A stretch of 63,949 bases of DNA, counting the filler, from Pelomyxa schiedti (taxonomy: Eukaryota > Protista > Evosea): assembly GCA_020536535.1 (NCBI GenBank). It is 5 parts of 5 records of this genome, joined end to end, with 100 filler letters (N's around TTAATTAATTAA, not from the genome) between each part and the next. Parts side by side here need not be neighbours in the genome. Positions count along the whole stretch, not along the records: positions 55,659 to 61,876 come from JAHLWZ010000737.1; 4 more parts are not named here. One strand, written 5' to 3'. Made by a program: the position numbers and the translations under genes. Of the stretch, positions 1 through 63,949 are shown piece after piece. The first letter of the stretch is position 1; every line of letters starts with the position of its first letter. The notes below the pieces were generated by a model. It had not been told where the DNA came from, did no database searches, and saw only the letters and a program-made list of their open reading frames with translations.

Positions 1-68
1 ACTTTAGCGGGATTGGAGAGACTGAGGACTGAGCCGAATCTGGACTATTACCAGAATGAGACAGCGAA
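1..68. repeat. Inverted-repeat copy (partner at 5311-5376); may extend beyond window start
   Basis: 1-68 (actttagcgggattggagagactgaggactgagcc..atctggactattaccagaatgagacagcgaa) is the near-exact reverse complement of 5311-5376. Confidence 0.85.
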
Positions 69-319
69 GGTAATGATCAGCGCACAGCGCAGCTGGGCGC
101 ACAAATACAGCAACAACAACGCGGCAGGCGGTTTTGATTACATGCACACTTGTCCGAGAATCCATTTGAACATTGCAGCCTTTTAACCCAATCGCACAAC
201 CGCTCTGCGAGATTTTACACACTTCCTTTTTACCCCCTTACAACAACGACCAAACAAACAAGAGAACCTCTTTATTCTCTTCACTCTCACTCGTTTTCTT
301 CCTCTGTGGGACTTATTCT

Positions 320-881
320 CGAGCCCACAGAAGCTAACACTCATTTTAGGCACGTTTCGGGCAGTGTCAATGACCCCAAGCTTGGAGACACCAGGCCGGG
401 TCCTTTCCCTCACGAGCGCGAATCTCTCCCCACGGCCGCAGTGATCCCCGCTCTCGCTGCCCACTGACAGCAGCTGCGTCCTCGGCTGTGTATCGTCGCT
501 GTGCGCCGGACCGACCCACCCACAGAACTCGTTGGTGGCCAAGCTGCCAACGTGGGCCACTCTGGGCGCGTCCACGAGGCCGAGCGTGGGCGACACGCTG
601 AGGGTGATCAGCTCGTGGTGGTCATCATCATCGGTGCCGCCACCACCATCACCGCCGACACCAGCGGCGCTCGTGAGGTCGATGGCGATGCGCTTGGCTG
701 GGAAAACAACCCACTCGCGGCCGATGAGTGACAGCACCGGGGGCGTGAGGGTCGATGCAGGGACAACGGTGCTGTTGTTGTGGCCGCGACGTCCCACAAT
801 CACGGCGGCGCCGAGGGCGATGAATTGACTCCGTGCGTACGTTGCGTCTTAGATGCCGACATGTGTGGACGACGACGACAT
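320..881 (-). pseudogene. Family A (DATYARxQFIAL) pseudogene, 5' half only
   Basis: ATG 881 reads MSSSSTHVGI*DATYARSQFIALG. TAA at 849-851 replaces the Lys codon of the paralogs starting at 9048 and 10349. Similarity ends after VIDTARNVPKMS. Confidence 0.85.
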
Positions 882-1236
882 GTGTGAGTGTTTGTTGTTG
901 TTCTTTTCCAGAAAGTGAAAAGCAATGGTCAAGATACGATTTTTCGTGAGGTGAGTGATGCTGTGTCTGGATTTCAAAAATCATCATTCTAAGCACAGTT
1001 CTCAAAAAGCGGCGCTGATTACTTGGTATTTTATTAATTGGTATTTAATACTTACTTTAACAATTATTAATTGAATACATAAGTTTAGAGGAAAATGGAA
1101 GAGGAAAAAGCGGTACCTGTGGCATAATCTCCCCTCGTACGCATCGATTACAAAAACGTCGACAAGTCCCAGCAAAATCGGACCCGTGGGTCACGCTGGT
1201 TTGCTAATTGTGTAAACAGTGAAGTTTCTGTTCTTT

Positions 1237-2724
1237 TCAACAGATGCAACATTGAGACTTGGGGGTTGGTGTTGGTGTGGGAGGGGGAGGGGGTGGGATG
1301 TATGGAGCAAATGGTTCATCTTCAATCACAGGGGAAGGAGGGAATGACACAGACACAAGCACCAACCCAGTGAGTGCATCGACGATGCCAGCCACATCAT
1401 CCCCTGCATCTGGGTTTGGATTTGGAGAAATCCTTGTGATAATGACTCCTTGTTGGGTGACAACAGGCCTTGCTGGATCGCAGCAGGGAATGGACATCAC
1501 TGGTGTCTGGAGGTTGTCAATGTGATACACCTGAGTGGTGATGGGACTCTTCTCAACTGACACAGCAATGTGAGTGGGCGTCACGCGTGAAACAGCACCA
1601 GAGAACTCCGTTGTCATTCTCGTCGCTGTGTTGAACACCACGTACCTGGAGTCAGCATGGGACAGAACTCGGATTGGGTCATCAACGAATGCAACAACTG
1701 AAATGGGGTACGGCAGCTCAACTTGTTTCACCACGCACAGACTCTTCTGATCAAAGCTTGCCCTCAAATCCACACACAGAAGGAACCCAACTGCAAAAGC
1801 CTTTCTGCACAGAACAACGAGCAGGTCATCACTCTCCCGAATAGACAGCGCCATTGGGTCTGACATTGCGTCCTTGCAGTCGGCTCCAACTATGACACCA
1901 ACACCCGCAGGAAGTGACCACAGACTACCCCCATCGCCACCTTGAAAAGCGCCACGCCGTTGAACACTGCTGCGATTCACATCAGTGCCACCACCACAGT
2001 CACCATCACTCAGCTTCCACACCATCACCCCACCAGAGGAATGCTGTGTAACAACAATCCACCTTGTGTTGCAGTGGTCAACCAAAGAGTTCCCCAGCCC
2101 ACTGTACAGGTACGACTCCAGCCTCCCATCGCCCCTCATGACCCATAAGCACTCCCACGCCGGCCGCGAGCTGCACATAACGACGTACCTCCCGCGCCCG
2201 ATGTATCCCCTGATCTCGGCCTGCTGGGCGTCGCACGACCCCGGCCCGGACAGCAGCGACTCCTGCGGCGGCAGCTGGGCCAACGACTTGTTGTAGTGCA
2301 CCTGGCCTGGGCTCGGCGCGTCGTACGCGGGCACGCACGCGAGGCCGCTGACGCCCATTGTGGGAGACACCGTCATCATCACGTGCACGCAGTGGGCGCC
2401 TCTCACCGACTTCACACTCACGCCGAGTCGGCGGTGTCCTCCTCCCGCTCCCCCGCTGAGACCAGAGGTACCGCCTGGGGGACTGTGGACCCAGGGGCGG
2501 CCGATGTGGGCGGCGAGGATGGAGGGGGGCACGACGCGGGCCGGGCTGCGGGCGCCGCATCGGGGCACGACGGAGGCCGCGGCGAGGGCCACGAACTGTT
2601 CCCGCGACGACAAAAGAGCGCGGCACCACGACTGGACGTCGACGCCGGTGCCTTGTTCTTTATAGAGGTCGTGGATGTCGGTGTCCAGAAGGTGTTCAAC
2701 GCGTTGTTGGGTTCCGCTACTCAT
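1237..2724 (-). CDS. Family B intronless orphan protein (495 aa): REQFVAL..PRCG..SP box, beta-rich body, Pro-rich tail, C-terminal CCIC
   Basis: Uninterrupted ATG-initiated ORF; close paralog at 11806-13290; N-terminal box related to family A. Confidence 0.85.
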   Translation of the reverse strand: MSSGTQQRVEHLLDTDIHDLYKEQGTGVDVQSWCRALLSSREQFVALAAASVVPRCGARSPARVVPPSILAAHIGRPWVHSPPGGTSGLSGGAGGGHRRLGVSVKSVRGAHCVHVMMTVSPTMGVSGLACVPAYDAPSPGQVHYNKSLAQLPPQESLLSGPGSCDAQQAEIRGYIGRGRYVVMCSSRPAWECLWVMRGDGRLESYLYSGLGNSLVDHCNTRWIVVTQHSSGGVMVWKLSDGDCGGGTDVNRSSVQRRGAFQGGDGGSLWSLPAGVGVIVGADCKDAMSDPMALSIRESDDLLVVLCRKAFAVGFLLCVDLRASFDQKSLCVVKQVELPYPISVVAFVDDPIRVLSHADSRYVVFNTATRMTTEFSGAVSRVTPTHIAVSVEKSPITTQVYHIDNLQTPVMSIPCCDPARPVVTQQGVIITRISPNPNPDAGDDVAGIVDALTGLVLVSVSFPPSPVIEDEPFAPYIPPPPPPTPTPTPKSQCCIC

Positions 2725-2973
2725 TTTTTTACAGGAAAAAGCCGTCTTAGATGTTCCGACTTGAGATTGCGGTTGGAGAGGAAACCCAGCAGCTCAGAAT
2801 TCCCTGCTGCAGGAAGTGGTAGCTTTTGTTTGTTCTTTTCTTAGGGGTAGTTCTTCAAACTACTACTCAGTATTCCACCAAGATACAACCTGCTCCAGCC
2901 AACTCAAAACAAGATGGTAGTTAATTGCATGGGTGGCTGGTTGGCATTTTAGTCCAAGTGCCAATCTTTGTTT

Positions 2974-4068
2974 TCAAAACCCAGCAACACCCAACACATC
3001 AAAATCTGCTTGGAATTTGAAGACAACAAATCCAGAAACTGCATCAGTGACAATAATGTGAGCAGTTTCCCTGACAACCATCTCGTGCCCAAAATGCAGT
3101 GTGGTGAGCCTTCCACACTTGTGGCAGCAGCACAACTTGGTGGGTTCCACAACACTGAACACTTCTCTGTCAAGTGTGTTGTGGTTTGTCACTTTAAAGT
3201 ATGGCCCACCAATCGGCCAACCCCTGCCCTGTGCCAATGCTGTCCTTTGGCCATTGTCCAAGCAGATAACCGCTGGGTTTCTGCCACCAGTCAGGGCATA
3301 AGTGATTCCCTTCCAGCACATGAGGGTGCTGTCAGATTCCTCTGGGTAAAGTGATGTCAGGTGCCGTGGTGGGCATTCAAGAACCAGCCTTTTCTGTGCG
3401 AATGTAGCCTCCAAGTCGATTGTGATCACGCCTCCCCCGAATTGTGTTGCCACCCCAGAATGGTCACTTCGAAATGCAACGCTGTGCACCTCAAACGGTA
3501 ACTTAATCTCCTCTACCTTTCCGCTCTCAACTTCATCGAAATTCCACAGTGACATTGTACCCTGGCCCTCTCCCTCCTCGCAGGTTGTTGCCCAGCGCCT
3601 GTTGTTGCACAACACCCCCAATGTTGTCGTGTACACCAGTGGGGGCACTCGGTTATGGGTGTCCATCACACTCCACCACGTGACATTGCCTGCATACTTG
3701 GTCACAATGGCGAACCGGTCGCCCAGGGACTCAGGCCCAACGAATCCAACTTTTCTGGGAGTGCCTCCGTCGGCAAAAAGGACCTCCGCGATTGTGGGAT
3801 GGCCGACGAGGCCCAGAGTCGGCGACAGGCTGAACTTGACCTCGTACATCTGCCCGCCGTTGGGCGCCACGGCGCTGACGCACGCGCGCCTGGACGGGAG
3901 CACGACCCAATTCTGGCCGAGGAGAGACAGCGACGGCGGCGTGAGGGCCGACGCTGGGCTGGACCGGCCGCACCGTCCCACAATGGCCCCGACGCCGAGT
4001 GCAATGAATTGGTCGCGTGCGTACGTTGCCCCTTCGATCGCGAGTGGCTTGATGGAGATGATCGACAT
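2974..4068 (-). CDS. Family A intronless protein (364 aa)
   Basis: ATYARDQFIALGVGAIVGRCG, SPTLGLV, CWKG, PIGGPYF and DAVSGFVVFK motifs shared with the other copies in the window. Confidence 0.88.
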   Translation of the reverse strand: MSIISIKPLAIEGATYARDQFIALGVGAIVGRCGRSSPASALTPPSLSLLGQNWVVLPSRRACVSAVAPNGGQMYEVKFSLSPTLGLVGHPTIAEVLFADGGTPRKVGFVGPESLGDRFAIVTKYAGNVTWWSVMDTHNRVPPLVYTTTLGVLCNNRRWATTCEEGEGQGTMSLWNFDEVESGKVEEIKLPFEVHSVAFRSDHSGVATQFGGGVITIDLEATFAQKRLVLECPPRHLTSLYPEESDSTLMCWKGITYALTGGRNPAVICLDNGQRTALAQGRGWPIGGPYFKVTNHNTLDREVFSVVEPTKLCCCHKCGRLTTLHFGHEMVVRETAHIIVTDAVSGFVVFKFQADFDVLGVAGF

Positions 4069-4128
4069 TCTTCTTGAAGATGAAGCGGATTCTCTGAAAT
4101 CAGGGCTCTTTTGTTTTTTTCAAGATGA

Positions 4129-5235
4129 CAGATCTGGCGCGACTGGGTCGTGTCCACCTCGGGAAAGTTCGCCCTGGTGATTGAGGAAAGGGGTGGAGGG
4201 GGACGGGGACGAGCTGCTGCTGACCGTGACGGCGTCGTGACGTGGTCAGTTGCATTTGACGTGTCACTGACCACCATGGGGATGATCACCCGCGACGTGG
4301 CCGTCTCTGACGCCAAGGCGTCTGGTGTCACAGTGCTGAAGAAACAGCAGCCCGGAAGTGGGGGCACTTACTTGTGGCTGCACAAGGCGGAGAGTGCTGC
4401 TGTTGACTCTCTGGGGCGGATGGAGCGCCATGTTAGAAATTACAGGGGGCTCTACTTGTGCGGAGCACTCAACGGAAAGTGGTGGGTGACACTGGGCTGG
4501 AGGGCAAGAGCAAATGGAGCAAGCATCACCATCAGCACCCCCAAAAGTTCGCAAGGGATACCAAAGGAGAGAACCAAGCCTGATGTGAAGGTATCTATGT
4601 TGCTGCCTGAGAGTTCCTGTCACACAATGAGGATGTTCCGCAACAACACTGTTCCTGATGAGGTGCTGCTTACTTTGAGTTGTTGCGAAACCACCACCAT
4701 TTCATTCACACTTTTTGATGTGCTCAAGACATACGAATCCCAGAAGTTCACTGCTTTGATTCAGACATCCACAGAGAGTAGGCAGGACTCCTTTGGTTAC
4801 GGTACTTCCCTCCAATTACCTGATGCAGCACTGGTTTTGAGGCGGAAGAAGACTGATGGCGCTGTCATTTTTATTGTGAAGTCGTATGGCAATTTTGTGT
4901 TTCAGGTGGAAGCTGACACAGGGACTGCCAGAGTGCTTTCAGCCAGGTGCTCTGACTTGTCCCAGTTGGACGACTGCGTGTTCTGTGTTGGGATGGCATG
5001 GGACAACTCTTACCAGCTGTGGGACTGCAACAACACGCACCAACCACTGAGGTGCACAAACTGTGGGGACACCTTTGATCAGGTTGTTTGCGGCAGGGGG
5101 CTTTTGTTTGCAGTGCAAACCAGTGACAGGAAGATTCTGGTGATTGAGTCTGGTGTTGTGGTGATCTCCTTTGATGTTTTGCCTTCTGGGGGAGGAGATT
5201 TTTGCATCAACCAACAGTCCTCTCTGTTGTGGTGA
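4129..5235 (+). pseudogene. 5'-truncated, divergent relative of the orphan superfamily (~368 codons open)
   Basis: Frame opens after TGA 4126-4128 with QIWRDWVV..FDVSLTTMG (cf. IGREWVV..SVSPTLG), then NGKWW, YQLWDCNN and a beta-rich body. No in-frame ATG until 4276; the RDQF/RCG box is missing. Confidence 0.55.
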
Positions 5236-5310
5236 TAAACACAAAAAAAAAAAAAGCCCATGATGATGCTTCTGCATAACTGATGGCGCCATCAGTCTTC
5301 TTCCGCCTCA

Positions 5311-5376
5311 TTCGCTGTCTCATTCTGGTAATAGTCCAGATGGCTCAGTCCTCAGTCTCTCCAATCCTGCTAAAGT
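5311..5376. repeat. Inverted-repeat copy (partner at 1-68)
   Basis: Reverse-complement match to the window start. Confidence 0.85.
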
Positions 5377-6039
5377 GTGCAAGGACTTCAGAGCAAGGCC
5401 AAGTTCGTGTTTGTGGAAGTACACACTTACTCACCCACAAGAACAATCATCATCAAATTCCACGAATCTGAGCCCTCCCATGTCTCCCAGTTTCACCCCA
5501 CCAGACTCAAAAAACAACGACAACCGAGGCAACACAAGCCATCAGCGCACACACACCAAATCACGGAATCAACTGGGAAGTGATCTCGGTGCAATTGATT
5601 GGTTTTTGGGAAAATCGCAATTGCAGATAATTTATCTGTTACCAACCAATTGGCGGACTTATAAACCCCCAAAGAACACAAAATAACAAAATTACAAAAC
5701 AAATCCAAGATCTACACACAGAGTCCGGAGCAACATGCGACCGGGTCATACGTATGCACACTCACAACCTTGTTTTTTTGTTGCCTCCGGGCCTGCGACA
5801 CACCCACCCTCGACGCAGTTACCGTGCTGTTTTTGTCGTATTCTTATTTCCGGTCAGGTTTTCGTCGTGCAACTCCACGTGTCTACAACACACTCTGCTC
5901 TGTGCTTCAAGGGGCACGGATCTACCAGACAGCAGGTAAAATGCCTTTTATCATTATTTTTTCTTACGATTATTGTGTGTAGATGATGCACCATCATCAT
6001 TGCTGAAGAAGACCCGATGCGCTGTGTCGTTCGCTCAAC

Positions 6040-6825
6040 AAACAACAGGCCAACACACACACACACCCCTCGGGGTGGCGGATGCCGTGGTTCGCGTTGT
6101 GGGTGTTGCCACCGCCGTCCACCGTGCCTTCAACAAGCACGGTGCTGTGTGGGGTGGCTCTCGTCTCTCCGCGATTCCGTGCCGTCCTCCGCCTTGAGCG
6201 GGAATGATGTGCCACACGTCACCTCTGTCGCATGAGGAGCACAACAAACCAGGTGTGACATCTTTTATTTTAAGTGATTCTTAACCCGTTTTCCAGAATT
6301 ATCACTTGAGATTAATCATCCATATCATCCGCAGCAACAAAAGGCCAACACACACACACCCCACTCGGGGGGGTGGATGCCGTGGTTCGCGTTGTGGGTG
6401 TTGCCACCGCCGTCCACCGTGCCTTTAACAAGTGCGGTGCTGTGTGGGGTGGCTCTCGTCTCTCCGCGATTCCGTGCCGTCCTCCACCTTGAGCGGGAAT
6501 GCTGTGCCACACATCATGCCTCTGCCATGAGGAGCACAACAAACAGGTGTGCATCTTTTATTTCAAATGACTCTTAACCCGCTTTCCAGAGTCGAGCAGC
6601 GGAATCATCACTTGAGATAGTAATCATCCATATGAGCAACAACAGGCCAACACACACACACACACACACACACCCCTCGGGGTGGCGGATGCCGTGGTTC
6701 GCGTTGTGGGTGTTGCCACTGCCGTCCACCGTGCCTTCAACAAGCACGGTGCTGTGTGGGGTGGCTCTCGTCTCTCCGCGATTCCGTGCCATCCTCCACC
6801 TTGAGCGGAATGTGCCACACATCAT
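6040..6825. repeat. Tandem repeat, ~300 bp unit, about 2.6 copies, each starting with a (CA)n tract
   Basis: Units start at ~6043, 6338 and 6640 (caacaggccaacacac..cggggtggcggatgccgtggttcgcgttgtggg..); highly similar, with variable CA length. Confidence 0.92.
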
Positions 6826-6949
6826 CAACAACATCTGACAGAGAGCTCCCATTCACCGGTTCTTGCTTTTTCCCACTTTCCGCTCTCGCTGTGTCCATCC
6901 ACACGGCTACTAAATCCTGGGAAAAAAGAATCAAGATATTTTTGTGAAC

Positions 6950-7660
6950 CCCAAAATTCCTTCCTGTGGTTTCGAATGGGTCGATCAAAACAAAGCCACC
7001 CAGGGTCTTCTTGGTGCTGTAGTTCCAAAACCTTGGAAAAAGAATCCCCTGGCCATTTCAACTGTGTCAGCACAAAGAAAGGCCCTCCTTCAAGCAATGG
7101 TGTCCTCTGACCAGTGTTTAGGCAGATGAGAGGCAAGTATTGCCAGAAGTAAGTGGGAACGCATAAGTCATTCCCTTCCAGCAAATAGCTAGCACTGTCG
7201 AGTTCCACACCGAAAGTGCCTTTTCCACGCAGTTGTGGATGCAAAACCACCTCCTGCCATTGTAGCAGCGGTCACCGATGATATGCAGCGTGACAGGTAT
7301 CTGCACGTGTGCGTGGCCCTTGGTGTCACCCATACACAGCTTGGTGTCCCCATCGCCCAAGAGAGCGAACCTAGCTGGAGCTCCAGCATTATGGGATGTG
7401 GATCGCCGCGGGCCCACCCAGCCACGGAAATCAACAAAGTCCCTGCCATGTGCCCCGATGTCGATGTCAATGTCGGCAGGTAGGTCGACGAGGCCGAGCA
7501 TCGGCGACACACTGAACACGATGAGCTCCAGCAGCTTTGAGGACGACGTGCCTCGCTGGGAAGACGACCCACTCCGCGGCCGACGATGTGTGACAGGGAC
7601 GACGGCGTCGGGGTGGTGGCGTCCAAAGTTAAACAGCTGGCTTTCGGTCCCCATCATCGT
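6950..7660 (-). pseudogene. Decayed family A copy
   Basis: FSVSPMLGLV, GWVGP, RFAL, NGRRW and SVWN fused almost directly to ICWKGMTYA (internal deletion); frameshift into CLNTGQRTPL..GGPFF; N-terminal box absent. Confidence 0.8.
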
Positions 7661-7857
7661 CATACCACGGACCTCTTTGCTTTGATTCCCTGGTGTTAGG
7701 TGAAAAACGAGTCGGCAGTGTTCGTAACACAAGCCATTGAAGAAAAAGGCGTGGAACAGGAAGTGTTTAGGGTTCGAATCGTTGTTGTTCATCAAACTGA
7801 GTTGCATTAGATTTTATTTCCAGCTTGTAAGTCACGCAATGAACGAAGGACCCTCTG

Positions 7858-9048
7858 TTAAGCACTTTGCACACAACAAAAACCAGACAGGGCATCAATG
7901 ATCTCAATGTCACCTGGCCTATGATTCTTCAGAGCCCCAGTGCCTCGTACGGCAATCTCCTGCATTGTAAACATGGTGCTCTCCATAGCATTGTAGTGCA
8001 CACAGCACACCTTGGTTGGCTCCAATACACTGCGCACTTCTATGCAATAGCCTTCACTCCTTGAAGGGAGTGTGACTGCAAAGTAAGGCCCTCCAATTGG
8101 TTTCGCATTTCCATCACCCAATTGAGTCCTCTTGCCAGTCTCCAGGCACAACAGACCCGCTGTGCTTGGGGAACGTGAGTGCAGGATGTAGTGGATTCCC
8201 TTCCAGCACAAAACACCGTGAACGGATTGAGCCCTGTCAGGAGAAGGGACTGAGGTGATCCTGCCTATCACCATCCTCTGTTCCAGGGTGGCTTCGAGGT
8301 CAATGACCATGACAGAGCACACATCGCTCACTATGCACGCCACAACAAGTGAAGAACCAGAACCCCCTTCATCACCATCAAAGGCCGCCTTGTTCACAGC
8401 AAACGGCAAGGCCATGTTCTCCACTTTGGTGACGATTCCAAGCTCAATACCATCGAGGTTCCACAGTGACATCCTGCGACTGTGGATCACAGCAGCCCAC
8501 TTCCTGTTAGCGTACAACACTGCACTGATTGCGTAAGAAGCTTGGGTCAGGCTCATTTTAGGGATTTCCCTGTCAGTGTCAATTACAACCACAATTGGCC
8601 CCGCCTTGTGCTTCAAAAGCGCGAATCTCTCTTCAGGGTCATGACCATTACCATGAGCACTGTTGCTGTTGCTCTTGTAATTGTTGAGCCTGTGCGTCGA
8701 CGGTCCGACCCACCCGCGGAACCCAGTCACGAAGTTGAAGTCGTCGATTTTGGCCACTCTGGGCCCGTGCACGAGGCCGAGCGTGGGCGACACGCTGAGG
8801 GTGATCAGCTCGTGGTGGGCACCGCCGCCACTCGTGAGGTCGATGGCGATGCGCTTGGCTGCGAAGACAACCCACTCGCGGCCGATGAGTGACAGCAGCG
8901 GGGGCGTGAGGGCTGAAACCGGCGCCCTGCTGCAGCAGCTGCTGTCGTCGCCGCCGCGGGCGCAACGCCCCACGACCACGGCGGCGCCGAGGGCGATGAA
9001 CTGGCTCCGTGCGTACGTTGCGTCCTTGATGCCGACATGTGTGGACAT
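7858..9048 (-). CDS. Family A intronless protein (396 aa); +1 frameshift in the last ~20 codons
   Basis: MSTHVGIKDATYARSQFIALG. An extra base in the A5 run at 7888-7892 turns GFVVCKVLNRG.. (cf. paralog GFVVCRVVNRE) into GFCCVQSA*. Confidence 0.82.
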   Translation of the reverse strand: MSTHVGIKDATYARSQFIALGAAVVVGRCARGGDDSSCCSRAPVSALTPPLLSLIGREWVVFAAKRIAIDLTSGGGAHHELITLSVSPTLGLVHGPRVAKIDDFNFVTGFRGWVGPSTHRLNNYKSNSNSAHGNGHDPEERFALLKHKAGPIVVVIDTDREIPKMSLTQASYAISAVLYANRKWAAVIHSRRMSLWNLDGIELGIVTKVENMALPFAVNKAAFDGDEGGSGSSLVVACIVSDVCSVMVIDLEATLEQRMVIGRITSVPSPDRAQSVHGVLCWKGIHYILHSRSPSTAGLLCLETGKRTQLGDGNAKPIGGPYFAVTLPSRSEGYCIEVRSVLEPTKVCCVHYNAMESTMFTMQEIAVRGTGALKNHRPGDIEIIDALSGFCCVQSA

Positions 9049-9129
9049 TACAGATCAATGTAAACGAAATTTACAAATGACAAAACAAAAAAAAATTGAA
9101 ATGCTTGTCAGGCATTGGCCACAATCTTG

Positions 9130-10349
9130 TCATGTAACTTCATCTACAAACCACTCTCTGTTCACCACTCTGCACACAACAAAGCCAGATACTGCATCAA
9201 TGATCTCAATGTCACCTGGCCTGTGGTGCTCATACCGAGCACCAGTGTCTCTCACAACAACCTCTTTCCTTATAAACACACCTCCATCCTCAACATACTT
9301 GTGCACACAGAGCACCTTTGTTGGTTCCAAAATACTGAACACCTCTATGCAATACTTAGTGGGGGTTGAACCCTCACTTGAAGGGCGCGTGACTGCAAAG
9401 TAAGGCCCTCCAATTGGATGCGCATTTCCTGACCCCAATGATGTTTTCTGGCGGGTTTCCAGGCACAACATGCCTGCTCTGTTTGGGTAACCAGAGAACA
9501 GGACATGGTGCATTCCCTTCCAGCACACAACACCTTGAATAGATTCATCCATGCTAGCACAATAAATTGAGATGGGCCTTCCAACAACCCTCTTCTCCAC
9601 CAGCGTGGCATCCAGATCGATGATCATTGCACTGTAAAAACCTCTCGCACTGACTACGACAACGAGTGAGCCGTCGTCAGGGTCAAAGGCAACCCTGTCC
9701 ACACTCCACGGCAGGCTCATGTTCTCCGCCTTGGTGACGATTCCGCTCTCGATACCAGCGAGGTTCCAAAGTGACATTGTGCCGTTCCACCAATTCTTGA
9801 TCACTGCCTCCACTTCCTGTTCCCACACACCACGTCGCCACGCGGGTTGGGGAGGTCTGCGACACTCACCGCCGGTGCCTCCAGTCTGGCAGTGTCGATG
9901 ACACCCACCTGGCAGGCTCCAGCGCCTACCCTCCTTGACACCACAAGCGCGAATCTTTCATCCGCCGAATCAGAACCAGAGGCAGAACCACCCACCCACC
10001 CACGGAACCCCCAGTTTTCAACGGTGCCCCCAATGTCGGCCAACACTCTGTGCGCGTCCACGAGGCCGAGGGTCAGCGACACGCTGAGGGTGATCAGCTC
10101 GTGGTGGGCAGCGGTGCCACCACCCGCAGTGAGGTCGATGGCGAGGCGCTTGGCTGCGAAGACGACCCACTCGCGTCCGATGAGGCACAGCAGCGAGGGC
10201 GTGAGGGCTGAAACCGGCGCCCTGCTGCAGCAGCAGCTGTTGTCGTCGCCGCCGCGGGCGCAACGCCCCACGACCACGGCGGCGCCGAGGGCGATGAATT
10301 GGCTCCGTGCGTACGTTGCGTCTTTGATGCCGACATGTGTGGACGACAT
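9130..10349 (-). pseudogene. Family A copy with a single frameshift
   Basis: ORFs 9801-10349 and 9130-9828 are the two halves of one gene; 1-nt deletion at ~9808-9809 after NRKW (paralog reads NRKWAAVI). Could be an assembly error. Confidence 0.8.
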
Positions 10350-10420
10350 GTCGATTAATTGCGGCAATTAATTGTGGATTTTTTTGATTCGAAAGAACTT
10401 GTGGTTTTGCTTTTCACACA

Positions 10421-11602
10421 TCACTCTAGCACTTTGCTCACATGAAAATCTGTACGTTCCATTTTGAAGACTACAAACCCAGACACAGAATCGCTGAACT
10501 CAATGTAAGAACCCTCAGTTTCCCTGACAGCCATCTCATGCCCAAAATACAACGTAGACTGGTCTTCCAAGTGGCTGTGGCTCACTTTTGTTGGTTCCAC
10601 AACACTGTACACTTCTCTGACATTATATCCAGATTTGGTGCATGCCACCTCAAAGTATGGCCCGCCAATTGGAACCCCTGCTCCTTGAGGCAGTGGCGTC
10701 CTCTGCCCAGTGTTCATGCACAACAATGAAGCAACATCCACTGAAGAGACCAATGCATAAGTCAGACCTTTCCAACACACGAGGCCATGACAGAATTCTT
10801 TCTCTGCAAGGTGAGACATGTATGTCTGCGGGGATTTAATGAGCCTGTTCTGTGCCAAAGTGGCCTTCAGATCAACTGTAAGTACACGGCCCCCAATCCT
10901 TGTTAACACGAGCAAATTGTGGTCATCAAACGCCCTCCTGTGCACCGACCACGGCAGAGCAATTTCCTCCACTTTGGTCACATTTCCGTTCTCAATGTCG
11001 TCAAAGTTCCACAGGGTCATTGTCACATTCCACCTGTTCCTGATGGCTGCAGCCCACCTCCTGCTGATGCACATCCCACAAAAGAGCGGCCAATAGTCAG
11101 TCAGGCTCATTTCCGCCACTTTCCCCTTCGTGTCAATCACACTCCACCTTCTGTATCCAGCACGCTTGGAGGCTGAAACCACAAGTGCAAACCTGCAGCC
11201 CAACGACCGAGGCCCAACCCACGCAACTTTGCTCACGTCATCACAGGCGCAAAAGCAACTCCAGTCTGCGAGACCGCTGTCGACGTCCAGCAACGTGGGC
11301 TTGTCCACGAGGCCAAGGGTCGGCGAGATGCTGAAAGTTATGATGCACGTCTTTGTGATCTTGAAAGTGAGCTCGACGACTACGGGCCTCGCGGGCACCA
11401 CCACCCAATTCTGGCCCACAATCGACAAGGACGAGGGGGCAAGCACTGACGCGGGGCTGGCACGCCCGCAACGTCCCACAATTACCCCGACGCCGAGCGC
11501 GATGAATTGGGCGAGGGCGTACGTTGCGTCTTTTATTTTGAGCAGTTGTGGTTCTGCAGAAGATGAGGGCACAACGACGTCGTCGGTAGTTATCATCAAC
11601 AT
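10421..11602 (-). CDS. Family A intronless protein (393 aa)
   Basis: IKDATYALAQFIALGVGVIVGRCG through DSVSGFVVFK, uninterrupted. Confidence 0.88.
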   Translation of the reverse strand: MLMITTDDVVVPSSSAEPQLLKIKDATYALAQFIALGVGVIVGRCGRASPASVLAPSSLSIVGQNWVVVPARPVVVELTFKITKTCIITFSISPTLGLVDKPTLLDVDSGLADWSCFCACDDVSKVAWVGPRSLGCRFALVVSASKRAGYRRWSVIDTKGKVAEMSLTDYWPLFCGMCISRRWAAAIRNRWNVTMTLWNFDDIENGNVTKVEEIALPWSVHRRAFDDHNLLVLTRIGGRVLTVDLKATLAQNRLIKSPQTYMSHLAEKEFCHGLVCWKGLTYALVSSVDVASLLCMNTGQRTPLPQGAGVPIGGPYFEVACTKSGYNVREVYSVVEPTKVSHSHLEDQSTLYFGHEMAVRETEGSYIEFSDSVSGFVVFKMERTDFHVSKVLE

Positions 11603-11663
11603 CCGATAAGAGCCAGTTTTGATGATGTAGATTTAGAGAACCGAAGGTATCTATGCCGCTGGA

Positions 11664-11775
11664 TGGTTCTTCAATCTTGGGGGAAGGTGGTGTCACAGAC
11701 ACAAGCACCAACTTTGACACAAACACCCACAGGCAGTGACAACCCACGACCATCACCACAGTCACCATCACTCTG
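11664..11775 (-). pseudogene. Internally deleted mosaic remnant of a family B gene
   Basis: Pieces matching 1312-1365, 12431-12467 and ~1990-2011 are joined together; junction at GCACCAA (11705-11711). Confidence 0.7.
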
Positions 11776-11805
11776 CCCCCAAAAGTCAAGTCAGAGTACT
11801 GTTGT

Positions 11806-13290
11806 TCAAGAAATGAGGCATTGTGACTTGGGAGTTGGTTGTGATGTGGGAGAGGGAGGAAGGAATGGAACAAAGGGAGGGAATGACACAGACACGAGCA
11901 GTAACCCAGTGAGTGCATCGACGATGCCGGCCACATACCCTGCCTCTGAGTTTGAAGTGGTAGTAGTTGCAGAAATACTCGTGACAATGATTCCTTGCGA
12001 AGTGGAGATAGGCCTCACTGACTCGCAGCAGGGAATGGACATCACAGGTGTCTGGAGGTTGTCAATGCGATACACCTGAGTGATGGGGTTCTTGTCAACT
12101 GACATGGCAATGTGAGCAGGTGTCACAGGCCAAACAACCCCTGAAAACCGCTCTTCCATTGTCACTCTCGTCACTGTGTTGAACACAACGTACTTGGAGT
12201 CGGTGTGGCACAGAACTCGGATCGGGTCATCAACAAACACCGCAACTGTGATGGAGTACGGCAGCTCAACTTGTTTCACCACGCACAGACTCTTCTGATC
12301 AAAGCTTGCCCTCAAATCCACACACAGAACTAGCCCAAGTGCCAAAGCCTTTCTGCACAGAACAACGAGCAGGTGATCACTCTCCCGAATAGACAGCGCC
12401 ACCGGGTCTGACATGGCGTCCTTGCACTCAGCACCAACTTTGACACAAACGCCTGCTGGAAGTGACCACGCACTGCCCTCGTAACCACTTTGAGAACCAC
12501 GGGGCCGTTGAGCCCCGCTTTGGTGTACATCAGTGCCACCAGAACCACCACCACTACAGTCGCCATCACCATCGCTCAGCTTCCACACAATCACCCCACC
12601 AGAGGAGGAGTGTGTAACAACAATCCACCTTGTGTTGCAGTGGTCAACCAAAGAGTTCCCCAGCCAACTGAACAGTAATGACTCCAGCCTCCCATCGCCC
12701 CTCATGACCCATAAGCACTCCCACGCCGGCTGCACGCTGCACATAACGACGTACCTCCGACGCCCGACGTATCCCCTGATCTCGGCCTGCTGGCAATCCC
12801 AGGGCCCCTGCTGGGACAGCAGCGACTTCTGCGGAGGCAGCTGGGCCAACGACTTGTTGTAGTACAGCTGGCCTGGGCTCGGCGCCACGTACGCGGGCAC
12901 GCACGCGAGGCCGCTGACGCCCATTGTGGGAGACACCGTCATCATCACGTGCACGCAGTGGGCGCCTCGCACCGACTCCACACTCACGCCCACCACCCGG
13001 CGGTGTCCTCCTCCACGTCCACCGCTGAGATCTGCCGTACCGCCTGGGGGAATGTGGACCCAGGGGCGGCCGATGTGGGCGGCGAGGACCGAGGGGGGCA
13101 CGACGCGGGCCGGGCTGCGGGCGCCGCATCTGGGCACGACGGAGGCCGCGGCGAGGGCCACGAACTGGTCCCGCGACGACAAAAAAGCGTGGCACCACGA
13201 CTGGACGTCGACGCCTGCGCCTGTGTCCTCGTGGATGCTGGTGCCCAAAGGGTGTTCGACGACAACACATGGTTTTCCTCCACCGTTCAT
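11806..13290 (-). CDS. Family B intronless protein (~494 aa) ending in CaaX motif CLIS
   Basis: ATG 13290 (MNGGGKPC..SSRDQFVALAAASVVPRCGARSP); colinear paralog of 1237-2724; tail PSPTSQPTPKSQCLIS*. Confidence 0.85.
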   Translation of the reverse strand: MNGGGKPCVVVEHPLGTSIHEDTGAGVDVQSWCHAFLSSRDQFVALAAASVVPRCGARSPARVVPPSVLAAHIGRPWVHIPPGGTADLSGGRGGGHRRVVGVSVESVRGAHCVHVMMTVSPTMGVSGLACVPAYVAPSPGQLYYNKSLAQLPPQKSLLSQQGPWDCQQAEIRGYVGRRRYVVMCSVQPAWECLWVMRGDGRLESLLFSWLGNSLVDHCNTRWIVVTHSSSGGVIVWKLSDGDGDCSGGGSGGTDVHQSGAQRPRGSQSGYEGSAWSLPAGVCVKVGAECKDAMSDPVALSIRESDHLLVVLCRKALALGLVLCVDLRASFDQKSLCVVKQVELPYSITVAVFVDDPIRVLCHTDSKYVVFNTVTRVTMEERFSGVVWPVTPAHIAMSVDKNPITQVYRIDNLQTPVMSIPCCESVRPISTSQGIIVTSISATTTTSNSEAGYVAGIVDALTGLLLVSVSFPPFVPFLPPSPTSQPTPKSQCLIS

Positions 13291-13554
13291 TCGGCTGAAT
13301 AAAATAATCAACAGACCGGAACGCTGTAGAATTCAGCCATTCTGTTTTGTGTCACTGGAATCAGTCATGTCTTGATGGCGGAAACACGTGCACACAGTTG
13401 CCGCCGTGGTGCGAGGTCACAGCACCCCCAGTGCTCGGGGGTACGCGTGGCTGTGCCTGATGTGGCGTGCACGTCAAGAGTGCTTGTGACAATGACTCCT
13501 TGTTGGGTGACAACGGAGCTCACATAATTTCCTGTCAATGCCGCATCACCCAAG

Positions 13555-13579
13555 TGACGTCAATGTTACATTGACGTAA
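13555..13579. promoter_or_regulatory. 21-bp palindrome overlapping two CRE/bZIP-like sites
   Basis: acgtcaatgt-t-acattgacgt (13557-13577); TGACGTCA at 13555 and TGACGTAA at 13572; ~270 bp upstream of the ATG at 13290. Confidence 0.35.
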
Positions 13580-13613
13580 CATCCACATGTGTGGTTGGAT
13601 TTTATTGTTCTAG

Positions 13614-15213
13614 TTACAAGTCACATACATGCTTGGCTTTGGCGGCCAGGTACGGGGGCTGTAGAGCTCTTGTTGCCACTGATAGCCCTTTTTCTATGTT
13701 CTCTGGTGTGAGGCCATTATAGTATCCACCGGATACTTTGTGCCACAAATGTAGACTGCGGACAGTATTATTTGGGGTGTAAAATTGCAAATGCAGAAAA
13801 TACTTACACCCAAGAATCATCTAAGACCGTTGTTGACGGTTCAAATATTACGCCAAGGGAATTCCAATTCCCAAAATAAAAGGCATCTGTGTGCCATAAC
13901 TTCATGTATGGGAAGTCTGCATTTGACACACAAGCGTGTGTCAGAAGGTCCACACTGTGACCGGCCCAACCTTGGGTACCGTTAGCGGAAACAAGAAATA
14001 AGGGTGCAACTTCCGCCTGAATGTCCGTAAGAATAGCCCATTGTGTTCCACATGCTGCAGATGATGCAGTTTCCAGGACTTGCCATCATTACGGCGACAT
14101 TATACCGGGGCCTACAATAGCATTAATACCGGGGCCTACAGGAGTAAGTTTGAGCGGATACCCTCCAGATTTTTCTTGCGCCAGGCACAGAGAGTAATTG
14201 GATAGTAAGTCGTCCAGAGGCTTCAAAACAATGGCGTCAAAATCCAAGTAAACACCCCCATCCTCACATAAAACCTGGAAGTAATAAGAGGCAAACACTC
14301 ACTAAAGGAAGGAGGAGACTTTGAATCGGATAAAATCAGATCTGTGCGCTGCTAACGAGGTTGGTACACCTCCAACACTTGAGGGGACATTCACCAAAAT
14401 AACTTCATTGATCAATTCCAGTGCTGCGCTCCACCAGCATCCTGTAGAAACGCCACCAAAGGCGGAGTCTTGAACATAGAGTCGAATTCTAACATTTTCT
14501 CCTTGATGAACGCGGATTGCCTGAACTGCAAGAAACTCAATGAAACTGAGGAGAATAAAAAAAAGAAAAAAAAACTAACATAAAAACAACTGCACCTCGG
14601 AGAGAGAAGGAAATTCCAACCTTAGAGAGCTTGAATCCGTTTTTACAAGAAAGTAAGTGTCAGGAATTCCCGGCATTGTTTTCCTTGCGGAAACAGGGAA
14701 ATCAGTGTCACCCTGTCCCTTGCAAACAGAACCATAGTAATCGTCAAAGTGCTGATCAGAACGAACCGACAGCTTCACGGAATCCTTGACGATCACGCCC
14801 CTCGGCAGCCGGGCTTCTGATTCCGCAGAGCGAGATGTTGAGGCCGAAACGGAGCGCGACGATGACAGCGATGAAGAATACGAAGACGAGAAAGAATCGC
14901 TGGACGACGACGACGAATGGCTCGACGACACCGACGACGAAGACGAGGAGGCGGAGGAGGAAGATGAGTCCGAAGATGAAAGCGAATGATGGGACGACGA
15001 GTACGAGGGCGTACCGCGGCCGTGCTCGGGGTAGGGGTGGGCGTGAGGCCGGCCCCGCGAGCGGGGGTCCGTCTCCTCGTCCGGCCGAGTGGCGGGCGCC
15101 CGGACACCGTCGTTGTCGCCTCGGCCGGTGGTGTAGATGGCCTGCAGTCCCACAATGCCGAGTACAACAGCAACTCCGATAGCCACCATCACCCATTTGC
15201 ACGGAGGCCGCAT
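13614..15213 (-). CDS. GT32-family (alpha-1,4-glycosyltransferase-like) DXD glycosyltransferase, type II membrane protein, multi-exon
   Basis: MRPPCKWVMVAIGVAVVLGIVGL signal anchor; Ser-rich stem; AAHRSDFIRF; GGVYLDFDAIVLKPLDDLL; SLHLWHK. Confidence 0.85.
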
Positions 15214-15408
15214 CGGAGGCACCGTTACAAACGATCGGTTGGATTTTGGCGATTTCTCAGAAAGAGACCACCACCAGCACACTGCCAGTCTACAGGCGGT
15301 GGTTCCAATGTCATTCATGTACACTGTACCCTGTGTTACTGTTCCTTGTAGTTGGATGTCCACCAAGAAGGAAAATAAAAAAAATTGCAACAGATAGCAG
15401 ATACGTAG

Positions 15409-18400
15409 ATGTCGGCTGCCGAAAGCACCAAGCCTGTTGAAAAGACATCGGCGGCCTCTACGACTACGGCCAAGAGATTCACTACGATACCGCCGTACCA
15501 ACACGGCGTATGCTCTATAGGTACCCCCGCCCGTTTTTTTTTAAAAAAACAAATCTTTAAACGGCAAAATGCCTGTTGTTGCTGTATTTACAGCCACATG
15601 TACATACATAATGTGTTGTAGAATATGCCAAGAGCGGGAGGGCCAAGTGCCACGGTTGCAGTGAAAATATTGACCAAGGTGATCTGAGGATAGGTGCCGA
15701 GGCAAAATCAACATTCCACGATGGATGGTGTGTGTCTTTTTTTTTTTTTTTTTTGCTCTTAGTTACTATTACTATTATTTATTTATGATGTACTTTTATT
15801 GTAGGGATATTTCGTGGTACCATCTGGATTGTTGCAACTTGGAAGATGAGGAGTGCCCTATTTTCAAGAGTATCACTGAACTCAAGGTGACTTCTTTCGT
15901 TTATCTTTGTGGGATTGGTGGAAACGTGGATGATGGGCTGTTCTGTCTTGACCTTTGTGTCCTAGGGTTGGGAGATGTTACGATGGGATGATTACAAGAG
16001 AATCACGAAGGAACTTGATGAGGAAACACCCAAGGTAATAGATTTGCATGTTTTCTGATAATTTACCTTCGAAAAGGGACCAGATGAAGAACGAAGAAAG
16101 AAGGTCCGAAATCCTTTTAATTTCCATTTGTTTTACTGCAGAGCGTAACCCACACAAAAGGAAAATCAGCAACTATGGGACCTTAAAGATGAGCTTTCTT
16201 CTGTACCACAGAAAGTTCTTAAGGACATGCTAGTTGCAAATCAAATTGACATTGAGAAAATCTCACCTGACCGAGCAATCCACAAGTCGGCAGATGGAAT
16301 GTTGTGGGGTACCTATTTGCGCATCTTCATTTGTTTTTTGGTGTTCAGCCCCTTTTAAGTATAACCCTTCCCAAGGAAAGCTGGGATTGTGCCCATTTTG
16401 CAAAGACCACAGAATGTCCTACAATGGGTTTGAATATTCCTGCCATGGTTGGGCACCTGGAGGGTATGTCACTTACAAGCCATTCAACTCAAAGGTGCAA
16501 ACTATAATAGGTTTTCGCGGTGCACATTTGTTGCCAATGATTTTCCACGTTACAGATGGATCATTCCAGATGAAGTAAAATCCAAGGCCTTTTTCAAAAA
16601 GTGGAAGTACCCACCTGGACACCCAACCCAGCCCTTGCCAGGTTGTGTTGTTTGTTGTCATGCAACCTAACGTACTCTCAGCTGTTCCCATCACTCCAGT
16701 GAGCTCCGCTCCATCTGGGGCCACTGAATCACAATCAGTAAGTGGAGTGGCAACCACAACAGCAACAACCTGCACGTCCACGTCCGCTGAAACGGCTGCT
16801 CCTCCACCTCCAGATGAAACCGTTCATGATGGCCCTGAAGATGAAGTACCTTTAGGCTTGGAGTGCTTTGGCATTCGAGTTGTGAGTGCAGGTATCAATT
16901 ATGTTCCTGAAAGCTCCCTTGGAGGTTTTTTCTTACGACTTCTAGGTTCTCAAAGGGACCTTCAGTTGTCGAAAACTGAAATTTCCAACATGGTTATTCA
17001 ACATGGCGGTACATTCACTGACAACCCCAACGGTGCAAGTGTCATGGTTTCCTGTGCAAAAGAAATTAGCAAGTGAGACCTTTCAAAAATTCTTGGCTGT
17101 TACAAACCTTATCCAATAGGGCAAATAAAACAAAGAAAGTTGCTGATGCTCTGGACACAATTCCTGTCTTAGCTTTGGAGTGGTTGTTCAACTTATGTGA
17201 GAGGTATTTTCTCAACACGGTCACAGCATTTTCATGGTATTGCTCGTTTAGGAAGAATGAGGGGATACAACTCCGGCAAAATGAAGTTGCAAAGAAGTAC
17301 CTCCTTCCTGGTGCTGAAATGTTCAGTCAACCTATTGCTGATAAGTACTTTGCCCCAAAGCCACTGACAACATCTGTTCAAGTTAACAGCCATGCATTGT
17401 AGGAATAACTTACATAAATTACCAGGTTGCCCCTCCAGCCAATGATGAAGCATCGAGGAAACGGGCACCCGTAGCAAAAAAGCAGAGCCCCAAGCCTGGC
17501 TCCGGTATCTCTGCTGACTTTGCTTTCTCTTTGTTTCACTCTTCTCTATCAAGATGTGCTTAAGGTAGATCCTGAAGCTGGTGCCGGTGAAATTCTGGTT
17601 GTGAAAGATGACACGTACGTATCGTAGCAGTTTTTCCTTCCTTCTCGAACCTGATTTCCTACAGGCTTGGCTATGTACCATACTCTGCAGTTCTCAATAT
17701 GACTGATATAGGAGCTGGTACCAACAAGGTTTCTTTCTCAATTCCGTGAAGTTCTCCTAACTCTTTTCCAACACTATAGTTCTACAAACTTCAAGTGATT
17801 AAGGTAGAGTCGAAGACAATCGCAGGGGGTTTTAAAAACAAAAATTAATTAAAAATTTCTAACACAAAACTGAACCGTTTCAATAGGACCGCAACGGCTA
17901 CAAATTCTTTATAAAGTGGGGTCGCACTGGTACTGACGTTGGTGATAAAAGGATTTATGAGCATCACTCCAAATCAGAGGCTATAGACGCCTTTGAGATA
18001 AAGTTCAAAGAAATGACGGGCAATTTGTGGGAGGAAAAGGCCTTTTTCGAAAAGAAAGGAGGTACTAAGAGGAGTAGCTATGGAATTTTTACTAATGGAT
18101 CCCAATGAACAGGAAAATACTTCATGGTCGAACTTGATGATGGTAATGAAAATGCCGCAGAGCTAGAAGAAGTAGAAAAGAGGCGTGCTTCCAAGAAGGC
18201 CAAACTTGCTTCAGCTGGGGCTGTGATACCATCGGCATTGGTATGTGTGTCTCTTCAGCATGCTCTTTCTAATGGTGATGTGCAGCAGATGGATGGGCGA
18301 TTGCGGTCTTTGGTTTCCCTTATCTTCGATAAGGAAATGATGAAATCTCAGCTCAAATCTATGGCTGTAGATGTAAAAAAGATGCCGGTGTGTGAAACTA

Positions 18401-19878
18401 CTTCAATTCCTAGAGATACGTGACTGATCATGCTCACAGTTGGGTAAAATCTCGAAGACCCAAATTCAGAAAGCTTATGCTGTATTTTCCCTCTTTCATT
18501 ACATTTCCACTCAGTAGAAATGTAGGTTCTGAACAGTATCACAGAAACACTACAAGCCCCACAAACTCCTCAAACCGAGATGAGATTCCTCGATGCCTCT
18601 AACAGGTAAGCATGCAGTACGGCAAAAATTCCCTGTTCACCTAATTCAGGTTCTATACTCTAGTGCCTCATGACTTTGGTGGTGCCAATCCACCGATACT
18701 CAACAATGATGAGCTGGTAAAACAAAAGACGAATCTACTGGATGTCTTGTGTGACATTGAAATTGCCAACTCCCTTATGGCGTATTTCTCTACCCTGCTA
18801 TTGTATAAAATAGTAACTTGTGTTAAATAAATCAGGGAGTCGGAAGGTGGTGAGGGGGATAAAACTTTGCAGAACTATCAATCACTCAAGACGAGAATCA
18901 CCCCACTTGACAAAGCCGGTTTTAAATTTCTCTTTGACTTTAGTATACTCACATGCAAAAGGAGAAAGATACCGCCTGCTTGAGGAGTATGCATACAATA
19001 CACATGACCCAGGGTTTGCAAAGAGTTGGACTTTTACTGTCGATGATATATTCGAGATTGAAAGGTATATCATAATTTCCTCAGTGCCGAAATGTAATAA
19101 TGTTATTCAGGGAAGGAGAAAAAGAGCGATTTGGGCCATGGGCAAACAATGCCAACAGGCAGCTCCTTTGGCATGGCAGTAGGCTTACAAACTATGTTGG
19201 AATTTTGGTACCCACCCATTACCTGCAATCAAAATAAAATCTAACAATTGTATAGTCCCAAGGCATGAGGATTGCGCCGCCAGAGGCCCCAAAAACCGGA
19301 TACCGGTTTGGAAAGGGAGTCTACTTTGCCGATTGCGTTTCAAAGAGTTGTACTTACTGCTTTGCCACAAGAGAAAACCCTGTGGTATCTTACCTACTGT
19401 ACCAAATGGCCATTCCGCGCACCTCACAATTTTAAAGGGAGTGATGATTCTCAATGAAGTAGCAATTGGAGTTCCTAACAAAGTTGAAAGAGACACGGTA
19501 AGTTGATTCTCACAAGTTTCACAACGTACAAACGGAAACAATAGTACATGGAAAGTGCCCCTACCGGAACTGACTCTACATGGGCACTTGGAATGGCAGG
19601 ACCTGACCCGGTTGCCGACATTGTCATGTGTGTTTATTTCCCACCACACGTCATTGACGATGTTCTTATTCTTTCCCAGTGACAATGGAGTCAAAGTACC
19701 GAAGGGAAAGATAGTCAAAACAGGGCTCAAGACAGCCTGCTCACACAACGAATTCATTGTCTATAAAGTCCCCCAGGTAAAATCCCACAAACTGGTAGTT
19801 TACCTCTTCTCACTGTTATTCTTCATTCAGATCAACATCCGCTACCTGTTGCGTGTCACCTTCCAGTTCCATTCATAG
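15409..19878 (+). CDS. PARP1: Poly(ADP-ribose) polymerase, PARP1-like (zf-PARP, PADR1, BRCT, WGR, regulatory and catalytic domains), many introns
   Basis: Exon 1 (15409-15520) splices to [13 protein letters not shown]; DGMLWG/CPFCK; FYKLQV..KWGRTG; [11 protein letters not shown]; [10 protein letters not shown]; [12 protein letters not shown]; HNEFIVY (H-Y-E triad); [11 protein letters not shown]. Confidence 0.93.
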
Positions 19879-20340
19879 AACAGCCCCTATCATCAATCAA
19901 AAAAATTAAAAAACGAAAACAAATGGCGTTTGAACAGGCAGCGATTACGTAATCAGTAGACAGTGCAAAGGCCGAACCTCATATGTAATTTCTAAAGGAA
20001 AAAACTAAAGAACGACGTACTCAAGTGGTGATGCCGCAGCCATTTTTGCGCCTGTTGAGGTTCTTTTACCCGGCACTGGGACTTGTGAGTAGTATCGCTC
20101 CACTTATCATTGCCATTATTATTTATGTTGGTTGTTGCTTCCGTGCTTTTCTGTTTCTTGTTTTTTTGGCAGTACTCCCCTGCTCGCTAATGGGGTTTTT
20201 TTTTCGGAGACATAATTAATGCCCCTGCACATGCGTTTGTACATCGAGACGTGAGATCTAGGCATTTCTTTTATTTATCTTGTGTTGTCTGTCACAACTA
20301 CATAACAAGAGAATCTGACTCTTTTTCCATTACTATCTGT

Positions 20341-22190
20341 ATGTCGTTTTTCATCTCCAAGAAGGACCGTGAGAAAGATAGAGAAAGGGAGAGGGAACGA
20401 GAGAGGAGGTCAACAACGATCCAAGTATGTTGTAGCATGGATCTCTAGCCTGCCGTTGTGAATAATATTCTTCTCACAGATAGTGGTTGTTCATTCACAC
20501 TCTGGGGGCAAGCGTGTTTGGGATTACCTCAAGTACCACCTTTTAATTATGTGAATTCCATTAATACACAGCAGGGTTTTTCCTTCCTTGACTTTCTTTG
20601 ATATTTACCCTTTGTAGACCCACTGGAACGAATTTGGCACAACGAAGATAAATATAACTCACCAGCGGTATGGTACCTCGATTTTTCTTTCTTGTTTAAC
20701 AGAAATCAAAGAGATTTCAACCTGGACTCGTTAATCAAGGCCAATCCAGATATTGTTATTTGCAGGTACAATGTGGCACAGCCACCGTTGTCTAAAGCAA
20801 CCTTAGTGACCCAGCTGGTGCACCCTATCAGTATTCAGGTATTGTATACTAATCTGATTTCGAAGTGCTAAAGAAGAATTGAAGAACAAGAAATCACTGA
20901 TCTTTATACGTTTATAACTTCTGGAGTGAACCGCCATTTAATTGGTAGGATAACACACTGCAGTTTCTATTGCTAACAACTTAACAAGGAACTTATGCCA
21001 CGTTCTATCATCAAGGTAGTGCTTCCTTTGGCTTTTGCCATTACTTCTAATTTCTCCCCTTCTCCGATTTCTTGTTAACGCCCGTTTTCTGTGTCTTCCT
21101 TCTTTTTCTTCAATTGTTTTCTGTACTGTATTGTGTCGCAGAGGGACCAACAGACAAACCCCATATTTATGGTATTTCACTGTTAATCTTTTTAATGTGT
21201 TTACGTTTTGTAGATAACCGAAGGTTTTTTTTTGGAAATTCACTACCACATACCTTACAAAAGTCAGACTGGCTGCTCTCTTCGGGTTAGATAGTGAACT
21301 TGGCTATACAACAAAAAAATTGAACATTCTGAACCCACGATATGAAATACTTGTATTAGCCAATGTGTCGCCGCAGTTGTCTGACATTTCTTAGCCGCCT
21401 TACCATGACTCGATTCTTTGGCGTGGAGTGAGCTCACCATATATATCTGGTTTGTATTGTTTACTGAATCACGTCCTAACATTAGCACAGAAGGTTACTC
21501 CTCAACTCAAGTTCCAACCACAGGTGGAGAAATATTATTCACCCTAAGGGGAAGACTAAAGTATCTCATTAGGGACACCTCAGCTGTTACCTACACCGTG
21601 GATAGATGATAATGGTCAAATCCGAGGTGCAGCCGAAAATGTTGTCTTGCTTGCAAAATCACTGTATGCTCTTGTCCTTCCTTCCTAACGGTAACGCTTG
21701 GCACAGGGATGACATGTGCATTATTACAAACTACTTGACATCGAACTTTAGCTCTATTTATATATGTATGTTGTAGCAGCACGTATATAAAAGTAACCTA
21801 TTCAGCACACATGCCCGAGTATGAATCGATTAAGAGGGATAAGGAAGACCTACAGCTCCTATATAACAGCTTTATCTTCTTGTTTAATCAAGGTTGAGCC
21901 CTTTCCTTGACCAACGGTAGTTTGACAACAAAAGCAGGATTGGCCAACACCTCTCTTGTGTCTTTATGCACGGAAGCTATCGCAAAGCAGATTGGATCAA
22001 GCCTTGTGCCCAGCAAAATGAGTCTTTATGACGTTCCCTCTGATCTTCTCGAGAAATTGTACAATGAATGTGCGTACTCTCTTCCTCTATGCTCGCCCAA
22101 ACTAACTCTAACACAGTGAAGCTTCTCGGCAAGTTGGATTCCAAGACCAAGACCTTATTCCCCTGCACCCTGACAGCCTCAGAAGAGTGA
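20341..22190 (+). CDS. Multi-exon hypothetical protein with an N-terminal RE/KD repeat
   Basis: MSFFISKKDREKDRERERE, followed by short exons bounded by GT/AG (e.g. DFNLDSLIKANPDIVIC, KTKTLFPCTLTASEE*); exon set uncertain. Confidence 0.5.
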
Positions 22191-22385
22191 TCGACTGTTC
22201 TTTTAAAATCAATGGCCTCCTACCCTTGGGATGTACATACAACATACTCAAAGACTGTGGGAATTAAACTACCCACATAACCAAGTTAATTGAGGGGAAA
22301 AAATTCGTTTTCTTCTGTCTATCAAACATTATGTTTATTTTGATACACTTGGTTTTTTTGGGGAGTACTCCCACATCGCCACTGT

Positions 22386-23793
22386 TTAGGCGCCCGAGGC
22401 TTCTTTTGCTGATAGTTGCGAAAGTACCTCCGCTGTGACATCCTTTATGAGTGCTCGGACGTTGTCAGTGTTTGTGGCACAGAGGTTGTGCGTGGCAACT
22501 ACCTTTTTGCCTGATGATGCTATGAATTTGTCTCGGATGAACTGCGACGCCGCGTTGGTGTCGGTGCCTAATTTGAAATGAGTTGCTGTGAAAAGGAGAA
22601 GGGAAAAAGGAACAAGGGGGATAAGAAAGGGGATAGAGGAGTGGAACCTTTGAAGTCTGGGAACCGCGACGCGAAGGTTCCATCACTGACTTTCTGATCA
22701 AAGATGTCCTCTTTGTTTAGAACCAAGATGAAGGGAGTGTTCGGGAAAGCGGTATGTTCACATGTATCTTTAAATAGTCTTAGTGATTCTTCAAGCCGAT
22801 TTGTTGAAGAATCTTCGTATCTTATTCGGTTGAGTTTAATAAATGGAAAAATGGAACTCACAGCAATAGGTCAAACTCACTGAGAGCAACAACAAACAAA
22901 ACAGCGGCAACATCATCAAAGCAATTTATCCATTTCTTGCGTTCGCTTCTTTGCCCTCCTACATCCACTAACCTATGTTTCTCCTCGTTACATACAACTG
23001 GGGCATTGAGATATATATTACTTGAATCGAGTTTCGTGGGCAGTAAAGTCAATGTCACTCACACCACTTGTTTTTACTCTGGATAGTAGAATATCTTGTA
23101 CCGTTGGCGTGTATTCTGGTAGTGCTGTGCGATCCGCGTTATCTAAGAAACTGAATTCCTTAGGGCAAGGCGTGGAAAGGAGATGCTCATACTAGGCTGC
23201 ATTGTCGAGCAATTGGAACTCTGATCTCCGTTTGTATGCTTCTTTTATTGCGGGGTCATTTTTCCACAATGCGGATATGTGTACAGCAAATGTGGGAGGA
23301 TAGGGGGCTCGGATCACTTCATACTGTGGGTCCATTACCGCATTTGCGGCGTCCTGCAAATGTACGTGAGAATAGGGGGGCGGCAAACGTGGGCGCACAG
23401 TTTGAGCTAGAGTAAGGCCCATGTTTCCAGCAGCAGTAACAAGAGACCGAATTGAACCAAGCGTGTTGTTAAGAATACTCAGTTTCGCAACCATGCGCTC
23501 TTCTTCTGACAAGCCATCACAGTGTAGAATTTTTGCCTTTGTTTGTTTTTAAGTAAAAGTCAAGAGCGGAGGTATTTGGGAACAAACCTGCTTGAATATT
23601 GTTGTCTTTCCAGACTCACCGGCTCCTGTAAAGAAAAAAAATAATAAGACCGGCCAAAAATAAAAGGCGACGAACCGAGGAGCAACAGTTTGACTATGCG
23701 TTGCTCGGCGAGGTGGTCCTTGCGTAACTGGCGGTTAATTTCGTCGTTGTGCCTCGTTTGCTCCTGCGACTCGGCGCTACTCCCGCACCCCAT
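22386..23793 (-). CDS. Heterotrimeric G-protein alpha subunit, multi-exon
   Basis: MGCGSS (myristoylation/palmitoylation start); KLLLLG|AGESGKTT; SRVKTSG; [12 protein letters not shown]; LNKEDIF; LCATNTDN. Confidence 0.96.
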
Positions 23794-23968
23794 CTATCCC
23801 TATTCTTTGCGATACTATGTACCGGTGCGCGAGATCTGCGTTCAACAACAACGCACCACGTAGTGCCGATTTGATTTGCGTTTTGTGTGTTTTCGAGAAA
23901 CGAAAGTGTCCGGCAAACACTCCAAATCAAGACTCAGGACACAACTGTCAAAGTATTTAGGGGGTGTG

Positions 23969-25087
23969 ATGTTCTCCGCAGTGCAGATCAACAACGTTAC
24001 GTACGCACGGAGCCAATTCATTGCACTCGGCGTTGGGGTCATTGTGGGACGGTGCGGCCGCTCCAGCTCAGTGACGACGCTCACGCCGTCGTCCCTGTCA
24101 CACATCGGCCGTGAATGGGTCGTGTTCCCAGCGAGGCACGTCGTCATCGGCGCCGCAGTCGATTTTGCACAATCGGGCACAAAGCCGCGCGGGTTACTCA
24201 GGTTCAGTGTCTCGCCGACACTCGGCGTCGTCGGCGAACCGGCCACCATCGACATTGGGGAATTTGGTGGCGTTGGCAATGATTTTCTTGGGTGGGTTGG
24301 ACCGCTGTCCCACAATGGAGTTCCGAGGTTCGCACTCGCGCTTGGGGGTGGCAGGAAGCTGAGTGTGGTCGACACCGAGGGGCGCGTGTGCACGAAGATG
24401 ATCGGCGCCGCACAGTGTCCCTATGGTTGCCACATCTACACCAGCTGGAGGTGGGTGGTGCTAATACAAAGCTGGTGGAGCCGTGCAATCTCATTGTGGG
24501 ACTGCGCCGGCATTGAGGGCGGCATTGTTACGAGTGTAGAGAACATCGCTCTGCCCGACTGTCTGTGCAGAGTTGCATTTAATGGTGACGGTACACTGAT
24601 TGTTTCACTTGAGGATCACGTAATTGCAATTGATCTGGAGGCCACTTTTGCACAAAAAAGGCTGGTTTCGAGCCCCGTACCAACTTGTGCCAGCGAAGTG
24701 CACTTTGAAGGTTACATTGAAAATGTGATTTGCTGGAAGGGAATGACTTATGTGATTCCCTTTTCTGAGAAAAAGGGTTTTCTTATGTGCTTGGGCACGG
24801 GCCAGAGGACACCATTGCCTGAAGGAACAGCAGAAGCGAAGCCAATTGGAGGGCCTTACTTCGTGGTCACGCGGGCTGAAGGCCCCTCTGGTACATGTGT
24901 TTACAGTGTTGTGGAACCTGCAAAAGTGTTATTCAGACACCAGCATGGTACCCCATTTGGAAACGAAATGGTAATCAGAAACCCTCACAGTAACAGTTCA
25001 GGCGCCATTGAAGTGATTGATGCCGTATCTGGCTTTGTTGTATTCAAACTGGAGAAAAGGGGTCTCAGTGTGTCAAAGGTTTTCTGA
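23969..25087 (+). CDS. Family A intronless protein (372 aa)
   Basis: ATG 23969 MFSAVQINNVTYARSQFIALG; all family motifs present. Confidence 0.88.
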   Translation: MFSAVQINNVTYARSQFIALGVGVIVGRCGRSSSVTTLTPSSLSHIGREWVVFPARHVVIGAAVDFAQSGTKPRGLLRFSVSPTLGVVGEPATIDIGEFGGVGNDFLGWVGPLSHNGVPRFALALGGGRKLSVVDTEGRVCTKMIGAAQCPYGCHIYTSWRWVVLIQSWWSRAISLWDCAGIEGGIVTSVENIALPDCLCRVAFNGDGTLIVSLEDHVIAIDLEATFAQKRLVSSPVPTCASEVHFEGYIENVICWKGMTYVIPFSEKKGFLMCLGTGQRTPLPEGTAEAKPIGGPYFVVTRAEGPSGTCVYSVVEPAKVLFRHQHGTPFGNEMVIRNPHSNSSGAIEVIDAVSGFVVFKLEKRGLSVSKVF

Positions 25088-25268
25088 TCAGCAGCTCAAC
25101 ACCAAAGTGCTCTTCACCCACCACAATTTGCAGCCTGCGCGACTGTATTTTGGGAATGAAATGGCGCTGAGAAATGTTGATGCCAGAAGCAGTTCAGGTG
25201 GCATTGAATTGTTTGATGCTGTGTCTGGCTTTGTTGTCTTCGACCACATACAATCAGCCCTCTTCTGA
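25088..25268 (+). pseudogene. Orphan 3' end of another family A copy
   Basis: TKVLFTHH..LYFGNEMALRN..SSGGIELFDAVSGFVVF lies immediately after the stop of the preceding gene. Confidence 0.78.
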
Positions 25269-25335
25269 CTTCTTGAAGTTTCCTGAACAAGAACAAAAAA
25301 CATCAGAGGTTTCCAAGAACCGTCTTTTCGAAAGC

Positions 25336-26472
25336 ATGGCCGGTAAACCCCGCAATCGGCTCACAATAAGAGATGCAACGTACGCACGCGACCAATTCAT
25401 TGCCCTCGGAGTTGGCGTCATTGTGGGACGTTGCGGCCGCGACGTCGGCAGCCCCGTCTCGGCCCTCTCTTCCTCGACGCTCGCCCTCATCGGCCAAAAT
25501 TGGGTTGTTGTGCGCTCCCGGCTCGTGGTCTTGGCACTCAAGCGTGTCAGATGCCACGAATGCCACGAGGTCAGCGTGTCACCGACACTCGGTCTCCTCA
25601 CGCACCCCGTGTTCGACGAAAAGATCAGCCAGGCCGCCGAGTTCCATGGATGGGTTGGGGATCACGACTTCGGCGAAAGGTTTGCCCTTGTCAACCTGAG
25701 GGGTCCGTTTGGGCCATACCAAGCATGTGTGATCGACACCAGGGGTGACATTGGGGATGTGATCATATCTGAGCCGCCACGGTACCCGGAGTATCGGCTG
25801 TATGCAAGCAGGAGGTGGGCTGTGGGAATCCGAAAACTGTTGAGCTCACTGAGCACTATGACGCTGTGGAGCTTCGCTGACATTGAGAGCGGCAGCATGC
25901 CACAGGGTGAAACCATTTTCGTGTCATATGTGATCAACTGTGCTGCGTTTGATGGTGAGGGTTCACTGGTCGTGTCGCTGGAAGGTGGTGGTGCCATGGC
26001 AATTGACCTTGAGGCAACTTTGGCACAAAGAATGTTGGTTTCGACCCAATTGCCAACCACTGAAGCGCTTCAGAGCCAGATGCGCATTGACAGCATTATT
26101 TGCTGGAAGGGAATGATCTATGCACTCCTATTTGCTGAAGAAGCTGGGCTGCAGTGCCTGAACACTGGCCAGAGGATCACACTGTGTGAGGGAAGAGCAC
26201 AGCCAATTGGTGGGCCGTACTTCATCATCAAAAAATCCACCATGGATGGTGATTTGGCAGATGTGCGCAGTGTTGAGGAACCAACCAAAGTGTTGTGCAC
26301 CCACAAAAAAGGGACTGCCACCACGTGGTGCTTTGGGAATGGAATGGTTGTCAAGGACACCAGTGTCTCCAGCTTGTTTTTGCCAAGTGGAATTGAAGTG
26401 CTTGACGCTGTGTCTGGCTTTATCATCTTCAGAATGGAGAAAGGACTTTTCCAGGTGAAAAGTATTTCATAA
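25336..26472 (+). CDS. Family A intronless protein (378 aa)
   Basis: ATG 25336 MAGKPRNRLTIRDATYARDQF; near-identical 5' third to the next gene. Confidence 0.88.
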   Translation: MAGKPRNRLTIRDATYARDQFIALGVGVIVGRCGRDVGSPVSALSSSTLALIGQNWVVVRSRLVVLALKRVRCHECHEVSVSPTLGLLTHPVFDEKISQAAEFHGWVGDHDFGERFALVNLRGPFGPYQACVIDTRGDIGDVIISEPPRYPEYRLYASRRWAVGIRKLLSSLSTMTLWSFADIESGSMPQGETIFVSYVINCAAFDGEGSLVVSLEGGGAMAIDLEATLAQRMLVSTQLPTTEALQSQMRIDSIICWKGMIYALLFAEEAGLQCLNTGQRITLCEGRAQPIGGPYFIIKKSTMDGDLADVRSVEEPTKVLCTHKKGTATTWCFGNGMVVKDTSVSSLFLPSGIEVLDAVSGFIIFRMEKGLFQVKSIS

Positions 26473-26910
26473 TCACCACTTGGAATTTATTATTAGTGCT
26501 CATTGTTGTGCCTGTACGTTATGATTGACACCCTCGATTTCACATTATTTCGGTGTTGTTCTCCAAGACATTGGCATTTAGAACAACACACGCAAAGTCC
26601 ACAAGATGATTGTGAAATGGAAAGAATGAATGTCTTGCCTTAAGTTACGGACGAAGGCGGTGTAGTAGCATCTTCAGTGTTGCCGATGTGATTCCTTCCC
26701 GGAGGGAGTCCCGTTCTAGTAATCCATCAAGATCTTCTTCACGGAGTGAGTCAGTCCGCTTTACATAAGGCATCAATGCCCCGAGGATGAGTTAACTGAG
26801 TTGATTGCCCACTTGTCTGTGTCCTTCCTGATTCCTAGAAGCAACCAACTGAAAAGGTGTCGCCTATCTTTTTGAAAAGAAAGCAAAAAAACCATTGGCC
26901 GTTGCAGATC

Positions 26911-28161
26911 ATGAAGAGGTCCAATAAACCAATACCACTTTGGGATTGCGGGGCCGACTACGACGACAGCATTCCAGACAACGATCGATTCGGAATCAGA
27001 GACGCAACGTACGCCCGAGACCAATTCATCGCCCTCGGGGTTGGCGTCATTGTGGGACGTTGCGGCCGCGACGTCGGCAGCCCCGTTTCGGCCCTCTCTC
27101 CATCTACGCTCGCCCTCATCGGCCAAAATTGGGTTGTTGTGCGCTCCCGGCTCGTGGTCATCGAACTCAAGCGTGTCAGCTGCCACGAGTGCCACGAGGT
27201 CAGCGTGTCGCCGACACTCGGCCTCCTCACGCACCCCGTGTTTGACGAAAAGCTCAGCCAGGCCGCCGAGTTCCATGGATGGGTTGGCAACCCCAATTCT
27301 GGTGAAAGGTTTGCCCTTGGCGTCCATGAAATGCTGTTTACCGAGGACATGTGTGTGATGGACACCAAGGGGGAGATGGAGATGAGGCTGCTCTATGAAG
27401 TACCACCTGACCCGTTGAAGTATCGGCTGTATGCAAGCAGGAGGTGGGCTGTGAAAGTACAACAATTTAGTGTATCCAGTACGATGGCGCTGTGGAACTT
27501 TGATGAAGTTGAGAGTTGTGGTGCGAGTGAGGGCGAGAGTGATAGTGATATTATTTTACTGCCATCCATGATTAACTGTGCAGCGTTTGATGGTGACCGT
27601 TCACTGGTTGTATCACTGCAGGGCGGTCATGTAATGGCCATTGATCTTGAGTCCACTTGGGCAAAAAAAGTGCTGGTTTCTACGCCATTGCCATTCCACG
27701 AAACGCTTCAGAGCCAGGTGAGCATTGACGGCATTATTTGCTGGAAGGGAATGATCTATGCGCTTCTATCTGAAGAAGTCAGGCCGGGGCCGCGGCGCCC
27801 GAATGATCGTGGGCCGTACTTCACTGTCAGAAAAGCTGGGCTGCAGTGCCTGAAAACTGGAGAGAGGATCGCACTGAGTGATGGAAGAGCACAGCCAATT
27901 GGTGGGCCGTACTTCGCCGTCACAAGATCCACCACTACGGATGGAGAACTGGCAGAGGTGCGCAGTGTTGAGGAACCAACCAAAGTGTTGTGCACCCACA
28001 AAAAAGGGACGGACTGGGAGTCCAGATGGTGCTTTGGGAATGAACTGGTTGTCCGGGACATCACTGACTGGCCAAAAGGAATCGAAGTGGCTGATGCTGC
28101 ATGTGGCTTCATCATCTTCAGAATGGGGCAAGGCTCTCTCAATGTGCAAAGGATTTCATAA
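26911..28161 (+). CDS. Family A intronless protein (416 aa)
   Basis: ATG 26911; IRDATYARDQF; carries an insert that duplicates GPYF (RPGPRRPNDRGPYFTV). Confidence 0.88.
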   Translation: MKRSNKPIPLWDCGADYDDSIPDNDRFGIRDATYARDQFIALGVGVIVGRCGRDVGSPVSALSPSTLALIGQNWVVVRSRLVVIELKRVSCHECHEVSVSPTLGLLTHPVFDEKLSQAAEFHGWVGNPNSGERFALGVHEMLFTEDMCVMDTKGEMEMRLLYEVPPDPLKYRLYASRRWAVKVQQFSVSSTMALWNFDEVESCGASEGESDSDIILLPSMINCAAFDGDRSLVVSLQGGHVMAIDLESTWAKKVLVSTPLPFHETLQSQVSIDGIICWKGMIYALLSEEVRPGPRRPNDRGPYFTVRKAGLQCLKTGERIALSDGRAQPIGGPYFAVTRSTTTDGELAEVRSVEEPTKVLCTHKKGTDWESRWCFGNELVVRDITDWPKGIEVADAACGFIIFRMGQGSLNVQRIS

Positions 28162-28381
28162 TAAACAAAACAGCTGCACTAAAACAATAAAATGTCCTTT
28201 GAACCACAGGAAAATTGCTCTGTTATACACGAAGTGCGCCGAGCATTTTTTTTTCCGGGTGTACCACTGTCACTTCGGGCGTTGCTCTCTGGTGGAAGAC
28301 CTTGGCTTCTGTGCCTGAACACTAGTCCGAGGGTTCCGTTGGCAGCAGAGTCTTCACAAAGAGTAACAATCAACGAAACTC

Positions 28382-29551
28382 ATGGTCAGCATACCCTTCA
28401 ACCGACTCGCAATCAGAGATGCAACGTACGCCCGAGACCAATTCATCGCGCTCGGAGTTGGCGCGATTGTGGGACGGTGCGGCGGCTCCAGCCCCGCGTC
28501 GGCCCTCGCCCCGTGTTCCCTGTCCCTCCTCGGTCGCGAGTGGGTCGTGTTCCCAGCCAGGGTCGTCGTGGTCGAGCTCAAGCGCGCCGCGCTGCGCAGC
28601 AGGCCCGAGTACGTCGCGATCAGCGCGTCGCCGACGCTGGGCCTCGTGTGCGATCCCACAATTGTCTCGTTCGGGCAGGCCCACGGCAGGGTCAGGTGTT
28701 TCTACCACTGGGCCGGGCCTCTGTCCTGCGGGCGCAGGTTTGCCCTAGTGATGGCCGAGGAACCACCCGGCAGTGGAAGGCTGGGCTTGTGTGTGATTGA
28801 CACCCTGTGTGGGCCCGGTGATGGAGAGGCAGAAGTGAAGAGTATAGGCAGGCTGTCGAGGCCTTGGTGCAGCAACAGGCAGTGGGTCGCGGCGGCGCGG
28901 AATGCCCTGCCGACCAGTACTCTGTCGCTGTGGAGCCTTGGTGATGTTGTTGGTGGGCGTGAGGGAATGTTGGTGGCAAACTCGAGCGTGGAGGGTGTCG
29001 TTCTGCCGTGGGCAGTGGACTGGATTTCATTTTGTGGTGACAGCTCGCTGGTCGTGGCACAAGAGGACTCGGGACCACTGGTGGTGGACCTGGAAGCCAC
29101 TTTGGCCCAGGGGAGGCTGGTCAGCAGCCCCCTGTCACTCCCTGCCTTTGATGGGAGTATGTTTCTTCATGACTTTGTGTGCTGGGAGGGAATGGCCCAT
29201 GCTGTGCTCTATCAGAACGAGGGTCTTCTGTGCCTGAGCACTGGGCAGAGGACGCCATTGCGCCCTGGGGTTGCACACCCAATTGGTGGGAAGTATGCAG
29301 CAAAGTGTACTTACAGTGACGATGAGTGCATAACTGAGGTGTACAGTGTTTTTGAGCCAGAGAGGGTGTGCTTCACACACAGGGCACTGCGCCAAAGTGA
29401 AAGACTGAGGTTTGGGCATGAAACTGTTTTGATGGATAATGTCGTCAGTGGCTCACAAGGCATAAACACCATCAAAGTCGTTGATGCTGTGTCTGGCTTC
29501 CTTATGTGCAAAATGGTGGTCAAGGGGTTCTCTGTGACTGATATTTCTTGA
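28382..29551 (+). CDS. Family A intronless protein (389 aa)
   Basis: MVSIPFNRLAIRDATYARDQF..DAVSGFLMCK. Confidence 0.88.
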   Translation: MVSIPFNRLAIRDATYARDQFIALGVGAIVGRCGGSSPASALAPCSLSLLGREWVVFPARVVVVELKRAALRSRPEYVAISASPTLGLVCDPTIVSFGQAHGRVRCFYHWAGPLSCGRRFALVMAEEPPGSGRLGLCVIDTLCGPGDGEAEVKSIGRLSRPWCSNRQWVAAARNALPTSTLSLWSLGDVVGGREGMLVANSSVEGVVLPWAVDWISFCGDSSLVVAQEDSGPLVVDLEATLAQGRLVSSPLSLPAFDGSMFLHDFVCWEGMAHAVLYQNEGLLCLSTGQRTPLRPGVAHPIGGKYAAKCTYSDDECITEVYSVFEPERVCFTHRALRQSERLRFGHETVLMDNVVSGSQGINTIKVVDAVSGFLMCKMVVKGFSVTDIS

Positions 29552-29734
29552 CAGAATCAGCTCTAAATCCTTTTCTGTTTTAACATTCCACTTTGCATGT
29601 GTTGTTCTTACTTTGCAGGTGTTGCTTCCTTGTTGGTGCCGTTTCGTTTTGTTTTTACAGCCTTCTGTTTTCGATTCGCAGGAAAACGAAAAAAATAAAA
29701 AAATTGTTTTACCTCCACTGTTTTGTCCCATTTG

Positions 29735-30895
29735 ATGGCGGACCCAAAAGCAGTTGAAACCAAGGACAACACCGACGCGCGCGACCAGTTCATTGCCCTC
29801 GGCGTCGGTGTAATTGTGGGACGTTGCGGCCGCGACATCGCCAGCCCTGTGTCGGCCCTCACGCCCCCTTTGTTGTCGTGTATCGGCCGAGAGTGGATCG
29901 TGTTCCCTGCCAGGCTCGTCGTCGTGGAATTGGCGTGTCATTCAGTCGTCATAGCCAAGAACTTCGTGAGGTTCAGCGTGTCACCGACGCTGGGCCTCGT
30001 GCGGCATCCCACAATGATCAATTTCGGAAGCATCAACAGAGTCACATACTTCTACGGGTGGGTGGGTCCCCAGTCATCAGGCGACAGGTTCGCCCTGACG
30101 ATGGCCCAGGCTGCTGACGAGACCAGCGGAGCACAGAGGTTGGTCTTGATCGACACCAGCGGGCACAGTGAGGACCTGAGGCTGTGTAACCGGCTGAGCC
30201 TGTCGGGGCCCTGGTGCAGCAACAGGAGGTGGATTGCAGCCACAAAAATAACAAAAAGGAACCCTCTGAGGTCGTCACTGGCACTGTGGAACCTTGATGG
30301 AGTTGAGAGTGGCAGTGTCTCCAAAGTGGAGGGCATTGCTACGCCGTGGAGTGTGTTCTGGGCCGCGTTTGGTGATGACAGTTCACTGGTTGTTTCACAG
30401 TTGGAGGGTACCGTGATCATTGACCTGGAGGCAACCTTTTCACAGAGCACGCTGGTTTGGAGGACAGCGCGAATCGCTGCTGTTGATGGGATGCGCCTCA
30501 TCGAGCACACGATCTGCGGGAATGGAGTGGTGTATGCCTTGCTCTCTGGGAGAGATGGAAGCACTTGGGTGCAGTGCCTGACAACTGGCGTGAGCACCAA
30601 ATTGAGCCGAGGAAATACCAAGCCACTTGGTGGGCCCTATGTTGCTGTGAGTACCTCCAGCAAAGGAGATGGAATTGATGTGTACAGCGTTCTGGAGCCA
30701 ACCAAGTTGTGCCTACAACACAGGGCACACAGTGGAAATGAGAGGTTAGTGACTGGGCGGGAGATGGTGTTCCGGGACAATGGTTTTTGTGATCCACCAC
30801 CAGGACCAAGCACCATTGAGGTTGTTGACGCCTTGACTGGCTTTGTTGTCTTCAAAATGGGTGTCCCTGGTTGCTTTGTGGGATGTGTTTCGTGA
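29735..30895 (+). CDS. Family A intronless protein (386 aa)
   Basis: ATG 29735 MADPK..DARDQFIALGVGVIVGRCG..DALTGFVVFK. Confidence 0.88.
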   Translation: MADPKAVETKDNTDARDQFIALGVGVIVGRCGRDIASPVSALTPPLLSCIGREWIVFPARLVVVELACHSVVIAKNFVRFSVSPTLGLVRHPTMINFGSINRVTYFYGWVGPQSSGDRFALTMAQAADETSGAQRLVLIDTSGHSEDLRLCNRLSLSGPWCSNRRWIAATKITKRNPLRSSLALWNLDGVESGSVSKVEGIATPWSVFWAAFGDDSSLVVSQLEGTVIIDLEATFSQSTLVWRTARIAAVDGMRLIEHTICGNGVVYALLSGRDGSTWVQCLTTGVSTKLSRGNTKPLGGPYVAVSTSSKGDGIDVYSVLEPTKLCLQHRAHSGNERLVTGREMVFRDNGFCDPPPGPSTIEVVDALTGFVVFKMGVPGCFVGCVS

Positions 30896-30950
30896 AAAGA
30901 AAAAAGGCTCAAGTTTTCTCGTAGCAAGGAATTGACGGTTGGTCATGCAA

Positions 30951-31050
30951 NNNNNNNNNNNNNNNNNNNNNNNNNNNNNNNNNNNNNNNNNNNNTTAATT
31001 AATTAANNNNNNNNNNNNNNNNNNNNNNNNNNNNNNNNNNNNNNNNNNNN
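30951..31050. other. Artificial contig linker
   Basis: N44-TTAATTAATTAA-N44; stop codons in all six frames; identical at four positions. Confidence 0.97.
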
Positions 31051-33256
31051 ATATTGGTTTTACGTTGACATGTACCAGTCACTCTACAACCTCCCGCCTT
31101 ACAACCTCCAAAATTTCGCAAGGGAACGTGAGTCTCCTGTGCTGTAGTTTTTCTTTTTTTTTCCCCCCCCCCTTTTTTTTCTCGGGTTGAGGGTTCAGTG
31201 TGATTGGTGTGTTTATTAGGAGATGGTGTGGGTATTGCACTGTTCAGGAGGAGAAGGCGAAGGAGATGTAAGGCGAGATTTTGAGGAAGAAGGATGGTGG
31301 TGAGGAGTGCCCAGAGGTAGTGGAGGATAGCTGTGGTGTCGTCTCCGGGCTCATGGGAGAGGAGCAAGTCCACTTTCAAAAAGGAAACAGGGGGCAGGAT
31401 GAAACCTGAAGCTGTTAGGAAATCTAGCTGGCTGAGGAAGATAGGTAACCCAGTAGTGAAGTAAACCCGAAAAGAACTGATGAGTGGCAAGACTTGACTC
31501 CAAGTGTATGGCAATCCCCAAGAGTGTGCTTGACAGAAAGAATGCATCCTCGTCGGAATCTACGTCGAGCCCAGGAATGCCACCAAGGTCGTCGAGGACA
31601 TGGCTGACTACCTCCTCGGTGTTGGCTGTTAGATCTAGCCTCCATCTGGCTACCTTTGTCACAGTAATGGAACGCCTCTCTGTCTTGTATTAGGCTACTT
31701 TAATAGGTGCAAGCTTGCCACCGGAGAGCAAAGAGGAATAGTGACTGTGACCATACATAGAATTCCAAGTTTGCCAATCCTAAAAAAGACACATGATAAG
31801 ATGGAATAAGGGGATTCCTGGCAAGCTTTTTTTTCCATTAGGTTGGTTACTTCAAAATTTTTAAATAGCAACCTTCAATCACAGTGAGCACAAGGTATCC
31901 AAATGTTGCAATGAAGAGCAGAGAAATCCAGATGAAGACCTCTCGGAAACTAATGGACATGCTCCTTTTCCTTACCAAGAATGAATTTACGGGATTGTCC
32001 TTTCGTCAGAGGATGTGGAAGAGCTTTTGAGACCCCAATGAAGTATCCTTGGTGTCAGAGAACCGCCCTATTACGTTATGCCCAGTGTATACTTCCGATT
32101 CTTCTCTAAAGAGGGAAGTGCTCAATGTGCGGGAATAGCTTGTCATTAAACTTCTCTTGTGATAAACGAATTGCCGATTCCTCGTCAAAATTGCAATTCT
32201 ACTCTCTACTTAACAATAGTTTTGCTTGCTTGTACTGTTTGTAGCCTTAAAAAGAATGGCTTTCAGATTGTTGAAAGAGGGCAGCAAAGAATCTTGTGTA
32301 AGTTAAAGTGCAGAAAACCAGAGGCGAAAACCTGGCAGTTACTCTCACAAAGCGCTGTTATCTTCAAATTTCCCCATTATGGTCAAATGTAAAAACGAGG
32401 GAAAAAAGAAAAAAGAAAAAAACCCCAACAAAAAGGGAATAAATAGCATGGTTATTAAATATAAAAAGAAACGAGAAACACACTAGCTATTGAATTCTCT
32501 CATTATATATCGTGGTGGAAATACTAGTTAGAGTTGGAATAAATGTCAATGCACAATGCGGTAATGTACCTTGTGACTGGGTTTTAGAGTTGGGAAAAAT
32601 GTCAATGCATAATGTACCTTGGGTGGGCTTTTGGTTTTGCGTGTGCCATCGGCAATTATACTGAAAGTGCTTCTGGTGCTGCATCAGCTGGTTCCATACG
32701 CACATCATGAGGCCTGCGTCTGAAACAGTGCAAACGAGTGCATTGAACCCCCAAAAACTTGACTGCATTGCTTGCTCTCTGCTGACAAAACGTGAAGGAA
32801 TAGGTGTATATGTGGTGCTGCAAAAATCAATGTGAAACATAGAGGGAAAAAAAAACGGAAAACACATGGAAGCGCACCAGACGTAAGATCTGGTTGCCTG
32901 TTGTTGCGGTTACTGACTACGCGTTCTCCTTTTGTTGTTACAAGCTCACCACCCCACACAAAGATTTCCCATCATCTCCGCTTTCCATCCTCTTTGTTAT
33001 TTCCATAGACAATTTTCACTGGGGCATGCTGTGTGCACTGCCAAGGTGGCTTACGCCTTGAAATCTGATTGACGGTTCGGGTTTTCCGATAATCGCGGTT
33101 TAATTATTATTGATTCGGTGGTCCGTGGCGGTTTGTCTCCATAGATTCAAATTCAGTGTTCCACCTTAAGCCATCGGTGTTGGGCAACATGAAGAACTGC
33201 CACTTCTTTGCATGCAGCACAACCTACGGTGCTGTCAGTGGTTGTCATAGTCGGAG

Positions 33257-33354
33257 TTTGCTGAATCACGTTATTGTACTGTAAATGGTGCGGAATTGGT
33301 GGAATTGGTGGAATTGGTTGGTGGTTTTGCTGTTTGCTGAATCACGTTGTTGTA
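33257..33354. repeat. 22-bp direct repeat flanking (GGAATTGGT)3
   Basis: tttgctgaatcacgtt(a/g)ttgta at 33257 and 33333; 9-mer tandem at 33292-33318. Confidence 0.75.
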
Positions 33355-33449
33355 GTTGACGCTGTCGTTATTGCAGATGACGCTGACTTTGCCGGTTCTC
33401 CTCCCCTCCTTCACCACACCCACCCCATTTTTTCTTTTTTGTTTTTATA

Positions 33450-36400
33450 GATCTTCCTGTTGCCTGCTTTTTTATTTTTTTTCGATTTTTTCCGCATAAA
33501 TTACGTTTCCCAATCAAAAAATTTGGGTGGTGCCCTCTGATGGTACCTTGACCACAAGGAAAAAATAAACTTTTTGCGAACAAGCCTTGTTCCTCTTTTG
33601 TCAACACAATTTGTACAATTGCTGGGTGAGTATTCACCTGGCTGGTCTCTTTGTCCAAATAATCTGATGCTCTGCATATACATATTTAAAGTGATTGGGG
33701 TGCTATCGAGCTATTCTGAAATACAGTGCTTTAGGAGACAGGGAAAAGGGAAAAGCCAAATACCTTGAGACAAGGCTTCCTCCACAACTCTCGGTGGTTC
33801 CTGTAGTTTGTTTTTTTGCAGTAAGTAAATCAAGTGGAAGTTTTTGTAATACTTGTGATGTTGGTTCTTCAGCACTACCCTGATTTCTGGAAACTGCTTG
33901 GCTTTGTGAGTTTGACAAGTAATTAAAATATTAAGAGTCAGTGAAATACATGCTCCCTCATGGTCCCCTTCCGCTTGGAGCCTAGAATCCTCTTCTTGAC
34001 TGAAGTGATGTTCTTGACTTTGATAAGAGTCTTCTTGCCGTTCATCTGAACACAGAGTAAAGTAAAAACACAATTTCAATGCAATTACCTGAATTGCTTT
34101 CTTCAGGGATATCCTCAGCACTAACGGATCCGGCTTGTGACACATTCACCTCTTGATCCACTGTGAAATTTGTAAGGTTTAAAATTGTACATGAAGAAGG
34201 AAAAACCAGATAAAAACTTGGATGAAGCACTGCCGGTTTGGGAACCCGGTCTTAAAGTTTGATTCAGCCGAGCTTTTATGTGCTTTAGTGATAAATGGAG
34301 TTGGCTGGAAATACTCACCACTGGGATGATCTCTGAAATCTTCAACGGCAATGGTGGCATTTGTGGGGGAATGAATCCCCTGTGTTGTGTTTCTACTATG
34401 ATGACGCGGGGCTTTTTGGTTGGGCTGAATCTGCTTACTTTGTTGGGCTGGAGCACTGGTTGCCAAAATTCCGTTTTTCGCTGGATATCTCTGAGTGAAT
34501 GCTGAATGTGACAGAGGAGAGCCTACAAATTTTGATTCAGCTGGATTGGCTGTGGTGGATTGCATATTGGGGAATAGTTGAGGTGACGTTTGCAAGACTG
34601 AAGAGGGTGATGGAAAAGATGCGAGTTTTCCTGGGGAAGGAATTGCACTCTGTAGCTGTGTACGAAGTTGAGAGCACCAGACCTTTGAGGTTTCAATGTC
34701 AGACAAAGATGCCTCCAACTGTGCCTGTTAGTTTGGAGTGTTAGTGTTCTTTCCTTAACCTTGGAAGAAGCTTACACTGATTTGTAGCTGCTCCATCCGG
34801 GTTCTAGCTAGAAGCTGTTCAGCATCTCGTAAGGACCTCCTTTTTTCTTCCAGAGAACCATTCAGGTGGCGTTGCTCTGATTTAAGTTTTCCTTCCTTTT
34901 GAGTTTCTTGTTCCAGAGCCTTTTTTGTGTGAGCAGAGAAAAGAACCTTTGCCGGAAATAACCTTATTCAGATGCTCCACAGATTCATTAAGCTGGGATA
35001 CAGAAGTACGAGCCTTTTGGAGCTGTTTACTCAGTTTATCAACATTTTCTTGAGTGCTACTTTGACTGGATTCAATTTTGTGCAATTCGGAGGTCAGTTT
35101 TGAGCACCGATTAGTTGCTGCTGTGAGGTTATGTTCTTTCTATAAAAAGTAAGACCTAAAGTGATGTCTGGAATACGAAACTTTACCTCCTTTGTTTCTT
35201 GCTCCAGAGACAAACACTCTGCTGTTATTGCCTGAATTTGAGTAGACAAGGAAGCTGTGGAGTCTTGAAGCAAGAGAGATTTGCCTTTAAGGTCTTTCAA
35301 TGATTCCTGGAGTTTAGCCTCCTGCAGAAGTCGTTTCCATATAGAATTAAATGTTTGAAGCTGAACCTCTGTGGATAGCTTGTCTATTTCCGCTTGGGCT
35401 TCTGCAATACTAGTATTGGTGGTATGAACCGAGTTATGTAGTTCTGACAGAGTTTGTTTTAAATGTTGTAGAGCCGTGGTGCCTTTTGTTTCAATTACAT
35501 GGAGCTGTTGAAGTTTCAATTCAATCCGCTCTTTTTCTTTGGTTATTCTAGTGCTGTTCCTTGTAAAAAATACATCGCTGGAAGGAAATGCACTCACCAG
35601 TTTTTATACAATATTCGCAGTTCGGACTTCAAATTGGCAATGTTGGTAAGTTGTTCTTTCATCTGACAATTTCCCTGACACATTTAAGTAGAAACGAAAA
35701 AAACCATAGCTCCCACACATTGTGAATTTCCTCTTTCAGTGAAGTAGCTTCACTTGACTGCTCTTCCTGTTGTCTCTGCAGATCCTTTTTTTTTTTTGGA
35801 TTAGTGTTGTGATGGCATTTGGAAGCATACGTTTATTTCAGATCGGAGCTTTTGCATTTCAAGTTCTAATTGGGTCAGATTTTTTTCGAGGGTTTCTTTT
35901 TTCTTAGTTTCCAGTTCCTTTGTATGTTGTTGCTACATGGTATTGGAAAAAGGAATTCCATGTGAAATGCACACAGTAATAAGGTCCTTTTTTAAATTGT
36001 ACACTTGCATACTTAGATTTTCAGTTTCACTACGCTGTTGCAAGTACTGCATCTGGATCTTTTTTTCCCGTTACTTTGTTTACAAGGATGTGGTCAGTGC
36101 AACCATTTGAACTTCCTGTGACACCAGGGGTGTGTCCTCCTGTCTCTTTCCTCCTTGGTTTCTGGTGCTTGTCAAGTCCACTTGGATTGTGGAAGATGAA
36201 GGTGGAGAGGAGGTGCCAGGACCCAATCTACCTCCAGATGTTGATAAAGGACCAGTTCCTGCTTTTACAGGCTCGGTTCCGGCCATAACATTTGCCACTG
36301 TTTTAGAAAGTCTGTGAAATTCCTCTTGGAGTTCTAAACGCATTTTTCTCTCCTGCAAATCTCAGATAAAGAAATGATGAGTTTCACATACTTGCTCAAG

Positions 36401-39400
36401 TTGTTGTTGGAGTGAAGAAACTTCCTTGCGTGCAAAGTCGTTTTCAGAAGCGACACTACGAGAGGGGGCTTTCTGAGAATGAATGTTCAGGTCAATGCTT
36501 CGTGTCTGGTCCGGTTGATGAGAGTGTAATGGTGGTGAAGGAGATGACGCATATTGAGCTTCTTCACTGTCAGCGTAATGAACAACAGGTGCACGCCTTT
36601 CAGAATGATATAAATTTGAGGCTGTCCTCTCACTTCGTTCTCTTCGGTTGTGATGCACATGTTTCACTGAACCACTTCTTCTGTGAGGATGACTTGATTG
36701 AGTGGGCTGTGTTTTTTGTAATTGGAGTTGCTTTTGTAATAGTTGCAATTGTTCCTGGAGTTGCTGCTGCTGTTGTTGTATCTGTTGTTGAAAGTTGTTT
36801 TGAATTGGCTGCTGATAACTGTTCAGTTCATTGTGCTGTTGCACCGGTTGTACAATTTGATCATGTGGAGCATATTGCAAGTTGTCTTGTACTTCTTCAT
36901 TGATATTCTGTGCCCGGTGCGCACCAAGGTAATATGGATGCCTTCTGTCTGAAGTACCTGCATCATCTTCATCACCTGAAAAAACTGGGTTTGCTGTATC
37001 CAGTTCCGCTATTGGCACAACTTGCACATCTCCAGAAGAGCTGCCCTCCTGTTCTGCTTTCATCCTCTTGGAATTGTGGGTACTTTCGGGTGCATCATTG
37101 TTAGAATCTGAGTCACTGTAGGGTCCTCCAGGAGCTGGTTCAGTACGGATATTATTTGGAGTTCCTGTGAATTGAATCTCCTTGCATCCAAGGCTGGGAG
37201 CATCGTTTAGATTATTGGAAATCATATTGGCTCCATCAGTTGTGCTTTCAGAAGGATCGCACACTCCTTGTGACCTTGACGCAACTGTGTCCAAGGCAAT
37301 GTTCTGTCCTTCCTGTGGAAATGGTCTTCCATTTGCACTTCTATCTTCTGGAGGTTGGTTAGCCCGTGAACCTAACAGATTCGTACTGGAATTTGATCTG
37401 CGAGCCAAAGGGTAACCAGTCTATCTTAGCATTAGAGACGTTTTGTAGGTTCATGATAACTGGAGTGACTGGAGACTGTGGCTTGGCAGAAATAAGCATT
37501 GTGTGTCCCAATCGTTGCTTCATCCTCTGAATTTGTGTGGAAGAGGCCTCACTTGGTGCAAGTTCATTTCCTGGAGAGAAGATTATCAGTGAACATAAAC
37601 GTAACAGGAAACTAAATGGGGTTGCTTCATACTTGTAACTATAGCTACATTAAATGAGTCTCCACACGATATTGCCGCTACTTTGTATGTTTGAAGTGAT
37701 GTTACAGGGGCTGGGTCAACCATTGGTGAAACTGAGAACAATTTTTTTAAAAGCTACTCAATAAAGACAATGAATACCAGAGTGCAAGCTATCGTGAAGT
37801 TGCTGAGGCATTCCATGAGCCAGACAACCATGCGAGGATAGGCCCCACGTCAGTAAAACACCCTTACGTGTTATAGCTGCAAAGTGAAATCTCCCTGCAG
37901 ATATCTAAGATATGAGATGTGTAATGTTGTTGGGAGGTGACAAGTGAAGTTGACCTGGATAACATCTTGCTGGTTGATTACTTTGATGAAAATATTTTCC
38001 CCAGAAGTCCACTGAAGTACATCTCCAGTTTCTATTGAGATTTAGCTGAATAGCCTCACAAAGGTGGGCCTCATTAACCTGTAAGAGCGATGCAATCTTT
38101 AGCACCACAAACGGCTTGCTTTATCACTCCACCTAAAAATGACACTTCTGTTGGCATAGTCAGTTTTTGCTTCTTGGTAACTCCCTGGGGTGATTGGTTA
38201 TCACTAATTTCTAGAATACGAGTTATACCCATGAAAGTAGTTTCCCTGGTTCCTCTTGTAGAAAACATCACTAGTTAGCCTTCTTTAATGGGCTTTTTAT
38301 ACCTATAGCGAATGCAGAGGCTTCCCCACATGTAATTGTTGAAATACTCAGGCCTTCCAAAGGGGGTATTTTCTTGGGGTGGTTTTTGTAAATAACAGTC
38401 TCAAATAAACAGTGGGTGCTACTGTTGGATGCTGAACGCAGGACAAGTGGCCATGCCCATGGAATGCACCAGTTCCCCATCCCCAACTGTAAACAGAAGT
38501 ATCTTTTTCTAAGGGAGTATTAATTAACATTGATATTTGGAGCAAGTTAAGAGGAAGCTTTCTATTACTTGAAATGGCATAGGGACAGTAGTAGCCAGCA
38601 CATATTTTATCAGCAAAGAGCTGTTGGCCATCCTCACATTGTGCAGGAATTGGAGAGAATGATTGCATGGAAGGATCAGGGCCAAGAGTGCCCCACCACA
38701 TTACAGATCGACTCTCTGGTCAAGTGGGTTAGAAGGGGGGTGGGTGTTGATTAATTTGGCCAACCAGTCAACAAAATTGAGTAATGATTGCCACATTCGA
38801 CAGAAATCACTCTGGGTGCTCCAGATATGTTCAATTTCTGTGGAACATGGCAACAGACAACCTTTCCCAAACCCAGTTGTCCTGCTTTTCCAGTTCCCCA
38901 CACATACACATCCCCTTCCTCTGAGAAATAGTAAAAAAAAAAATCAAAGGGTATTCCCACTACTTTAAACTTATTCATTCACTTCACCCACTTTATCCTC
39001 TCACTTGAATTCCTCCCACAATGAGCCCCTTCCCCCACACAAAATGAAAAAAAAAAAAAAAAAAAAAAAGCTGGAGCAGAAACGCACTAGACAAAGCGGC
39101 GGCATTGAGGCCCCCCGCGGACACCCACGCCACCTCCTCGTCCCTGAGCGCGGGCACCGGTCTGGGATGATGGGAGTCCGCACTACACGCCGCGCTGCGC
39201 CCCATTCCCAGAGCTCCCCCCGCGCCGTTCCCCCACGTCACCACCATCGCGAGCGTGGCTGCAGTTGCATTTGCGGTTACTGTTGATGATGCTGATGCTG
39301 CAGTGGGTGCAGTGGCGGGTCGTCGTTGTGATTGTGTTTGTTGTTGTTGTTGGTTTGGGTGGAACAACTGGGTGGAAGGAGTGGTGGCGCGAGTGCCGTT

Positions 39401-39430
39401 GTTGTTGGAGAGTTCTCGCCGTGGCTTCAT
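33450..39430 (-). CDS. RCC1-repeat protein with long low-complexity and coiled-coil C-terminal part, multi-exon (3' end approximate)
   Basis: ATG 39430 MKPRREL; VVTWGNGAGGALG..WVSAGG; GDVYVWGTGKAGQLGLG..VECGNHYS; VYSWGWG; QAVCGAKD; heptad-rich exons at 34700-36400. Confidence 0.78.
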
Positions 39431-39557
39431 TATGCAGCCGAAATCCAGGAGGTTGTTGTTTCCGCGTATTGCTTTAGTGTAAAACCGTCGATAAAGCAAA
39501 AAAAAAGTGTCATTGTGCGCCAAGGCCTTGGAATTGTGTTTATTTTTTGTGGCTTGT

Positions 39558-40985
39558 TCAATGATTGGTTGGTCGGAACATGCTGTGCGCCTTGAATTGG
39601 AGGTTAGGGAGGTTTTGTGAGTGAAGAGTGATACTATGCTTAGCATGAGAGGGCCAATTGTTGGGTCTTCCAAAAAGCGGTTTATTTGTGAGGGATCCAT
39701 GAGGAGGGTCTGGAACACTTTTTGATTGTTGTGGTTTGTTTACGAGTCTGTTCCAAGGAGACCAAAGACATACCTTCTTGCAATCTGGGATCAGCTAATG
39801 CGGCGCGAACAAGAGGATTATTAGAGGCCATTTGCATGGCTTGCTCCATCATTCCTGGAGGTAATAATCCCTGCCGTAGTTGTCAGTACAGAAATAAAAA
39901 AAAAAAAAAAGGAAAAGTAACTTGAATAGGAACCGAGTCAGGGTCGCCAAGGAGATAATTGCATGCGGCTTCATAATTGTTATGAGTTGCAACCAAGGCC
40001 TCCCGGGCTTGAGCATCAGTAAATCCCATCTCTTCAAGACGTTTGATCAACTTTGTTTGAGGGAAACATTAGGTAACCAAAATAATATTGTTGGTAACAT
40101 ACGGCTGGATCAGGTGTCGCTGGGCGGGGAGCAGAAGGCGCGGACATGACTTGTGGTGGCAGAGGCTCGTCAAGAGTGGGATCGTCAATATGATCAATAA
40201 GCCAATTCATCGCTCGCTCTACATTCATCCTAGAGTGAGAAGTCAACACCACTTCCACCAATGAAATTTACCTGTTGACAGCCAAGGCTCTCTTCGCTCG
40301 ATTTTCGCTAAATCCCATGTCAGTTAATTGTGTAACAAGTGCAGGATCAAAAGTGATCTGAACAGGAGCTGCACGTGAAGGTGCTGGACCTTGAGGAGCA
40401 GGTCCCTGCAAGAAAACTTAGAGGCCTCTCTTCATTCAAATTGTGTATTACTGTTCTTGACAATAGGTCGAAAAAGCCACCTCTGCTTGGTGATGGTGGA
40501 AGTGGTTTTGGTGCGTCTGTCATGCCAGGTGGAACAACAAGTTCAGGAGAAGCAGGCGGTGAGGGGAGGGGTCTGGAAGACTTGTTTGTTGTCAAGCCTA
40601 TATATTATAATTGCATACCTATCCACAAGAGCAACAATTGTGTCTGTGGGCAAGATTAAACGAAAAACAAGGGTGACAAGTTGTACATAGGAAAAACCAA
40701 GACGAAGTGGGGACAAACCGTTCTCGTAGACTCCTTGTTTATCTACAGGTACGTCTCGAACAAGCACGTTTCCTTTAAAGACTATACGTACATTCTATAC
40801 TCAGTAAAAAGGGTGCCCAGTGCACATATGAAAGGAGAGGGAAAAAAAAAACTACCCACATCGATACTGGCCGGCGGACCAAGCAGTGCTACAACTGAAG
40901 CCAACAAGGACGCATACGACGCGGCCTCGTCACTCGTTGCATACTTCACACCCTCGGCGTTGGGAGATCTCACCTGCACAATCAT
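39558..40985 (-). CDS. UBAC1: UBAC1/KPC2-like protein (UBL-UBA-UBA-STI1), multi-exon
   Basis: VFKGNVLVRD (UBL-like); LTDMGFSENRAKRAL..NVERAMNWL; EEMGFTDAQAREAL; NPLVRAALADP..MDPSQINRFLEDPTIGPLML; last intron 39591-39634. Confidence 0.75.
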
Positions 40986-41270
40986 GCCCCTTTATTCCGT
41001 TTTTTTGTGATGATTTAATCAACCCAATTTGACATCCCAGCGCGCAGGGGAGTAACGCCAACAAAACACAAAAAAGAAGTTGTCGAAAGAGTCTCAAGCT
41101 GTAGGTCGCTCGAAACAGAGTCCGTCTCAGACAGTGATATTCGGTAAAAGTGTAACTTTGGGCTTTTCCTTTTGGGTAAAGGGGAATAACACTAATCACA
41201 GCTTACAAAAAGGAAAGGCGTGAAGATCAAATCGATCCGTTCTTTTTGTTGTGCCTCCAGGAGGACACAC

Positions 41271-43423
41271 ATGGTGTTTAAAATCAAACAAAACAAAAAA
41301 CCCTAAAATTTATTAAATGCACACAATAATCCACAATAAATAAACATCCCCACTCTACAAACAGTTTCTCCTAGGAGGAACTTAATGCTATAGAAGAACG
41401 TCAGTATGCTCTTGCAGGGGATACAGCACCAACGAAGTAATATATTTGTTTTCTTGTGGTTGTGTTAATTTATTAGTCCATTTCGACCTTGGAGTATGGA
41501 AGAGCATTTGACATTTCTTGATGCAATTTATTCTCTGGATGGATATGACCTGCATGGTGTCGCGTCGAGGCTACCTAATCGTTCTTTAGGTGAAGTGTTA
41601 ATTCACACACAGGTATGTGGTTGTTTATTTACTTGGTTGACACAATCAAAACACAACTTAGGTTTTTTCTGCATTGTCTTTAATGGTAGTTGCAGAAAAA
41701 CCTGAGGCAATGAGGGGGCAACTTCCTGTTGACATTCAACTTGTTCTTTCATCAGCCTCAACCCCAGTGCAACCACCAGTAGAGCCTCACAATGTTATTT
41801 TGCTTCCTCAGGTTTGTGTAAAGCCTCTATCTATTATATGTTAATAAAGAAGTCACAGAAACTAAGAGAATCACACACCCCCAAGTTTCAACAGCCACTA
41901 TGGACAGAGCAAGATCAAAAGCAACTGAAAGAAGCTTTAGAAAAGTATCTCTAATGTTGGTGCTCTTTTAATGAGGTTCACAGGTTTCCGCCATCACAGC
42001 AGTATGATGAAGCAACAAGGTATATTAAAATTACTGCCCTTCTGAAGAACAAAAGTGTGCAGCAGGTTTCCCAAAAGATTCGAATGCTAGAGGTTAGTTA
42101 CAATGCATTACTCTCGTTTTTTATTGTTAGGATAGGGACAGAACATTACACCAGTCCACGCACCAGCCCAAAAAAGGCCAGTGGAACGAATAGTGTTTCC
42201 CTCAGCACCAAACCCTGGAATGGAGGTAAGTTCGAAAAATTTAACCCCTCCTCAAATGAATATACTTACACCAGTTTGCCAAAATACACGCCGAGCTTAT
42301 GTCAAACATTGTGTCACTTGTTTCATCGCCAAACAATGAAAGCATCAACTCCACAAGCACCGGCACAATTGCAACTGCAACGGCAAGTACAACCACAACC
42401 ACAACCACAAGCGCAACAGCTCCCAATTCAGAACCCCCGAGCGCAACGGAAAACACCGCCGGCGCGGCGGCCACAAGCTCACCTTCAATTATGGGATCAG
42501 CAGCAGCAGCAGCAACGAGATCGTCCAGCAGCGCCGGTTGTTGGTCGCCATCGCCGCCGCCGCCGAAAAATGCAGAAGAAAGCCCAGTACTCCGACCGCT
42601 TCTGGATCGGCAAGAAGAAGAGGCCGAGGCGGTGGAGCCCTTGCCCTTGCTCCACGAGAACCAACAGCAGGAGGCGAGTAATATGGAGGCGCGGGAATCT
42701 GTAGCGGGGAGCACGAGCGCGAGCGCGAGTTCGGCCACGAGCCCGGGCCAAGCGAGGATGCAACTGGCGGAAAATAAGTGTTTCTCAGAGCTGGAAAAAA
42801 ATTGCCAGCAGGCCGTGGAAGAAAACTGGCAGATCGTCAAGTCTTTCTCTGGAAATCTCCGCATCGATCAGAGCCAGGCCCAACAGTTTGGCAAGAACAT
42901 AGACAACGTGGTACAATGGTGTGTTCATGTTCTTCTATCCCAACGAAAATGCACTAAAAAGCAACAATGAAATCAACCATCAGTAACCAATAAAACGAAC
43001 CCAAAGAAACCAAGCCAAACAAATGCACTGACACTTCACAGGACAGCGATAATGGCTGGGAATAATGCTCTTCCAGAGTGGACATTCGCACCAGATACTG
43101 CAGTTACTTCCGCAGAACCCGCCAAAGAACCCCCAACCACAAACAAGTCTTCCCCACCGCAATCGCAATCATGCGAATTACAATCGCAAAAACCCTCTCC
43201 AACAACAACCTTGATAACAACAACAGCAGCCTCAACAATGCCATCAAACCCCACAACAGGAAGCTCCCTCTCAATCACTACTACATCGTCGGCATTGTCT
43301 GCCAATGATCTCGAATCCACGCATACTCCGGAATCCTATAATGACTCCACTGGCGCCGCCGCGGAAGTACCTGGCACAAACCACGATGCTGTGCCCGGCA
43401 CTCCAAAAGAACCAAAGGAATAA
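41271..43423 (+). CDS. Myb/SANT-domain protein with Ser/Thr-rich C-terminal region, multi-exon (boundaries approximate)
   Basis: PWSMEEHLTFLDAI..LPNRSLGEVLIHTQ (SHAQKYF-class-like repeat); second repeat LWTEQDQKQLKEALEK|FP. Confidence 0.68.
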
Positions 43424-43632
43424 TCAGAGGAACCCGAAAAATAAATTGCAATTTTTTCCGGCTTGTTTTTCAAGCCGGAAAAAAAAAAATCCAACAACAA
43501 GAATTTTGTTCTTTTTTTTGTACATAATGAAGTCCTCCTCAAGAGAGGTCCTTTAGGGTTCTTTCAGGGGAGGATGACACTGTTGGTCTGCGGTGTTTGT
43601 GCCGGTTGTAGTGAGGTTCATTGTTGTTACTG

Positions 43633-43732
43633 NNNNNNNNNNNNNNNNNNNNNNNNNNNNNNNNNNNNNNNNNNNNTTAATTAATTAANNNNNNNNNNNN
43701 NNNNNNNNNNNNNNNNNNNNNNNNNNNNNNNN
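43633..43732. other. Artificial contig linker
   Basis: N44-TTAATTAATTAA-N44. Confidence 0.97.
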
Positions 43733-46700
43733 CCACGAGTTGGTCGCATGCCCGAAGGATGTGCTCTGGTGCCGCAAGTGTGCACTGCGACGCAAACGGC
43801 CTTGGTCGTCTTTGCTGTGGTTGTCGGTTGCCCTCTGCCATCGTTTGATTTGTGGTGGAACTTCTGAGGGTGTCCTCCAGCGTTGCAGTCCAAACTGCGT
43901 TTTATTGGTTATAACCATAAACCAAAAGGAAAAAGAAACAGTTACATGCTCAAAGTTGTTGAGAAGCCACTCATGTGCACGCCTCACGGCATACATCCAA
44001 AGTTTCTGTTGGACCATGCACAGTGTGCAAATGCTGCACCAAGGGACAGGGCCAGCCCCTCTGTTCTCATCTGCAGTCCAAGTTGTGAGAGTCGTTTGTT
44101 CATATCGGGTGCTGGGGTGGGGCACTGGCACTTCACATGTTTGCACATCTCCACCAGATTGTCAACATCTATCTTGATTTGAATACTGCAAGCCCTCAGG
44201 TCACCAAGTGGGATTGTGAATACTGAACACGTGTTACATATACAAGGAAAAGTAGGATGAGCACAACCTTTTAATTTGCTGAGAGGCAAACCGGGTTTCG
44301 CTGTTTGAATTACAGTAGGAGATCCACCAATTGGGAATTTATCGTGGTTCTCTCTGACTGAAAATTTAATTGGGGTACCCCCAACTGGCAACTCAAGGTT
44401 GGGCCTTCCCGTCGTTTCCAAAGTAGCCTCGTCATGCACAGAAACATGAATATTGCACTTCCCCACACCAACTTCCCAGGTGTATGTTCCAACCTGGTTT
44501 TTGGGTTTAATTCTGAACTTGAGAGCCGTGAGTTCCTACCAAATATGGGTCATCATGTCCTTGGGGAACTTCCGCCAAAGGCTGGTTAAACTTACTTCCG
44601 ATTTGGGAGTTTTTGATTTGGGAGTCGTATATAATACTAACTTGAACGCGAAGATCTGTGTGATGGGAAGACATGAATTCCCAGCGAGTAAAGGGGGTTT
44701 GCACACCATTGGTGAACAAAGTACTGCTCCTCTTCACAGTGGAAAACAATTGTGGACTCCTTGAACGAACTTGCAGGTGTGCCTTTTTTCCAGGAAACAA
44801 GGGAATAAGAACATCTGAATCCATATCACATCCCACATACAAGCCTGGAGTAAAGTGAGATATGCGAATTCTCAGGACGCATACTTGTTGCCAATAAATT
44901 GAGGCACATCTCTTTGAACTTGGGAAATGTAGTCATGTACTCTTCAGTCCCAGTAATGAGCTTGCTAATGCTCTCGATATCATCTGGGGCACAGTCAAAG
45001 GAAAGTGGTGGATTGAGTCGGAAATAGGGGTTCTTCATTTGCTCTTCTACACTGGTGTGCACAGGTTCGGGGTCTGGCACTCCTAAAAATCCTTAAGAAA
45101 CAAAAAAAAAGCGGCACACAGACCAGTAAAGACATCCAATGCACCTCGTTGTTGTGAGCCAGTTCCAAGGGAAACAAGAATTCCTTGTGGAACGTTCCAA
45201 ATTGCTTCATGGCGACCTCAGCTTCCTGTTAGTCAGGATTCTGCAAACGAATACCATACCGGGGATGGGTTTACGATTATGTCTGAACCGTCATAGTACC
45301 TTTCGCTGTCTTGTGTTTCGTTAATGGAAGGCGTGCTACTGGAATGGGCTGTCCCAATTGTGACGGGATCAAAGTAATAATACGTGGCCGATGTTGCTGC
45401 AGCGGCCTTCCACATTAATGCAGCGTTACGATATGGTGTAGCAATCCCCGAGTGGTTCGAGATGCGGTAATTGCTGAAGAGAACAGGATGGCTCCACTGT
45501 TCAGGTCTGGCGATTGAAAAGACCTGTTTCACTCTCAGGTTGGCAGACTTAGGATTTATAAAAGAAACCTTGCAACCATCAGGACGATTTTCATGCATCC
45601 AAGTGTTGCCAAACATTTTCTGCAATGCTGTGTCCAGTCCACTTCGATCATAATAGTTTTCAAAGTACATGGTGATCGCTTTCAGCGCTTTGTAGGACAT
45701 CGGTAAAGTCCTGGATAGTCAACGGTGTAAAACTTCATCAATCCCGCAATGTCAACGATGTCGGAACCAAGAGCAAATGCTGTGATTCCACCGGTTCCAA
45801 CACCTCCCACCAAGTCAAACAGCTGTGACAGTTTCTGTTTGTTTGTGGGGAGTGTTGGATAACAGCAACTTCGAAAAGAGAGAACGAACAACTACGAACC
45901 GTGAGGTTCATCTGTTGCATGATGTGTCGCGGCATCACAACTTGAACAATGCCACGAACGCCTCCTCCGCCATCGAGTGAAAGCACCCTTGGTGGTGCTC
46001 TTGCTGGGAGCTTGTCTTCGCTCCCAGCTTGGGTGTTTGCGAAACTGTCAGAAACACACTCCAAATGGGGGGAGAGGCTAAACCTGTCACAGAGACTGGG
46101 ATTTTGCAAACAGGGCACATAACTTCATTGTGATTTTTTCTGGGTAGTCGTTCAACACACGAACTGCAAACCCAGGTGTGTCTCTCAGAACACTGGAGCA
46201 CAGGCGAGAGTGGTTCGTGAAGGCACAACAAGCACCTTTCTGGTTTGACAAACTTGGACTGAAATAGCTCCAATGCCAGCGTATGACAGTGTGAAATTGT
46301 ATCTTCCTTTGGGATCTATGTTCAGGTAAGTACAATTTGGGTGTCAGTAGTACTTGGCAGACCTGAATGTATGTTTTCATCCTGGCAATAATGGCCGTGG
46401 AGAGGTCAAAATCCTGCTCGGCACACACAAATTTACCAGCTTGGTTCCTCACATTGGTTCCCAAGAGACTCGTGTAGATCATGCGATGACTTGCCTGGTG
46501 GTTCGCGAGTGTATGAATGCACACCCCGTTATTGGTGTGGTATTCGCAAGGTTGGTACATGGAAAGTATTTGCGTCAGTTTACATGCAAAGGAGTCATGT
46601 ATCACTGTTTGGGCGGCGGGATTATCTAACTTGAATAAAGTTGGATAAGAAAGAGATAATGCAATAAGGATACATCAGTTGGAGTGGTGATATTCAACTC

Positions 46701-49468
46701 ACAAAGAGCAGGAATAAGATGCAAGGCAGCTCGCTCAATCAGTACATCTCGAAACCTGAGATTGTTAATATCAAGTAGTGGCAATCCCTCTTACGTTTGG
46801 AAGCTTTTTTTACGTCCATCACTGAAAGTGAGGGCATTAAGTGACTGCCAGATCTTTAAAACGGGTTGGCTTTATTTTGATAGGTAAGATATCATTCACC
46901 TTCCAAGAAATTGAGGGGGGTGGGGGAATCAAGAGGCGAGACAAAAATTGTGAATAAAGATCACTGTTTCAAATTGTGAGAACGTATCAAAAAGGTGAAG
47001 GGTTGATACATTTCCGCTTGTCTTCCTTCTTCAACTTGATTGCACAGGTGTGTGATGATCGCTCCAACATCAACTTGTTTTTGTGCCTTGATTCTGGTTC
47101 AGTAAAATGAGGGTAAAATGGGGAATACTCACGCCAAAGCACTCAACAACCACTTCCTTGACAAACTTCATGCACATTTTCTCTGTGAACAATTTGGATC
47201 TTCTCAAATCAGACAACTGATTGGAAATGACGTTTGACAAATACGACTGTAAAATGTGTCAGTCCACCACCTTGGCTCATTTTGTCTCTAACCTTTAAGT
47301 TTTTAATCACAGCTTCATAGAATGGTTGCCTCTCAAAACCATTTGGCAGTCGAACGAATGAAACAGAGCTGAAGCATTCATGAAGTTTATTCCAGACTTC
47401 ACATGTGCTTGGATCCCCTGTTTGGCTATAAGATAATACATAATTTCCTTGGTCCAAATTTCCTGTAATTGAGTCTGCAAAAAGGCTTGCTTTGAAGTCT
47501 TCGGTGGATTTTGTGATATCCCAGTCGGCAGGTATGGGGCGTACGTCTGGACAAAAGTTCTGAATCAGGACGAGGTGCGGTTTGTGCCCCACAACATCTT
47601 GATCTGCCATCTTACTTGCAAATTGCAAAACACGCTCACTGTATCCCTATTTCAAACCTCAGTCCCTTGTACACTGTCTGTGATGTATAATATTGTTCTA
47701 TCCACCCTCCCTCAAAATAGTTGTTTGTTGCCTTATTTTGAATGGCCTCCCTCGATATATATACGACAACATCAGCCAAAGCATAAACTATCTGTGGAAA
47801 CAGTTGTCTCACTGCTTCCATGCGTTGCTTCAAAAGTTCGTCTACTTTGGCTTGAGCACTGTTTGCATCAGGAAGTATTTGTGAGATTCGGATGATTCTG
47901 CCAAAGTAAAAAAGGGATAAAAAAAAGATATCAGGAAAAACTAACAGATGTACCATGAACGTGTGCACAACACCCTGCATCGCCTTTGGGATGCCACCTT
48001 TCTCACCCTCGACATCCATCAGCAAGATTGGTTGTCCAGTGGAGAGTTCGCCTCGGAATAAATGGATGTTCCCTGTTGTTGATTGCTGCTGATCGTGGGA
48101 TGCAATGATTGGACCTCTGTAGTGAATCTGTAAGAACATTAACGCTTTGCTTCATACTTACTTGTGATCACGTCTGGAAGTAAAAGAAAGAAGTTCATTT
48201 GTGAGGTGGCTCTTCCCAGATCCAGTGTCCCCAATGAAAGATATCACTGGGACGTAGTCTGTTTTACTTGCCTGGCGGAAGAATGAAAACCAATTTGCGC
48301 AGTCAAGGCTTGGCAAAAATGGTTCACTGAAGCCGATTCTGATGAGTCCCAACTGGAACTTTTAAATAAAGAAAGGAAAAAGAGGAGAAAACTTGAGCAT
48401 CGGTCAATTCTGTGGTTGGGGTTAAACTTTGTATTTACAAACAAGCACTCAAACCTGTATTTCTTGTTGTTGGAAACTTGGCCTCCTGTGATGTCCCACG
48501 AAGTGTTACTATCAAAGGATAAAGTCTCATTGTTCTCGAAAGCGGAATTGATGCCGTCATCGTGCTCAGGTCAGTTCGGAGCAGAACTAACAATCCACTG
48601 CCATTGATTCCATTTTTCTGTGACCAATGAAAAGGGGGACCACACAAAAGGCAACAAACTTCGAAAATGGGACAAAAATCAGAAAACTCTTTCTCCTTGA
48701 GCCAATTTGCAACGTCATCAACAGTCCACGAGGACACAGGCTTCTGGGTCAAGTTCTGCTGCTTCTTTTTTTTTTTTTTTTTTTTGTTAGTGTTGGAAGC
48801 AAAACGGCAGCGCCGCATACAGGGAGACGCAATTTCAGCTCGTTCTGCTGATCTTGGTTCAGTCCGGGTATATCATCCAGACTGTTGTCGGCAGCAAGGG
48901 TTTCCAGAGACGCCTTGTCGGTGCCCGCCTGTTTCAGAACCAGGAACGTGCTCTGTGACACCCCGTTCGACTTGACGAATTCCCTGAGCTCCAACTCGGC
49001 CGCTGTGAGCTCCCCGTCAACTTCGTCGTCCCAAGTTGGAGGCGGCGAAGGCGTCGCCGGCGGCGGCCTGGGGCTCTCTGTGATCGACGAGCTCGGGTTC
49101 ACCCGGGCTGCGGCCGCATCGACTTCAGTCTCGTAAGGAGTCGGCTCGGTGTTGGTGGCGGTGGTGGTGCCGGTGGTGGGCACTGTGACTGTTTATGTGA
49201 CGGACGCGGAAGATGCAGATGGTGGTGGGCTGGACGGGCCACCGACGGGGTCTGAAGGCAGGGGACGGAGGTCCCCGCGCTCCACGCCGGCCCATAATTG
49301 AGGAGTCACACCGGGCCAGGCTTCTAAACCGGGGTGAGCCTCCAGCTGACCTGTCGCAGATTGGCTAGTTGCTAGTGGGGGAGGTGTTTGTTCAGGTACG
49401 AAAGGTGGGGGCGCCTGTTGTTGGCGCTGCGGTTCCGTCGGCGACGGCGTGCTGTAGGTTCCCCCCAT
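43733..49468 (-). pseudogene. SAM-SAM / P-loop GTPase-like / RING-like / patatin-like multidomain gene, copy 1 (in-frame TAA and late frameshift)
   Basis: MGGTYS start; WTVDDVANWL..NGINGSGLL; ISFIGDTGSGKS (48209-48232); LLMDVEGEKGG; CLLC..CSERHTWVCSSC..CPVC; VLSLDGGGGVRG; FDLVGGVGTGG; YFRLNP; TAA at 49193-49195; 1-nt deletion at ~43995 relative to the paralog. Confidence 0.75.
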
Positions 49469-49699
49469 CCCTCTGTTAGGCGTTCTTGGAAACCGACAAG
49501 AAGCATTTCGAAGAGACGCACCCAACTTGTCAAACCGAGTTGGGCAATAGAAGAGAAAGCATGTACTGACAATACAATGCCACTCTGACCTTCACAGAAA
49601 AATTCTCATAGGACACTGTCAGGAACAAGGAGTCGAAGTTCTGTTCGTACATAGAAGAGACTTTTTTTTAGGAAGATGAGCTTAGCAAAATTCAACCAC

Positions 49700-52600
49700 A
49701 GGACGGAACCGGCATTCAGATATCGGGGTTCCTTCAGCAGGTGGGACGTGGGCTAGAAACACACAGCCAATGGGTGGTGACGGTGGCTTCAAATCAAAGA
49801 TGTAAGGGACATTGCAATAGGACACCAAAACAACACGGAAATTCCACACGTGACACAGACCAGCTAAGAGATAGAGTGGGGGAACTTCTGATGGCTTTGT
49901 CCAGCGCCAATTTCCGACCTGTTCAAGGTTTTAGGGTCAACCCGAATTATGAGAGGCTAACGTGTTTGGGGGAGAAGGTCTTATGAAGCCACTGGAGTGC
50001 ACACTTCGAGGCATATGTTCCAAAATCTTGATTAGACCACGCACACAGGGTGAATGCTGCCTCAAGTGACAGGGGTGGGCTCTGGAGTGAAGAAGCTGAG
50101 CCCTTAAGCGATGTGGTCTGGCCTTCCATTGAAACTTTCAACCCCAGTTGTGAGAGTCTTTTGTTCAAATCAGGCACAGGTGTAGGGCATGGGCGCACAA
50201 GATGAAAGTCCAGAGCATCCAGGGGGTCCATGTGAGATGTGATTTCTATACAGCAGGTTCTAACCTCTTCAGAGGTTATCTCGAATGCTGGATGTCATGT
50301 TAGGGACAAAAAGAAATAGATTAAAACCTTTCAGTTTACTGAGCGGATTTCCAGGCCTTGCTGTTTCAATCACGATAGGGGATCCGCCAATCGGAAATTT
50401 GGGAGAGGGCCCACCAAACGGAAATTGAATGGGCACTCCAACTGGGAAGTTCGGGGACAGTAGATGGGATACACTAGAAGCCTCGTCGATAACAGACACA
50501 TGAATGTGGCAACTTCCCACGCCAACTTCCCAAGTGTAAGTCCCAACCTGGTGGGTGTTAAGTTTGTGCATTCCTCTCCCAGAGCATACGAGATATGGAT
50601 TGCTTCCTTCAGATATTTCCACTAAAGGCTGATTGAACTTACTTCCAACTTGAGAGTCATATATAATGGAAAATTGAATGTGAAGATCTACATGATGAAC
50701 TCATTAAGATGACGAAGGGACCTGCACACCATTGGTGAATAATGTGCTGCCTTTTTTCACTGTTGAAAACAGGTTTGGACTCCTTGATTTTACTTCCAGG
50801 TGTGCCTTATCTCCAGGAAATAAAGGAATGGTCATATCTGATTCCAGGTTGCATTCCATGTATAAGCCTTGTAAACGTCAGACAGGAGCAGATGGTGCAC
50901 ACTCCACATACTTTTCGCAAGTAAATTGAGGCACATCTCTTTGAACATAGAAGATGCACCCAAGTATTCCTTGGGCGCTGCAATGAGATTGTCAATGTTC
51001 CCGGCATCATCTGGATCACAGTTAAAAGAAAGTGGTGGATTCAGTCTATAATAGGGTGTCGGTTCTCGGCTTGCCAATGTATTGTGCACGGCCTCAGGAT
51101 CGGGCATTGCTATAAAAATATATCAAGCCATTTTTATGAAATATCAATACCAGAAAATAAATCCAAAGCACTTTGTCAAGGCTGTAAGCCAGTGCCAAGG
51201 GAAACAAGGATTCCTTGTGGAACCTTCCAAATTGCTTCACATTCTTGCAAAGAAACCTGCACTTGTGAGACATCCTTATTTGTTCTCAGTACTGACTTCA
51301 GAAGGGTTGCTGATGCAGTCTGAACCATCATAGTAAGATCCCATCCCTTATATTCGTAACCTTTCCGTGTTTATTGGACCGTTTATACCAACTTCAACAG
51401 GATCAAAGTAATAACAACTGGCTGATGAGGCACCTGCTGCAGTGCGGATCAGAGTAGCTTCTTTTCAGTCTTCTACAAACTCAATCTTCTCTGGGATAGA
51501 GACGTGGTAGGTAGTGAAAAGAACCAGCTGTCCAGCCTTGTCAGGTCTTCCAATGACAAAGATCTGTTTTACTTCAGGATGACCGGTAAAGTGGGTTCAC
51601 AACAAAAACCTTGCAACCATCTGGATTACCATGCATCGAAGCATCGCCAAACATTTTCAGCAGGGCTGTATCCAGTCCAGTTCGGTCATACCAGTTATTG
51701 AAATACATGCCGATAAATTTCGCCACTTTGTAGGACTTTGTGTAAAATCCTGGATAGTCAACAGAGTAGAACTGAAACAATGTGTCGATGTCAACGATGC
51801 CAGAACCAAGAGCAAGTGCTGTGATTCCACCAGTTCCAACACCTCCCACCAAGTCAAACAGCTGTGACAGTTTCTGTTCGTAGTGTGGGAGGTTAGCAAC
51901 TTTGAGAGGAGAGAAAGCATATATACGAACCGTGAGGTTCATCTGTTGCATGATGTGTTGCAACATCACAACTTGAACGATCCCACGAACACCTCCTCCG
52001 CCGTCAAGTGAAAGCACCCTTGGTTGTGCTCTTGCTGGGAGCTTGTTCAAATTCCAAACTATATTCAAATTTAAGGAATTCAGTACAGCAAAGAACCTTC
52101 ACCTATCACGGAGACTGGGATTTTGCAAACGGGGCAAAAAACTAGATTGTTACCTTTTCTGGGAAGTCGTTCGATACACGAACTGCAAACCCAGGTGTGT
52201 CTCTCAGAGCACTCAAGAACAGGCGAGAGTGGTTCGTGAAGGCAGAGGACACACCTCTCTGGTTTAACAAATTCGGATTCAAAGAACTTAAGGGCAAGGG
52301 CATAACACAATGAGATTGTGTCCTCCTTTGGAATCTGTTCTCAGAGTCAAGGGAAAGGTTTGCAAATATGAATGGTACCTGAATGTATTTTTTCATTTTG
52401 GAGATAAGCTCAGTGGAGATGTCAAAATCTTTCTCTTCACATATAAAGTCACCAGTTTGCTGGCTCACAGTGATCAAAATGCCCACAGACATCAGTCTAT
52501 GACCATCCTTGTGGTTTGCAAGTGTATGAATGCACACTGCGTTGTTGGCCTTAAATTCACAAGGCTGGTACATTGAAAGAACAGTCTTAAGGTCGCAACA

Positions 52601-55121
52601 GAACGAGTCCTGGATGGCTCTTTGGGCAGTTGGGTTGTCCAACTTACTGTTGTTAAACATATAAAAAGAAGGTTAAAAGATACATCATGAGCAGTGGTTA
52701 TATTCAATTCCCGGAGAGCAGGTATGAGATGCAAGGCAGTCCGTTCAATTAGAACTGACCGGAATCTGTATTTATGTAAATCGTATGACAATCTAATCTC
52801 TTACTTTTGAAAATTTGTTTTTCTTTGATTCATGAATTCAAGTGCTTGAAGTCTTCCCCGCAAAATCTGGAACAGATTTACTATTGGTATCTTGTTTGAT
52901 AATTTTTACCGTACACCAAGTAATTGAGGGAGGGGGGGTGATCAAGAGACGTGTGAAAACTGGGAAAAAAAATCACTTTGAAATAATGAGAACTGCATCA
53001 AAGAGAGGGGGGGTGCATTTCTGCTTTTCTTCCTTCTTCAATTTGATTGCACAGATGTGTGATGATGGCTCTAACATCAACTTGTTTTTGTGCCTTTGGT
53101 GTTTAGGTGAAATTGAGAAGAATGGAGATGAAAGAATGGAGGACACTCACAGCAAAGTAATCAACAATCACCTTATATACAAATTTCATATACATTCTCT
53201 CTGTAAACAATTTGGATACTCTCAATGCAGATAGTTGATTGGAAAAAATATTTGCCAAATGTGACTGCAGTCACATTAGGTAGCTCAATTCAATTGGATT
53301 GCACCCTCACCTTCAAGTTTTCAATGACATATTCATAGAACTTTGGTTTCTCAAAAGCATTTGGCAATCGCACAAATGTAACAGAACTGAAGCATTTGTT
53401 GAGTGCCTTCCAGACTTCACATGTACTGCTGTCCCCTGTTTGGCAATAAAAAGGAGGAAATGTTTTTTTTTGTTCAAGGTTCCTGTCACAGAATCTGTAA
53501 AAAGACTTGTGTTGAAGTCTTCAGTTGATTTTTTAATGTCCCATTCAGTATATTTTGGGCGAACATCTGGACAAAAGTTCTGAATCAGGATGAGGTGTGG
53601 CTTGTGCCCAACAACATCTTGATTTGCCATACAACTTGCAAATCGCAAAACACGCTCAGTGTATCCCTAAATACAAATGGTGACACTGTGTTTTGATGGA
53701 AGTTTCACCCCCACCCACTTTTTAAATTTGTAACCTTGTTTTGAATGGCATCTCTTGATATATACATAACAACATCAGATAAGGCATAAACTATCTGTGG
53801 AAACTGTTGTCTCACTGCTTCCATGCGCTTTTCCAGAAGTTTATCCACTTCAGCTTGTGCACTATTTGCATCAGGTAGCATTTGTGATAAACGGGTGAAT
53901 AGACGAGTCTGACATAAGAGAGGTATGTGAGTCAAAGGATAATCATAATTTAAAAATGCTGAATTTAAGGAAATTCCGATATTTTTTTTTCAGGTTTTAC
54001 CATGAAGTTCTGAACAACACCCTGCATTGCCTTGGGGATTCCACCTTTCTCACCCTCGACATCCATCAGCAACACAGATATTACCTGTTGGGCAGTGGAG
54101 AGTTCACCTCGAAACAGGTGTATATTCCCCGTTGTTGGTTGCTGTTGATTGTGCGATGCTATGATTGGTCCTCTGGGGTGCATTAGTAGGATTCAGCTTG
54201 GATTTGGTCACACTTGTGATCACGCCTGGAAACGAAAGGGAGGAATTCATTTGTGAGGTGACTCTTCCCAGATCCAGTGTCACCAATTAAAGCAATCACT
54301 GGTACATAGTTCGTTCGACTTGCCTGCCCATATAACAAGAACCAACTTGGACAATCAAGTGAGGGAAGAAAGGGTCAGTGAAACCAATTCTGATGAGTCC
54401 CAACTGTATGAAAAGTTTAGAAGTGAAGATAAGAAAGGGGGAGAGGTAAACAACTTGACTGTTGGGAAAATCTAGAGAGGTGTTAATGTTTTCATTCCCT
54501 TTCTCATTCCCCCACACCTGTGTTCGCGGTTGGAAACTTGGCTTCCTGATATGCACCACGGAGTTCAATTATGAGAGAATAAAGCTTGATGGTTTTAGTG
54601 ACAAGCCCAGGGCCCAATATGTGTTCTAGGTCACTTCGCAGCAGCACCAACAGCCCAGAGCCATTGATTTTATTTTCCTGAGGATACGATCAAAAGTGAT
54701 TTTAAAAAGGATGCAACAAACCACGAAGTGGGGGCAAAATTCAGCAAAGCCTTTCTCCTTGAGCCAGGCAGTGACCTCATCAATTGTCCACGAGGACACA
54801 GGCTTCATATCTTCTTCCTCTTGCTATTTTGTGGGGGTATTAGTCCCAGAATAACCACATCCAGAAAAATATATATTGTGGGAGGGCAACAGGTAGGCGC
54901 GACGTCAACTCTCGCTGCTGGTCCTCACTTAGCATTGTGCTAACTGCCAGCCTATTCGAAGCCACAACGGTTGTCAGATCTTCCTTGCTGTGGATGCCAG
55001 AATCCCTCAGCAGCGCATGAAACGTGCTCTGCGATACCCCCGACGTCCTGAGGTACTCCCTGAGCTCCGCTTCCGGCGGCGTCAGCTCCCCGTCGCTTTG
55101 CTCAACCCAAGGCGGCGCACC
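49700..55121 (-). pseudogene. Same multidomain gene, copy 2 (in-frame TGA in the patatin domain; ends approximate)
   Basis: Colinear exons: DGELTPPEAELREYL; WTIDEVTAWL; LIGDTGSGKS; LLMDVEGEKGG; CVLC..CPVC; LSLDGGGGVRG; FDLVGGVGTGG; TGA at 51465-51467 aligns with Tyr in copy 1. Confidence 0.75.
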
Positions 55122-55327
55122 CTAACTCCAAAAATTTCCCAATTTGCGCGTCAAATCTGAACCAAAGTGGGTATCCAAATTGCTTAACTAGTGCACACTT
55201 TGGACAAAGTGGAGGGATTTCAAAGTGGCACCGCTTTGAGCATTCTCAAATCAGGCACAAATTGGGGATTTTCCCAGGTTGCCTACAAATTGGAAGACAT
55301 AATTATTTTTTTTTTCCCCGGACACCT

Positions 55328-55360
55328 GTGTGGTTGCGTGGTTGCGTGGTTGCGTGGTTG
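55328..55360. repeat. (GTGGTTGC)4 minisatellite
   Basis: Read directly from the sequence. Confidence 0.85.
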
Positions 55361-55558
55361 CTAGCTGGTGGTCCAGTAACAGAGAGGCTGTCACGGTTGT
55401 ACTCTACAAAATAATTAAAATAAAATAAGATATGCACAAAGAACAAACCTGCAGGCAGACTCTCTTGCTCTTTGGCAAAGGTGCTTACATCAAATAATTG
55501 TCATGCGAACCTGTGTGGATGTTAGAAGCAGAAAGCCAATAAAAAGGACAAACCAAGT

Positions 55559-55658
55559 NNNNNNNNNNNNNNNNNNNNNNNNNNNNNNNNNNNNNNNNNN
55601 NNTTAATTAATTAANNNNNNNNNNNNNNNNNNNNNNNNNNNNNNNNNNNNNNNNNNNN
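55559..55658. other. Artificial contig linker
   Basis: N44-TTAATTAATTAA-N44. Confidence 0.97.
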
Positions 55659-56430
55659 ATTGTCTTTTACAACAGTTGTTGGTTTTGGAGGAATGAAGTC
55701 AGTGAGTCTCCGTTGCTTCTTTCCTCTGGGCTGTTCAAAGGGTGTTGTGCTCTAAAACCAAATCAATCAAAAAAAAAAAGAAAACTCTGTCACACAAAGT
55801 TATATAGAAGTTTCCACTTTACGATCGCATTAGAATATGACTAATATATATATATTGCTTTACAACATACATACCTGCAAGTGAGGGGTTTTGTTACGTG
55901 CAGCAGTTGCATCAAAGTAAGCATTCAAAAGCCTGCCCAAACTGGCTTCATCAACGATTTCACAATCGACATCAATTACATCCACAATTTGTTGCTGTTG
56001 GTGCACGCCGCTAATTTTTTGCTTGTTTTTTTGGTGTGAGGAAGCTGATGATGGTGGTGGTGGAGGATTGTGACAGTATTGCTGTACAAGCCTCCTAGCA
56101 AGCTCAACGTCTAATAGACATTAGTTTGTCTCATAGGAAGTAGTTGCGCGAAAAACGAGTGTGCATAGGGAAAAACGAGAGATTGACTGTCCAGCGGAAC
56201 GCGTACCCAAGTTGGCTTCGCCTATTATTTCGCGCAGGGCATTCATGTCGACGACCGGGTTGGAGCGGCACGTTTAGTGTTTGATTAGCATCTGGTGATG
56301 ATACGTTCGGCTTCTGTGAATCCCTTTTTGATCAAAAAGACAAGGTGCGAAGTGCTGCACCCAAAACTAAGTTGTTTGCAGAAAAAGTGAAAAAAAGTCC
56401 AAAAGGGAAGTAATTTGCATAGCCACCACA

Positions 56431-59226
56431 TCACTCCTTTGTTTCACTCTTCCAGTATCCTGTTCCATACCTTTTGTGAAGTGATTCAAGTGGGAATGGA
56501 ATGGAATACACACAACATATCAGCACGAGGGTATTTCTCCCTCATCACAGGGCCACAATCTTTGCCCAGGGTGCACACAATCACTGACGAGTTGATAATC
56601 ACACTGTGATCGGGTTCCTGTTCCATAATTTTAGCGGTTTGGTGAAAATTGAAGGGGCAGGCAAACGCATACCTGAGGACCACCCTCAAGAACAAAGTTA
56701 TAAAGGGTTCCAACATCGGCAACAACACGCAACACAGCGTCCTTGTGATCACATGCCCGAACCCACTCCCCTGTTTCTGTGTGTGTTGTTGTTGCCGGTC
56801 GTTTGATGAGATTATGATTTCTTGTTATTGGGTACTATTATTATTGTGATTATTTATTTTTGATGGATGGTAATCAAAAAGGTACCTCCACAATGTCCAT
56901 CATCACCATCAGCGGATTGTTGATGTTGATGCTGTTGCCACACAGGGTGGCCTGTTGTGAGTCCGATTCCATTGATGAATGCCAGCCGCATTGGGTTGGT
57001 TCTCGTGGATGACTGTATCAGGGCAACTGCGCGGCCCCGGTTGTTCTCAGTCATCACACAGTCTCCCGGTTGGATATTGCTGACTGCCCTGTGTGTGTGG
57101 TGAGTATGTTATGGTGGTGTTATTGCGAGGTTTGTATCAGTAGATGCCATGCCAATCAGGAGAAATTTGTGTGGGATGGGAACAATTTGGAGAGAAAAAA
57201 GCGGTGTAGAAGAAGGGGGAAGGAAATTACTTTGTTGTGCCATCAGACATGAGAACTCTGCCATCACCAAGGAAGCATGATGGGGGTTCCGGACCCTGTT
57301 GTGAGTGAGTGGTGACGGTAAGGTGGACCTGATCGTTTGGGAGGTGTGAGAAGAGTGGATGGTACACACACAGTGTAAGGTGAAACCGGACCGATCGGAA
57401 CCAACGGCGATGGATTCTTCCACGCAGGGATGCCTGTTTCGGGAAGGGTCAGGTCAACACAAGGAATTGTGCGTTGTTTGTTTATTTATTGGAGTGTGTG
57501 CGTACACAATGCCTTCAAGCCGGTTCCCCCGTGCAATTCAACGGGAANNNNNNNNNNNNNNNNNNNNNNNNNNNNNNNNNNNNNNNNNNNNNNNNNNNNN
57601 NNNNNNNNNNNNNNNNNNNNNNNNNNNNNNNNNNNNNNNNNNNNNNNGATGAGAGTAAGATACTTGCAATATGAACTGTGATGGTATCGCACTTGTGGAA
57701 AACGTCCTTGTGGGGGCAATTCCTTCCAAATCTTCGTTGCCAGATTGAACTCTGTTGTGGTGATGTGAACTCCTTTCAAGGAATAGAATGGGAATTGGGC
57801 ATGAACCATAAAAGCCATCAGTGGCCACTCCTGCAACAGATCCACCAAACAAATACAGTTTGTTGTCGTGACTGGCAAATTTTGATTAGGGAAGGTGGCT
57901 ATCCAAGGGGGGATCACACATACATCACAAGAGTTCCACCGTAACTCTGTGGTGGGAGTTTTGGATTTACTGGCACAATGATGTCCAAACGGGACGTGGT
58001 TGTGTCAAAGACCATCAATGCACTTACAGCAGGGAGATGAGATGTTCCACCAAAGAAATAAACGAGTTGGCCGTTCATTGCAGTGCAGTATGCCGGAAAC
58101 GGAGGAACTTGCACTTGGCCAGTGATTAATTGCCATCTGGAATCCGGTGATACTGGGAGTTCCAAATAATGGGCATCCAAATAGACTATGTCTTTACTGC
58201 GACCACCAAATAGGTACAGGCGATTCCCACAAACAGCGCAAACATGACCATACCTGTAAAAAAGGAAGGGAATGACTTCAGTGCAACAGATACCATTGAG
58301 AGTCGAAAACACACACGCCGAAGCCACCAGCGAAACCAGTGACCCCAGATAAAGGTTCCCATCTGTCTCCTTGTCTCTCAATTTTTCTCCCGAGAGTGTG
58401 AACGAGCACGTTGAACAACGCATTGCCTCCAGCAGAACTTGTTGCAGTATTGTACTCAAGATAGTAAACAGCTCCAATTCGCTTTGCTTCCTATGTGCGT
58501 GTCATTTATTGTGTGGAATATCGGAGAAAGAAAACCAAATGTTTTGTACCTGGATGCACTGTTGACGCGTAATAGCTACTGGCTTTTCTGGGAGTTCTTT
58601 GATGCCAACAAGAAAAACAGGTGTGAACCGTTTGTTGTTCCAAACCTCTGGGAACCACTGCAGTGTGCATAACTGTTAAATAAAAAAAAAAAAGGTCATC
58701 AGGGGATGGAACCCGGCGTGAAATAGTCTCGAGTGAATAATGGAGTGAGAAGCACAGGACAGCTGCATCAGAGACAGAAGTGTACACCCTTGGTCTTGTC
58801 CAATCACCCCACATGTTGGATACATCTTTTCGTGTGGTGGGAGTTAGTGTGGGGGGGGTGAATTCTCATAGACTGAACAAACTCCCACAAACCATTTAAA
58901 GTGACTGCCACAAGTTCTCCTGAATGCAGCATCATAAGGATAGAAATAACAAAAAAAAAAAAAAAAAAGGACAGAAATCAACCGTTTGACATCCAGTGCA
59001 GGTTCCAGGTGCACCTGCCACCCTCCATGGAGGTGGTCCCACTGCTATATTCACATGGGTTCTGAACTGGTGCATCTGGTCCCTGGTTCAGTCCAACAAG
59101 TTCTCTCACCAGTTGATTCTGCATTTTTTTTAACACAAAAAAACACAAAAAAACAGTGCGCACCCTTCCGGGGCTTTCATCACCCAATACGAGAATTTGT
59201 TTGCCGGCACGCTTGTGTCCTGACAT
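56431..59226 (-). CDS. Degenerate Rho-like GTPase / Kelch / [F-box, mostly in gap] / Hint (Vint-type) protein, copy A; spans the 57548-57647 gap
   Basis: ATG 59226 MSGHKRAGKQILVLGDE; DAAVLCFSL; QWFPEV..TPVFLVGIK; AKRIGAVYYLEY; RYGHVCAVCGNRLYLFGG; VYFFGG; after the gap PSCFLGDGRVLMSDGTTK|AVSNIQPGDCV..GLTTGHPVW..LYNFVL..VCTLGK; TGA at 56431. Confidence 0.75.
57548..57647. other. Scaffold gap (100 N)
   Basis: N run without the linker motif. Confidence 0.95.
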
Positions 59227-59391
59227 GTACACCCACTACCAATGCCGTTTCGGTTTTTTTGTTTTGCTGTCTTTTGGTTTTTGGAAAAAACTCATTTTGA
59301 TCAATCCCACATTCTTGCACAGAGTAGTGATGGTGGGCGATGATGAAATTGTGGGAGTGATCCCAAGGCACAAAAGCATTTTGTTAATCCA

Positions 59392-61081
59392 TCACTCCTT
59401 TGTTTCTCTCTTCCAGTATCCTGTTCCATACCTTGGTCAAGTCAAAAAAACAAAAACAAGTCAAGTGGGAGGGGATACACACAACATATCAGCACGAGGG
59501 TATTTCTCCCGCATCACAGGTCCACAATCTTTGCCCAGAGTGCACACAATCACTGACGAGTTGATAATCACACTGTGATCAGGTTCCTGTTCCACACAAA
59601 ATATGGCTTGTGAAAATTGGAAACGGAAAAGCAGGGAGACACACCTGAGGACCACCCTCAAGAACAAAGTTATAAAGGGTTCCAACATCGGCAACAACAC
59701 GCAACACAGCGTCCTTGTGATCACATGCCCGAACCCACTCCCCTGTTTCTGTGTGTGTTGTTTCGGTTTGTGGGTGGCTATTAGTCTCACTGTACGTTTT
59801 TTTGGTTAGTTTTATTTACATTATTAGCCGCGGTGTGTTTGGGTGGGTTGGTTGTTACCTCCACAATGTCCATCAACAGATTGTTGATGTTGATGTTGTT
59901 GCCACACAGGGTGGCCTGTTGTGAGTCCGATTCCATTGATGAATGCCAGCCGCATTGGGTTGGTTCTAGTGGATGACTGTATCAAGGCAACTGCGCGGCC
60001 CCGGTTGTTCTCGGTCATCACACAGTCTCCTGGTTGGATATTGCAAACTGTCCTGTGTGCTGTGAGTATGTGACCGTAATATGTATATAAAAACGTACAA
60101 AATAAGATAGTTTGTAGAGAAAAATGCGATGATGCAACAGAGAAGGAAGGAAGTTACTTTGTTGTGCCATCAGACATGAGAACTCTGCCATCGCCAAGGA
60201 AGCATGATGGGGGTTCCGGACCCTGTTGTGAGTGAGTGATGGTAAGTGGAGTGAGAAGAGTGAATGACACACGGTGTAATGTGAAACCGGACCGATCGGA
60301 ACCAACGGCGATGGATTCTTCCACGCCGGGATGCCTGTTTCGGGAAGGGTCAGGTCAACACAAGGAATTGTGCGTTGTTTGTTTATTTATTGGAGTGTGT
60401 GCGTACACAATGCCTTCAAGCCGGTTCCCCCGTGCAATTCAACGGGAAGGAATTTCTTCCACACTTCATCTTTGACACAGATGCAATATAATTCCTTTGA
60501 CACCTGTGACTCTCCCTGTTAAAAAAAACCCAATCGGGAATGGGAAAACTCACCGCTCCCAGCCGGCAAATGTCATCCGCCTCCAAGAATGAAATCACTT
60601 GCATCCAGCAGTCTGGCGGGAAAACCTGACATGCGGACAAGGTTCCACCATCACTTAGCGTGAGAGATGGTGCGAGTTTTGTGATGGTATTCTGCTCTTG
60701 CGCAGTCTCTGGAAAGAGTGATGGAGTGACTGAAATGCATCCATCATCCAATATCGCACTGGTCATTGACCGCCACATCCCACTTGTGACGATGATGTGA
60801 TTTCTCCACGCAGTGATCCCAAAAAACTTGGGGACAGTTAATATGGCAGAAGGAAACAGCTCACACAACCTCTCTCGAAGCGGGAGCCATTTGCATTTCC
60901 ATCTTCCTCCAGGTGAATGTGTTCGTGTCAAAACTGTTGTGTTGTTATTCGCCTACCGATAATATGTTGGCAGGGAAAACATACTGAAAAAACTCACATT
61001 GTGGGTTCGCGTTTGAAGAGCCAACGAACATGAAGGAGTCATTGTTCAACAAACACCCAGCGTGGCCTCTTTGGGGTGTTG
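59392..61081 (-). CDS. Kelch / F-box / Hint (Vint-type) protein, copy B; 5' part missing at the gap
   Basis: RGHAGCLLNNDSFMFVG; FDTNTFTWRKM..APASRE|FFGITAWRNHIIVTSG; F-box FPPDCWMQVISFLEADDICRLGA|VSKELYCICVKDEVWKK; splices in frame to IPAWKNP..HYT|GPEPPSCFLGDGRVLMSDG; TGA at 59392. Confidence 0.8.
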
Positions 61082-61181
61082 NNNNNNNNNNNNNNNNNNN
61101 NNNNNNNNNNNNNNNNNNNNNNNNNNNNNNNNNNNNNNNNNNNNNNNNNNNNNNNNNNNNNNNNNNNNNNNNNNNNNNNNN
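61082..61181. other. Scaffold gap (100 N)
   Basis: N run. Confidence 0.95.
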
Positions 61182-61876
61182 AATGCCTTCAAGCCGGTTC
61201 CCCCGTGCAATTCAACGGGAAGGAATTTCTTCCACACTTCATCTTTGACACAGATGCAATATAATTCCTTTGACACCTGTGACTCTCCCTGTTAAAAAAA
61301 ACTCAATCGGGAATGGGAAAACTCACCGCTCCCAGCCGGCAAATGTCATCCGCCTCCAAGAATGAAATCACTTGCATCCAGCAGTCTGGCGAGAAAACCT
61401 GACATGCGGACAAGGTTCCACCGTCACTGAGCGTGAAAGATGGTGCAAGTTTTGTGATGGTATTCTGCACTTGCGCAGTCTCTGGAAAGAGTGATGGAGT
61501 GACTGAAATGTATCCATCACCCAATACCGCACTGCTCATTGACCGATGCATCCCACTTGTGACGATGATGTGATTTCTCCACGCAGCGATTCCAAAGAAC
61601 TGGGAGAACGTAAATACCACGCAGATAAAAGAGGAAACAGCTCACACAACCTCTCTCGAAGCGGGAGCCATTTGCATTTCCATCTTCCTCCAGGTGAATG
61701 TGTTCGTGTCAAAACTGTTGTGTTGTTGTCGTCAACCGAAAATATGTTGGGTCAAGAAAACATACTGAAAAAACTCACATTGTGAGTTCGCGTTTGAAGA
61801 GCCAACGAACATGAAGGAGTCATTGTTCAACAAACACCCAGCGTGGCCTCTTTGGGGTGTTGGTGGTGTTCCACGG
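61182..61876 (-). CDS. Kelch + F-box segment; probably the misplaced middle of copy A, or a third copy
   Basis: Paralogous to 60409-61081; its first ~40 nt are identical to 57508-57547 at the edge of the other gap. Confidence 0.7.
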
Positions 61877-61976
61877 NNNNNNNNNNNNNNNNNNNNNNNN
61901 NNNNNNNNNNNNNNNNNNNNTTAATTAATTAANNNNNNNNNNNNNNNNNNNNNNNNNNNNNNNNNNNNNNNNNNNN
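61877..61976. other. Artificial contig linker
   Basis: N44-TTAATTAATTAA-N44. Confidence 0.97.
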
Positions 61977-61999
61977 GCCCAGTGTGGTGGTCATCAATG

Positions 62000-62361
62000 A
62001 GACTTCTGATGACTGTGCAGTTGTTGTCTTTTGGCAGTTAGAATGGAAAAGACACCGAACCACACCTCTGGTGGACATGGGGTGGCAGTTGGTTGTGTTG
62101 ACATGGAGTCATCTTGTGCACCCAGCACACTGTTCATTGCTTGACAGCAATGAATGAATGTGGGAAAGGAAAAATTCTTTTACCTGCTCTTCGTGCAGGT
62201 AATATTTGGATGGTGTGCCATGTGTGTCCATCATGGTATCGCCATTCATGCCCCTCACCTCTGTCGGCCAGGTGGTTGCGCATATATGTCAAGGATGCAG
62301 AGCACGTCCCACATACACAGCAATACTCTTGCACACTTGAATTTTTCTTGTGCCGCTTCAT
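62000..62361 (-). CDS. Possible first exon(s) of a Cys/His (zinc-binding?) protein running off the contig
   Basis: MKRHKK..YCCVCGTC..YMRNHL..GHEW, followed by a GT donor. Confidence 0.3.
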
Positions 62362-62551
62362 TTCTAACTAAATAAACTGCTTTTGTTACAAACATAAGTT
62401 TACCCCACTTATATTTTTAGAAGGTTACTCTTTGTCCACTGATATCAAGTAACAAACTTTTCTCCTGTGTTTTCTGAACCTAGAAATCGAAAGGTTTGAA
62501 CCAAAACAAAACCAAAAAAGCAAAACAGTAACCACACGTTACTCTGTGACG

Positions 62552-63900
62552 ATGGCATCCACCAACACACCTTCATTTTTAACTTTCTTTCATGCTCGCT
62601 CAAAGCTCCTGTCTGAACTTCAAGCTTGACAAGGCTGGAAACAAACTAATTCCACACATGTTCTACCATCATTGCGTCTCAAACTAGATGTCCAACAATT
62701 TGTAAAGGTGAGCTACTACATCATATCTATTCTTAGTTATTTGTAGGCTTATGTTTTCGTGAGTACCAAAGTCAAGGCTGCACCTACTGAGGGATCATGG
62801 CGGCGGAAAGACCTGATTCTATTTCTAAAGGAGAATTTGGAAGACGTTTTAGAGACCTACCATGCCTTGACTGTAAGTCTCTGTTCTGCTACTTTGTTTA
62901 ACCGTAATGTAGGGTCATTCAGCAGAACAGAACAATGTGGCCTCTGATTCCGATGATGGGACCACAGAAAGGCCAATTAGTTCACCTGTCTTGGACAACG
63001 TGCCAACACCTCCAAGCTCTACACATGAAACTCTTGATCCAACTACAGTTGTACCTCAGGCTGCCAGAAATTCCACCACCGAGGCAAACCATGGCCAAGG
63101 TTTTACTTTCCCTTTTTAATGGCCATTTAATAACCACTACCTAGGCATCCCTTTGAGTGTGACTGATGAAGTTTCCCCAGACAATAGAAATTTGTTTCGG
63201 CTCTTCCAGGCAGGTATAGGAGCACTTTCTGAGGAAGATGCCTCCAGGACAGCAACTGTATGTCTTAAGTTCGCAAATTTCAATTAAGTATTTTCAGCTT
63301 TCCAATGAAATCGCAGCTCTGCAGTCAACTGTAACAGCAAATACCACTTTGTTGTTGCAACAGCTGGAAAGCTTCAATGCCACAACCGCACCACGTATGG
63401 CTACCCTCTGTTGAAGCACACTAACTGGTTTAAAGCCATTATTCTGGCAGTTCAGAACACACCAGCACAGAAGATTCTCCGTGCCTGGGATAGTGCACTT
63501 AAGGTTTTCTTGTCCTGATGACTTTACACTCAGTTATATTAGGATGAACTTAGTTCCCGATTTGCTGATGATGAACCTCTGGGCTTGGGTGCCGATCCCC
63601 AAACTGAGCTACTGAGCCTCATTGACAAGATGGTCGATGACAATACCAGGATATTTCTTACCAAGAACCCTAGGGCTCAGGTTAACCTCTATGGATGCAA
63701 ATCAATCACTAACTTTCATCCAGGCCGATCTTATGCGTCATATTCAGTATAAGATCGCTCGATGGAATGAAAAGCGCAGAAGATCTCCAAAGAGAAGGTG
63801 CACAATTGTTTGCCGCTCTGAAAGCACCCGGCCCTGTGCACCACCACCAAGAGTGGATTGCCCACCCTCACAGGCATTACAGAGCTTTCTTAAGCTCTGA
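62552..63900 (+). pseudogene. Multi-exon unknown gene with an in-frame TGA in exon 1
   Basis: MASTNTPSF..SELQA*QGWKQ (TGA 62627-62629); clean gtgag..tag and gtaagt..tag introns keep the frame downstream. Confidence 0.5.
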
Positions 63901-63949
63901 GTACAATAAAAAAAACTTTTTCATTGAAAATTTCTTCCTTTCTGTGCCC

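Follow-up and report, generated by a model that had tools for sequence, protein, structure and literature searches.

A gene of the anaerobic amoeba Pelomyxa schiedti was found to encode, in order, a degenerate small-GTPase fold, a six-blade Kelch propeller, an F-box, a flexible linker and a C-terminal Vint-type Hint domain. Two tandem copies of it (A and B), both on the minus strand, lie on scaffold JAHLWZ010000737.1 within the window (the whole 63,949-nt stretch of DNA analysed, filler included). The product is a putative cytosolic SCF substrate receptor whose Vint domain would cut itself off at its first cysteine (Cys1) as a regulatory step, a reading to which we give an even chance of being right. 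The sequence data suggest it in that Vint has the highest conservation among the family's domains, Cys1 and the TxxH motif are invariant and the propeller is of the receptor type; the Asn at block F, the variable residue at position -1, the marginal F-box scores and the low F-box pLDDT may speak against it.

Gene copies, transcripts and assembly gaps

No copy is complete in the window: the GTPase-like part is present only in copy A, whereas the F-box is found in copy B and in contig 3 but not elsewhere (Table 1). The full domain order rests on RNA record 21, in which Kelch sequence 57807-58045 is joined to 61876-61766 and 60933-60697, and on the gap-free paralog Pelo_4933. Copy B contains nine GT-AG introns; its spliced frame spans 365 codons with one terminal stop (the other frames have 11 and 16 stops), and most of its junctions are visible in single-cell RNA contigs (run X3: joints 59429/59481, 59585/59644, 59748/59859, 60221/60272, 60500/60551 and 60826/60870, plus the 60933 acceptor). 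An earlier note on this DNA had read copy B as a single frame running through GT-AG introns from Kelch to Hint, and this was upheld, each motif that it quoted being found on the minus strand. The F-box and Hint were also confirmed to share a transcript: RNA contig X4 record 23 (797 nt, from a diverged copy) spans the Vint C-terminus, block A and the F-box, and between 60416 and 57277 it has 89 letters, exactly as many as the spliced model predicts (9+62+18).

In copy A, removal of intron 58712-58658 is seen in RNA X4 record 24, and the Kelch joint 57870/57924 is present in RNA. The exons of its GTPase part match residues 9-208 of Pelo_4933 at 56-86%. Kelch exon 58253-57924 exceeds the Pfam cut-offs for Kelch_6, Kelch_2 and Kelch_1, the other two Kelch exons giving weak Kelch matches, and a single Vint exon matches Pfam Vint with E 0.011. 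The copy A Vint carries no NCBI annotation; there is only one gene call on the whole scaffold. Comparison of copies A and B over the linker and Vint gave a dN/dS of about 0.1 (14 synonymous and 5 non-synonymous changes), indicating strong purifying selection.

Table 1. Features of the Pelomyxa schiedti locus (positions in the window)
Feature	Position	Strand	Remarks
Copy A, degenerate small-GTPase-fold domain	58315..59226	-	Open frame with GT-AG introns
Copy A, GTPase-fold exons	59226-59164, 59118-58983, 58919-58893, 58825-58713, 58657-58550, 58490-58315	-	Putative start codon 59226
Copy A, Kelch blades	57664..58253	-	Exons 58253-57924, 57871-57807, 57751-57664
Copy A, tail end of F-box and Pro-rich linker	57278..57547	-	Exons 57547-57506, 57433-57372, start of 57295-57231
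Copy A, Vint (Hint) domain	56431..57277	-	Open frame; Cys1 codon 57277-57275, stop 56433-56431
Copy A, Vint exons	57295-57231, 57088-56886, 56776-56673, 56617-56514, 56470-56431	-	
Copy B, all exons	61081-60985, 60933-60870, 60826-60554, 60503-60407, 60334-60273, 60222-60158, 60052-59859, 59748-59645, 59586-59483, 59431-59392	-	All GT..AG bounded
Copy B, final two Kelch blades plus spacer	60623..61081	-	Exons 61081-60985, 60933-60870, first part of 60826-60554; RNA joints
Copy B, F-box	60453..60622	-	Split by intron 60553-60504; Pfam F-box E 0.025 (first exon alone)
Copy B, conserved W-x-N-P-x-P segment and Pro-rich linker	60205..60452	-	Runs up to the predicted Ser|Cys scissile bond
Copy B, Vint (Hint) domain and C-terminal helical tail	59392..60204	-	Cys1 codon 60204-60202; Pfam Vint
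Copy B, block B TxxH (TTGH)	59911..59922	-	Invariant in 22 family members
Copy B, CTLG, where inteins have block G His-Asn/+1	59533..59544	-	Invariant in family
Contig 3, second version of the F-box and the final Kelch blades	61182..61876	-	Open frame; most likely the absent middle of copy A
Contig 3, exons	61876-61766, 61714-61651, 61599-61327, 61276-61182	-	94-100% identical to copy B exons
Assembly gap 1	57548..57647	.	In truth >100 nt; covers rest of copy A propeller and F-box
Assembly gap 2	61082..61181	.	Copy B 5' half absent; letters past gap are not its continuation

The P. schiedti genome was scaffolded using RNA read pairs (PMC8887013). Both gaps are collapsed-repeat scaffold joins, and neither is a true 100-nt spacer. 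The start of contig 3 (61182-61876) repeats the final 40 nt of contig 1, and the contig is another version of 60409-61081; its most likely place is therefore gap 1. A DNA unitig of about twice single-copy depth links 57426 to 60328, which together with this placement implies that copy A's F-box and final Kelch blades, along with about 41 codons, are hidden in gap 1; residues 374-596 of Pelo_4933 have no room in copy A unless they lie within that gap. Reads run on from 61081 into the sequence of 61863-61876 and beyond (loose ends), and the sequence of the final 77 nt of contig 2 is found again at 61786. Two gaps and collapsed repeats could have led to an assembly or gene-model artefact in which neighbouring genes are fused across the gaps, and the NCBI model Pelo_9435 is itself chimeric, with a doubled F-box. 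However, copy B runs from F-box to Vint within one contig, an RNA contig bridges the two domains, and the same architecture occurs in ten database proteins on other contigs, two checked loci being free of N. An artefact is thus already largely refuted, and its probability is negligible.

Domain identities and family

The copy B Vint scored 43.2 bits with Pfam Vint, and the family scored 43-85 bits (cut-off 27). The Vint part of a paralog model (pLDDT 80.7) has a Hint fold, its best match being 8R2C (Tetrahymena Vint; Z 13.8 over the whole domain including the tail), which was also the best sequence match (E 4.5e-13). These results bear out the Hint/Vint assignment of the earlier note, as well as its intact block A Cys1 and block B TxxH, which are invariant in 22/22 members even though these are only about 40-60% identical. 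The cleavage position that it proposed, PS|CF, falls within a disordered linker (residues 598-624 of the paralog model, of low confidence). The residue preceding Cys1 varies (K, G, S, A, E, P or T), so no specific new C-terminus appears to be selected. At the block-F site, where most inteins have Asp, 20 of the 22 members have Asn (blocks assigned by eye), a change that may slow or abolish the putative cleavage. The terminal Asn of inteins aligns with Thr at model residue 135, His-Asn and +1 being replaced by Cys-Thr-Leu; lacking a C-extein, the Asn and a +1 nucleophile, the protein is unable to splice. After CT comes a tail of 30-59 residues with invariant CG, P and GxGxW, which aligns with the 8R2C tail; CTLGxxCG and GxGxW are invariant motifs specific to the family. 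Four introns lie inside the Vint domain, and a homing endonuclease is absent.

The propeller of the paralog model is a six-blade Kelch structure (Z 24-27 against cullin-ligase receptors) nearest to KLHDC10/3/2, LZTR1 and FBXO42, all of them cullin-ligase receptors. The F-box forms three helices in the model, keeps its LP, W, L, L, W pattern in 10/10 Kelch members, and reaches or exceeds the Pfam F-box or F-box-like cut-off in most of them; database protein P0001 has a full F-box match (residues 200-239), and the family profile matches solved F-boxes (best E 1e-6). Scores for single paralogs are often near or under the cut-off, matches are weak or split in several members, and the region has a pLDDT of only 50-60 in the full model. 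The Kelch and F-box identities previously put forward, with Pfam matches above cut-off for both, and the position of the F-box C-terminal to the propeller (10/10 Kelch members) were all sustained.

The N-terminal domain, formerly called Rho-like, does have a Ras-superfamily fold (Pfam Ras weak), but it is not clearly Rho and the nucleotide-binding motifs are gone from the window copy. In the paralog model this domain gave fold Z scores of 18.6 to Rac1 and 18.7 to Sec4, and the paralog scored 26.6 bits with Pfam Ras; Pfam Ras scored 23-82 bits in five paralogs. Best matches differ by paralog, Pelo_4933 matching Rac1 (E 3e-7) and an intact paralog a Rab5-type protein (E 2e-17). The G1, G3 and G4 sites of copy A read GDESPGRN, DVSN and GIKE, with loss of the GxxxxGK[ST], DxxG and [NT]KxD motifs; paralog P0008 keeps GSEQSGKT, DPAG and TKLD. 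The GTPase part is probably a pseudo-GTPase in copy A and near-intact in paralogs.

This Vint forms the C-terminal end of at least 22 P. schiedti proteins, a Pelomyxa-wide family that the earlier note had overlooked, and ten of these have the Kelch-F-box-Vint order; in other members WD40, ankyrin, WWE or unknown domains lie upstream, and F-box or weak F-box-like segments occur there too. The gap-free paralogs Pelo_4933 and Pelo_2368 have the whole architecture and the introns of the window gene (18 at the same residues in Pelo_4933). Conservation across the family is 52% for Vint, 42% for the F-box, 39% for Kelch and 28% for the GTPase part. The Vint tree follows architecture (Kelch clade support 97/95), pointing to vertical duplication. 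A search with a copy B Vint exon returned Pelomyxa paralogs only, and related stand-alone Vint clusters occur in giant viruses. GTPase-Kelch-F-box-Vint was neither found outside Pelomyxa among the proteins searched nor described in the literature searched, and the remark of the earlier note that it was not known from the literature holds to that extent. Automatic Pfam annotation of NCBI 'hypothetical' proteins already reveals the arrangement.

Comparison with known systems

Known Vint proteins have a VWA-Vwaint-Vint layout (Burglin 2008, PMC2362128; Pfam PF14623), and some contain a U-box, a ubiquitin-ligase domain (PMC2362128). The Pelomyxa proteins resemble them in the C-terminal Hint-like domain, motifs A and B, the 8R2C match and an apparently intracellular nature, but differ in their GTPase fold, Kelch and F-box upstream and in their expansion to at least 22 genes. 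No VWA match was found in 23 Pelomyxa proteins, nor any Vwaint (PF14624) match in the Pelomyxa Vint proteins, where F-box and linker stand in its place. Set against the known layout, the Pelomyxa form is a variant architecture, and its chemistry is not new.

Hedgehog/Hog proteins share the Hint fold (1AT0, Z 11.3), Cys1, TxxH, another conserved Cys close to the Hint end, a C-terminal Hint followed by a tail, and variable N-termini, but the N-terminal part is a ligand in Hedgehog and a ligase adaptor in Pelomyxa. Pfam Hint (PF01079) gave at most 24 bits (cut-off 29.7), covering only the first 30-50 residues. The sterol-recognition region (motifs J-L) is absent, 1AT0 aligning only up to model residue 136, and by inspection of model and sequence the N-terminus leads straight into GTPase strand 1 with no secretion signal seen; Hedgehog-like cholesterol transfer, brought up in the earlier note, thus finds no support. 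Hedgehog C143, which makes a branched thioester and may form a C1-C143 disulfide (PMC12054796), falls one residue from the invariant CTLG Cys (model 136 aligned to 401); no invariant Asp was seen by eye in the strand of the Hedgehog D46 position. Inteins and BIL/BUBL proteins (Tetrahymena BIL2, 6TMM) are alike in fold (Z 8-12), Cys1, block B and block F His, and BUBLs are a protist case in which Hint chemistry is linked with the ubiquitin system, but the Pelomyxa Vint has no His-Asn, +1 nucleophile, C-extein, endonuclease or ubiquitin-like domains. For Tetrahymena BIL2, conjugation of a ubiquitin-like domain to a Ras GTPase through an isopeptide bond has been reported (PMC8616854).

With the Kelch cullin receptors (KLHDC2/3/10, LZTR1, FBXO42 and plant Kelch-F-box proteins) the Pelomyxa proteins share a six-blade propeller of the same type and an adaptor-binding box. 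The LZTR1 propeller binds a Ras-family GTPase, FBXO42 and plant KFBs have the F-box N-terminal to the propeller, and RhoBTB offers a precedent for joining a cullin adaptor to an atypical Rho domain. The Pelomyxa proteins differ from the Kelch receptors in having an F-box rather than a BC-box or BTB, an F-box C-terminal to the propeller (in contrast to FBXO42 and plant KFBs), a GTPase fold in cis and an attached Hint. The adaptor box also follows the propeller in KLHDC proteins (PMC11568203), and an F-box after substrate-binding repeats has precedents in poxviral and Orientia ankyrin/C-terminal F-box proteins (PMC9414399). Neither these ankyrin proteins nor RhoBTB have the Kelch-F-box-Hint combination, and the whole proteins are not homologous.

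Proposed mechanism and alternatives

In a self-processing receptor, the F-box would dock on Skp1-Cul1 and the propeller would pick substrates, aided by the GTPase-fold domain, which in its copy A form would be a nucleotide-insensitive scaffold. Cys1 would attack the carbonyl of the preceding Ser (an N-S acyl shift), and resolution of the thioester by water or a cellular thiol, possibly via a relay to the invariant second Cys of CTLG, would free about 155 residues as a Vint fragment. With only about 40 residues between the F-box and the scissile bond, Vint removal could act as a one-way switch or timer for receptor assembly, activity or turnover. Cleavage would probably be gated by a binder of the conserved C-terminal tail.

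The three invariant cysteines in an anaerobe, the possible C1-C143 disulfide of Hedgehog (PMC12054796), the block-F Asn for Asp, a -1 residue that may even be Pro or Lys, and a tail conserved beyond what cleavage needs would also fit a Vint that stays on as a ligand- or redox-sensing or protein-binding module and is rarely or never cleaved. We consider this unlikely but worth serious attention, as an invariant first-position Cys1, TxxH and a disordered linker just upstream typify autoprocessing domains. Another reading is a conjugation device, in which the Cys1 thioester, perhaps relayed to the CTLG Cys, is taken by a specific nucleophile (a substrate lysine, or else a lipid or small molecule bound to the tail), so that the GTPase-Kelch-F-box module becomes covalently attached and brings SCF to a target or membrane without ATP. 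The Hedgehog branched thioester, made with a Cys that aligns one residue from that of CTLG, the BIL2 isopeptide and the conserved, 8R2C-aligned tail are precedents or points in its favour, but the one-residue offset from C143, the missing sterol-recognition region and the lack of a visible Asp at the D46 position make it rather improbable.

Weak or split F-box matches would suit a Vint that autocleaves in a protein that is no SCF receptor, the F-box-like segment being a relic or structural spacer travelling with Vint as a cassette; the three-helix pattern kept throughout the Kelch members, and the conservation of the segment, leave this little probability. The many unrelated N-termini in one genome and the related viral clusters recall a selfish or neutral passenger, a mobile intein-like domain spread among genes and removing itself harmlessly. 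This is very improbable: there is no homing endonuclease, four introns lie within the domain, the tree speaks for vertical duplication, and purifying selection is strong.

Implications

Extending the self-processing receptor, it is conceivable, if doubtful, that Vint is a portable cassette for self-activating ubiquitin-ligase receptors, in which a Hint that forms its thioester on a ligand or redox cue would then be released by its own cleavage or, by way of a two-cysteine relay, join the receptor covalently to a target or membrane. In the same tentative scheme, varied substrate-binding domains (GTPase-Kelch, WD40, ankyrin or WWE) would be followed by an F-box and then Hint. If true, this would be a direct coupling of Hint chemistry to SCF control, for which no counterpart is known. 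A ligand-gated Hint would be useful for protein engineering. All the parts are known, and the family seems limited to a single genus that is hard to work with; its Vint proteins, as small and soluble putative precursors of natural origin, would give an output that can be read (Skp1 binding, substrate turnover) in work on what Vint cleavage does and whether an adduct forms. The Vint family has so far been defined in VWA fusions only. The presence of at least 22 Vint genes in one genome, with clear F-box receptors making up about half, shows the domain to be modular, and the pairing with the F-box points to the ubiquitin system as one workplace of Vint. Should cleavage or coupling gate an SCF receptor, this would be a new mode of ubiquitin-ligase control.

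Structure of the scaffold

The piece at 55659-61876 is the entire 6218-bp scaffold JAHLWZ010000737.1 of Pelomyxa schiedti, in reverse, and consists of three contigs split by two 100-N gaps (gap 1, 57548-57647; gap 2, 61082-61181); the genome is a single-cell assembly scaffolded by RNA read pairs (PMC8887013). Repeat analysis showed that one minus-strand gene occurs twice in tandem (copies A and B) at a spacing of ~2.95 kb, and that 60409-61081 recurs in another version at 61182-61876 (contig 3). Contig 3 opens with the 40 nt that close contig 1, and it also contains the final 77 nt of contig 2. Beyond 61081, contigs of two DNA runs carry the letters of 61863-61876 and onward, while one DNA unitig of ~2x single-copy depth connects 57426 with 60328. 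These overlaps, the continuation at 61081 and the double-depth unitig identify the F-box region as a collapsed repeat. Contig 3 is most likely the middle of copy A, belonging in gap 1, and gap 2 is simply the end of copy B; the flanks of neither gap are contiguous, and no reading frame should be drawn across either. The tandem arrangement itself is real, since the stretch from the copy B stop (59392) to the copy A start (59226) lies inside a single DNA unitig. The deposited model Pelo_9435 (KAH3758758.1) spans 59392-61683 across gap 2; its doubled F-box was rejected, as the model is chimeric, fusing contig 3 with copy B, and the second F-box is false. Copy A has no NCBI gene call.

Another spliced gene begins on the minus strand ~185 bp past the copy A stop (55860-56246, MNALREIIG...). 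It is unannotated on the scaffold, continues into an exon containing poly-Pro and poly-Gln runs, and gave no credible Pfam match. The DNA unitig covering it departs from the window at ten places; an allelic version or another copy of the gene could account for this.

Splicing, expression and selection

P. schiedti has 7.4 introns per gene, 98% of them GT-AG (PMC8887013). The earlier note had proposed that copy B is spliced through GT-AG introns into one frame; a script check of the joined frame bore this out, its ten exons all having GT-AG ends and giving 365 codons with a single terminal stop. For copy A, the 3' part comprises 205 codons (stop at 56433-56431) and the 5' part 368 open codons; this corrected model replaces a single exon at 57871-57664. 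In single-cell RNA contigs (RNA and DNA runs come from one study, and the contigs give neither strand nor level), six copy B introns were removed exactly, the acceptor at 60933 was used, and splicing was also seen at two introns in the 5' part. RNA record 21 runs from Kelch exons like 57807-58045 through the last blades to 60697. RNA record 23, from a copy ~90-95% alike, begins at the Vint C-terminus and reaches past the F-box into upstream sequence, with 89 letters from 60416 to 57277, the length predicted by the gene model; the F-box and the Hint domain are thus joined in one transcript of that copy. Some contigs of RNA run X3, which represent DNA or pre-mRNA, contain copy A introns in unspliced form, and the splicing of copy A's Vint part is a prediction of the gene model.

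Exons of the two copies are 91-100% identical. One intron (60335-60406 in copy B, 57434-57505 in copy A) is 100% identical and the next five, of six, are 58-71% identical; the identical intron points either to a collapse in the assembly or to gene conversion that recently covered the F-box end. Across linker and Vint, dN was 0.012 and dS 0.114 between copies, rough values from few changes. The gene is real, expressed and under selection.

Domain architecture in gap-free paralogs

The window gene was searched exon by exon, so that folds and full-length Pfam scores refer to Pelo_4933 or Pelo_9435, not to the window model. Single exons gave weak Pfam matches (Vint, E 0.02; F-box, E 0.025), and the GTPase exons, searched singly, gave none. 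When the largest Vint exon was compared with 1.84 billion representatives, it matched three Pelomyxa proteins and nothing else apart from two noise hits. Pelo_4933 (780 aa) and Pelo_2368 lie on N-free contigs. Every window exon aligns in order to Pelo_4933 (51-94%), whose 18 introns interrupt the protein at the residue positions predicted by the window model, the 8-codon mini-exon included. Pfam matched Vint, F-box, Kelch and Ras in this paralog, whose AlphaFold model has a mean pLDDT of 65. Judged from these alignments and the predicted structure, the paralogs establish the order of domains in the window gene.

Domains of the gap-free paralog Pelo_4933
Feature	Residues	AlphaFold model	Pfam match
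Small-GTPase fold	10-186	Z 18.6 to Rac1	Ras, 88-171
Kelch propeller	207-505	Z 26 to KLHDC10, KLHDC3, LZTR1	Kelch
F-box		three helices	F-box, 541-582
Disordered linker	598-624	disordered	
Hint domain	after linker	present	Vint, 623-754 (46 bits; cut-off 27)

The N-terminus had been called Rho-like. The small-GTPase fold stands, and the Rho assignment is less secure: Pelo_4933 is nearest to Rac1 and the family member P0008 to Rab5-type proteins, so 'Ras-superfamily fold' is the safer name. P0007 and P0008 retain GxxxxGK[ST] and TKLD, and P0008 DxxG also. In copy A the P-loop (GDESPGRN), switch II (DVSN) and G4 (GIKE) are degenerate, which makes nucleotide binding unlikely. In blades 5 and 6 of the propeller, PTPQRG, S-x-N-x-N-P-x-x-E, REF and R...S..L.D (Pelo_4933 residues 419-427, 440-448, 471-473 and 491-500) are invariant among paralogs of ~33% identity, which suggests that the face of the propeller holds a conserved pocket.

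The Vint domain and its predicted chemistry

The proposed Hint/Vint identity was confirmed by the Pfam score of the paralog and by fold. The Hint domain model (pLDDT 80.7) matched only Hint folds, the best being the Tetrahymena Vint structure 8R2C (Z 13.8 over 131 residues, rmsd 3.0, C-terminal tail included); BIL2, a BIL, Hedgehog and inteins followed (Z 8-12), their matches ending at model residue 135-136. Cys1, the predicted nucleophile, and the block B motif TxxH are present in 22/22 members, and invariance extends to the block-F His, CTLGxxCG, a Pro and GxGxW. In 20/22 members, Asn takes the place of the Asp usual at one position of block F. The terminal Asn of inteins corresponds to the Thr of CTLG, and the replacement of His-Asn/+1 by Cys-Thr-Leu excludes canonical splicing and C-terminal cleavage, leaving N-terminal chemistry. 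Hedgehog C143 makes a branched thioester (PMC12054796) and, in the structural alignment, falls one residue off the invariant Cys of CTLG; a two-Cys relay from Cys1 to that residue is possible. The residue at -1 of Cys1 varies across members. The idea that cleavage creates a mimic of a Gly C-degron, aimed at the propeller of the same protein, was discarded, since position -1 varies too much and no KLHDC R/F-S-R anchor was identified.

A Vint family in Pelomyxa

Homologue searches found the family Vint in at least 22 proteins of P. schiedti and one of Pelomyxa sp. JSP, and in no other genus, although these searches were word-seeded and length-limited and absence elsewhere is unproven. Ten members are Kelch-F-box-Vint proteins, 7/10 with a Ras-like match. 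P0010 is F-box-unknown-Vint, and nine further members share one uncharacterised domain. P0020-P0022 combine WD40, ankyrin or WWE N-termini with a weakly supported split F-box-like segment. In the Vint tree (22 rows, no outgroup, P0003 omitted as truncated), a 97/95 branch sets the Kelch members apart from the others; within this clade Vint is the most conserved domain (52%).

Other features of the family were noted. In P0010-P0019, the ~240 residues ahead of Vint form a conserved uncharacterised domain ending F-R-K|C. These proteins also share the motif F-x-C-G-x-H-P-R-x-G-x-x-S-P and, after it, an L-x-x-D-x-L-x-x-I helix (for example P0011 residues 275-305) similar to helix 1 of an F-box or SOCS-like box; the H-P-R-x-G motif gave no match to the F-box profile and had no Pfam support. 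The F-box-like segment of P0020-P0022 lies ~110-160 residues before Cys1 and is interrupted by an insert with a conserved C-x-C-x-H or C-x-x-H, possibly metal-binding. P0006 shows a weak Peptidase_M28 match at residues 1-230 in place of the GTPase fold and may be another merged gene model. A Fic fusion in P0009 (L004 3001-8080) was rejected, as a 760-nt 'intron' holds a skipped GTPase start and two neighbouring genes were probably merged. The short end of P0003 (L002 9359-9700) is a retained intron in the NCBI model, the genome encoding the full CTLG...YGSGFW tail, and P0004 and P0005 were dismissed as low-complexity noise.

DNA-pattern scans found no relatives in viral contigs or prokaryotic genomes, the patterns being Pelomyxa-specific and such that introns would hide eukaryotic genes; a phage-like metagenome contig gave one weak Hint-like match (L003 783-1001, 31% over 70 residues). 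The full protein had no match in the ESM Atlas, where many Nucleocytoviricota-assigned clusters contain related stand-alone Vint and U-box-VWA-Vint proteins. A tie between these clusters and the origin of the Pelomyxa domain is possible; by themselves they are no sign of transfer.

Relation to known systems and possible function

Vint genes were defined as VWA-Vwaint-Vint and intracellular, four having a U-box (Burglin, PMC2362128). Profile and fold both mark the Pelomyxa domain as Vint. The protein, however, lacks VWA and Vwaint and is for that reason outside the Vint gene family, while sharing the domain and being expected to work like a Vint protein. As in KLHDC receptors, the adaptor box follows the propeller (PMC11568203); poxviral ankyrin proteins also carry a C-terminal F-box. 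The P. schiedti genome paper (PMC8887013) makes no mention of Hint, intein, F-box or Kelch. No Hint-F-box fusion was found in the literature covered, which takes in few subscription journals, and within that coverage the architecture is apparently undescribed.

The architecture, the expression and the conserved catalytic residues point, with roughly even confidence, to an SCF receptor in which Vint would release itself at Ser|Cys. The F-box would bind Skp1-Cul1, and the propeller and GTPase fold would choose the substrate. Vint would catalyse an N-S shift at Ser|Cys and be freed through hydrolysis or thiolysis, its loss next to the F-box acting as a one-way switch. That Vint is instead a non-cleaving sensor seems unlikely; slightly more doubtful is that the protein becomes covalently coupled to a lipid or other target in the manner of Hedgehog or BIL2, the latter being a reported precedent (PMC8616854). 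It is improbable that Vint cleaves in a protein that is not an SCF receptor, and still more so that Vint is a passenger; an artefactual architecture is barely conceivable. The architecture is lineage-specific and new, an expansion of a known self-processing domain of unexplained function; if cleavage or coupling does control an SCF receptor, the significance of the finding would rise.
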